The translations under genes and the position numbers were made by a program. A stretch of DNA of 64,000 bases from Eledone cirrhosa (taxonomy: Eukaryota). Under the pieces are notes generated by a model. The model ran no database searches. It saw nothing but the letters and a program-made list of their open reading frames with translations, and had not been told where the DNA came from. Shown piece after piece: positions 1 to 64,000 of the stretch (position 1 is the first letter of the stretch; the number at the start of each line of letters is the position of its first letter). The DNA lies in assembly GCA_964016885.1 (NCBI GenBank), contig OZ024741.1:311240001-311304000 (forward strand), written 5' to 3'.

Positions 1-11
1 ATTATTATTAC

Positions 12-102
<91 letters not shown>
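12..102. repeat. (TA)n microsatellite, representative of dozens of (TA)n, (CA)n, (GA)n and (TACA)n tracts that border most elements
   Basis: Directly visible dinucleotide run. Confidence 0.98.
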
Positions 103-105
<3 letters not shown>

Positions 106-676
106 CGCTGTGACCCGTCTATTTCGTTTATACTGCTTCCTCTTTCTCTGTATCTTTACCCTCTTTAACAGTCACTCTCTATGTTAGCCTCTTCCTCACC
201 CTTCACTCACTAACTCTCTGTTACTACCTCTCCTCCTCCTCCTTCTTCCCGATTGACCTGTGCATAAATCATTTCTTTCGCACATTTGGCCAGGCTGGTT
301 CGCCTTTTTTCTCTCTCTCGTCTACGATTTCACAGAAATTATGTTCACCGAATTCACAGACTAGATTCCTTCTTCCTCCCGTTAGACCTGTACGGAATTC
401 CTTCCTTGCTCACATTCCAACCAGGTTTGATGGTCTTTATTCTCTCTCGTTCAGGATTTCACCGAACCTATATTCATGGAAATTTGGGACTTGACTCGTA
501 CTTCCTCACTTTTCGTTGCTTCACCATCTTTGTTTGTTTACACTCTCGCTGTCCCCTTTATTTACGTGTCCCAATGACTTGTTTTACCCGTTGCTCGCAC
601 CAACCGCGGCTATATGGTCTTTAAAGCGGAGAAATACCTGTGATGGTGGGAAGATCACTGACGAAGGACCACTTTA

Positions 677-743
<67 letters not shown>

Positions 744-1125
744 TATGGTGTGAACCGAACATTATGGTCTGTCGGTTGTGATCCAGATAAAAAGAAGCGT
801 TCAACAATCTGTATAAATGGTGCAAGCCGGAGCATTATATATTAATAAAAAATATCCTTAGCGAAATATGTATAACGGAGTTAAATAAATCTGAATCAAC
901 TGAATATGGCCTTTTATTAATATATATATAATGGCTGCAACTTCATTTTCAGTAATGCCAGCGCATTATACATAAGCATGAGCATCACGGACGTGGCTTT
1001 TTAGCCATGTTAGGTACATGCCTATGGCCAGCAACAACATGCATCGCAAAAATATCACTTACTGAGCAATGTCTATGTTTGCAGCTATTTCAACTCAGGA
1101 AAGGCTTTGCATGCATCCAATCCTA

Positions 1126-1322
1126 CACCATGAACCTGAAGATTGCGAAAGCATGAAAGTACTTGATCAATTAACACTTAACCATAAATATTCTACCATA
1201 CTATTTCATTCTAATACCATTATAAATTTTAAAGGGTGTGTAAATAAAACGAGTAAATCAGACAAAGTTGGAATTCCTTTTATTAATATAATCTTCTATA
1301 CACAATAATACACACCCATGTA
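1126..1322 (+). mobile_element. Single arm of palindromic HHR element (family A)
   Basis: Reverse complement of 1399-1595; homologous to 19250-19445. Confidence 0.75.
1131..1169 (+). ncRNA. Minimal type I hammerhead ribozyme (family A)
   Basis: tgaac CTGAAGA t-tgc-gaaa-gca-t GAAA gtac TT gatca; palindromic stem III; one mismatch in stem I. Confidence 0.75.
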
Positions 1323-1325
1323 TAT

Positions 1326-1378
<53 letters not shown>

Positions 1379-1398
1379 TAGATAGATAGATAGATAAA

Positions 1399-1733
1399 TA
1401 TACACGGCAGTGTATGATTGTGTATAGAAGATTATATTAATAAAAGGAATTCCAACTTTGTCTGATTTACTCGTTTTATTTATAGTCCTTTAAAATGTAT
1501 AATGGTATTAGAATGAAATTATATTGTAGAATATTAAATGTTAAGTGTTAATTGAACAAGTACTTTCATGCTTTCGCAATCTTCCCGTTTCATAATGTGT
1601 GGTGACAGTCAAGTTTGCAATTTTCAACTGAAATTTTCAACAATTTTCAACAGTTAAAAATTGCAAACTTGACTGACACCACACATTACGAACCTGAAGA
1701 TTGCGAAAGCATGAAAGTACTTGTTCAATTAAC

Positions 1734-1735
<2 letters not shown>
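1399..1735. mobile_element. Fold-back palindromic element (family A), right arm truncated at a TA tract
   Basis: Arms symmetric about ~1640; same architecture at 19250-19635. Confidence 0.75.
1690..1726 (+). ncRNA. Minimal type I hammerhead ribozyme (family A), intact core
   Basis: gaac CTGAAGA ttgcgaaagcat GAAA gtac TT gttc: stem I gaac/gttc, stem II tgc/gca, self-complementary stem III. Confidence 0.85.
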
Positions 1736-1810
<75 letters not shown>

Positions 1811-2292
1811 CTGTATAGAACCAATTTGAAACTAGTTAGACCATTACTTTACAGAGTACTCGTAATTTGGCACAGTACCGTATGAGAGTCTAGCTTAATC
1901 TACCTATACACATATCTGATTAGAAGAATTCTTCGGGTGAATCGCTTAATCCATTAAGACTGAGTGCTCTACTGTTGTTAGATATAACCTCCCGTTTTTA
2001 CCACTACATATGTATACATATATAAATAAATTATTTATATATATATATATATCAGTATACAACCAGTTTGAAACTAGTTAGACCATTACTCTACAGAGTA
2101 ATCGATACGTGGCATAGTAGAGTATGAGAATCCAGCTAGATCTACCTATACACATACATGATCTGAAGAATTCTTCGGGTGAATCGCTTAATCTCAAGTT
2201 TGGTTTCCTAAAATCGATAACAACCTCATAATTTAGACTAAGTGCTCTACTATTGTTGGATATAACCTCCCGTTTTTTACCACTACATATGC
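1811..2292 (+). repeat. Two diverged tandem copies of a ~240-bp unit with a degenerate HHR-like motif
   Basis: Units start near 1811 and 2053; gat CTGAAGA attcttcgggt GAAT cgc TTA atc at ~2160-2193. Confidence 0.7.
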
Positions 2293-2369
2293 ATGTATAT
2301 ATACATATGCATATATATATAAGATTATATATATGTATATATATATATATATATAGTAGTATATATGTT

Positions 2370-3020
2370 GACTGTAAGGCTAGAAATGTAGTATATGGCT
2401 AAGATGTGCTGAAGGACAATGTAGAGATAGGAGTATAGTGTACATAGGCGAGAGAGCTCGTAGTATAGGAGAACGGGTGGATGAACACTGGCGAGAGCTT
2501 CAAGATGGAAGGGAGTCATCTGTGTTCCACCAACATGCTAAAATAGAAGGTAAGGGTAAATTAAAGAACATAGAAATGGAGAAGGAGTCTGCACACAGAA
2601 AGAGCGAAGTGTTTGGACAAATCACAGAGGCAGTGGGCATAAATGAACTCCAACCAAAATTGAATAGAAAACATGGGTGGAGTAGCAGCGTCGCAACTTA
2701 CAATTAAGGAAAATGAAGACACACATGCACATAAAGCAAACACGCGGCCAGTAACATGTAAATAAACAGGTGGATAGACAGATATGGACACACACAAACG
2801 CCCGGATGTGGCGCATTGGCGGACTGAGCACACAGCACTAAAAAAAAAAGAAGATGGCGAAGGACAGAATAAAGGAGAGGCACAAAAACAAAGAAAAGAA
2901 TCCCCAGTCACTGAGGGGGTCACAGAATGTGTGACGAAAGAACTTTGGCGATATATGAACAACCGTCCGGTTGTGGAATCAACAAACCAACAGGAAATTT
3001 ATAAATTCTTAAATTTATAA
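2370..3020 (+). mobile_element. Penelope-like 3' fragment: decayed GIY-YIG endonuclease plus 3' UTR with degenerate HHR (2907-2949)
   Basis: CKARNVVY...YIGERARSIGERVDEH...ITEAVGINELQPKLN; gtca CTGAGGG g gtcaca/tgtgac GAAA gaac TT tggc. Confidence 0.8.
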
Positions 3021-3119
3021 ATTTAACTTATAATAACTTGGAGTGAAAGCTACTGAGGTGTATGTTTCTTATTGGCAACATGACGCTCCCAAAGCATAAC
3101 AATATATATATATATATAT

Positions 3120-3565
3120 ATAACGAAGGAAATGTGGTAAGGAACCAGCTGGACCATAACGCACCAAAGTACTCAATACTTAGGGTAGTAGAGTGGGTAA
3201 TAGGAACAAGTAAGACCCCGACGGCTGAGCTCAAGCCGTTTCGACGGCTAATTCTGGACTGAATGAAAATTTATTCTGGTATTTAAATAGCCGAGCTTAT
3301 CAAGGGATAATTCCATATATGGTCAAAGAGATAATCACTAGGATTGGTCACATCACAAGTTAGTAGTAAATCTGTGATGGCAAATTGCTTGGGGAAGGGG
3401 TAGCTAAACCTGCCGGTAGGAGAAAAAGGGATAGGGGGTGGAGTAGACCCAATCATGCGTTGGTAGTGCCGGCTACAGCTGGGCGTGACGTCAAAGAGGA
3501 TACTGGGGAGGGGGAGGGGGAGGAAGTCGAAATGGTAAGTAGAACAATGAGGGGTAAAACTATAT
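3120..3565 (-). mobile_element. Inverted pseudo-LTR of the Naiad-type Penelope family
   Basis: Reverse complement of 8050-8403; homologous to 45540-45988. Confidence 0.88.
3215..3308 (-). ncRNA. Type I hammerhead ribozyme with U3-A8 core and long stem II
   Basis: Minus strand: atccc TTGATAA gct-cggcta...tagccg-tc GAAA cggc ttgagctca gccg TC ggggt. Confidence 0.75.
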
Positions 3566-3789
3566 TCCTATATTTGGTGTAATAACGAGAGATGAAACAC
3601 AATGTATAACAGATTCCTGTTTACCATCGACGGCGAATGGGAGGTTAAGTTTTGCTCAAGATACATATATTTCAAAAATACTTATTAGGGCTGATTTGCT
3701 TATTTACTTGATGGGTGTATGTGTGCGAACCAACAATATGTTATATATATATTTATATATATTTACATATATATATATATATATATATA

Positions 3790-4982
3790 ATCAGGAACTA
3801 GAAAGAAAGGGTCTCAAAGTCAACATGACAAAGACTAGGTGCTTGTAAGTAGACGAGAAAACAGAACCCAGATCTCCTCAGGGAAATGGCCTTGCTCAGT
3901 ATGTAGGAAAGGTGTAGGTAGGAACTCCATTCTCTGCCCCAAATGCAAACAATGGGTACACAAGAGATGTAGCCGGATCTCAGGAAGCTTAATTAAGAAT
4001 GTAAGATTCACATGCAGCAGCTGTGCTGAGACAGCATGCACCAAACAGCCACAGGGAACAAGTACCACCAATCTCTGGGAGGGCCCTGTAGAAACAGTAG
4101 ACAGCTTCTGCTACCTAAGTGACCGAATTAGCAACGGAGGTGGGTGTTCAGAAAGTACAATAACTAGGGTAAGAACGGGATGGAAGAAGTTTAGGGAACT
4201 TCTACCACTGCTAGCTGCACAAGGCTTCTCCCTCAGAATGAAAGGCAGACTGTATGATGCGTGTATCCGAACAGCGATGTTGCATGGTAGTGAGACCTGG
4301 GCGCTGAAGGTGGAAGACTTACGTAGATTAGAGAGAAACGAAGCCTGCATGCTCCGATGGATGTGTAACAGTAATATACGTGAACGACAAAGCATAAATG
4401 AATTGAAAGAGAGACTGAGCATAAGAGGAATCAAATGCTGTGTGCAGGAGAGGCGGTTGCGCTGGTATGGACATGTGATGCGTATGAAGGATGACAGCTG
4501 CATAAAAAGGTGCAGAGCACTAGAAGTTGATGGAAACCGCGGAGTGGGGAGACCCAAGATGACCTGGGATGAGGTGATAAAAGCCGACCTTACCCAATTA
4601 CACCTCTTAAAGACAATGACACACGACCGTGACTTCTAGCGTCACGCAGTAATACAGAGTACCCGACCTCCCATGGGTACAAGCTGAAGCATATAGACAA
4701 TATGCCCCCCCCCCCGCAAGGTGGTCGTGGAGGTGCCACGGCTAAAAAGCACCCAGCCCACACTGTAAAGTGGACGTGTAGGCGCCACGAAAAAGCACCC
4801 AGCACTCACTGTAAATGAGGTTGGTGTTAGGAAGGGGATCCAGCTGTAGAAATCAAGCCAGATCAGTTCCTGTATGAGCAAAGCATGGTCAGCCGACCAG
4901 ACACTGCCCACAACAGGACAACCCGTCTAACCCATGCTAGCGTGGAAGAACGGACGTAAAACGGTGATGATGATGATGATGA

Positions 4983-4985
<3 letters not shown>
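3790..4985 (+). mobile_element. 5'-truncated RTE-clade LINE with PHD-like finger and (TGA)n tail
   Basis: GLKVNMTKT, then CSVC..CPKC..HKRC..CSSC, FCYLSD, LHGSETW, RRLRWYGHVMR, GRPKMTW; 3' tail tgatgatga. Confidence 0.92.
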
Positions 4986-5059
<74 letters not shown>

Positions 5060-5096
5060 TATATGTATATATATATATAATTTCATTCTATTAAGG

Positions 5097-5129
<33 letters not shown>

Positions 5130-5134
<5 letters not shown>

Positions 5135-8100
5135 CATTCTATTAAGGCTTACCTACACGGAACCCTTTGCTCTCACCCTTCGAGAATGACCTCTTCAAAC
5201 TGGTCAAGAACCTTAAATTCAAACCCAGATATAACCGATTCCTACAAAAACTCCGTAGCAACTTAACAGAGTATGATAAGACCAATGACATAATGGTGCA
5301 TTCGGATAAAACTGGGAACCTATACTTTGTCAACCCCGACAGATACCACACACTGATCAGGAGCAGCCTAAACTCCACCTATAAAAAGGCTAACCACTCA
5401 TGCATCGAAGACATTAATCGAGATGGACAACAAATTACCTCCAGCCTCGGGGTCGCCGACCGCACCGAACCCCTAGACCCACGGACACCCTACTTCACAC
5501 TGAAGGACCACAAATCCGATTTCGACCGTAAACCATCTATCAGGCTTATAAACCCAACGAAGTCCGACATAGGGAGAATCAGCAAACAAATCCTAGACCG
5601 CGTGATACCAAAAGTCAAGCAACACGCCCGACTTAGCCTATGGATCAACACCCAGGAATTATCTCCTGGTTCAGCAATATGGAGGATAAACGAGACACTA
5701 AATTTATCCAGTTCGACATAGAGAGCTACTATGCTTCAATCACCTTACCGCTACTTACTGCCGCCTTGGACTTCGCCGAAGCACTTGTGCCCATCACCGA
5801 CCAGGAAAGAAAAATTATCCTCCACGCCAGGAAGACAGTCTTACTCTTTGACAACTCCAAATGGATAAAAAGAGCTCCCGACTCACCCTTCGACATCAGC
5901 ATGGGCGCTACGGATTCGGCGGAGGTCACAGATTTTATAGGATTATTCCTTATAGCCAAACTCACCGATATGTTTCCTGCTTTCGGTGGTGGATTGTACC
6001 GTGATGATGGGCTCCTTACCCTTAAAGGGTACAACCCCAGTAGTACAGATCGGGTCCGTAAACAATTAATCAGCTTCTTCCACGACTGGGGATTTAAAAT
6101 ATTCCTACAAACGTCCCTGACCCGAGTTAATTTCCTGGACGTTACCCTCGATCTCAATAATGACCTGTACTACCCATACAGGAAACCCAATGACAACCTG
6201 CACTACATCCACCGGCGATCTAACCATCCTAGGAACATCACCAACAACCTGGTCAAAAACATCTCCCTCCGCATATCCCGTTTGTCAGCTAATGAGAAGA
6301 TATTCGATGAACATGCGCCTTACTACAACCAGGCCCTCAAGCGGAGTGGTTTCCGGGAGGAAATATCCTAGTGTCCATCTCCCATTAGCGGAACCAGCAG
6401 GCGACACCGCCGCTCACGCAATGTAACATGGTTCAATCCTCCACACAACGCCGAGGTGACAACTCCCATCGGGAAAATTTTCTTTAGGCTCATTGAAAAA
6501 CACTTCCCACCACAACACCGCTACCACAACATAATTAACAAAAATACCATCAAACTCTCTTACAGCACTACACCTAACTTCGCACAAAACATCGTCTCCT
6601 CCAACAACAAAAAACTCAACCCCGATGGAAGAAACAACCTAAATAGCAGTGGAGAGCCGACCAGGAGGTGCAACTGTCCTGATGGATCCAGTTGCCCCCT
6701 CGACAACAGATGCAGAGACCGTAATGTGATCTACCAGTGCAACGTGAGCACGGACACCTCCAACAAAGCTGATATAGGATTAACCGCATGTGACTTCAAG
6801 ACCCGGCTATACCAACACAGACATACCTACCGAAATCCGGCCCGGCGTCACGCCACTACACTTTCGGGCCACATATGGGACCCCAAGGACAACAACATCA
6901 ACTATGATCTCACTTGGAAATTACTGTCCAGAGCCAACTCTTACACGGGAGGACGCCGTCCGTGCAATTTATGCTCGGAGGAAACTTTACAAATGCTATT
7001 TTCGACGGACCAACTCCTAAACAAGAAAGATGAACTGGTTACTGGTTACTGCATGTAAACACCGATTACGTAGGACTTACCTCGCCCTCAAACCCCATAA
7101 TGACCCGGGGGGGGGGGGGTAGACTAGGGCTATAATACCCCACTTGCCTATTTTGTAATGGGTCTTCCCTGCTTGCCAATGGAGACGTAAGATCTTCTTT
7201 TACATTCTTTTATCGCTTCCTCTATATTTCCTCCTTCCCCCATCCCCCCCTAGTCCTTCTACCCCAGTTCCTTTTCTTTGTCGTCGTCTTTTTCTCGCCC
7301 ACCCGAGGTAGCCCCTCGGTCCCTTGTAGCTTCAGCACCCCCACCCTCCTCCCCTTTTCTATGATAGATTTGGCTGACTCTGCTTTTTATAGCAGAGGTG
7401 TTAGACTTCGGATACTTGCCCCCTTCTCCGACCGCTGTCCCTTTTTTCCGTGCTATCTATATTTCTTAGTGGCATCTTTGCTCTAATTTCTCGTTTATCC
7501 AGTATTTCTTTCTTCTTTTTCCCTTTTTTTTTGGGGGGGGGGGGGTCTGTATTAATTTTCCGTTCTTTACTTTTACGATCTTTCATGTAGCTTGTATAAG
7601 ACTTTTTGTTTCGTGGCGGTACCCTTATAGTTAGCACTAGTATTTTTTTGCGGGACCCTGAATTATATTCTCGTACTAGTTTACTTTCTTGCACTGGGTG
7701 TTTGCTGGCCCTGTGATTGGGGTAGAAACCTTTATTATTTCGTGGTAGTCTCTTTAGTATTTTGCCCCCCCCCCCCCCCCCCTTTTTGTTGACCCGTCAC
7801 CGTACGATACACGCACTTATACCTCGTATAAGGGTCCCTTTATTTCCGTCCCACCTAGTTTATTTTTATTATTATTATTTATTTTTTTATTCTTCATTAT
7901 ATATATTTTTTTAAATTTATTTATCTATTCTTTTATTCACTTATTTGTTTATTTATTTATTTATTTATGTATTTCTTCAGCCTAGCAATAGCGAGAGACT
8001 TAAGTCTTAGTAACCAGACTTTGTTTATTTTTTGTTCTCTCTCAGTACTTTTTATAGTTTTACCCGCCATTGTTCTACTTACAGTTCCGACTTCCGCCCC

Positions 8101-8403
8101 TCCCCCTCCCCAGTATCCTCTTTGACCTCACGCCCAGCTGTAGCCGGCACTACCAACGCATGATTGGGTCTACTCCACCCCTCTCCCTTTTTCTCCTACC
8201 GGCAGGTTTAGCTACCCCTTCCCCCACCAATTTGCTATCACAGATTTACTACTAACTTATGATGTGACCAATCCTGGTGATTATCTCTTTGACCATATAT
8301 GGAATTAAGCTCGGCTATTTAAATACCAGAATAAATTTTCATTCAGTCCAGAATTAGCCGTCGAAACGGCTTCAGCTCAGCCGTCGGGGTCTTACTTGTT
8401 CCT
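5130..8403 (+). mobile_element. Near full-length Penelope-like element (Naiad-type); RT + GIY-YIG broken by a frameshift (~5655) and a stop (6369-6371)
   Basis: FIQFDIESYY, MGATDSAEV, GLYRDDG, FLDVTLDL, CNCPDGSSCPLDNRC linker, NVIY..DIGLT, CNLC; long 3' UTR/pLTR. Confidence 0.93.
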
Positions 8404-8837
8404 ATATATATATATATATATAGGAGAAAAGAGCATTGTCTGCAGATAGATGATCAGTTAGGACACTGCATCAACACTAATCCTACAGTACTCGAACTGC
8501 TAGATCACGAATTATATTGAAATAAGCACCCAACCGAAGCCTATATACATTGAAGAATAAGTATGCATAAATGGTTTTTTACATCAATTTATCCGGAAAT
8601 TTTCCATTGCCTGTGTTTCAAGGGGTTTGGTGACTATGGATAGTGTTGTTTCCTTAGCATACATCTGGTCTATTCAGATTAGTTTTCAACAATAATTAGT
8701 TGTCAAAAGACTAATTGTCAACAATATCTTTTGCATTTGCATTCTTTATTCTATGTCCATACCTGCATTGTTTTGGCTTTATTATACATATACAAACGTT
8801 TATACCTCATTACACAATGCTTCAAGGGAACTATAAC

Positions 8838-8896
<59 letters not shown>

Positions 8897-8899
<3 letters not shown>

Positions 8900-11800
8900 G
8901 GAAAGGGGACTGCAACAGAGAAGAACTGAAATCCCTTCCACGCTGGTAAAAAAGTGCCGCTTGGTTCCTACACTATGAATCGACTTTTCAAACGAATTAC
9001 ACCTCCAATAACCCGTTCATAAAAATAGGAAAACCCATAACTGAACCGCACAACTTCTCAAACCCCCAAGCCACTAACAAACGAAGAAGGAAGCACCACA
9101 CCGAAGATGAACTTCCCAACCTCGCTACCATAAGAAGGAACAAAAACCCAAGAAATCATCTCCCCCAGAATGACATTTACAACTTTCACCCTTCAAGGAG
9201 ACACCATACTAAATCACTCAACTACTACGCGGATGCCTCATCGTCAAACATAGGGAAAAGATACCACCACCATGATAGATGTAAAAACTTCCCCGCTTCA
9301 AGGGGACAGCAAAGTAATTACCATTTTCTCAACTCTCGCTTCCACAATACACAACAAACCCACACCACACGATACAACCAACAACGTAGGCCACTTATAA
9401 CATCACAATACAACATGGCACATAGAAACACACACCCATACTCGCAGTACAGGAACACCCCATTCAATCTACAACCACCAACCCGAACTACATTTTGCAA
9501 CAACAAGGAATATAACAAACACAGGAGACCACTTAACATCAGCAGACAACCCCTCTACCCCAATAATTTTTTAGACACAGCACACAGATACAGGCAAACA
9601 AAATAACACAAGACAGGGAGGAGAAACCGATAGTAATAAAAATTATCAATCTTACTAGTGCAGAACCAACACCCAACCTTATCAACTTACTCTCCAAAGG
9701 TCTTAAATTCACACCGACCCACTACGTCCTAACTACTATGAAATGAAGGAAGGCATCACAGACTTCTGTAGAAAGTTACGACTTAGTGAACAACTATTCG
9801 ACCAGTACAATGAGGATGAATCATTAGCCAGAAATAGAAGCAATTACACCCCTTCAAAAGGTAAAAATAAAATCCTGGACGAATTCTGTGAACACATCAC
9901 AAACTTCCCTTACCAACACTTGCACCGACAAAAACACAAGCCAAACCTCAACAAGAAAGAATGGGAAGAATTAAATAGATTAAAAACCGACAGAACCATT
10001 ACAATTAAAGAGGCTGATAAAGGGAGTACAGTAGTCCTAATGGAGACAGAATTATATATCAACTTAGCGCTCTCCACTTTGGAAAACGAAACATACTACG
10101 AAAAGGCTGAACACTACAATCAACAGAAAATTATGAGAAACCTAAAAACTCTAATCAACCAATACAAAGAAGGACTCACTAACAAGGAATTCAGCTTCAT
10201 CACAGACTTCACAAGTAAATCCAGCCTTTTCTACGGTATCCCTAAAGTACATAAAAGCGAATTAATAAGTAAGGCCTGCAAGGAAGCCACAGACATAGTC
10301 ATCAATGTCCCGCACCCAATGATCTCAAATTAAGACCTATAATAGCAGGCCCCGCTTGCTAAACTCACCGCCTTAGCAACTTCATTGATACCCTTCTCAA
10401 ACCCTTTCTCAAACACATCAAAAGCTATATAAGGGACGACCTAGATATGCTCAATCACCTCCCTAATATGCCACTTTCTGAACAAACCCTACTAGTGACG
10501 TTCGATGTAGTCAAACTATACTCCAACATCCCCCACAAGCTAGGAATAGAAGCTATCCAATTCTGGCTGAATAATTTCCACAATGAACTCCCACAACGCA
10601 TCAAAAAAAATTCGTGATAGAGGGACTCAAATTTATCTTGGAGAACAATTACTTCGTTTTCAATAACAAACCCTACAGGCAGAAATCTGGGACCGCTATG
10701 GGAACGAAAACAGCCCCCACTTGTGCCAACCTAGTCATGGGATACCTGGAAATCACCCTCTACACTAAAGTCCTAAACAAATTTGGAAACACCCTCCACT
10801 TACACATTGAAAGGAACTGGAAGCGATATCTAGATGACTGCTTCATCCTTTGGCACGAAAACATCGAAAAACTTAAAGAATTTCACACCCTTATAAATGG
10901 GCTCAACACGAATATTAACGATGGAATACAGCCATCAACAACTCCCCTTCCTCGACATCCTCATTAAGATCCATAACAAAAAAATAGAAACAGACATATA
11001 CTACAAGCCCACAGACTCCAAGCAATATCTCCCTTTCAACTCTTGCCACCCTAGACACGTTAAAATTAATATTCCCTACAACTTAGCCAAGAGAATCTGT
11101 ACTATAGTCTCCAATAAAAACACCTGCTACTTACGGCTACAAGAACTAAAGGACACACTCATAGGCAGGGACTACCCTGCATCACTAATTGACAATGGAA
11201 TCCAACGTGCCCTAAAACTCAGTACCCAGGACCTTAGACAACCTAAAGTAAATCAACCGAAACTAAAAACTCTTCCATACATCTCCACACACAACCCCCT
11301 CAACAATGAGGCCTTTGACACCATCCTCCAGAACATCCCTGTGTTGAAAAAGGACCATAGAATGAACCAAATCCTACGAACACACGATATCATAAAGAGC
11401 AAAAGACAATCCAAGTCAATGAAAAACATCCTAACACATGCCAAAGTACTGCCAACCACAACAACGAAACCCACAGTAAAAAAAATGCGATAGACCCAAC
11501 TGTGGCATTTGCATCAACCAAATAGAGGGTTCGAAATTCTATTTCAAAGAAGGACAACGTTTTATAGTAAAACACAATTTCACATGTGCATCGGAAAATC
11601 TAATATATGTATTAACTTGCTCAGGTTGTCGAGAACGATACATAGGCCAGACCAAACACAGCCTCCGCCAACGCATGAGTGTCCATAGATCCCAAATTAA
11701 AATACGGGAATACAGGAAAATACCACTGAGTGAACACATTGATACCTGTGCCGCCCAAAATCATCCCAACTTCAGAATCTTTCCCCTCTACAAATTTAAA

Positions 11801-12010
11801 GATAATGCCACCCACACCCAGCGCATCAGCAAGGAATCTTACTTCATTAACAAATACGGACCCCGTCTAAACACTTCTCCCTAAGACGAACCCACAACAT
11901 ACACACGTCAACATACATATCTACATCAGCACACATCTCTACCCACATATAAACACAATGACATACGTAAACACACATGCTCTATGGTGCAACACAAACA
12001 AATATATGTG

Positions 12011-12043
<33 letters not shown>

Positions 12044-12240
12044 AGTGAATATATGTGTATCTATATATGTATATATAGTGAATATCATTTCACACCTTTT
12101 ATTGTTAAGATTTTTGATGTTCTATTAAGAGAACCGATTTTACTGAAAAAATCGAATAATGTACACCATTTTACCAGGGGGAAAATACTGGTCCACCCAC
12201 ACACACACACACACATTCTAACACACACACACACACACAC

Positions 12241-12272
<32 letters not shown>

Positions 12273-12428
12273 GCGTACATTAATATACAAAGAGACTTAT
12301 ACACACACACACACACACTTCTCCGTATAAGACAAAAGCTGAAAAACATCTTTTGACATGCTAAAATACCCCCCACTGCTTACAGACACATTCCTACTGA
12401 CCATCCATGCTACCACGAATTACTCTGC

Positions 12429-12430
<2 letters not shown>
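8897..12430 (+). mobile_element. Penelope-like element (Neptune-type), frameshifted RT + GIY-YIG
   Basis: LLSKGLKFTPT, IKEADKGS, TFDVVKLYSNIP, GTAMGT, RYLDDCF, FLDI, YYKPTD, CASENLIYVLTCSGC..YIGQT. Confidence 0.93.
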
Positions 12431-12496
<66 letters not shown>

Positions 12497-12889
12497 TATA
12501 TATGTTTGCGTGCGTGTGTCTGTGTGTGTAAATGTGATGTTTAATATAGAAATCGCTGCTACAGGACTAGAATTATTTCATCCAAAGAAATCACCAGGAA
12601 ACGGCTTTCCTGGTGATTACTTTTGAATGAAATAGTTCTAATACTGTAGAAAGCATGTCTATATTAAACGTGATATTTACACCCTACATTGTCATTTGTT
12701 CCATACTTACACTGGTTACCTTCGATTGAAACCGGGATTAATATATATATATATATATATATATGTGAATATAGACATAGAATATTCGAAAATATTCTGT
12801 ATGTTTATAATAAACATTTTGAAGACCTAATCGCTATAGAATAGAATACGTCACGTATTACAATTAGATTCTCGATAAAAGCAAGGGAA

Positions 12890-12932
12890 GTAATCTACGC
12901 GTTTCATTCTTATTAGAAATCTTCAGGACTAC
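12890..12932 (-). ncRNA. Minimal type I hammerhead ribozyme (family B)
   Basis: Reverse complement of gtagtc CTGAAGA tttctaataagaat GAAA cgcg TA gattac. Confidence 0.88.
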
Positions 12933-13199
12933 ATATCCAGTGCTTTTATCGAGAATGACACAGCTAGAGACTTATAGAATACTTAGCTGTGTACAGGAAC
13001 TGGTTTGAAAGAGCGGTTGCCGGTCCGGCAGAAATTAGAAATTGGAATAAATGCTCTGAAATAGCGATATATATGTGAATATAGACATAGAATATTCGAA
13101 AATATTCTGTATGTTTATAATAAACATTTTGAAGACCTAATCGCTATAGAATAGAATACGTCACATATTACAATTAGATTCTCGATAAAAGCAAGGGAA

Positions 13200-13242
13200 G
13201 TAATCTACGCGTTTCATTCTTATTAGAAATCTTCAGGACTAC
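13200..13242 (-). ncRNA. Minimal type I hammerhead ribozyme (family B)
   Basis: Identical to the 12890-12932 copy. Confidence 0.88.
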
Positions 13243-13505
13243 ATATCCAGTGCTTTTATCGAGAATGACACAGCTAGAGACTTATAGAATACTTAGCTGT
13301 GTACAGGAACTGGTTTGAAAGAGCGGTTGCCGGTCCGGCAGAAATTAGAAATTGGAATAAATGCTCTGAAATAGCGATATATATGTGAATATAGACATAG
13401 AATATTCGAAAATATTCTGTATGTTTATAACAAACCAGTTCCTGTACACAGCTAAGTATTCTATAAGTCTCTAGCTGTGTCATTCTCGATAAAAGCACTG
13501 GATAT

Positions 13506-13548
13506 GTAGTCCTGAAGATTTCTAATAAGAATGAAACGCGTAGATTAC
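13506..13548 (+). ncRNA. Minimal type I hammerhead ribozyme (family B); predicted cut after GUA at 13542
   Basis: Stem I gtagtc/gattac, CTGAAGA, stem II ttct/agaa, GAAA, palindromic ACGCGT stem III. Confidence 0.88.
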
Positions 13549-13815
13549 TTCCCTTGCTTTTATCGAGAATCTAATTGTAATGCGTGACGTATTCTATTCT
13601 ATAGCGATTAGGTCTTCAAAATGTTTATTATAAACATACAGAATATTTTCGAATATTCTATGTCTATATTCACATATATATCGCTATTTCAGAGCATTTA
13701 TTCCAATTTCTAATTTCTGCCGGACCGGCAACCGCTCTTTCAAACCAGTTCCTGTACACAGCTAAGTATTCTATAAGTCTCTAGCTGTGTCATTCTCGAT
13801 AAAAGCACTGGATAT

Positions 13816-13858
13816 GTAGTCCTGAAGATTTCTAATAAGAATGAAACGCGTAGATTAC
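13816..13858 (+). ncRNA. Minimal type I hammerhead ribozyme (family B)
   Basis: Identical to 13506-13548, 310 bp downstream. Confidence 0.88.
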
Positions 13859-13980
13859 TTCCCTTGCTTTTATCGAGAATCTAATTGTAATACGTGACGT
13901 ATTCTATTCTATAGCGATTAGGTCTTCAAAATGTTTATTATAAACATACAGAATATTTTCGAATATTCTATGTCTATATT

Positions 13981-14028
<48 letters not shown>

Positions 14029-14269
14029 TCCCGGTTTCAATCGAAGGTAACCAGTGTAAGTATGGAACAAATGACAATGTAGGGTGTAAATATCACGTTT
14101 AATATAGACATGCTTTCTACAGTATTAGAACTATTTCATTCAAAAGTAATCACCAGGAAAGCCGTTTCCTGGTGATTTCTTTGGATGAAATAATTCTAGT
14201 CCTGTAGCAGCGATTTCTATATTAAACATCACATTTACACACACAGACACACGCACGCAAACATATATA

Positions 14270-14313
<44 letters not shown>

Positions 14314-14469
14314 GCAGAGTAATTCGTGGTAGCATGGATGGTCAGTAGGAATGTGTCTGTAAGCAGTGGGGGGTATTTTAGCATGTCAAAAGATGTTTTT
14401 CAGCTTTTGTCTTATACGGAGAAGTGTGTGTGTGTGTGTGTATAAGTCTCTTTGTATATTAATGTACGC

Positions 14470-14501
<32 letters not shown>

Positions 14502-14698
14502 GTGTGTGTGTGTGTGTGTTAGAATGTGTGTGTGTGTGTGTGTGGGTGGACCAGTATTTTCCCCCTGGTAAAATGGTGTACATTATTCGATTTTTTCAGT
14601 AAAATCGGTTCTCTTAATAGAACATCAAAAATCTTAACAATAAAAGGTGTGAAATGATATTCACTATATATACATATATAGATACACATATATTCACT

Positions 14699-14731
<33 letters not shown>

Positions 14732-14931
14732 CACATATATTTGTTTGTGTTGCACCATAGAGCATGTGTGTTTACGTATGTCATTGTGTTTATATGTGGG
14801 TAGAGATGTGTGCTGATGTAGATATGTATGTTGACGTGTGTATGTTGTGGGTTCGTCTTAGGGAGAAGTGTTTAGACGGGGTCCGTATTTGTTAATGAAG
14901 TAAGATTCCTTGCTGATGCGCTGGGTGTGGG

Positions 14932-15514
14932 TGAATAAATTTTGATTTTTTCTTATCGGTAATGTTGTTAAACCATCTTATTGCTTCATGAGTGTTACCC
15001 CAAAGTTTAATCTCTACTTTAACCTTAACTTGGGGGATAATTCTGTCTAGTATATATTTGCTAATTTTACCTATATCAGATTTAGAGGGGCATATAAGTC
15101 TAATATTAGGGTTAGTATCGAAGTTTACCTTGTGGTCCTTCAGGTTGAAGGATGGTATAGCTGGTATTAAGGGTTGCGTTCTATCGTCAATACAAAGTTT
15201 TTTAACAATATCACATGCCGATTTGTTGATGTTTTTAAGTGTGGCTTCATTAGTTTTCCTGTATTTTTTATGCAATTCCTTACGGATGAAGTTGTTGTAA
15301 GTGTCCACATCCATGGTATATACGTTTGATGTTTTGTCTGCTCTAACAATAACTCCATTGGCGTTTTTTAGATTATTGAGCAGTGCCGTGATGTCATTCT
15401 GTAGTTTATTGTTCTTACGTTTTGTAAATTTGATCTCCATGATCATATCCATTAGGTCTTGTTCAAATGCATCCAGAAGTGGGTTTGAGGGTGGGTTCTT
15501 GTAAGATTTAAATC
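14932..15514 (-). mobile_element. Inverted copy of the 5' part of the adjacent Naiad-type element
   Basis: 14932-15432 is the reverse complement of 15515-16015 with one substitution seen; 15433-15514 adds upstream FGFKSYKNPPSNPLLDAFEQDL. Confidence 0.93.
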
Positions 15515-18310
15515 CAAATTTACAAAACGTAAGAACAATAAACTACAGAATGACATCACGGCACTGCTCAATAATCTAAAAAACGCCAATGGAGTTATTG
15601 TTAGAGCAGACAAAACATCAAACGTATATACCATGGATGTGGACACTTACAACAACTTCATCCGTAAGGAATTGCATAAAAAATACAGGAAAACTAATGA
15701 AGCCACACTTAAAAACATCAACAAATCGGCATGTGATATTGTTAAAAAACTTTGTATTGACGATAGAACGCAACCCTTAACACCAGCTATACCATCCTTC
15801 AACCTGAAGGACCACAAGGTAAACTTCGATACTAACCCTAATATTAGACTTATATGCCCCTCTAAATCTGATATAGGTAAAATTAGCAAATATATACTAG
15901 ACAGAATTATCCCCCAAGTTAAGGTTAAAGTAGAGATTAAACTTTGGGGTAACACTCATGAAGCAATAAGATGGTTTAACAACATTACCGATAAGAAAAA
16001 ATCAAAATTTATTCAGTTCGATATTGATGAATATTATTCCTCAATTTCACCTGATACTCTACATGAAGCTCTTTTGTTCGCTAAGGATAATTCCGACCTT
16101 ACGGATGCTGAAATTAAAATTATTATGGAAGCGAGAAAAACTATAGTTAAATTCGATGATAGCTACTGGGTTCGCAAAGATAGACCTTCTAATTTTGATA
16201 TCACTATGGGTTCTAATGATTCGGCGGAAGTAACAGATCTTGTGGGAATTTATATCACCCACAGATTACAAGGAAAATTCAAGGATCTCCACGGTGGAAT
16301 TTACCGTGACGATGCGCTCCTATTAGTTAAGAATATGAATAACCAGAATTTAGAAAGGATGCGTAAAAATATCAGAAAACTTTTTAAAGAACTAGGATTA
16401 AATATTACATTTGAATATAACCTCAAAGAGGTCAATTTCCTTGATGTTACTTTCAATCTCTATACAGATACGATTAAACCGTTCCATAAACTAAATGAGA
16501 ACCTTAAATATGTAAATACGAGTTCTAACCATCCACTCTCTATAATTAAATCCATCCCTAGAAATGTTTCTCTTAGAATCTCCCGCCTATCGTCCAACCA
16601 ACAAACCTTCAAAGAACATGCCGAGTATTATGATGATGCACTTAGGAAAGCCGGTCACCTAGATAATATAGAGTATATAGTCAATGATCACCAAAACACC
16701 CAAAATAAATCACATAGGAGTAGAAATAGCACAAAATCACCACCATACATACACTACCGCAATAGACACAATAATAGTCGCACACCACCAAACAGAAGGC
16801 GATGTAAGGAGTATATCTGGTACAACCCGGTCTATAACAAATCTATTAAAACCAATCTACCCTCAAAATTCTTTCGATTAGTTAGAAAACACTTTCCAAC
16901 ATCACATAAATATAATAAAATCTTAAACCCTAACACCATCCGACTTTCATATTCAACCGCCCCTAATATTGAACAACATATAAAAATGCTTAACGCAAAA
17001 CGGTTGTATAAACGCCTTCCAACACATAACAATACACGTAAAACATTAGCTATAACATCACAAAACAACAAACAACATCCTGTCCTACATAAGCAACCTC
17101 ATCAACCCATCCATGGCAATACAACAACGCAAAATTGTAATTGCAACTGTGTCCAACCAGGAATGTGTCCGTTGAACAATCAGTGTCTTGAACGCAACAT
17201 CGTATACAAATGTACTATCGAATCGGATAGACAGAAGTGGTACTATGTGGGATCTACAGCCACCTCCTTTAAATCACGCCTTTATAGACATCGTTATTCG
17301 ATAAAACATGAAAACCAGCGTTATGTAACAACACTCGCAGACAAGGCTTGGCAGCTGCGTGAAATTAACCAACAATTTCACCTAAAATGGGATATAATAG
17401 CAGCTGCCCCCCCATATTCCAATGGACAGGAATTTTGTAGATTATGTAATGTAGAATTATTTTGTATTATGAAATCCAAAAACATTTTATTAAATAACAG
17501 AATAGAGCGATCGTTATACTGTAACCATCGCTTAAAATCTACATTTTCATATTATAAATACTACCAGGATTGAACGCCTGTCTCTATCCCCGTTTGATTG
17601 TCAAAATAGATATGAACATTCTTTATTAGTCTTAATTCTATCAACTCTTCTATTATTTACCTTTTAATACAAACTGCTATAGATAAAATGAGATTTCTGA
17701 TTTTTTGATTCAATTCCCTAGTGCAAATACCAGCTGACTACTAGCATTGATATTATTTAGTAGCAATCGAAATCTCCCCCTTCCCCAATTGACACTTTAT
17801 GATAAATACTACTGCACCAGATGACCAGCCCTGTCCACTGTCCAGTTGGTCAAGTAGAGATTAAAATCGGCACTCCCAAAATTCTTATTTAGATTTACTC
17901 ATGGTATTCTCATTAAAAACCCATTATATACTTGTTTAGCAGTAAATTATTTTACCATCTGTCATATTCTATCCCCTCTGTTCCTTCCTCTTTTACTAAT
18001 ATAAATACTTCAATTTTTCTGATTTTATCCAGTTTATCCAAAATCTCTGAAGAAGTGACAACTGATTATACATTTGCTATCGAATACTTGCTAACATTAT
18101 ATGATTACGCAAGCAGCGATACATAGGTATTCGGTCTGTTACAGAAACATATGTCAATACCTAATAAATTCCTTTTTTAACAAAAGCACTTTCATTTTAT
18201 ATTCATCCTTTCTACATTTCTCCGGAATATAATTTATACTCGTTGAGCAAACCTGCACGTACGCTGTTCATCTCTAACGTAACGATATATTATCACTACA
18301 TTATTGATAA
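15515..18310 (+). mobile_element. Young 5'-truncated Penelope-like element (Naiad-type)
   Basis: Intact RT + GIY-YIG ORF, AT-rich 3' UTR with HHR-like core (18047-18155), ends at a TA tract. Confidence 0.92.
15633..17573 (+). CDS. Penelope-like reverse transcriptase / GIY-YIG endonuclease polyprotein (frame open from ~15516)
   Basis: 646 aa with no stops: FIQFDIDEYY, MGSNDSAEV, GIYRDDA, FLDVTFNL, CNCVQPGMCPLNNQC, NIVY..YYVGST, CRLC, CNH. Confidence 0.93.
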   Translation: MDVDTYNNFIRKELHKKYRKTNEATLKNINKSACDIVKKLCIDDRTQPLTPAIPSFNLKDHKVNFDTNPNIRLICPSKSDIGKISKYILDRIIPQVKVKVEIKLWGNTHEAIRWFNNITDKKKSKFIQFDIDEYYSSISPDTLHEALLFAKDNSDLTDAEIKIIMEARKTIVKFDDSYWVRKDRPSNFDITMGSNDSAEVTDLVGIYITHRLQGKFKDLHGGIYRDDALLLVKNMNNQNLERMRKNIRKLFKELGLNITFEYNLKEVNFLDVTFNLYTDTIKPFHKLNENLKYVNTSSNHPLSIIKSIPRNVSLRISRLSSNQQTFKEHAEYYDDALRKAGHLDNIEYIVNDHQNTQNKSHRSRNSTKSPPYIHYRNRHNNSRTPPNRRRCKEYIWYNPVYNKSIKTNLPSKFFRLVRKHFPTSHKYNKILNPNTIRLSYSTAPNIEQHIKMLNAKRLYKRLPTHNNTRKTLAITSQNNKQHPVLHKQPHQPIHGNTTTQNCNCNCVQPGMCPLNNQCLERNIVYKCTIESDRQKWYYVGSTATSFKSRLYRHRYSIKHENQRYVTTLADKAWQLREINQQFHLKWDIIAAAPPYSNGQEFCRLCNVELFCIMKSKNILLNNRIERSLYCNHRLKSTFSYYKYYQD

Positions 18311-18315
18311 CCTGA

Positions 18316-18350
<35 letters not shown>

Positions 18351-18352
<2 letters not shown>

Positions 18353-19227
18353 AGGTGTGACAGAAAAGTTCCAGGACTGATGTCACAAAAGATTTATTTC
18401 AAACCCAAACTTCACACTTAGAGGTTTCTCCTTCAAGGTAAACCCCTGGAGTATGTAACTGTAACCTTAGCTCTCTGCAGCGATCAAACGTTTTTCTTCA
18501 TAATTTTATATACATGTCCTCTGTCTCAGGTCGTCAAGCAATGAGCACAGAGTAACGAACAGACTTGAAGTTTCTGGTACGGTTGGGGAAAACTCCGCTG
18601 CAGCAAGTGTATGGAGATGAGACGATGTCACACTCACGTGTTTTTGAGTGATGAAAGAGGTTTAAAGAACGACGCGAGGACGTGGAATATGACCCCATAG
18701 CGGAAGGCCCTCAACAACCAGGACTGAGGTCAACGTCAAGCACGTCAGGCAGATGGTGCGTAGCGATCGTCGGCTGACTGTTCGACTGATGGAAAATGAG
18801 CTGGGCATGGATCGGGACAGCGTCTGGAAGATTCTCACTGAAGATTTGGACATGCGGAAAGTCTGCACGTAGATGGTGCCAGAAGGGTCGACGCATGCAA
18901 GTGTGCCAGGACATCCTTGAGCATCTTGAAATCGAACCAGACTTTCTAGGGACAGTCATCACTGGTGATGAGTCATGTATCTTCGAGTACGACCCGGAGC
19001 GTACCCGTTCTGAAGACGTGGACGACTTCTAAAAGGCCGTGAGGACGGAACTGCGGTGGATCCCGGAAGAATCCTTCAAGGAGTGCATGCAAGCGTTGCA
19101 GAAAAGGATGGAAATGTGCATTAGACTCCAGGGGGATTACCTTGAAGGAGAAAACTCTTAGTGTGAAGTTTGAGTTTGAAATAAATCTTTTGTAACATCA
19201 ATCCTGCAACTTTTCTGACACACCTCG
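18351..19227 (+). mobile_element. Internally deleted mariner DNA transposon
   Basis: ~65-bp TIRs (gaggtgtgacagaaaagt.../...acttttctgacacacctcg) flanked by TA; relics SGRPST, LDMRKV, ITGDES..EYDPE, GDYLEG; most of the DDD core is missing. Confidence 0.93.
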
Positions 19228-19249
19228 TATATATATATATATAAATAAA

Positions 19250-19635
19250 TATACACGGGTGTGTATGATTGTGTATTGAATTTTATATTAATAAAAGGAA
19301 TTCCAACTTTGTCTGATTTACTCGTTTTATTTACAATCCTTTAAAATTATAATGATATTATAATGAAATAGTATGGTGGAATATTATATGTTAAGTGTTA
19401 ATTGAACAAGTACTTTCCTGCTTTCGCAATCTTCAGGTTCATAATCATTGGTGACAATCAAGTTTGCAATTTTTAACTGTGAAAAACAGTTGAAAATTGC
19501 AAACTTGCCTGTCACCAGTGAAATTAACACTTAACATTTAATATTCCACCATACTATTTCATTATAATATCATTATAATTTTAATGGATTGTAAATAAAA
19601 CGAGTAAATCAGACAAAATTGGAATTCCTTTTATT
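19250..19635. mobile_element. Second copy of palindromic HHR element (family A); right-arm HHR deleted
   Basis: Homologous to 1399-1735 and 1126-1322; centre at ~19483. Confidence 0.8.
19403..19441 (-). ncRNA. Minimal type I hammerhead ribozyme (family A), intact core
   Basis: Minus strand: tgaac CTGAAGA ttgcgaaagcag GAAA gtac TT gttca. Confidence 0.85.
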
Positions 19636-20062
19636 TATATATATATATATATATCAAAGTTAATGTTGTTGATACAATGACATGTCTCTTTACAATCTGA
19701 CCAAATTTTCCTGCTCGACATTCTTAAATTATCAGTAGAGGTAATAATGTTGCAGATATCCATATTTACATACATGCATAAATGAGATAACAATTATACA
19801 ATTTTATACCATATCAATATTTTTGAGATTATGACAAACGAATGAAACTGAATACGACTATTGAATAATATATCGATATACTACATGAAACAGGGAGATT
19901 ATATTTGAATATAATGTTCCGAAAACATATGGAAGTAACAATCAATATAAGTAACAAAATTACATTCACAAATATTAAAACTTTTACACTACTTATCAGT
20001 TTCTGCGTTATTTATCACTGATATTCTTACATTTAACGACAATAAATAAATTTATATATATT

Positions 20063-20590
20063 AGAATTGGCGCTCTGAAATAGCGATATATAAATGAATG
20101 TATATATAGTGTATTTTGCAATACACTGCATGCTTAATTAAAAGCATTTCGAAGACCTTATGCTTTTGTATAGAGTAGTGACAGTCTCACTTACTTTAAA
20201 TTTTCAGCAAACAGGGGGAGATAAAGCTGACAGAGCTATGTTTCGTACTGATTGGTACTTATCAAAGCCAAGTACTCCACCTGTTTGCTGAAAATCATGA
20301 ATGTTTGATTCTTATAGAATTTCTAGTAATAATCAGGAACTGATTATACAGAGCGGTTGCCGGTCAAGCAGAAATTGAAAATTAGAATTGGGGCTCTGAA
20401 AGAGCGATATATATATATGAATGTATAAGTACCAATCAGTACGAAACATAGCTCTGTCAGCTTTATCTCCCCCTGTTTGCTGAAAATTTAAAGTAAGTGA
20501 GACTGTCACTATTCTAAAACAATAGCATAAGGTCTTCGAAATGCTTTTAATTAAGCATACAGTGTATTGCAAAATAGACTATATGTACAT
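20063..20590. repeat. Diverged sister of family B: ~320-bp unit, start of a second unit, then a fold-back
   Basis: Shares gagcggttgccggtc, ctctgaaatagcgatata, cttatagaat and caggaactg with 12760-13430; 20424-20590 is an inverted copy. Confidence 0.82.
20225..20269 (-). ncRNA. Type I hammerhead ribozyme with U3-A8 core (family B2)
   Basis: Minus strand: ggct TTGATAA gtac caatca gtac GAAA ca tagctc tg TC agct. Confidence 0.82.
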
Positions 20591-20623
20591 TTATATATAT
20601 ATATATATATGTATATATATCTA

Positions 20624-20761
<138 letters not shown>

Positions 20762-20841
20762 TGTTCGTGTTTGTGTGTGTTAGTGTGTTTGTTTGCACAT
20801 CTCAGAGGGGTTCGGCTGACGGCACTTTCTGATATGTAAAG

Positions 20842-23285
20842 CAACGTTTCCTAACGGTGGGCGATTCTAACTGTTGTAACCGAAAAGAAAATGGTAGTTA
20901 ATTGGAAAGTTATGTGGACGATATGGGATTTTGAGTATGATGGTGTTATAACATATCTTACCCGAAAAAGATATTCAAAGGCGATATGCAAAGAATCCGA
21001 TTAACAAAACTGGATGCAATGTGAGGAACAAATTACTAGATCAGATGTGAACAATCTCGGAAACAAGGGACATTTTGGTATTTTCTATAGTTTTAAGAAT
21101 GTTCAGTAACATTCAAATACTTCTTTGGATGACATATGTAACTTTTCTGATATAAATCAGGTAAGGGAAGACCAAGAATAACTTTTCCATTAAAATTATC
21201 AAATGACTTCAGAGAAAAATTGCCAACGCTAACACCGGTATCGCACATAAAATTGACACACGTGATGACCAGTAAGAACTATAACGACAGGCTGTAGACA
21301 AGGAAATGCAGACGACAATACCAGGCAAAATAAGAGAATCCCCAGATAGTAACTCAATCCGCATGATCATATAAACAGACAGCCATTTGATGTTGTTGGA
21401 TTGTATTGATCGGCAAATGATTGAAACTCTCTTGTCTTCTTGTATTTGTGGATTACTGACAATGGTCTTCCAGTAACAATATAACATATTGAACGAACAT
21501 TCCCTTATCTATTATTTCTCCAATTGTTTCAGTGTATTGTACTTTTTTAAACAACTCGATGTCGCCATTTAACAACATTTGTCGCCAATACAACATTATT
21601 ATTTTATGGGGTTATGACTTCACCACAGAGCATTCAACCAAACTTTAAGCAATGAAACGACCTTTGTCATCTTTCTGCTAACTTAAGGCCTCATTCGAAA
21701 AGCGTAAAATGTCGGAATTTCAGAAAGTAACTACGCTGCAAATAAGGTGACGATTGCGTCGTACCACACAACTTTACTGGCCGCAAAGGTCGGTACGTCC
21801 CACACTTTATGCAAAACATTATTTCCACTTTGCCTTTCATCCTTACGGGGTCGATAAAATAAAGTACCAGTAATAAACTGGTATAATTGCTGGCCTTGTG
21901 CCAAAAGTTGAAACAATTATTTCTACCTATTATTGAAGAAGTTCTCTCGACCTTAATGCATAAAAAATCACAGGCATAATTATTAAGATATTTCCATTTA
22001 GTGATAACAATTTCTCGTCGTACAGGTGAATAACTATCAATGTCCAAAATACTCTAATCCATTATCTCCCGAGTTCTGAATTGTTCATGCAATTTATCGA
22101 ACTAACAGTTGTAAGAAATAAATGCTTGATTATAATGTGTGTTGGTTTTTTTAAATGAACATATTAAAAAATTTGGATAGATGCTGTTTAGTGATCAATT
22201 GTTGATTGACCCAAAGGCACGTCTATTTTAGATTTATTAAAGCTATTTTGCAATGAGCATAATATTCACTGAACAATATTGCTGACTGTGCAATTGATAG
22301 AGGAGAGCGTATGTTTCATTAGGTAAATATAGAAGTTTCCCTTATCTCTTAAAACTACCTATATTATCTCATCCTGTTTCAATAGTCAATTCTGTCGTTC
22401 ACAGGCAGTAATTAGAGGCAAAAATAACGACGGTATGCTTTGATGATGTCCTGCAGTTAGTTGTTGAAACTGTGAACAAGCTAAAATCGAATTCTTTGTC
22501 TGAACAAAATTTCCGTCCACTCAGAATTGAGAATGGCGATGACTATGTGAGGCTTTTGTACCATACTGAAGTATGATGGTTGTCAAAAGTCAACTGTGTT
22601 GTCAATTTTGTCGATCTTTTTGCAAAAATATTTTTTAATAAACTCCACTATACAGTTCTCTGATTATTTCAAATTGTGATATTTTTTCCTAAGTGACTTA
22701 TTCGCAAAAGTAAATGGTCTCAAGATGTTATTGCATACAAAGTAAAATATGCTTTTCAACTGTAAATCGCCTCAATGCTTTCATTTCTAAAATAACACTA
22801 TATAAGATAAATGTTTCGGGGGAGGGGGGGGGGGATCATGTCCATCAATTTCAACGATTGAACAGATTGGAGGATGAATTAGTTTATGAGGATGTCATTA
22901 CATATCACAATTATTTGCTACCATTGCATGATGACATGGTACACCGATTTCAAGATATTATCGCATTGTCAATTCCAGTCTTGGATAACAACCCGTTTGA
23001 AGTTAGAGTAATCGATTGCAAAGTCTATGTGCATGACGAATTGATTTACAAAATGACAATGATGCCACAATGCGGTATCGGTTTTAAAGTAACCACGTCT
23101 TGTGGTATTATCAAAATATAGTGACATATTTTCAAAAGCTAATAAAAGTTGATAAAATATTGTTTTAAATGTTCAAGTTTGCTTTCATTTGCTGTTGCTG
23201 AGACTAAGTAAGTGACATAGCCACTACTTTAAAACTCATAGCGAATGGCCTTCAAAATGTTTTTAATTAAAGTTTCAGAGCACTG
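20842..23285 (+). mobile_element. Highly decayed hAT (Buster/Charlie-like) transposon
   Basis: Relics VVHRQ*LEAK and LLYHTEV*WLSK (~22390-22590); possible terminal repeat aaagtttcagagcactg. Left end uncertain. Confidence 0.7.
21740..21915 (+). mobile_element. SINE (tRNA-derived family; body with Nin-like domain)
   Basis: ctttgcctttcatccttacggggtcgataaaataaagtaccag...gctggccttgtgccaaaag, shared with 54870-55220. Confidence 0.78.
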
Positions 23286-23315
23286 ATACTAATTCACAAC
23301 ATATATACACATACA

Positions 23316-23419
<104 letters not shown>

Positions 23420-23999
23420 ATACTTCTGCCAAAGAAATGGAGAAATTATCCAAATAAACTGAATGTGGATGACGTAAGTAGAAAGAATCCCTTCAATAAA
23501 TAATCTGGGAATAAAATACTCATAGACCGAAACAGCCAAAACCTTTATGGTTTAAAATCAGATGCAGCCTTCAAGAAGTTGCACAGCAAGGAAATGTTCG
23601 TGCCGAAGGTGCACATAATAGTGCTCGGCAATGCTGTGACGACAATCAACAAAAATAAAACTAATATGTGTGTCTATTTTGGCACAAAGCCAGAAATGTG
23701 GAATGTGAAAGGGGAATGTGAAAGTGAATTAATTCGGCACCAGTGCGTTACCAGTGATTTATGCTATTGACCTTGTAAAGATGAAAGTTAAAGCTAGCAT
23801 CACCTCTCTCTACAGCATCATCCCTCACGTTGAAGACCAACGCGTCCACCCACACCTTCTTGTTTACGTTATGCCACCTCTTCTACGGCGCCCCTTCTTT
23901 CTCCCATGAACAGCTTGACTCATCTCTTTCTTTTGTCCAGTCTTTCCAACCCACCCTTACCTCCATTATCTTCTTAAATAAGTTTAACTAGGTATACCT

Positions 24000-26220
24000 A
24001 GCAAGGGCAGAGGGAGAAAAACAATAGCTCATGTTCTTCGTCGCGAAGATCAGTTGAAGGAAGTATATCGGATTGCAAGAGAGTGTGCTAGAGAAAATCT
24101 TGAAATGGTCGAAATGGTAGTGGAACACTGACCCTGTCTTATGCCGAAAAGTAGGAGACATAGAGTACTTATTATGAGAGGAATATAGTATTTACTATGA
24201 GAGACTACTGAAAGAAGAGAATAAATGGGGCAGTAAGGGCTTAACGCATGTAGATCTGACTAAGGGATCAGCTAAGAAGTTGACAGTAGTGAGATAGAGA
24301 AATCAATTAAGGACATGAAGGTACAGAAGGCCACTCGACCATCTGGTATATTTGTTGAGAGGCTCAAAGCATCCGGCATTGTAGGATATGTGCTAGTCGG
24401 TCATATAGTAATCAAGTAGTACAAGAAAGGTGTCATACCCAATGACTGCAGCAGCAAAATTATTGTCAACTTCTACAAGGCCTAGGAAGATGGACTAGAG
24501 AAAATAAGTACGGAAGTATTAAGTTGATGGACCATGTCATGAAATCTATTGAAAATGCTATAGCATGATTAATTTGGGACATTATCAAAGTAGATATGAT
24601 GCAGTTTGGATTTATGCTAGGCAGGACTACCACTGAATAAATGGTGCTAATTGGAAACCATTCAATATGGGTGTCGGATTCTGCAAAGGATGCGTCTTTC
24701 AGGTATCGTGTTCATTATTTACATGAAAATGATTGACATCTGCAGTCGGACTGGAAGTTGTATCACGACTGGCAAGTGTAAAATCAGTCGGCTAGAATTT
24801 TCTGACGACACGGTATTCCTTAACTCGGCAGAACGTAACCACCAAATTGTACTCTGAGGTTTGATGTGGAGTGCTGCATGGCTGGAGTGAAAATCAATGC
24901 TGCGAAAACTGAGACACTCGTCGTCTCAAGGAATCTTGCGTCGTGCAATCTATATATGAATGGAGTTCCACTGAAACAGGTGGAGAAATTCAAGTATCTC
25001 GGAACGATGTTCACAGGTGATGGAACGCATGAAGCTGAATTAAGTGCAAGAATTGGAGGAGCTGGTGCTGTAATGCGACAACTGCTTGAGAGGTACTTAG
25101 CAAAGTGTAAGTCACACTATCTAGGTTTTGTAGATAGGGAGAATACCTTTGTCAGGGTCCCATTCTCAGTAGTATGGTGGACATTTAGGAATCTAGATGT
25201 AGATGAATGTCTTGTGAGAGCAGTGTGGACCATGTATAAAAACGCTGAAAGCCAGTAGAGTGATGAAGTGCAGTTCGATGCCCACCAGGGCCCCGTCCTT
25301 AGTCCACTCCTATTTGTCACTGCTATTCACCGTTCTTCCCTTAGTATTTTAAAACTGGTAATCCGTGGGCGTTACTATATGCTGATGACCTAATAATTAA
25401 ATTGAATCCGTAGGACAAAACTTGAAACATGCAAGAACCTAGAGTTGAAATACCTAAAACTAATCGCATCAAAGGCAAAAGGGCTAAGTAAAAAAGAGGA
25501 CAAGAAGATGATACAATCAGGGAGATGGCTGTGTTCGATATGCCAGAAAAGGGTGGGCAGGAGTTATATAAGGTGCACAGAGTGCAATCGATTGATTCAC
25601 AAGAGATGTGGCTGATGCACAGAAGAAGGGACCCCTAAGAACTTACGTGAACAAGATTCATTTAATTTCCAAGAATGCTCCTTAGAAATTATCAACAGCT
25701 TTTGTTACTTAGGCGATCGAAATCACAAGTGTGGTGCATAAACTGAAAGTGTGACAGCCAGGATCAGAACAGGCTGGAAGAAGTTTAGACAGCTGATACC
25801 TCTGCGAACAACAAACATTTTCTCCCTCGGAGTGAAGAGTAGACAGTAGGATGCCTGTAAAAAAGGGCAATGCTAAATGGCTGGGGAACGTGTGCCTTAA
25901 CTACAGAAGACCTCCGAAGGCTGGAGAGAAATGACGACAGTATGCTCCGATGAATGTGTTATGCTAGTGTGCATGGACGACGTAGTAGAAATAAACTGAG
26001 AAGAAAACATTATATAAGAGGATTTGGATGAAATGTGTAGATGAGAGATTACTCTGGTATGGATATGTGATACGTATGGAAGATAGTAGCTGAACAAAGA
26101 AATGCAGAACAATCGCAGTGCCTGGAACAAGAGGAAAAGGCAGACCAAAAAAACTTGTGATGACAAAATATCGAATGTGCTGAGGCTATGCTGTGTTAAT
26201 GAAGACCCGACGAGGATCAT
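24000..26220 (+). mobile_element. Decayed RTE LINE (PHD-finger family) with a nested RTE-BovB-like fragment at ~24640-25083
   Basis: MQFGFMLGRTTT, FVDRENTFVRVP, HQGPVLSPLLF, LLYADDL, WLCSICQKRVG; nested LEFSDD, KINAAKT, VEKFKYLG. Confidence 0.85.
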
Positions 26221-26799
26221 AAGATATGACCAGACCCATCCATGAACTATCCCTCCTTCCTACTATTACTCCCCCATCTGTACGCCCAATGCGGTATCCA
26301 CTTCACATACACCCTCGAGAAGCACTCACACACTAGACACCTTAGATATCCTCACCATTGGCCAATAGTAGCTGCTTTATCTTCCCATTGTTCAAGCCAC
26401 TCCTACTAGCAAATCTTACCCCTCACTATCCCTTACCCATCTCTCTAACACGACCCCTAACGTTATCGACCACATCATTCACTAATTTCCCCATCGCCGT
26501 ACACTAATCAGCTATCCCTAACTCTTACTCATCCCTAACCTAACTTCCTATCTCTCCATCACACCCCATATCACCACCACGATGACCACATCCCTCAGAC
26601 CCCTACACACCTTACACTAATCAGCAACTCCTACCCCTTACTGATTTGCCTACCAAACAAATCCCCATACATACCTATAACTTCATACTTATCTCCCTCC
26701 CTTATTGTCCCTCCTCCAGACTTGATTTATGGTCAACCCATCCAGAGTGGTTGGTGAGTGGTATTTCACCCGCTGTAGATCCCATACATAAAAGAATTG

Positions 26800-27831
26800 A
26801 GATAAACATTTAGTTGTTTCAAAAACACAGTTTCTTAGATTTATTCTCTCAGTCGCTCTTCCCTCTCTCTATAATAGATCATTCCCCCTCTCTATAATTT
26901 AACTGCTTTACTCACTCTCTGTCGCTCTCCACTCTCTATAGGATAACACTGTTTTACACCCCCCCCCCCTATAGTTTCTTAGCTTTACTCTTCTCTCTCC
27001 CTATAATTTACCTGCTGGGGGAGTCATTGGAGTTCCGCATTGACATACGGCTTTTCTGGGGCATTTTAATTCGGCTTATTGCAAATAACAACCCAAAAAA
27101 TAACACTTCATATAACATATTAATGCTATAGACATATGAATCAGAATGTTTAAATTATTTATTTTTTACGACTTTAATTGGTTAAATATTAATATGACAA
27201 AACCCATAGTGTGGTACATCTGGCAATTCTGCCGAATACACTGCCAAGGATAAACCTTTTTCCCTCGGTGTCAGATATCCCGTTCGATTCCCGGCGATCC
27301 CAATTCCCGGTGTGACCATGTTTTGCTACGTCCATTAACAAGTCACAAGGGCAAACATTGTCGGTGACGGGCATCCATTTGGGGGAGCCATACTTCTCCC
27401 ATGGCCAACTTTATGTTGCCTGTTCCCGCATAGGGAGCAGGAATGGACTTTTTGCTTACACTCCTCAAGGGATAACACGCAATATCGCCTACAAAGAGGT
27501 GCTATAGATGTTGGTGCAGGTGTTGGAGGTGTTGGAGCTATGCCGTCTGGAAAACTATTTCCTGGTAGGCTCACCCATGGCAGACTGATATGACACCCAG
27601 CGGAATCAGGGCCACCATCTTGCAACTTTTGGTTTGCTAAATTCGCTATAGGAAGATTATTAACCTATCATTGATTGTCCAAAATTATAATTGGTTCGTA
27701 ACTTTTAATAACCGGTTCAACTGCTTTATGCACTTAATTGATAAGCTTATTCGCTTTCAAGCCACGTTTACCTGTATGTAACTTTTCATAGAAAATGAAC
27801 AAACCCGATCAACGCCGGGCTAAACTGCTAG
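26800..27831 (+). mobile_element. Non-autonomous Helitron-like element, 5'-truncated
   Basis: 3' GC hairpin cccgatcaacgccggg then CTAG; highly similar to 40400-41463. Confidence 0.78.
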
Positions 27832-27889
27832 CTTGTTACTATATATATATATAAATATATATAAGAGAGTATTAAAGTTTGTTGAAGCA

Positions 27890-28260
27890 TTGTGAATCTC
27901 CGGTGGTGAAGAGAGAGATGTAGGGGAGTATAGAATGAGATGTATAGTGTGTAGAGGAACGTAGGAAAGAGCGTATAAAATAAAAATAATAACACGAGAT
28001 AGAGTTACCTTGGGAGAGATTTAATTGTCCCTATATTTCGCATTCGCATCCATCAACTGGGGAGTTTTCCGAGGGGGGGGGGGGGTGTCTATCGGAGAGG
28101 AACGGTACGTGGCCTCTGTGGTACGCTGTAACTTTATCTCGTGTTATTTTTATTTTTTACGCTCTTTCCTTCGTTCCTCTACACACTATACATCTCATGC
28201 TACACTCCCTTTCATCTCACTCTTCGCCAGCGGATTCTGTTACCCGGAGATTTACCCATC
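27890..28260. repeat. Diverged ~120-bp inverted repeat, probably a Penelope pLTR remnant
   Basis: 27890-28008 is roughly the reverse complement of 28128-28255. Confidence 0.7.
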
Positions 28261-28289
28261 AGCATTGTTGAGGCTTACAAAGTGACCGA

Positions 28290-28340
<51 letters not shown>

Positions 28341-28916
28341 TTTATTTTGAAAACAAGTCGGTCGAGAGCTTAATTCGTTTTCAGCGGTTTTTGCAATCTT
28401 TTGCAATAACTACACATGCTGAGTTCACTGGCCAAAATAGGGGTTTTCTCCCCCTAGAACCTCACCTCACATGTGCTTTCATAACCTGCGAGATTCTGGT
28501 GCACGAAGAACAAAAACCTGTTGAGAAAGCGATGCCTTGTTCGATCATTATACCAAAACATATTTTTTATAAGCAGACAGTATTATTGATTTAGGTCTTG
28601 CATAAACCCAATTTCGGAGTAATCCATCTTCCCCGAGGGTCCGGGTAACTATTTCAATCATATCCCATTTTGTTGACCCGTTTAGCTTGTTCGCTTTTTT
28701 GGCTAAGGTGGTTAATGGCTTCATAACCATCGACTCGGCGTGTATGACCAATTTTACTTATCTTTATAGCGCTGGTATCTTCTTCATATCCATGGAGCAC
28801 TTGGTTGCATAATGAGGAAGTTGCTTTTCGCTAATTTCTATCCGCCGAACTGCGATTCTCAATAAATTTATATTTGTATATATATATATATATATATATA
28901 TAATAAACAATACAAT

Positions 28917-28992
28917 ATTAACTCATTACCAGAGGTTTCCCGAATAAGACGAATACAAGAAACGTCCTCATACGTTCGTCAAACAAGGCAAT
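28917..28992 (-). ncRNA. Degenerate type I hammerhead (inverted pLTR copy)
   Basis: Minus strand: aattgccttgt TTGACGA ... GAAAC ctctg GTA atgagttaat. Confidence 0.6.
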
Positions 28993-29619
28993 TTAAAACA
29001 TAGAGGAATATTTGAAAAATCTCCTCAAGAAAGGCAAAAGTTTACCGGGCAAAAAAAAATATATATAGATAAAAGTAATTCCAGAGATATATAAAAATAA
29101 AATAAGGAAATATAGTAAGGGTATGTGTATAAATGTGTGTATATGCACCTACAAATGTACATATGTGTGTATGTACAAATGCATGTGTATGGTGAAAAAA
29201 TGTGTGCGTAAGTACACACATGAGGGCAAGCATATCAGTGTATGTGTGACCACAAATACGTATATAATATATGTTGAAAAAAGAAATTGTAAGATAATAG
29301 AGTTAGCGTACATACAGAATCAGGGAGTAAGGATTGAAATATATACACATACAAGTATGAAAGCACGCGTATAAACACACACACACGCGCAACCACACAC
29401 ATGTATGTGATATATACAGGGAAGGGAGTGTAACAGTCAAAGCAGTGTCAGGCTGAAGGTCGATACAGATATAAAAATATAAAACATGAAAATGAAAAAA
29501 TATACGAGAATAACAAAATTAAATCAAAGAGAAAGTAAGAGGGAGGGGTTATCAATTATAAAGTAAAACTAGAAAAAATAAATAAAAAGTAGAAAACATA
29601 CAGAGGTTCGTACGCACAC

Positions 29620-29713
<94 letters not shown>

Positions 29714-29824
29714 GTACAGACAAAAGCACATACATGCGTACAAACATACAAAACGCGCATACATGCACACGAAGCACATATATATAGATACATGTACATC
29801 TAATCACACGCACGCGACCATATA

Positions 29825-29930
<106 letters not shown>

Positions 29931-30676
29931 CACACACATATGAATATGGGATTTGAAAGACCAAGGTGTCCAATATAAATTAGATTGGTCAATTTTGAAC
30001 CAAGCTAAAGAATATGAAAGAGGAACAAAAAGATAAACACTCTGCATAAGTGAACAATATTGGATTTTACAGAACCTTAAATCACCAAAAGCCTGCCTAA
30101 ATGCAAAAACAGATATTTTCACCAGTTACCCACACATGAAATCACACTTGCTTTCCAGCTCATATAAACTTAACTCACTTTCAGATACTTATCCTCCATA
30201 AACTCTTGTTCTTCATTTTCCTTAACTTACCTTCTTTACAGAATTCTCTTTCTGATTTACTTTTATTTTTATTTTTAACTTTATTTTTACTTCACATCCA
30301 TTAGTGACACCCCCCCCCCCCCCACACACACACATACACACCCTGTTTTTGATTCACTTAGTTTATATCTTCACAATTTTACATATTTTACTGCCCCCTT
30401 TTCCTTCTCTACCTGATATCATATGTCACTTGTGTTTTCAACTCCAGATATATTCTGTTGTCCCTCAGCTGCTTTTATGTATGTTTACTTGCGTATAAAT
30501 TGTACTCATTTATTCATACGGCTGGTTAATATATTGTATGTATGCGTGTAAGTGTGCATATGTGTGTGTACGTGTTTGCATATGTATACGAATGCATTCG
30601 TATGTGCGCGTGTATGTGTGTGTGTGTATGTGTGTTTTTATATCTATGTTTTTTACATACTTATATATGTGTGTGA

Positions 30677-30750
<74 letters not shown>

Positions 30751-31219
30751 TCGCGTGCGTGCGTGTGATTAGATGTACATGTGTGTATATATATGTGCTT
30801 CGTGTGTATGTATGCGCGCTTTTGTATGTATGTACGCATGTATGTGGTTTTGTCTGTACCTATATATATATATTTTTTTTTATATATATATATGTGCGTA
30901 CGAATCTCTGTATGTTTTCTAATTTTTATTTATTTTTTCTAGTGTTACATTATAATTGCTAATTCCCTCTTACTTTCTCTTTGATTTAATTTTTTTTATT
31001 CTCTACCATTTTTTCATTTTCATATTTTATATTTTTATATCTGTATCGACCTTCCTGTATATATCACATACATGTGTGTGGTTGCCCGTGTGTGTGTGTT
31101 TATACGCGTGCTTTCTTACTTGTATGTGTATATATTTCAATCCTTAGTCTCTGAGTCTGTATGCCCGGTAAACTTTTGCCTTTCTTGGGGAGATTTTTCA
31201 AGTATTTCACTATATTTTA

Positions 31220-31297
31220 AATTGCCTTGTCTGACGAACGAATGAGGGCGTTTCTTATATTCGTCTTATTCGAGAAACATCTGGTAATGAGGTAATT
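31220..31297 (+). ncRNA. Type I hammerhead ribozyme
   Basis: 11-bp stem I aattgccttgt/atgaggtaatt, CTGACGA, stem II cgaatgag/cttattcg, GAAAC atctg GTA. Confidence 0.85.
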
Positions 31298-31395
31298 ATA
31301 TTGTATTGTTTATTATACATTAAATTTAGCTCTGTAACTTACATAGAGCACTCTTCACTCCTATGACTTTTTCAATTTTCAACGGAAACTCAATA

Positions 31396-31464
<69 letters not shown>

Positions 31465-32029
31465 CGAGAGAGAGAGAGAGAGTGAGAGAGAGAGGGAAAC
31501 AGATAGACACACATACATTCATACCGACCACTACGGGTATTAACTCCACGTCAACTATTATTGTGGACCGCTACTTTATGTTGGAGGTTCAGGTGACGAC
31601 ATGACAGTATTAATGAAAATGAGTATAATATTTGAGGACAGACAAGTAATTAAATTATTCAATAAGTGTTATTATCTTACCAGCTGTTAAACTTGACTGC
31701 AATGTTAATAATATAATAAATCCAACAATAGAAGGGCGGGACATTGCAAGCCGAGTTAAATTATGATTCGAAAGTGAGTAAATCTCCGAAAATGAGTAAA
31801 TCTCCGAAAATGTTGTCTGAGTGGCGTTCCTCAAGACGATGCTAACGGAATTATCGTTAGCGTTCAGTGCACGAGACGACGCGTGCACCCTTTGTGATAA
31901 ACTTCAGTAGATTACTCGTGTTCTATTTCACTATATAACTTGCTTGCGTTCTTTTTTACTTTACTATTATGTAAGACTAACCTTTTAATCGTAAAAGATT
32001 AAATAAAAGAAAAAGAGAGTTTATATGTC

Positions 32030-35000
32030 TCAATCCGTATGGTGAGCAAATGGGGCCCCACCAGCTAGCCTCCCCACAGCCCCGGCGGACAGAATGGAGT
32101 AGGCGTTTACCTGGAGGAGGGTAAGGGAGATGCGCTTGAAGAGCCATTCGAACTCGCGAGGTACACACCTGCGGTTGGCCAGTGCAGCGCCTATGGTGGT
32201 GAATAGAATGGTAAGCCTAGGGCCAAGGTCACCAGAAGTGTCCTATGTAGGAGAGCGACCGGTACTTGTAGAGTTTGGCCTCCTCAGAACAACATACAGC
32301 AGTACCTGGGTTAGTCGCAGACTGCACCAGGCTGCGGTTGGAGAAAGTGTGGCTGCAAGTGGCATCCCAGACAAGGTGTTTTACCACCGTGGAACAGGTA
32401 GATGGTCATACCGTCTGGCCTTTTACTGTCCACTTGGTCCAACTCCACCGGCTCAAGCTGGGAGTGAAGCCTGCAGCGTCCAAGCCATGTTTTATGAACT
32501 CGTTGAGGGCAGCATGGCGTGGAAGTTGGCCGGCACTGTGGCGACAGGAAAGCGCGTGGGGGCCAAAAGTGTCCACGGTGGATCCACAGCAGCATTTATG
32601 TGGCTTGCAGATCCGGAATCCAACCCTCAAAGAAATATCGATACGCAGGTTATCGTTATCTAGTTGCGTACCAGTGGAGAAAGGAGGGCAAGGCATGGAG
32701 CCAGACAACACTGTGGGTTTTGGAGATCGAGCGAAAATAGGCGAAGCGGTACTGGTAGAGTTGGCGCGTGAGCCGATCTGAGGCTAGGCTGCACAGGATG
32801 GCATCCCAAATGCCTCTTTTAGACTTGACATAATCAGGAGAAGAAAGAGGAGGGGCGTCTACTGGGTTAAGTTCCAGCCAGTCCCACGTCTCACAGGCGA
32901 ACTCACGTTCTTTGATCACAGAGGGTTCCAAAATGTTTTGTAGAACACTGCTCACGATGTCGCAGCATGAGTTTACTGTGGAAAGAAACGCCGGCAAAGA
33001 CAGCGAGATCAGATACCGGAGGCCAAGGCCGCCATATCTGACAGGTAAAGTGGCCTGTTGCCATCGAATTTCGTCAAACCTGACGTTGCATATCTCCTCG
33101 GCCGCCGCTCAGATACAAGTATCGAGGTCAGCGCGGAGAGATGCGTGGCTGTAGCACGGAGCGCTGCAAAGCGTGTAGAGGAACATCGGCATGGCGAAGC
33201 AGTTCCTCATCAGGAAGAGAGCTGGGTGGCCGTTGATCAAGCCAAGTCGGCTCGTGAGGGCCTGGAGTTGTTGGAGCCTGGACCTGATAGTGGAGCGGAT
33301 GGACGGCGGGTGGATCGGCGACCTGAGGATGAGGACATCCTCTTTGGGGGTCTCCTGGACCTGGTGGAGAATGGATGCTAGAGAGCGATTCTGCAAGCTC
33401 TCAGCATCATGGTTCACATTCACAACCGCCGACTTGTATGTGTTGATCTGGAGGCCGACTCTCCCAGGGCAGAAACCACCGATTGAAAGTCATGGCATCA
33501 GTCTCCACGTCCCGCCCAGCGTAGCATCATCCAGGTACCAAACGTTGAGAAGGGCCGTGATACTACGGGCAATGTGGTCTATACCAAGGGCAAAAGAAGA
33601 GGGCCCAAAGCGTCACCCTGTTGGCCCCCAGTGGCCGAAATTTTGACCGTATCAGAAGCAAGGAGCATGCTCGGGGATCCATGTGACATGTAGGCCAGCG
33701 GGTAGCCGCAGAGGGCACGGCTTAGACAGGCAGTGAGCAGAAGGCCCCAGCCTATGCAGATAAAGGCTTTTTTCATGTCAAGCTTGACAATGAGGTGCCT
33801 AGAATCCCTGGATACCAGTTCCAGTGGGCAGCTGTTTAAGAACTGCCTCGTTGCATGTGGGCCCCCTCAGAACCACCGGACACGGCGACACCCAGTTGTA
33901 ACTAACTGAACTCCTCATCCAGTTTACGTGTTATGGTCCTGCAGACCACTTTAGCAGCCAGCCTCCGGAAGACGTTGCCCACAGCGAAGGGGCTTATGCC
34001 TCTCCTTTTCTTCCTGAGAGCTGTCAGGCTAGCCAAAGAATGAAGCCTCAGGCGTGTGGTCCAGGGCGCCTAATGGTAAGTGCGACAATTACACTCAGAA
34101 GGCGGCGCCCAGCCTCAGCGGAGAGAGGGGATAGAAACTTCTTCAGGTGGCCAGGTCGGAGACCATAATCACCTCCACTGCTGCTAGCTAGGACGGACTT
34201 GATGGCAGATAGGATGTCTGCGGCGGAAGCGACAAGGAGCAGGTGGGGATCGGGTGAGGGTAAGGGACGGAGGTCAGCGGGTGGCTCAGAGTGCTTGAGT
34301 CGCAGGGCAGCCAGGACCTCCTCGGTGGATTGTAGGAAAGTGTCCTCTGAGGCAACGACTCTGACTGCGGCCAAGATATCACCGATGATAGTTTAGAGTT
34401 GACGCCGTTACGCCAAAGCTTGGCGCTGGCCTCAGGGTGGCGGATTGGAGGCACCCGAGAGCAGGAGGTGTGGTGTCCTTCGGCACGCTTGCCCAAAGGA
34501 CGAAGTCGTTGCCGGCAGGCCGCCTCGGTCTGCGCCAGACCTGTGGAGGCCGAGGGTGAGTGGGACGAAATAGAAGAGGCCCTCCCAGTCACTGGCTTCA
34601 TTGGAGTCCAGGGCACTCTCAATCGAGGAAGTGAGGGTATCGTCTACCAGCACCCGGGCCACTCTCAGAACCCTGAGCGGAATCTTCCGAAGCCGCCTGA
34701 GCCGAGCGATTTTGACCAGCGTGGCTTGGGCATCAGGCAAGTTCGCTGTCTTATCTGGTGTTGTGCCAACGGCCATGGCTGTGCAGACGAGTGAAAGATA
34801 CGGTTTCCGCATCTCCACGCTGCGAGAGCACTGGAAGCTCGACGCGTCAAGTCAACACAGGTGAGGTGGTGGAAGCAGCCGCACCACGAACAGTTCTGGC
34901 CCCTTTTCCGTCTGATCGTTGTGCTGCAATTGAAGCAGGTATCGACTGGTGGGTTTGGAGGATGAGACGTGGGGCCGGGGACTGAGGCACCAAGCGGCAT

Positions 35001-35180
35001 CAGGGTGAGTGGCTGGTTGTCACCAGCCTAGGTGCTAGGGACAACTGTGTGTGAGTAGAAGGGAAAGTGTTGGTATGAGTGAGGCCTCTTAGCTCACCTA
35101 CATCAGATATGGAGGGGACAGAAGAGAACATAGAAGAGAAAGGGGTGCATGGAAGGGGACACACAAGAAAGTAGAAATTT
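32030..35180 (-). mobile_element. CRE-clade non-LTR retrotransposon (PHD finger, RT, CCHC, restriction-like endonuclease), frameshifted
   Basis: CFNC..CSWC..HLTC..WRC; GQQGDALGPLL; WYLDDATLGG; CCCGSTVDTFGPHALSC..RHAALN; KRPDGMT. Confidence 0.88.
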
Positions 35181-35819
35181 AGCAAATAAAGAAATGAATG
35201 AATGGATGAATGTACAAAAAGAAAACAAGGAGTTGTTCCCTGCGGAAATACCCAAAGGTTGTTATAATCACTGATGCTGGAGTTGGCTTCCTCTTGTTAA
35301 TGGTAGTGGTATTGATTGCTGGTATGATGTTGGTGTATACACATATATGTTGTTGTTGTTATTGTCACTGCTGCTGTCGTATTTTTCCTCTTGTTAATGG
35401 TAGTGGTAGTTGATACTGATCCCTATTTCGGCTGCCAGGCTGGCTGCTGAGTTTCGAAAGGCTTCTTTCGCCGAAGATGCGGTTGATTGTTATTGTCACT
35501 GTTGCTGTCGTTACCTTTCTCTTGTTAATCGTAGTGATAATTGCTTGTGCTACCTATTTCGGCTGTCAAGCTGGCTGCTGAATCAGCTTCTAGATTTAGT
35601 ATTATAAATTTATCTATTTATTTATTTATTTATTTATGATACAGAATGGGAAGAGAGATAATCCTTGAATTTTTACTTCTGTCGTGGCAGATGAAACCGA
35701 GAGGAAGAAAGTGTAGAGATGTATTTTCCTGACATGTCCCGAAAAGATCCTAATCGACTTATGTCTGGTAAAGGCGCACACATAGTAGACGGTGCTGTTC
35801 CACTAAACATAATTACAAT

Positions 35820-37120
35820 ATTTTGTTGTTGTTTCTTCGCTCAACTTCTAACACTGGAGATGTATTATCATGTTAGCTGTCCACTACTAGTGAACTGATG
35901 TAACACCCATTATTGTTCGAGTACCCTCCGGGCTATTCGAGGTGTTCCAAGCAATGTTGTGTTTTCTAAGCGTTCCATCAGTATTGCATTCCCTATTTCT
36001 TTAATGTAGTTCTCAATATCTTTACTCCATGTGCCCAAACCTCCAACTATTATTGGTATTACCATCACTTTTTTCAGTGATCTCTACTGCCTATCCTCCT
36101 ATGCATACCTGTCATATCTATGAATGTTTTCCCTTCTTTACTGCATACCTTTTAATCAGCTGGACAAGCTATATATATGATCCAACACTGTTTGCTTTCT
36201 TTCTCAATTAATACAATATCTGGTCTTCTGTGATCAATCTCATGGTCACATTGTATCAACAAAGTCACACAGAAACTATGCATTATTGATTTCAATAACG
36301 CCCTCATGGTTATGTTCCTACCGAATTTTTACTCTGTCAAGTGCATATTTACCTCAACGTGCTCATCTACCTTCCATGCTATGTTGACTTGACGTCTTTT
36401 ATATTCTTTCTGAGCTAGTGGTGCACATTGACAGGTGATATTTTAGACAGTTTCTCTATTCATGCCACAACTTCTACACTTAAAACTTTTCTGTTGTGTG
36501 GTCTACTCTATGCTTGATGTAGTTAGTGCTTAGCGTTTGTTATTAAACAGCACAGATTAAGGATGTTGTTTCCGGTTTTAGATCACTTTTATACATTCAT
36601 AACTACCCTCTTTCCTCTGGCTGTCCTATTTTCAATATTTCTATGAACATTTCCACATATTCGTTTTTTTGTCCATTTACTTTCAATGTCATCCACCCTC
36701 AAATGCTTGTACTGTGTTTTTTTCTTTGCAAACTTCTATTTTGCCCAGCTTTTCTGTGGAATTTTTTACATACCACGCCATGATAATTTCTTCTGATTTA
36801 ATGCTGTCTTGGCACCCCGTCAGTCCTCATTCTCTTCTTTCTCTTGGTACATATAATCTGTCTGTGTCACTCTTTGGGTGAAGTCCCATATCTAGTCAAT
36901 ATCCTTCTTGTCTACCGTTCTATATAGTCCACATGATCGGCCCTGCCCCATATCTAAGGAGTGATATCGCCCATGAATTGATAAATTCCTTCTTATTCCT
37001 TCTATTCAGTTTTGACTTTAGAATAAGTGTCAGTCTGTGCACCTATTACACCCTAAATTATTCTTTAATGTCCTCCTGCATTATTTTATCAACTTCCAAT
37101 ATCCATACGTACTAATAACC
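35820..37120 (-). mobile_element. Decayed 3' part of an R4-like RLE retrotransposon
   Basis: Minus-strand relics LRYGAG, LHPKSDTDRLYVPR, KTTLLGT; (CAA)n tail. Confidence 0.72.
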
Positions 37121-37339
37121 TTCATTTTGTCTTTGCTTTATAACCTTTCAAGATGCGTACATTGATCCACCGCATTTCCGTTAGAGAAATATTTATGCAG
37201 AAATGAGGCCCTCCTTTGTCAGCGACTCCCGTATCACTTGGTCAGCATTTAGCTATATGATAAGTTATTCAGTTATTCGTTCATGGCTTTGACAAAATCT
37301 TTTGACCAAGTATCTTCGAACTCCATCTAGACCAGGACA

Positions 37340-39830
37340 CAATTATTATTAAGATGATGATTTAAAACTTGATTTGAGTTCTGCTTCTTTCCAAATGAAG
37401 GGGTATTATTCTTACAGAGATTGTGCTCTTCTCAATATGTGTGCAGTACCAGTCAAAACAATTTTTTGCATCTCTTGCAGCGAGAGTAAACAAGGGAATA
37501 TTCTCAAATACTGTTCTGTTACTTTCTTGATCATTCTCAGTTCTCCCACAATCACTGGTGTTGTAACGGCCTTGAGGTGCCACATTTTGTTTCGATCAAT
37601 TAGCAGATATTTATATTTTGTTAGCTTGTCAAATTCTTTTGCCACGGTATTGTAATCACATGGGATGCTCATATTAATCAATAAACAGACCTTGGTGTGT
37701 TGGCCGTTTATAATGATATTTGATCTATTAGATTTCATGGTCCTGTCAGTATATAAAGGAAAATCCCAAAGAATTGTTAATTCTTCTCTTTCAGTTACAG
37801 CCACAGAGTGATGGTTCAGCATCTAATTCAACTGAGTTTGAGTTGACAAGCTTCCCCTTCTGGAAAGTGGCTTTCGCACACTTATGAAGTTCAAACTCCA
37901 TCCTGATGTCATCACTAAATCTTTTTACTGTCCGCAATGTCTTTGCAATATAGCTTTAAATCATCGATATAGAATAGGTGGCTTATTTTCTTGTTGACAA
38001 TTATGTAACCATACCCTGTTCTATTATATAAGGGGTATTGAAGCTATGCAAAAGAGTTGGGCTAAAAGTGAGTCACCTTGGAAAATGCCACATTTGGTAA
38101 TTATATTCTTAGAACTTTAGTACTCCATTGGAATGATATAATTGGAGGTTTGTGTTCCACAATGACATATAGTGTTTTAGGAAATTTGAAATCACAGGTG
38201 AGATTTTAAAGATGTCTAGTGATTTCAGAATCCATAAGTGCGGTATGCTGTCAAAAGCTTTTTTGTATATGATCGATGCGAAACAGATTTCTGCCAAGGA
38301 AAGCCAGAAATTAGGCACCCTGTCTCTACAGGGATATTTCCACTTATGAGCTTTATTGAGTGTCATCCTTAAGTCTGCTATAGAGATGCCATCCCATGCT
38401 TGTTCTTGTAAATTTGAGTAGGATTTTTCCAAGCGACTAATCCAATCTACATTAGCATTACATGACTTCTCATCACTCCAAATCTTTCTCCGAAAGTTTT
38501 CAACTTCTATGGAAGGGGAGTCTTCAATAATTATTTTCTCCTTTCCTATTTCTCTATGAAATGATTTCGCATTGGATGTGAACAATTTATTTTGCCGGAA
38601 GAAGTTCTTTCGCTTCTTGAATCTACAAATTCGTTGGGTTTTCACTTGGTCTTTGTTGATATAAATACTTTTCGGGAAGAAAGTTCATATTTTCTCTTTA
38701 GCTTTCTTCCCTTCCTGGATCTTATATCATTTGTTGTGATTAGCTCATTCAGTAAACATATTTCCTCCTCTCATAACATTAATCTTGCTTTCAATTCTAC
38801 TTCAATTCTACTTCTCCAAATTGGTTTACTTCTCAATTTAGACTTTCTTTGTTTTTTTGGTGGTAAACAACTTGTTTCAATTACTCTAGCAGATGCATAA
38901 ATGATTTCATTTAACCCAGTAAGATTAGGTTCTAATTCATCTATGATTTCTTTTGTTACAGAGTTACTAATTATTATTTGCTTTGAATTGTATTTGTGAG
39001 TTTTTGAAGTGATTCTCTATCATTTATACTAGTCTTACCACTGCAAGCTCATTCAGTATTTTCTGTTTCAATTCCTTCATAGACTCTTGATGTTCTTCAG
39101 AAAAATGTTTGGTCTTCAAATACTGTTTCTTTGCTCCATTCCTATCTATTTTCAGCAAGTTCAATAGGACTTCTCGTGTCTACAAACCTATTTGAAATTT
39201 GGTCAGATGGTTGTCTTTCGATAAAGACTTGTGACTGGTTACTATCTCCAGGAGATTCTTCAGTTTTTTCATGAATTGTATATATGTCATTCTCCACAGC
39301 TTGCTTGATCGCAATTATTTCAGTATCTGTGAGTATATTATTTCTGAAAATATCCGTCCTAACATTTGCTAACTTATTTTCATCCAGATAACGTCTGCTA
39401 GCTTGATTTCGTGTTTTCAAAATATTGTGAGAGTTTGCGGGGTATGTGCATTGTGATGGCTTACCTAATGCATATGAGTATATTACTTCTCCGGTTCATT
39501 TCATCTTTTTACATTTTTTTTTTAGGTGGCTTTGGTGGGGTAGCTGGAAAGGGGGGAGCTTGAGTTGGGGCAATCTTCGTTCAAGTGAACATCTAGGAGA
39601 AGTGTTTGTGCCAGAGGAAGACTTTTCCATCTGACGTTGGCACCTTCCTGAGGGACGCGCTTTCTGATTAACCATAGGCCAAGCGATTTGGTGTTCTGTA
39701 TTAATTTTTATTTGTTTTCCCGCAATTCATGCTTGCGTTACCCATGGAGTTGATATTCCTTGGAATGTTGCCCGGCTCTTTGGGTAGTGCATTGGGTAGC
39801 TATCAGTGAAATCATTATCACCATTGTAAC
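37340..39830 (-). mobile_element. Internally deleted R4-like RLE retrotransposon
   Basis: RQNKLF, YKKAFDSIPH, GIFQGDSL, TILWDFPLYTDR..SIPCD..KLTKY..PVIVG..LTGTAHILR. Confidence 0.85.
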
Positions 39831-40020
39831 AACAATAAAGTTATGGCCATTACAATTGTTGGTTGAGGTGATGTTGTGATGGTTGCCGCTGTAAGATGTG
39901 TAACAGAATGTACTCTACTGTTCCTGTGGTAAGAGTGCTGTTGGTGGTGGTTGTGCGGAGACTGATGTTGAAGGTGTGGGTTTGGGAGTGGTAGGGGGAG
40001 GGTCGCATTCTAGCTTATTG

Positions 40021-40069
<49 letters not shown>

Positions 40070-40079
<10 letters not shown>

Positions 40080-41463
40080 ATGGAAGATGTCTGTCTGTGT
40101 GTGTGTATGATTTATATGCATCTCCACATTTCTCTACCGATTTTGATGATTTTTTTCGCAATGTTCTCCACATTTACCAATCGATAAAAATCAATACATG
40201 CTGTAACGCTCTCTCTTACACGCTTAATCCCTCTCTCTACTACCCTCAACAATCTATGAAACTACATACATGTTGCAACTCTCTTTAAAACGTTAATGCC
40301 TCCCTCTACTACCCTATCACCATTACAGTTTACAGCAGCGACAAAACTTCGTTTAGGAACGCGACATCAATTTTAAAAAGTAAGCAACACATCAATTTAT
40401 ACAACAACAAACATAGCTTTACTCTCTCCGTCACTCTTAGCCTTCTCTATAATAGATTATTCTCCCTCTCTATAATGTAGCTGCTTTATTCTCTTCATGC
40501 TTTGATGTTTAACACACCTCTCTATAATTTCTTAGTTTACTCTCTCTGTCGCTCTTCACTCTCTATATGACAACACTGTTTTACACACCGCCCTATAGTT
40601 TCCGTCGCTCTTCCCTCTCTCTATAATAGATTATTTCCCCTCTCTATAATTTAACTGCTGGGGGAGTCATTCGAGTTCTGTATTGACATACGGCTTTTCT
40701 GGGGCATTTTAAATCGGCTTATTGCAAATAACAAATAGCAAAATAACACTTCATATAACAGATTAATACTATAGACATATGAATCAGAATGTTTAAATTA
40801 TTTATTTTTTACGACTTTAATTGGTTAAATATTAATATGACAACAACCATAGTGTAGTACTTCTGGCAATTCTGCCGAATACATTGCCAAGGATGAACCT
40901 TTCCCCTCGGCGTCAGATATCGCGTTCGATTTTCGGCGATCCCAATTCCCGGTGTGACAATGTTTTGCCATGTCCATTAACAAGTCACAAGGGCAAACAT
41001 TGTCGGTAGCGGGCATCCATTTGGGGGAGCCATGCTTCTCCCATGGCCAACTTTATGTTGCCTGTTCCCGCATAGGGAGCCGGAATGGACTTTTTGCTTA
41101 CACTCCTCAAGGGAAGACACGCAATATCGTCTACAAAGAGGTGCTATAGATGTTGGTGCAGGTGTTGGAGGTGTTGGAGCTATGCCGTCTGGAAAACTAT
41201 TTCCTGGTAGGCTCACCCATGGCAGACTGATATGACACCCAGCGGAATCAGGGCCACCATCTTGCAACTTTTGGTTTGCTAAATTCGCTATTGGAAGATT
41301 ATTAACCCCTCATTGATTGTCCAAAATGCTAATTGGTTCGTAACTTTTAATAACCAGTTCAACTGCTTTATGCACTTAATTGATAACATTATTCGCTTTC
41401 AAGCCACGTTTTACTTTTCGTAGAAAATGAACAAACCCGAGCAACGGCGGGCTAAACTGCTAG
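40070..41463 (+). mobile_element. Non-autonomous Helitron-like element
   Basis: Ends with hairpin cccgagcaacggcggg and CTAG followed by T; internal ctctctataat minisatellite; second copy at 26800-27831. Confidence 0.82.
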
Positions 41464-41507
<44 letters not shown>

Positions 41508-42077
41508 ATAACGAGGAATCAGTGATGCATCCAAGCACATTTTATTAAGGTATTACGTATGTTTCTCTGACGATCAGCTCAACGCAGGATCTATTACAGA
41601 TCGAAGCTGACTCTGCATTCGCAATGTCCTCATATATGTTTAGCGCTTTCAAAGCATTTCATCCGATTGAAACCATTCGATCCGTTCCATTGTCAACAAT
41701 TGACATCATCCCGTTGATACGGCCTTTCCATTGGTTTAGAATTTCAAGCGTCACCGCCCTCATTTGACCAGTCAAATACGTTCATTGTCTGCAGTTATCC
41801 AAACGTTGTCAACAAATTACTAATATGTGGGCGCAAACGTATAGATATATCTACCACCATTAAAGTCAACAGGATTTAAAAAAAAACATTTTGAAAGTAA
41901 ATGTGACCCAATGGGTCATCGGTGGTCGGGTGTATAATATTAATAAACAATTGAAAGTGTTCAGCTATGAATGGAGGCTGATGAGGAAGAGCCATCTAAG
42001 GAATCCCAACAGAGGTAAGGGCGAGTAAATCTCAACGATCTTCGTTGATGATTCTGGTGGCTATCAAGACAAGGATC

Positions 42078-42114
<37 letters not shown>

Positions 42115-42273
42115 CAATATCGGAGAAAGCTTTTTAGCGATACTCCGGCCAAATTCCAACTCACTCAATAAACATTAGGAAATAAGTCATTATATTCCCA
42201 ATTATGCGTTCGGGGTGCTAACTAAAAGTATTGCGTGGAAAATTGGCTGTATTATTTCATATGAGACATATTC

Positions 42274-42302
<29 letters not shown>

Positions 42303-42306
<4 letters not shown>

Positions 42307-44420
42307 AACGAGTAGGACCCCGACGGCTGAGCTCAAGCCGTTTCGAGGCTTATTCTGGACGAAATGAACATTCTTATCCTGGTATATGAATACCCGAGCT
42401 TATCAGGGGGTAATTCCATATACGGTAAAAGTGATTGTCACAAGGATTGGTCAAAAGTTTGTTGTTGAGACATAATCATTCTATCATGGCAATTTGTGGA
42501 GGGAAGGGGTAGCTGAACCTGCCAGTAGATGAAAGAGGGAGAGGGGGTGGAGGAAACCCAGCCGTGCGTTGATAGTGCCAACTACAGCTGGGCAGGAGGT
42601 CAAAGAAGATACTAGGGTGGCGGAGGGGGAGGAAGTCGAAACAATAATTAAAACAATATGGGGTAAATATATAGAAAAATACCGAGTGTTAAAAAACAAT
42701 TAAATGTAAAAAAAAAAAAACAAACAATTTCTGTTTACTATAACCTAAGGACAGCTATCAAGTCTCTCGCTGGTACTGCTAGACTAAAGCAAGGTTTACT
42801 AGGTGGGACGGAATTATAATGAGACCCTTTTAAGAAGTATAAGTAAACAACCGAATATATCTTACGCGACGGGTCAACAAGTGGGGTGTCCAAAATACCA
42901 CTAAATAATAATTCAGAGTCCAGAGACCAGTACGAAATAAAGGTTTCTACCCCAGGCACAAGGCCAGCAACCACGCAGTGCGGAGAAAAAAATGAACTAA
43001 TACGAAATAATAATTCAGAATCACGAAAAAGAATACTAATACTATCTCTAAGGGTGCCGCCACGATACAAAAATTCTAGTGCAAACTACATAAATGCTCG
43101 TACGAAGTATATGTAAAATTTGATACTGAAAATTAATTCAGAATCCCCCCCCCCCCCTAAAAAAAAATACTGATATACGAGAAACTAAAGCAAAGATACC
43201 ACTAAGAAATATAGAAAGCACGAGGCAGTCATCGATAAGAGGCAAGTATCCGGGGTCTAACACATCTGCTTTAAAAAGCGGAGTCGGCCAAATCTATCAT
43301 AGAATAGGGGAAGGGGTAGGGGTACTGAGGCTACAAAGGACCGAGGGGCTGCCTCGAGGGGGCGAGAAAGTAAAAGGACGACGACAAAGAAAGAGGACTG
43401 GAGTGGAAGGACTAGGGAGGGATGGGGGGCAGAAGGAAATATAGAGGAAGCGATAAAAAGATATAAAAGAAGACCTTACGTCTACCTTTGCAAGTAGAGG
43501 TTACCCATTACAAAATCGGCAAGTGGGGTATTATAGCCCTAGTCTAACCCCCCCCCCCCCCACCCTCCGGGTCATTATGGGGTTTGAGGGCGAGGTAAGT
43601 CCTACGCAATCTGTGTTTACATGCAGTTACCAGTTCATCTTTCTTGTTTAGGAGTTAGTCCGTCGAAAACAGCATTTGTAAAGTTTCCTCCGAGCATAAA
43701 TTGCACGGACGGCGTCCTCCCGTGTAAGAGTTGGCTCAGGACAGTAAGCTGCAAGTGAGATCATAGGTAATATTGTTATTCTTGAGGTCCCATATGTGGC
43801 CCGAAAGTGTAGTGGCGTGACGCCGGGCCGGCTTTCGGAAGGTATGTCTGTGTTGGTATAGCCGGGTCTTGAAGTCACATGCGGTTAATCCTATATAAGC
43901 TTTGTTGGAGGTGTCCGTCCTCACGTTGCACTGGTAGATGACATTACGGTCTCTGCATCTGTTGTCGCGGGGGCAAATGGATCCATCGGGACAGTTGCAC
44001 CTCCTGGTCGGCTCCCCACTGCTATTTAGGTTATTTCTTCCATAGGCGTTGAGTTTTTTGTTGTTAGAGGAGACGATGCTTTGTGCAAAGTTTGGTGTAA
44101 TGCTGTAGGAGAGTTTGATGGCATTTTTGTTAATTATGTTCTGGTAGCGGTGTTGTAGTTGGAAGTGTTTTTCAATGAGCCTAAAGAAGATTTTCCCGAT
44201 AGTAGTTGTCACCTCGGCGTTGTGGGGAGGATTGAACCATGTTACGTTCCGTGAGCGGCGGTGTCGCCTGCTGGTTCCGCTAATGGAAGCTGGACAGTAG
44301 GATATTTCCTCCCGGAAACCACTCCGCTTGAGGGCTGATTGTAATAAGGCGCATGTTCCTCGAAAATCTGCTCACTAGCTGACAAACGAGATATGCGGAG
44401 GGAGATGATTTTAACCAGGT
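42303..44420 (-). mobile_element. 5'-truncated Naiad-type Penelope element (same family as 5130-8403); HHR at 42317-42411
   Basis: WFNPPHN, CNCPDGSICP, NVIY..AYIGLT; pLTR with acccc CTGATAA...GAAA cggc..gccg TC ggggt. Confidence 0.92.
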
Positions 44421-44429
44421 TAAATATTT

Positions 44430-45985
44430 CCTATGATCTCACTTGGAGCTTACTGTCCTGAGCCAACTCTTACACGGGAGGACGCCCTCCGTGCAATTTA
44501 TGCTCGGAGGAAACTTTACAAATGTTGTTTTCGACGGACCAACTCCTAAACAAGAGAGATGAACTGGTAACTGCATGGAAACAAAGTTTCGTAGTACTTA
44601 CCTCGCCCTCAAACCCCATAATGACCGGGGGGGGGGGGGGTAGACTAGGGCTATAACACCCCACTTGCCGATTTTGTAATGGGTAACCTCTGTTTGCAAA
44701 GGTAGACGTAAGATCTTCTTTTATATCTTTTTATCGCTTCCTCTATATTTCCTTCTTCCCCCATCCCTCCCTAGTCCTTCCACTCCAGTCCTCTTTCTTT
44801 GTCGTCGTCCTTTTACTTTCTCGCCCACCCGAGGCAGCCCCTCGGTCCTTTGTAGCCTCAGTACCCCCACCCCTTCCCCTATTCTATGATAGATTTGGCC
44901 GACTCCGCTTTTTATAGCAGATGTGTTAGACGCCGGATACTTGCCTTCTTATCCGATGGCTGCCTCTTTTCCGTGCTTTCTATATTTCTTAGTGGTATCT
45001 AATTTCTCGTATATCAGTATTTTTTGTGTGTGTGTGTGGGAGGGGGGGGGGGGATTTTGAATTAATTTTCAGTATCAAATTTTACGTATACTTCGTACGA
45101 GCATTTATGTAGTTTGCACTAGAATTTTTGTATCGTGGCGGCACCCTTAGAGATACTATTAGTATTCTTTTTCGGGATTCTGAATTATTATTTCGTATTA
45201 GTTCATTTTTTTTTGCACTGGGTGGTTGCTGGCCTTGTGCCTGGGTTAGAAATCTTTATTTCGTACCGGTCTCGGGACCCTGAATTATTATTTAGTGGTA
45301 GTTTCTTTAGACTTTTGGACACCCCACTTGTTGACACGTCACCGTAAGATATATTCGGTTGTTTACTTATACCTCTTAAAAGGGTCTCATTATAATTCCG
45401 TCCCACCTAGAAAACCTTTCTTTAGTCTAGCAGTACCAGTGAGAGACTTGATAGCTGTCCTTAGGTTATAGTAAACAGAAATTGTTTTTTTGTTTTTTTT
45501 TAATATTTAATTGTTTTTTAACACTCTCGGTATTTTTCTATATATTTACCCCATATTGTTTTACTTATTGTTTTGACTTCCTTCCCCTCCCCCACCCTAG
45601 TATTTCTTTGACCTCCTGCCCAGCTGTAGTTGGCACTATCAACGCACGGCTGGGTTTCCTCCACCCCCTCTCCCTCTTTCATCTACTGGCAGGTTCAGCT
45701 ACCCCTTCCCTCCACAAATTGCCATGATAGAATTATTATGTCTCAACAACAAACTTTTGACCAATCCTTGTGACAATCACTTTTACCATATATGGAATTA
45801 CCCCCTGATAAGCTCGGGTATTCATATACCAGGATAAGAATGTTCATTTCGTCCAGAATAAGCCTCGAAACGCCATGAGCTCAGCCGTCGGGGTCCTACT
45901 CGCTCCTATTACCCACTATACTACCCTAAGTATTGAGTACTTCGGTTCGTTATGGTCCACCTGGTTCCTTACCACATTTCCTTCG

Positions 45986-45988
<3 letters not shown>
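44430..45988 (+). mobile_element. Oppositely oriented 3' end and pLTR of the same Naiad family; HHR at 45800-45894
   Basis: Inverted partner of 42303-43770, the typical Penelope inverted structure. Confidence 0.92.
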
Positions 45989-46050
<62 letters not shown>

Positions 46051-46326
46051 CATACATATATATATATACATATATGCATTTAGAACTATTTCATTCAAAT
46101 GTAATAATCAGGAAAGCCGTTTCCAGATGATTAGTTTGGATGAAACTATTCTAGTCCTGTAGAAGCGATTTCTATATTTAACATCATATTTACACACACA
46201 AACACACACAGACACAGACACACGCAAACATATGTATATATATATATGTGTGTTTGCGTGTGTGTATATGTGTGTGTATGTGTGTGTGTGTGTGTGTAGT
46301 AAATACGTAACAAGTTTTTGATATAC

Positions 46327-46461
46327 CTTGTTATCAATTGTCACCAACATAACCTGCAGAACATCTATCTGACCATGTTCCATTTCGCTTGTCACAGTTA
46401 CTATTGTTGAGACAATCGCATGTCGCTATACAATTAACACCAAAGTTTCATATTCGGCCTT
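46327..46461 (-). pseudogene. Pseudogenised 135-bp EGF-like exon
   Basis: AG/GT intact; EGRI*NFGVNCIATCDCLNNSNCDKRNGTWSDRCSAGYVGDN**Q. Confidence 0.85.
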
Positions 46462-46646
46462 CTGAAGTATATATAAGATTTCTATATGAAACATCATATT
46501 TACACACACACAAATGCATGCACGCACACACCCGCACTCACCCACAGCCACACCCACAGCCAGACACACAAACACACACACGCATATATATGTATGTGTT
46601 GCGTATATAGTAATTATTGTAATTACGTAACAAGTTTATAATATAC

Positions 46647-46778
46647 CTTGGCAAGAGTCACCAATATAACCTGTAGAACATCCATCTGAACATGTTCCAT
46701 TTCGCTTGTCACAGTTACTATTGTCGAGACAATGACATGTCCTCTTACAACCTAGACCAAACATTCCTGCTGGGCATT
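46647..46778 (-). CDS. 132-bp phase 1-1 exon encoding an 8-Cys EGF-like repeat (MEGF/scavenger-receptor-F/RPTP-ectodomain type)
   Basis: tttcAG|..|GTatat; ECPAGMFGLGCKRTCHCLDNSNCDKRNGTCSDGCSTGYIGDSCQ. Confidence 0.88.
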
Positions 46779-47085
46779 CTGAAAATATCAATATATATGA
46801 TAATGTTGAAGATATCATTAATTACATACAAATATCAATGATACAATTTTATACCAAATTTTAAGATTAAAGTGATCTTGTGATAAACATATGAACTTGT
46901 TTACTTATTGAATATTATATAGATCCTCTATAATATATACATGGATGTTTAATTCAATTAAATGCAATGTTAAACACATTATGCAAGACACAAACCATAC
47001 CATAATAAAAATAATCATATCCTACAAAATCTTACCATATTCTAACAGTTCCTACGATATGTATTTGCGACATTCTTCCATTTAA

Positions 47086-47219
<134 letters not shown>

Positions 47220-47296
47220 TATATATAATATAGTGTATATATATAATATACGATATAGTGTATATATATAAATGCATACACACATACATACATACA

Positions 47297-47866
47297 TGGT
47301 GGTGGCTGCCAACTCGTTTTCGAGTACGGCCACTACTTTATATCCATGTAGGAGAACCCCCACCGATGCGCTGAACGAGTGTGAGTTTTTAGTCCAGCCA
47401 GCGACTTGAAAATTCTGGTACAAACACTACACTTGTGACAATTATTGACACATAGTGCTGGTCCTATGTTACCATGTGACGACAAGTGCAGAGAGATCTC
47501 CAGATATAAAGCAATATCTGTGTCGTGAAGCTTTTATAGTGAGCAAAGGCATTACACAAAGCCAGTCCCACTCTCTTAACCAAGATGATATTTACCAAAA
47601 AGAAGAACAAGTCAACATCATTGGATACCATCAGGGTTGCAGGTGTTATATCAGAGTTTTCCTTCTCCTAGAATTCTGCCTTGACAAAGGCTAAGGGGTC
47701 ATCTCTCCCGATGATTTTGGATGGCCATTGACTCTTAAGAGCGACTTTGCCCTTTGACAGCTTTTGTTTTTAGTCCTGCAGGATGTCCAAAGTCACCCTC
47801 CTCACCAAGAAACCTTGGTGGGGTTGCCAGTTTAGTCGCCAACGACCCGACCATGAGATAGGTTGT
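47297..47866 (-). mobile_element. Short non-autonomous RTE-derived element (5' UTR joined to 3' end) in a (TACA)n tract
   Basis: RTE 5'-UTR-like motif ctaggagaaggaaaactctga; 3' stem-loop actcg-aaaa-cgagt and (TATG)n tail; related 3' end at 58682-58730. Confidence 0.6.
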
Positions 47867-47894
47867 ACATACATACATACATACATACATACAT

Positions 47895-50800
47895 ACTTCA
47901 ACATTTGCAAAAACTTCTTGCGATTCAAGGGATGAACATTTCTTTTCTTTTACAACCTTGCCACCAGGAAGGATGGCCGGGTAAAAAAAATCTACTCGAA
48001 ATTAAGAGAAAGAGATAACTCATACATCAGTCAACGCGATCACTCGCATATTATGGCGTGGGAGACTATTTATTAAATTTAAGATGAATACTATCTCCGA
48101 CAGTAATGCCACAACAACGGCCAGGTTGAATAACTGGTTATTCTTCTAACTATCCCTTCTGAAAACACATTTTATTCAAATTCATAGAGATATCCAACTA
48201 AATACATAATTCATTTTACAAGGATTTGCTACAAACAGCATGGCTGAACACAATATTAACAACAAAATTAAGCAATTATCGAAGATAAATAACAAAGAAG
48301 GTAATCAAACTTTATTCAGTTGTAGCTACAGAAGAAACCGAAATTATAAATCATATTTCTCTTGGAGTTGTGAACTTAATAATGATTTATTTAATTGTTA
48401 TAAAATGGCAAAAAACAATCCCTCCATTGGCTATATGAATAGAATGAAACTACACTGGGACGAAATGCACCCAGAGCTAAATTATTTCACAGCGAAACAA
48501 TTAAGCCAACAAGCGACGTTTGTCGAACGTAAAAATAAGATAAATATTATTAATTGTATGTCCCCCACAACAAACATGGAAACAACAACACGTGCTACAG
48601 ATCGACATGCTACTAGCCCACCTAGCAGCCAGGTCGAACAGCGCCTTGAAACAACTATGCCTGTGAGAAACTTGACACCACCTGTACCATCTAAGTCTAC
48701 CTCGAATGCTGGGGAAAACACTATCGATAATAATAATAATTGAAGAAATAATAATAATAATCGAATAAATGTGACACCACGTATACCACCCGAGTCTACC
48801 TCGACTGTTATGGAAAATACTATCGATAATGATAATCAAAAGTATAAACAATTGAAAATGTCCTTCAACGAAATCTTTCAGAGAGAAATAAACTCATGTA
48901 TAAATATCTCTCTGGCTGAACGTGTTAAAATGACAATGGTGAATAAAAAATAAATAATGAAATAATACGTGTTATTGACGAAATAGGAGATGAATATTTA
49001 CGACGGATGAAAACCCCAACATATTGGCAAATCAACGCCTGTTCATATGCCTTAGCAACGACAGTGAAGCATTATCTTGGTGATAGCAGGGAGATTAACA
49101 AGAACAGAACACCACCAAAATACCATCATATATAACTAAAATAGAAAAAGAGATTGCTGTCCTACAAAACACAGGATATGTAACAATACTCCTTACATGC
49201 AAACAAACACAAAAGAACCTCACTCCTTACCAACAAAGAGTGAAAAATAAAATAGAGACGATGTTTGGTAACAGTAGAACCAGAACTCTCCAATATAAGC
49301 TGATCACCCTCAAACAAGAATTGAGAGCTGTTAGCGAAAAACGCCGATACCTGAAGAAGATAGATGAGAGAAAAATGCTTAATAAAAGATTCAGATGAAA
49401 CCAAACATCAGTCTATAGAGATATGAAGGGCAAAATAATAAGTGTCACTGAGGCCCCATCCCAGAAAGACATAGATTCCTTTTGGAGAAAAATATGGGGT
49501 GAAAAGAAGAATTTCAACCAAGATGCAGTGTGGCTGAAAGAAATCTGAAAGAACTATTGCTCCTACACTACAACAAAAACATACGAAATAAGTCAGGGTA
49601 CCCTTGAGACTGTGATAGGAAAACTCCAAGATAAGAAAACACCAGGAAGAGAAATGATTGTCGGCTACTGGTACAACAATCTGATATTCTATCGGAGGTA
49701 TCTTACTGACCTCTACCAACAAGTTCTTAAGAGAGATAAACTTATACCAGAATGGTTGACATTAGCACAAACGTTACTGGTCTCCAAGAACAAAGACATC
49801 CACTTGGCAAAATACTACCGACCCATTGCATGCCAGAACATGATGTATAAGTTGTATACAGCCTGCTTGAACCTATTCCTCCAAGATCACTGTGAAAATA
49901 ATAACATCATGACAGATGAACAAGTAGCTGGAAAGAAAGGGGATTGGTTATGGGCTGAATAACTCCTAATCAACAAAACTGCGATGTCGGAGGTGCTACA
50001 ACTTAGGAGGAATATAGCTACAGTCTGGCTGGACTACAGGAAATATTTCTATTCTGTTCCCCACTCTTGTAAGATAGAGGCTCTTCAACTTGCTAAAGTC
50101 CCAGCCATTATTGTCAGAGCCATAGAGAGGATGTCTTCTTCTTGGGCTACTATCCTAATGTTAAAGACAGAGAGGGGGGACTCTATTTTCACTGATAAAA
50201 TCAAATATTGCAGGGGTATATTTCAGGGGGACAGTCTCTGTGTGATATTATTCATATTGTCATTAGACCCCTTGTCCTTTCTGCTCAAGAATAGTGAGGA
50301 ATAGATCATTGGCCTAACTGTTTCACCGTATCTGATGAAGACTGCTACAGATACCTGGGGATAGATGACAACATATCCTATAATGGTATCTGTAATAAAG
50401 AACGCGAAATCACGGAATACTACACCCGATTAAGAAGATCTGGTAATCGGAACTCCCTGAACAAAACAAAACAGTGTCTCACAATGTGTTTGCTGTGTCT
50501 GTCCTAACACCAACGTTTGGAATACTCAATTGGACGATAGACGAAATCCGAGCAGTTGATATTGGAACTCGAAACATTCTAAAACACATTGGAAATGTCT
50601 ACATCAACAGTGACACAGACCGCCTTTACTTGAAACGTAAGCAGGGAGTCAGAGGCCTAACATCAGTCCAGACAACATTTGAATGTCGCATCATATCTCT
50701 CCGACAACATCTACGAACCTCGAAGCGTAGGAACCCGTTTCTCAAGCAATTCTCTCTGCATGAAACAGATAAGAGCATGAGAGTTGGGAGGAAACTCCTC

Positions 50801-51930
50801 GAGATATATTCCCTGTGTGATAAACAAAAACTCACACCCAGGGAAGTCGCTAAGCAGTATCGCAATGAATCCATGGATGTGAAGCTGCATACTTTTCAGC
50901 AAAAAAAAAATGTTTGGATATGTTGCCAGGAAGCTCCAGAGTGAGAGTTATATAGATAAGGAATTAGTCTATCTTGGATCAACAACCGCTATATTGACTT
51001 CCACTTTGAAGAATACGCTTTTGCAATCCAAGAACAGGAGATTCACACGAAATACCTGATTCACAAAAGAGATAGGGATGCAGGCAAAACACCTAGATGT
51101 GATAACAAGTGCAGACTATGCAGAACTAACATCGAGGATATCACCCATGTCATCAGCAGCTCTCCACAGATGTCATCGCGGTACTATCTACCTATGAGGC
51201 ATGATACAGTGGCCAAAACTCTGTACAATGCAGTTCGTAAAAAAGATAGCCCTGATAATAAACACATTAAAAGCTACAGCAATGTGGAAGATATCCATGT
51301 ACATAATATGAAAGAGTACTGGTGGAATGTTCCAGTAAAAACCCCAATAACATGAAGGGATAACAGACCAGATATTATGATATGGGACAGGGAGAAGAAA
51401 GCATACACAGTAGTTGAAATTAGCTGCCCAGCAGGTGCCAATATAATATCAAACATTAGTGAAATGGAGAATATTTATGCAGAACTGATGAGAAATCTGC
51501 AGATACTCTACCCTGATTACACCTTCAGATTTTTGCCTGTGATTATTGAGGTACTGGGGTATGTTAGTAACTGCCTCAATACAAATCATCAGAAGCTAGA
51601 CTTCACAGGAATATAAAGAACACAACTAGTTAGGAAATTACAAGTACAATCCATTAATGGAACAGTAAAAGTATGTAAAACATTCCAAAATTTTGCATCT
51701 AATAACTGCATATACACATGTACAGATGCAAATCATATACACATGCACACATACAACTCAAAACATCCACATCCACACATACGATAACACCCATATCTAC
51801 ACATGCATGCATACATATCTACCTAGTTGATGTTGTGTAAATTCCAATGAGAGAGTCATGTGTCTATGTTAGAAAACGACTCTCTTTATTGGTAAAACTT
51901 TGTGAAATTATAAAACCAGAAGAACATACA
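47895..51930 (+). mobile_element. Near full-length R4/Dong-like RLE retrotransposon, decayed; RT active-site region deleted at ~50310
   Basis: WSCELN..CY..GYMNRM..W, YRPIAC, WLDYRK, RGIFQGDSL, CRLC..H..RHD, NRPDI..EISCP. Confidence 0.9.
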
Positions 51931-51934
51931 TACA

Positions 51935-54215
51935 AGTGTTCAAGGGAGATACACTTATACCAGAATGGTTGACATTACCACAAACAATACTGGTCGCCAA
52001 GAACAAATACACCCACCTGGCAAAAATCAACCGACCCATTGCATGCCAGACCCTGATGGATAAGGTGTATACAGCCTGCCTGAACCTATTCTTCCAAGAT
52101 GAAAATAATCACATCATCACAGATGAACAAGCAGCCGGAAAGAAATGGGTTTTGGGGTGTGTTGAACAATTCCTAAGCAACAAAACAGTGATGTAGGAGG
52201 TGCGACAACTTAGGAGGAATATGGCTACATTCTGGATGGACTACAGGAAAGCTTTCGATTCTGCTCCTTTTTCTTGGGCTACTATCCTAAAGTTAAAGAC
52301 AGAGAAGGAGGACTCTATTTTCACTGATAAAATAGAATATCACAGAGGTATATTTCAAGAAGACAGTCTGTCTGTGATATTATTTATTCTGTCATTAAAC
52401 CATTTGTCTTTTCTGCTCAAGATATGTGAAGGATACATCATTGGCTCACAGGACGACAGAAATGCGATCCTAACCAATAATTTCTTTGTGGATGGTCTGA
52501 AACTCTATGCCAAGAACATAGATGGAATGAAGAAAAATCTTGACCTGGTTACAACATTCTCAAAGGATATACGAATGGAGTTTGGTCAAGATAAATGTTC
52601 ATATATGACGGTAAAGTAGGGAAAAACAACAACCCAATATAGCAACATTGACATCAATGGCCTAACTGTTTCACCTATATCTGATGAGGACTGTTACAGA
52701 TACCTGGTGATAGATAAGAACATGTCATATAATGGCATCTGTAATAAGGTACTTGTAACCAGGGAATATTACACCCGATTAAGTAACATATGGTCATCGG
52801 AACTCTCTGCGCACAATAAAATAGTGGCTCACAATGTGTTTACTGTGCCTGTCCCAACACCAGCGTTTCGAATACTCAACTGGACAATAGACGAAATCCA
52901 AGCAATTGATGTTAGCACTCGAAAAATACTAAACAACACCGGAAACGTCCACATCAACAGTCACATAGACTGCCTTTACCTGAAACGTAAGCAGGGAGGC
53001 AGAGGCCTAACATCAGTCCAGACAGCATTTGAATGTCGCATCATATATCCCTCCGACAACACCTACTAACCTCAAAGCGTAGGAGCCCGTCTCTCGAGCA
53101 AGTCTATCTGTATGAAACAGATAAGATCATGAGAGTTGGGAAGGATCTCCTCGAAAGATATTTCCTGTCTGATAAGGAGAAACTTACACCCAGGGAAGTC
53201 GCTAAGCAGTATGGCAGTGAATCCATGGATGAAAAAGTGCATACTTATCAGCAGAAAATCATGCAAGGAAGCTGCAGAAGGAGAGTAATATAGATAAACA
53301 AAGTAGTCTATCTTGGACCAACAACCGCTATATTGGCTACCATTTTGAAGGATACGCTTTTGTAATCCAAGAACTGGAAATCAACACGAAAAGAGATAGG
53401 GATGCAGGCAAAAGACCTAGATGTGATAACAAGTACAGACTCTGCAGAATTAACATCGAAGATGTCACCCATCTCATAAGCAGCTGTCCAAAGAGGTCAT
53501 CGCGTTACTATCTACCTATGAGGCAGATGTAGTGGCCAAAGCACTGTACAATGCAATCAGTAGAAAAGATAACCTCGATAATAAACACAACAAAAGCTAC
53601 ACACAATGTGGACGACATACATATACATAATATGAAAGAGTACTTGTGGAATGTTCCTGTAAAAACCCCAGTAAAATGCAGGCACAACAGACCAGATATA
53701 ATGATATGGGACAGGGAAAAGTAGGCAGGCGCAGTAGGGAAAGTTAGTTGCTCAGCAGATGCCAATATAATATGAAAGATTAGAAAAAAGGAGAAATCTG
53801 CTAATACTCCACCCTGATTATACCTTCAGATATATGCCTGTGATTATTGGGACACTGGGATATGTTAGTAACTGCCTCAATACAAATCTTGAGAAGCTGG
53901 TCTTCACAGGAACAGAAAGAAAACAACTAGTTAGGAAATTACAAGTACAATCCATTAAAGGAACAATAAAAATATGTAAAACTTTCCAACAACATTGAAT
54001 CTAATAACTGCATACACGCCTGTATAGGTACAAAGCCTATAGACATGCACACACATACAATAACATCCATACTTACACATGCATGCAGACATGTATACAT
54101 ATTTACCTAGTTGATGTTGTGTAAATTGTCTAAAAGAGTCTTGTAACTATGTTAGAAACCGCCTCTCTCTCTCTATTGGCAAACATTTGTGAAATTATAA
54201 AACCAGAAGAACATA
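51935..54215 (+). mobile_element. 5'-truncated second copy of the same R4-like family, head-to-tail with the first
   Basis: DYRKAFDS, IFQEDSLS, FFVDGLKLY, HNRPDI; same 3' end aaaccagaagaacatacata. Confidence 0.9.
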
Positions 54216-54869
54216 CATATATATATATATATATCTAAACTATAATAAAGTATGGCTGCGGGACTGCGTACGGTTTATTTCTTTTCATCCTGTTAGTAAA
54301 ATAACTTGGATTACTTTGAATAAATAATGAATGAATATTACATAATTTATGTCCTAAAAACATAAATAATTTAAAATTGACTTCTTTTCAAATTTTCATT
54401 CACATTTCTACACTTTCTCTATAGCGTCGCCACCAACACTACTTCAACTACCATATATATAGAAAGAGAGAGTGTGTGATGAGAGAGATAGAGAGATTAT
54501 GATATTCTACACGCTGACGCATATGAGTGTGCACATACATACATCTATATGCATGAGTATATAACTATTGAGAGTATATAATTATAATCGCGCAAACACA
54601 AACTTATGAAAAATACACGCTCACATGCATTCACACAAATACACATGCATTCACACATACTTTCACACAAACATACATACATTTACACATATACATTTAC
54701 ACAAACACACACATACAATCATTATAGCAACGTTCGGTGAAATGGAAATGGGAGGGTAAAACCAGCATAACGTTTTATTTATTCATTAAAACTTTACTTA
54801 TTTATTAACTCTTTTTTTTTTAAAACTCATTTGATATAATGGTTACAGAACGAAAACACTAACAAATAC

Positions 54870-55220
54870 AATTTTTTCTACTTTTGGCAGTGTATTACTT
54901 TATCGACCCCGTAAGAATGAAAGGCAAAGTTAACCTCGGTGGGAATTAAACTCATATCGTAAAGGGCCGTAACTCTATGCTGCAAAGCGTGGCATCCGAC
55001 CATCTACCGATACTGCCAATCCACAACCCTTTTAATAATTGTTTCTACTTTTGGCACAAGGCCAGCAATTATCCCAGTGAATTACTGGTACTTTATTTTA
55101 TCGACCCCGTAAGGATGAAAGGCAAAGTTAACCTCGACGGAATTTGAACTGAGGCCGTAAAGGGATTAAACTATGCTGGAAAGCATGGCGTCCGACCCAC
55201 TACCGATACTGCCAATTCAA
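54870..55220 (-). mobile_element. Two tandem tRNA-derived SINE copies
   Basis: Minus strand A-box-like tggcagtatcgg and B-box-like gttcaaattcc, then the same body as 21740-21915. Confidence 0.8.
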
Positions 55221-55591
55221 TATAATATATACAAAGTAAAGGGAAAGGAAAAAAAGAAAGAGAAAAATTACGCATGCACGTAATACACACATCTTAGACC
55301 ACATAGAACAAAATGCAGGCGAAAGAGTGGGAAAAAATTAGCCGCTACCAGAGCAAAATATAGCATTATAGTGAGGAGCACTGGGAAACCACTCTAATAA
55401 TTTTTGAGGCAGGCCACCACGCTCGCACCGTTACCTGTGGTGATGGCGACTGAGGTGCTGGAACATACAAGTGCCCTCACGAGCATCACCAGTTAATTCT
55501 GTTTGACGAGCCGCCAGTGTGAGATACGAATCTCGCTGTCAGTAGCCAGACTTCCCCAAAGGTCTCTTAATTCAGCCTCCTGCATTCCATC

Positions 55592-56178
55592 GAGTGATGG
55601 AATGCAGGAGGCTGAATTAAGTCCAAGAATTGCAAAAGCTGATGCAGTAATGCGCCAGCTTCAACTTTCAGCAATCAGATGAAGGGGGTAGGTGTAAAAG
55701 CCAAACTTGGTGCCTTCCTGGTATTCCTGCCAACTCTTACTGAGGATCATGAATCTTGAGTAATGACCAAAAGAATAGAATTGCAAATAAAGGTGGCAGA
55801 AATGGGATTCCTCCGAAGGGTCTTTGGAGTAACGTTAGTCAATAAAGTGTATAGCTCAGAGACCAGAGAGTCACTCCTGGTAGAGCCGCTACCTCTCCGA
55901 ATTGAGAGAGCACAACTCCGATAATATGAGATTGTGATTAGAATGTCTCAGTAAAGAATCGCTGGACACATTTTACAGGCAAAACCAACCGGCAAGAGAC
56001 CCAGAGGTAGAACCTGAGCAAGATACATGGATAAGATCCCTGAGCTTGGCTGGTCACGCTTTGGGATCCAGCTGGATCGGTTAGAGATGTTTACTACTGA
56101 CAGCTTCGCTGGAAGGAGTGTTTGAGAAGGACTCTGCCCCCACGACCCTCTCAGAAATAAGTGGGTGAAGAAGAAGAT
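55592..56178 (+). mobile_element. 3' fragment of an RTE-BovB-like LINE
   Basis: SDGMQEAELSPRIAKADAVMRQL, VAEMGFLRRV, GKRPRGR; (GAA)n tail. Confidence 0.8.
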
Positions 56179-56820
56179 ATTTTCAATTTACCTTTCAATT
56201 TACGTATATCTATATGCACATATATTTGCGTATAATACCAATATGCACACTACACATGCTAGCAGAAAACCGCACGTGGGGCGGTTTTTCTGCTGGTTTA
56301 TATAATGTTAATATTAATATTATAAATATAATATTAATGGTATGCTGATTCACTGAATTATCTAAACTATCGGAAAAACTACGGTAATTTCCCCATAAAA
56401 CAAAACAGGCCGATAGTAAAAATATATCGCCATGTAATGCTGATACACAGAGGATTCGGAATGTTTAGGATTTTAAAATTACCGAGTATCAAATCACGGT
56501 GTGGTAGCATGTTGTTTACTAATAAAACAGTTCACTTATATCGTTTTGTTAACTGAACATAAAATTTTACAACTTGTACTTTCCTCACATGCATTTTTAT
56601 TTTACAACTATTTAGTACTTATTTTCATGTTTTATATTTTATGCAAATGAACAACGGCAAGCATATCTACGGCTGGAGAGATGGTAATGCCTTATTTTTG
56701 GTGTGTCGTCTCAATCGGCGTATATAGGCCTAAACCTGAATTACAAATCCGAATTTGATGGGTCGACCTATGCAGCGGGTCAACTTTTACACCGGCATAT
56801 ACGATATATATATATAAATG

Positions 56821-56865
<45 letters not shown>

Positions 56866-57400
56866 TATATATGTACATATGTGTGTGTGTGTGGGGGGGG
56901 GGGGGTATGTATGTGCGTGTGTGTGTGTGTGTGTGTGTGTATAGTAAGTACGTAACAATTTTATGATGATGTTCAACATATCATTAATTACATACAGATA
57001 TCAATGATACGATCTCATACCAAATTTTAAGATTAAGCTGGTCTTGTGATAAACAAATACACTTGCATATTTATTGAATATTATATCGATCCTCTATAAA
57101 ATATACATGGATTTTTATTTCAGTTAAAAGCAATGTTAAAAAATATTATGAAAGAAACAAACTATATTATACGTAAAATAACATTTATAATCTTTCCAAA
57201 TCTTATCATATTCTAACAGTTACAACGATATGTAATAACGACATTCTAACATTTAAATAAAAACACACATAAACACACACACATATATATATATATATAT
57301 AATATATAATATATAATGTATATATATAAATGCTTACATACACACATACAAACATACATACATACACACACACACACAAACACGTATGTATATATGTATG

Positions 57401-57524
<124 letters not shown>

Positions 57525-57935
57525 GACATAGAGAGAGAGATAATTAAAATGGTGGTTCTAACATAGCTTTATACATATGAGTATGTGTAGTTTGTATATC
57601 TAGCAATATGTGATATGTTTAGGTATAATAATAATAAATAAATATAGGGTTTAAATATCACGTTTAATGTAGACATAACTTCTACAGTACTAGAATTATT
57701 TCATTCAAAAGTAATCATCATAAAAGCCGATTACTGATGATTTCTTTGAAAGAAACTATTCTAGTACAGTAGAAGCAATTTATATATTAAACATCATATG
57801 TGCACACACACACACACATACACTCAGACACCACCCCTCCACCGCCACACACACAGACGCACACGCAGACACAATTATATATGTATTTCTGTGCGTGTGT
57901 GTGTGTATGTGTATAATAAAAAGTATATGATATAC

Positions 57936-58070
57936 CTTTTTGGCAACTCTCACCAATATAACCTGCAGCACATCCATCTGAACATCTTCCATCAATCATG
58001 TCACAGTTAGTATTGTCGAGACAATGGCATATCGAATTACAACCAAAACCAAACCTTCCGACTGGGCAAT
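57936..58070 (-). CDS. 135-bp phase 1-1 EGF-like exon
   Basis: ttttAG|..|GTatat; DCPVGRFGFGCNSICHCLDNTNCDMIDGRCSDGCAAGYIGESCQK. Confidence 0.88.
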
Positions 58071-58401
58071 CTAAAAATATCAATATATATGATAATGTTG
58101 AAGATATCATTAATTACATACAGATATCAATGATACAAGTTGACATCAAATTTTAAGATTGAAGTGGTCTTGTGTTAAACAAATGAACTTGTATATTTAT
58201 TGAATATTATTTCGATCCTCTATAAAATATATATGGAATTTTAGTTCAGTTAAATGCAATGTTTAAAACATTCTGAAACAAACAATATCATAAGTAAAAT
58301 AACATATATAATCCTTCCAAATCTTACCATATTCTACCAGTGACTACGATATGTAATTGCGAGATTCTTACATTTAAATAAACACACACAAACACACACT
58401 C

Positions 58402-58517
<116 letters not shown>

Positions 58518-58844
58518 GTATATATATATATATATATAATATATATACTGTATATGTATAAATGCATACATATACACATACACACACACACAAATACATA
58601 CATACATACCTACACACATACATACATACATACATACATACATACATACATACATACATACATACATACATACATACATACATGATGATGGATGCCCACT
58701 CGTTATCGAGTATGGCCATTGCACGAGATGAAAAAAAAAATAATAATAATAAATAAATAAAAAGAAAATAAAAATAAAAAAAAATAAAAAAAATAATAAT
58801 AATAAATAAATAAAATAATAATAATAAATTAAAAAAATAAAAAT

Positions 58845-59535
58845 GTTTTCTTTATTAACCACAAGGGTTTACATAAAGTAGACATTAAGGACAGTACAGG
58901 ACAATACAGGACGGTACAAATGGGCATTTCTGCGTGTAAAAAAAACAGAGGATGAAATAAAATAACAAAGAAAAATTCCCCAATAGTGGGGAGACTTCCG
59001 AGGGACATTTGTGGAGAAAGCCCATTAAAAGACCATAGTGGCCCTGACCACCAGTGCAAGTGCCCTCTCCCAGTTTTCCACCTTTAATTTACAGACACAT
59101 ACTCAGAGAAGGCCCATTCATTCGGGCCATACTTGATTCTCTCACACATCTTTCAACAAAATGCTGGGAAGAGAGCACTTCCCTCTCTACCCTGATTTTC
59201 CTTTTCAGATGAAATTTGAAAAAGTTAATCAGGGCATCACCGAAGAGGTAAGTGCTCGTCTTCAGCCCTTTCAAACGTGTCCACCATACTATCTCTTTCG
59301 CCATGGCCACCAGACAGATAAAAACTGCCTGCCCTTCCCGGCTAAAGGAAGAGGGCGGGGCAATCCTCACGATGGACTCAGCTGATAGTTGGATCCGTCC
59401 TACACGTGACAGCAGGTGTTCGACATAAACCCACAAGTCAGCAATGCTCGGACACTGGACGAGTGCGTGCAGGACGGTTTCGTCGCCCTGTGCGCATCTC
59501 GGACATGCCCGGCTGACGGCACCTCCATGCATGTA
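58845..59535 (-). mobile_element. 3' fragment of an L1/Tx1-clade LINE (CCHC zinc finger)
   Basis: CPRCAQGDETVLHALVQCP...W; AATAAA near the minus-strand end. Confidence 0.78.
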
Positions 59536-59541
59536 AAGGTA

Positions 59542-61046
59542 TAAATACTGATATACGAGAAATTAGATACCACTAAAAAATATAGAAAGCACGGAAAAGA
59601 GGCAGCCATCGGATAAGAAGGCAACTATCCGGCGTCTAACACATCTGCTATAAAAAGCGGAGTCGGCCAAATCTATCATAGAATAGGGGAAGGGGTGGGG
59701 GTACTGAGGCTACAAAGGACCGAGGGGCTGCCTCGGGTGGGCGAGAAAGTAAAAGGACGACGACAAAGAAAGAGGACTGGAGTGGAAGGACTAGGGTGGG
59801 ATGGGGGAAGAAGGAAATATAGAGGAAGCGATAAAAAGATATAAAAGAAGATCTTACGTCTACCTTTGCAAACAGAGGTTACCCATTACAAAATCGGCAA
59901 GTGGGGTGTTATAGCCCTAGTCTCCCCCCCCCCCCCCCCGGTCATTATGGGGTTTGAGGGCGAGGTAAGTACTACGAAATTTTGTTTACATGCAGTTACC
60001 AGTTCATCTCTCTTGTTTAGGAGTTGGTCCGTCGAAAACAACATTTGTAAAGTTTCCTCCGAGCATAAATTGCACGGAGGGCGTCCTCCCGTGTGTGTGT
60101 GGGAGGGGGGGGGGATTCTGAATTAATTTTCAGTATCAAATTTTACGTATACTTCGTACGAGCATTTATGTAGTTTGCACTAGAATTTTTGTATCGTGGC
60201 GGCACCCTTAGCGATACTATTAGTATTCTTTTTCGGGATTCTGAATTATTATTTCGTATTAGTTCATTTTTATTTGCACTGGGTGGTTGCTGGCCTTGTG
60301 CCTGGGTTAGAAATCTTTATTTCGTACCGGTCTCGGGACTCTGAATTATTATTTAGTGGTAGTTTCTTTAGACTTTTGGACACCCCACTTGTTGACACGT
60401 CACCGTAAGATATATTCGGTTGTTTACTTATACCTCTTAAAAGGGTCTCATTATAATTCCGTCCCACCTAGTAAACCTTTCTTTAGTCTAGCAGTACCAG
60501 TGAGAGACTTGATAGCTGTCCTTAGGTTATAGTAAACAGAAATTGTTTTTTTGTTTTTTTTAAATATTTAATTGTTTTTTAACACTCTCGGTATTTTTCT
60601 ATATATTTACCCCATATTGTTTTACTTATTGTTTTGACTTCCTTCCCCTCCCCCACCCTAGTATTTCTTTGACCTCCTGCCCAGCTGTAGTTGGGACTAT
60701 CAACGCACGACTGGGTTTCCTCCACCCGCTCTCCCTCTTTCTTCTACTGGCAGGTTCAGCTACCCCTTCCCTCCACAAATTGCCATGATAGAATTATTAT
60801 GTCTCAACAACAAATTTTTGACCCATCCTTGTGACAATCACTTTACCATATATGGAATTACCCCCTGAGAAGCTCGGCTATTCATATACCAGGATAAACA
60901 TTTTCATTTCGTCCAGAATTAGCCGTCGAAACGGCTTGACCTCAGCCGTCGGGGTCCTACTCGTTCCTATTACCCACTATACTACCCTAAGTATTGAGTA
61001 CTTCGGTTCGTTATGGTCCACCTGGTTCCTTACCACATTTCCTTCG

Positions 61047-61048
<2 letters not shown>
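59542..61048. mobile_element. Naiad pLTR copy with first ~550 bp inverted; HHR at 60860-60955 (+)
   Basis: 59542-60093 is the reverse complement of ~44472-45020; 60092-61048 matches 45030-45988. Confidence 0.9.
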
Positions 61049-61129
<81 letters not shown>

Positions 61130-61397
61130 CATACATATATATATATATACATATATGCATTTAGAAATATTTCATTCAAATGTAATAATCAGGAAAGCCG
61201 TTTCCAGATGATTAGTTTGGATGAAACTATTCTAGTCCTGTAGAAGTGATTTCTATATTTAACATCATATTTACACACACAAATACACACAGACACAGAC
61301 ACACGCAAACATATGTATATATATATATGTGTGTTTGCGTGTGTGTGTATGTGTTTGTGTGTGTGTGTAGTAAATACGTAACAAGTTTTTGATATAC

Positions 61398-61532
61398 CTT
61401 GTTATCAATTGTCACCAACATAACCTGCAGAACATCTATCTGACCATGTTCCATTTCGCTTGTCACAGTTACTATTGTTGAGACAATCGCATGTCGCTAT
61501 ACAATTAACACCAAAGTTTCATATTCGGCCTT
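61398..61532 (-). pseudogene. Duplicated pseudogenised EGF-like exon
   Basis: Same sequence and stops as 46327-46461. Confidence 0.85.
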
Positions 61533-61717
61533 CTGAAGTATATATAAGATTTCTATATGAAACATCATATTTACACACACACAAATGCATGCACGCACAC
61601 ACCCGCACTCACCCACAGCCACACCCACAGCCAGACACACAAACACACACACGCATATATATGTATGTGTTGCGTATATAGTAATTATTGTAATTACGTA
61701 ACAAGTTTATAATATAC

Positions 61718-61849
61718 CTTGGCAAGAGTCACCAATATAACCTGTAGAACATCCATCTGAACATGTTCCATTTCGCTTGTCACAGTTACTATTGTCGAGA
61801 CAATGACATGTCCTCTTACAACCTAGACCAAACATTCCTGCTGGGCATT
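61718..61849 (-). CDS. Duplicated 132-bp EGF-like exon
   Basis: Matches 46647-46778 with intact AG/GT. Confidence 0.88.
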
Positions 61850-62154
61850 CTGAAAATATCAATATATATGATAATGTTGAAGATATCATTAATTACATAC
61901 AAATATCAATGATACAATTTTATACCAAATTTTAAGATTAAAGTGATCTTGTGATAAACATATGAACTTGTTTACTTATTGAATATTATATAGATCCTCT
62001 ATAATATATACATGGATGTTTAATTCAATTAAATGCAATGTTAAACACATTATGCAAGACACAAACCATACCATAATAAAAATAATCATATCCTACAAAA
62101 TCTTACCATATTCTAACAGTTCCTACGATATGTATTTGCGACATTCTTCCATTT

Positions 62155-62250
<96 letters not shown>

Positions 62251-62259
62251 CACACACAT

Positions 62260-62303
<44 letters not shown>

Positions 62304-62380
62304 TATATATAATATAGTGTATATATATAATATACGATATAGTGTATATATATAAATGCATACACACATACATACATACA

Positions 62381-62950
62381 TGGTGGTGGCTGCCAACTCG
62401 GTTTCGAGTACGGCCACTACTTTATATCCATGTAGGAGAACCCCCACCGATGCGCTGAACGAGTGTGAGTTTTTAGTCCAGCCAGCGACTTGAAAATTCT
62501 GGTACAAACACTACACTTGTGACAATTATTGACACATAGTGCTGGTCCCATGTTACCATGCGACGACAAGTGCAGAGAGATCTCCAGATATAAAGCAATA
62601 TCTGTGTCGTAAAGCTTTTATAGTGAGCAAAGGCATTACACAAAGCCAGTCCCACTCTCTTAACCAAGATGATATTTACCAAAAAGAAGAACAAGTCAAC
62701 ATCATTGGATACCATCAGGGTTGCAGGTGTTATATCAGAGTTTTCCTTCTCCTAGAATTCTGCCTTGACAAAGGCTAAGGGGTCATCTCTCCCGATGATT
62801 TTGGATGGCCATTGACTCTTAAGAGCGACTTTGCCCTTTGACAGGTTTTGTTTCTAGTCCTGCAGGATGTCCAAAGTCACCCTCCTCACCAAGAAACCTT
62901 GGTGGGGTTGCCAGTTTAGTCGCCAACGACCCGACCATGAGATAGGTTGT
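62381..62950 (-). mobile_element. Duplicated short RTE-derived element
   Basis: Copy of 47297-47866. Confidence 0.6.
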
Positions 62951-63007
62951 ACATACATACATACATACATACATACATACATACATACATACATACATAC
63001 ATACATA

Positions 63008-64000
63008 CTTCAACATTTGCAAAAACTTCTTGCGATTCAAGGGATGAATATTTCTTTTCTTTTACAACCTTGCCACCAGGAAGGATGGCCGGGTAAAAAA
63101 AATCTACTCGAAATTAAGAGAAAGAGATAACTCATACATCAGTCAACGCGATCACTCGCATATTTTGGCGTGGGAGACTATTTATTAAATTTAAGATGAA
63201 TACTATCTCCGACAGTAATGCCACAACAACGGCCAGGTTGAATAACTGGTTATTCTTCTAACTATCCCTTCTGAAAACACATTTTATTCAAATTCATAGA
63301 GATATCCAACTAAATACATAATTCATTTTACAAGGATTTGCTACAAACAGCATGGCTGAACACAATATTAACAACAAAATTAAGCAATTATCGAAGATAA
63401 ATAACAAAGAAGGTAATCAAACTTTATTCAGTTGTAGCTACAGAAGAAACCGAAATTATAAATCATATTTCTCTTGGAGTTGTGAACTTAATAATGATTT
63501 ATTTAATTGTTATAAAATGGCAAAAAACAATCCCTCCATTGGCTATATGAATAGAATGAGACTACACTGGGACGAAATGCACCCAGAGCTAAATTATTTC
63601 ACAGCGAAACAATTAAGCCAACAAGCGACGTTTGTCGAACGTAAAAATAAGATAAATATTAATAATTGTATGTCCCCCACAACAAACATGGAAACAACAA
63701 CACGTGCTACAGATCGACATGCTACTAGCCCACCTAGCAGCCAGGTCGAACAGCGCCTTGAAACAACTATGCCTGTGAGAAACTTGACACCACCTGTACC
63801 ATCTAAGTCTACCTCGAATGCTGGGGAAAACACTATCGATAATAATAATAATTGAAGAAATAATAATAATAATCGGATAAATGTGACACAACGTATACCA
63901 CCCGAGTCTACCTCGACTGTTATGGAAAATACTATCGATAATGATAATCAAAAGTATAAACAATTGAAAATGTCCTTCAACGAAATCTTTCAGAGAGAAA
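63008..64000 (+). mobile_element. 5' part of duplicated R4-like retrotransposon
   Basis: Copy of 47895-48888. Confidence 0.9.

Follow-up and report, generated by a model that had tools for sequence, protein, structure and literature searches.

A truncated copy of a high-copy hammerhead family in Eledone cirrhosa, likely a non-LTR retrozyme copied by Penelope machinery

Introduction

What kind of element left the insertion at positions 20061-20600 of this DNA, and how did it get there? The window, by which we mean the whole 64,000-nt stretch analysed, comprises positions 311240001-311304000 of its contig in a 3.0-Gb animal assembly (Eledone cirrhosa). Microsatellites are abundant in it, and it also holds several ORFs that we take to be those of Penelope-type retrotransposons, partly from sequence motifs and partly from domain matches: a Pfam search of the window ORF pieces gave a GIY-YIG match in one and no Pfam match in four others, and a 694-aa ORF lies near clusters with HTH_animal and GIY-YIG domains in the ESM Atlas. 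The original prediction presented the locus as a sister of a 310-bp unit in the same window (here B and A, respectively), with the same RNA scaffold under selection over the whole monomer, a different hammerhead, and shared motifs that might serve as promoter or reverse transcriptase (RT) recognition signals. We conclude with good confidence that the insertion is a truncated, dispersed copy of a high-copy hammerhead family, likely a non-LTR retrozyme copied by Penelope machinery.

Results and Discussion

Anatomy of the insertion

The insertion opens with one whole 322-bp unit B, runs on for 44 nt into a second unit and continues as an inverted 177-nt arm at 20424-20600, which bears out the expected unit of ~320 bp with partial repeat and fold-back. 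Every string quoted in the original prediction could be located (closing stem at 20201/20280 in B versus 12868/12941 in A; hairpins at 20109/20120 and 20130/20142). The features are as follows.

20061-20382, minus strand: full 322-bp unit B, the left, tailed arm, with its RNA 3' end outwards into (TA)n
20061-20093, minus strand: tail of ~33-35 nt between two fixed 3' ends, the putative RT start sites; edges blurred by AT repeats
20087-20108, minus strand: small AU/AC-rich stem-loop predicted at the tail-less end; one compensated pair in A
20109-20126, minus strand: 7-bp hairpin GTGTATT/AATACAC (20109/20120); two compensated pairs
20130-20147, minus strand: 6-bp hairpin ATGCTT/AAGCAT (20130/20142); one compensated pair
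20174-20195, minus strand: hairpin of the B and C subfamilies, not in register in A
20200-20215, minus strand: closing stem, 3' strand
20225-20269, minus strand: type I hammerhead, from descriptor search and alignment
20280-20295, minus strand: closing stem, 5' strand; 8 of 15 pairs double-changed in A, none broken
20351-20370, minus strand: conserved motif block, with a small hairpin and a 5-6-nt segment predicted to pair with the tail
20383-20426, minus strand: 44-nt remnant of the next unit, 5' end of the left arm
20424-20600, plus strand: right arm, inverted, its tail-less end in (TA)n; 3-nt overlap at the junction
20591-20662, no strand: (TA)n-rich target tract, right side
12741-14007, no strand: sister family A, 310-bp units in two head-to-head arms, with C3-G8 hammerheads

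The right arm begins within the hammerhead core, so the copy holds a single complete ribozyme, where the 'active' elements of Li et al. have two consecutive complete hammerheads; with its one intact hammerhead the copy is probably inactive. No ORF of at least 120 aa was found over unit B or the insertion, nor with it any ORF combining RT and GIY-YIG domains.

The hammerhead and its core

On the minus strand, B carries the hammerhead core UUGAUAA (U3-A9) at 20265-20259, followed by a 4-bp stem II at 20258-20245 and a 3-bp stem III at 20241-20230, with predicted cleavage after C17 of GUC at 20229. The helices quoted earlier on the plus strand are present, but the hammerhead itself reads on the minus strand. 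An Rfam search returned nothing at the gathering score, its sole match being HH9 at 17.1 bits (E 3.4). Stem III is a 12-nt palindrome; its sequence varies across subfamilies and is mostly still self-complementary, as dimer cleavage would lead one to expect. The core positions are near-invariant (169 copies), and the 3:8 pair is Watson-Crick in 95 of the first 100 listed among 2,907 pattern matches (67 U-A and 28 C-G, with 5 mismatched, by hand tally). When the core was masked and no more than 3 rows per cluster entered the tree, the U3-A8 copies all fell into one clade (support 97), itself nested among C3-G8 subfamilies. U3-A8 is a single compensatory event followed by radiation, and weighs as one event only. 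Ribozymes with U3-A8 stay active. The variant is already known from Penelope elements of Schistosoma in the available text of PMC4209133, and that of PMC7151607 gives no rate for it.

The hammerhead fold of the 20061-20600 copy lies 2.3 kcal/mol above the minimum (0.5-11.1 across representatives), and the antisense strand folds equally well or better in 8 of 11 sequences, so that folding energy cannot settle the strand. For comparison, the available text of a preprint on Xenopus reports in vitro cleavage for only 1 of 9 predicted retrozymes (bioRxiv 10.64898/2026.07.22.740005).

The hammerheads of A and B do occupy the same slot, the units being colinear and the ribozymes in register. As to the B hammerhead being a different one, its U3-A8 core does set it apart, but it is in register with that of A and linked to it through C3-G8 intermediate subfamilies, and both the alignment and these intermediates fit divergence by descent. 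The core plus stem II of A are identical at 26 of 28 nt to a Penelope terminal-repeat hammerhead, and so a hammerhead may also have been swapped into A.

Shared structure and covariation

A (310 bp) and B (322 bp) are colinear at 59% identity (190 of 324 columns), as befits the sister units that they had been taken for, and their folding z-scores are -4.84 and -5.25, respectively. When the pairs of B are compared in A, 37 are unchanged, 19 are double-changed and still paired, 3 are changed on one side and 16 are broken; eight of the double changes fall in the 15-bp closing stem, where no pair breaks, and 12 of the broken pairs belong to three B hairpins that have no counterpart in A (unit positions ~37-75 and 188-209). 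On a structure modelled on B, 25 pairs are double-changed, where shuffles gave 17.4±2.2 and slid controls 2-10; these figures are not to be read as probabilities, since the rows are related, which inflates the count, and B supplied the structure. When 12 units were aligned unguided, the ribozyme again came out in register, and unguided RNAalifold on this alignment found stems I-III and the closing stem; stem III was not recovered by RNAalifold on a 14-row alignment. These data support conservation of the RNA structure through compensatory changes, which affect the closing stem, hammerhead stems I-III, the 3:8 core pair and two of the 3' hairpins. To this extent selection on the monomer stands, but A and B have different 5' hairpins and also differ in the hairpin that comes after the closing stem, and with three hairpins unshared the phrase 'whole monomer' is too strong.

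Could the covariation have arisen at the DNA level, through quasi-palindrome correction or template switching that evens out the inverted repeats of a satellite or MITE-like element, while the RNA is under no selection? The signal is strongest in a perfect 15-16-bp inverted repeat and folding energy does not favour the hammerhead strand, both of which such processes would allow, but the 3:8 tertiary pair is compensated though it lies in no inverted repeat, and the unpaired core is kept between A and B in spite of their low overall identity. Moreover, stem I retains G-U wobbles, the tetraloop of the hairpin at 20109-20126 is GCAA in B and UUCG in A on the hammerhead strand (GCCA in C), and the unit has fixed 3' ends instead of terminal inverted repeats, all of which make this explanation very improbable indeed.

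Family size and subfamilies

The motif shared by A and B has 18,541 exact matches in the genome, against 0 for a reversed control; B/C-type hammerheads number at least 2,907 by a degenerate pattern, and the exact 30-mer of the 20061-20600 hammerhead occurs in 381 copies. Tandem units of 310-323 bp were found at many loci, within the unit size of non-LTR retrozymes (about 150-400 bp), and the type I hammerhead in each unit and the dispersed, high copy number are likewise those of that class. From 152 monomers with a readable core, drawn from the fetched loci, we obtained 16 clusters, comprising A, C (314 bp) and a series of B subfamilies, with a mean distance to the cluster consensus of 0.011 in A and 0.025 in the cluster of the 20061-20600 copy. 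Two or more cleavage sites are spanned by 19 of 82 B arms and 33 of 56 A arms, in a sample that leans to intact copies because the loci were picked by similarity searches. An assembly artefact is ruled out for the family, as raw DNA reads from another study cover the unit deeply and show opposite-strand joints; the junction of the 20061-20600 copy itself is unbridged by those reads. Runs labelled as two other organisms also carry pieces of A and B, where related species and mixed samples are indistinguishable. A further family, D (L013, L015, L114, L120, L103), is an abundant tandem hammerhead repeat of roughly 400 bp, also with a palindromic stem III.

Insertion ends, arms and tail

The chief clue to the mechanism is a feature absent from the original prediction, a Penelope-type tail. 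The arms have two fixed end positions, separated by about 34 nt and each followed by (TA)n. The 109 distinct insertions lying wholly inside the fetched loci comprise 68 head-to-head, 38 single-armed and 3 others, so that arms with their RNA 3' ends outwards account for 68 of the 71 multi-orientation insertions, and close opposite-strand pairs in an unselected list were head-to-head in 14 of 14 (hand count). The tail is found on exactly one arm in 55 of the 59 two-armed insertions with both ends classed (on neither in 3 and on both in 1; a further 9 of the 68 have one end unclassed), and two-tailed insertions are rare (p about 4e-9) after allowing for queries favouring tailed copies. TA-rich DNA adjoins 151 of 167 ends, against a background of 24%. 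An ORF-bearing Penelope element of the same genome, taken as a positive control, followed the one-tail rule in 9 of 11 pairs by script; inspection gave 11 of 12, since one of the exceptions proved to be paired wrongly with an internal repeat and a further locus was added by eye. The family thus has the head-to-head, 5'-truncated inverted copy, the one-ended tail of ~33-35 nt and the AT-rich or (TA)n target of a Penelope-mobilised element. Tail, inversion and (TA)n bias are given as Penelope features in the available text of PMC8557442 and PMC3846280, and in vitro, according to that of PMC11167929, the tail is bounded by two RT start sites, and the reaction needs RNA that extends past these. 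Our arm ends point to two such fixed start sites just upstream of the conserved motif.

Several steps can be proposed on this footing. Unit RNA, transcribed from the minus strand, would cleave itself, and a Penelope-like reverse transcriptase/endonuclease would insert copies into (TA)n tracts; the endonuclease would nick both target strands, each nicked strand would prime cDNA from one of the two start sites on a circular or uncleaved multimeric template, and the two cDNAs would meet at their truncated 5' ends and be joined there. Through the palindromic stem III, tandem hammerheads may cleave as dimers, and the motif just 3' of the tail may belong to an enzyme-binding stem-loop. A more specific version, which we offer tentatively and hold to be rather doubtful, has a dimer of Penelope RT copying one circular retrozyme RNA twice at once, rolling round the circle, with start points at the tail end for one active site and 34 nt upstream for the other, and with each strand of the cut (TA)n target priming one of them. 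Such a dimer would account for the single tail per insertion, for overlapping multi-unit arms with shared variants and for read-through of the cleavage site, and circles of 310-320 nt would then be minimal substrates defining the Penelope recognition stem-loop.

Alternatively, the second arm could be a DNA fold-back of the first by self-priming, as proposed for Penelope elements (PMC3846280, available text), with the tail-less end produced by annealing of the internal (AT)n to the target. The tail-less end does coincide with an internal AT tract in A and B, and arms within one insertion are closer to each other than to the average other copy in 54 of 56 cases, matching or beating the best other copy in only 29 of the 56. 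By length, the tailed arm can contain the tail-less arm in 28 of 55 insertions, but the tail-less arm is too long in 27, which disfavours a simple fold-back, and in 18 of the 55 neither arm contains the other. L072 is the only clean exclusion, as slippage between tandem units could rescue the others. In addition, 15 single-armed insertions have a tail-less end, and family C has the same end despite an interrupted internal tract. We consider fold-back quite improbable as the source of the second arm and retain separate priming of the two arms.

A pile-up of 5' ends near unit position 183-187, a candidate for RT stalling, is explained by search bias and palindromic junctions. The A array (window 11809-14933), one of only three tail-less two-armed insertions, has the tail at neither end and lies at the centre of a 99% perfect palindrome that duplicates ~930 bp of flank; fold-back duplication or an assembly effect could account for it.

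Template and Penelope partner

Of 167 arm 5' ends, about 5.8 were expected within 5 nt of the cleavage site and none was seen there, and 54 arms cover two or more cleavage sites; a cleaved linear monomer is therefore not the usual template, and a circle and an uncleaved multimer both fit. Shared machinery is suggested by two kinds of join: a 13-unit A arm is joined head-to-head to an internally deleted Penelope RT-bearing arm (L194:5265-9901, L055:1811-2870), and two B copies are joined directly to the family D hammerhead repeat (L195, L196). The Penelope family in the chimera, with about 30,000 RT candidates genome-wide, has tails of about 95 nt; the chimera itself seems tail-less at both ends. 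Among about 50 Penelope-linked loci and the window itself, no autonomous element had the unit's tail or motif, and patterns for tail variants likewise led to no partner. Two candidate partners were set aside on the grounds that their tail sequences are unrelated, namely this chimeric family and the Penelope family with the A-like hammerhead (tail of ~60 nt). A pair of inverted terminal repeats at 12519-12753 and 14013-14226 is 75% like those of the ORF-bearing Penelope family at L298 and L299, which has a hammerhead 26-mer with 9,561 exact matches and a tail of about 60 nt.

The units might then be solo Penelope terminal repeats (pLTRs), shed by an autonomous element and inserted from linear, uncleaved tandem transcripts with no circular stage, an account that departs from the favoured explanation in template and origin only. 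The autonomous element has an identical end signature, the hammerhead of A nearly matches that of a pLTR, as noted above, and a multimeric template likewise accounts for read-through of the cleavage site; in the anole system, moreover, unprocessed RNA is the main insertion substrate in the available text of PMC11167929. Against this, no ORF-linked copy of the tail or motif occurs among the loci examined, the unit closes on itself with predicted pairing between motif and tail, single arms carry arrays of at least 13 near-identical units, and hammerhead compensation is kept up through many subfamilies. An origin as solo pLTRs is accordingly possible but, in our judgement, unlikely, and we continue to regard the units as a retrozyme family copied by Penelope machinery.

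The conserved motif

Copies of the motif lie in the window at 20351 (B) and at 13011 and 13321 (A). Its distance from the tail end, on the 3' side, is 20-35 nt. It folds into a small hairpin, and pairing with the tail is predicted; the motif-tail pairs show no covariation. In the autonomous Penelope element the motif's position leads to the ORF start. Its place in the unit and in the autonomous element makes an enzyme-binding role plausible, and the motif may, as had been suggested, be an RT-recognition signal, a role that its position renders plausible. The motif is not invariant, a two-base change being found in an amplified subfamily. In a young 317-bp subfamily (L238-L240), a two-base change breaks the hairpin on the hammerhead strand, and the hairpin is kept through G-U pairs on the opposite strand.

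The other suggested function, a promoter, would make the motif block DNA in its action, with the AT tract as a TATA box and a start site near the tail end. In 13 of 14 representatives a TATA-like word does lie just upstream of the tail, and a pLTR TATA box has been proposed in the available text of PMC3846280, but family C has no TATA-like word, and A and B differ by ~6 nt in how far the motif lies from the tail end. A search for a Pol III B box found none in 14 of 14 representatives (loose A-box matches occur in 7 of 14), which speaks against a promoter of that kind and also against a tRNA-derived SINE. A promoter function, which would be compatible with an RT-binding role of the motif, seems to us unlikely, and binding of the enzyme is the role that we retain as plausible.

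Relation to known systems

The family resembles the non-LTR animal retrozymes of Cervera and de la Peña (2020), which the available text of PMC7229834 describes as non-coding tandems of 300-400 bp with a type I hammerhead per unit, highly self-paired, present in thousands of copies and coexisting with Penelope elements; family A shares with axolotl HHR_Amex2 a U-U mismatch at the base of stem II. Unlike those retrozymes, B has a U3-A8 core and a 12-nt palindromic stem III, and the inverted arms and tails that genome sequence reveals here are absent from that account, as far as its available text extends. Li, Clavereau and Pollet argue that retrozymes are non-autonomous Penelope-like elements (bioRxiv 10.64898/2026.07.22.740005); we share with them, in the available part of their preprint, the conclusion of Penelope dependence and the organisation in monomers, dimers and multimers, but their basis is co-occurrence and pLTR homology, mostly in vertebrates, and ours is the anatomy of insertion ends.

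Penelope and Poseidon elements, in the available text of PMC8557442, PMC3846280 and PMC11167929, likewise have partial tandems, an inverted 5'-truncated copy, an AT-rich target, a 30-40-bp tail that is often one-ended and RT start sites downstream of the hammerhead, whereas our unit has no ORF, carries a canonical instead of a minimal hammerhead within a long closing stem and forms arrays of many units. The Cercyon hammerheads of Schistosoma have the same U3-A8 variant, but are described in the available text of PMC4209133 as minimal and mostly single motifs; in B the ribozyme is of full type I, belongs to a tandem unit and has sister subfamilies with C3-G8 beside it in one genome.

In the papers and main preprint text covered, we found the A/B family nowhere described and no count of tails for insertions of retrozymes. 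As the class, the U3-A8 variant and the tail on one side have each been published before, the family is a well-resolved example and not a new kind of system; its membership of the retrozyme class is known ground, and it is the genomic evidence on insertion that is unusually clean. How retrozymes return into animal genomes is called open in the available text of the 2026 preprint (bioRxiv 10.64898/2026.07.22.740005), as is the formation of Penelope tandem and inverted ends in that of Craig 2021 (PMC8557442). To both questions the family brings a countable footprint, of two fixed putative start sites, one per target strand, common to it and autonomous Penelope, and its C3-G8 and U3-A8 cores on near-identical scaffolds constitute a natural hammerhead series for direct comparison.

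Other elements of the window

Several further elements lie near the insertion. A Penelope-type ORF at 15489-17573 is contained in an element at 14932-18320 with an inverted 5' copy, whose 3' region holds a hammerhead-like motif with a very long stem II near 18040-18165. Just left of the insertion, at 18325-19253, is a decayed element with 122-bp inverted ends, which from its look we presume to be mariner-like. Another hammerhead-bearing inverted repeat occurs at 19284-19641 and at about 1350-1740; its hammerhead is also found 3' of a GIY-YIG-type ORF in L271, which makes the repeat a probable pair of solo Penelope terminal repeats. At 23195-23271 there is a short piece of C-like unit (91% over 66 nt) without a hammerhead, and at 31231 on the plus strand there is a type I hammerhead-like motif with long stems I and II and a (TA)n tract ~150 bp downstream. 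Finally, the ORFs and microsatellites of 46000-48900 and 61000-64000 match, about 15 kb apart, and their likeness suggests a local segmental duplication.
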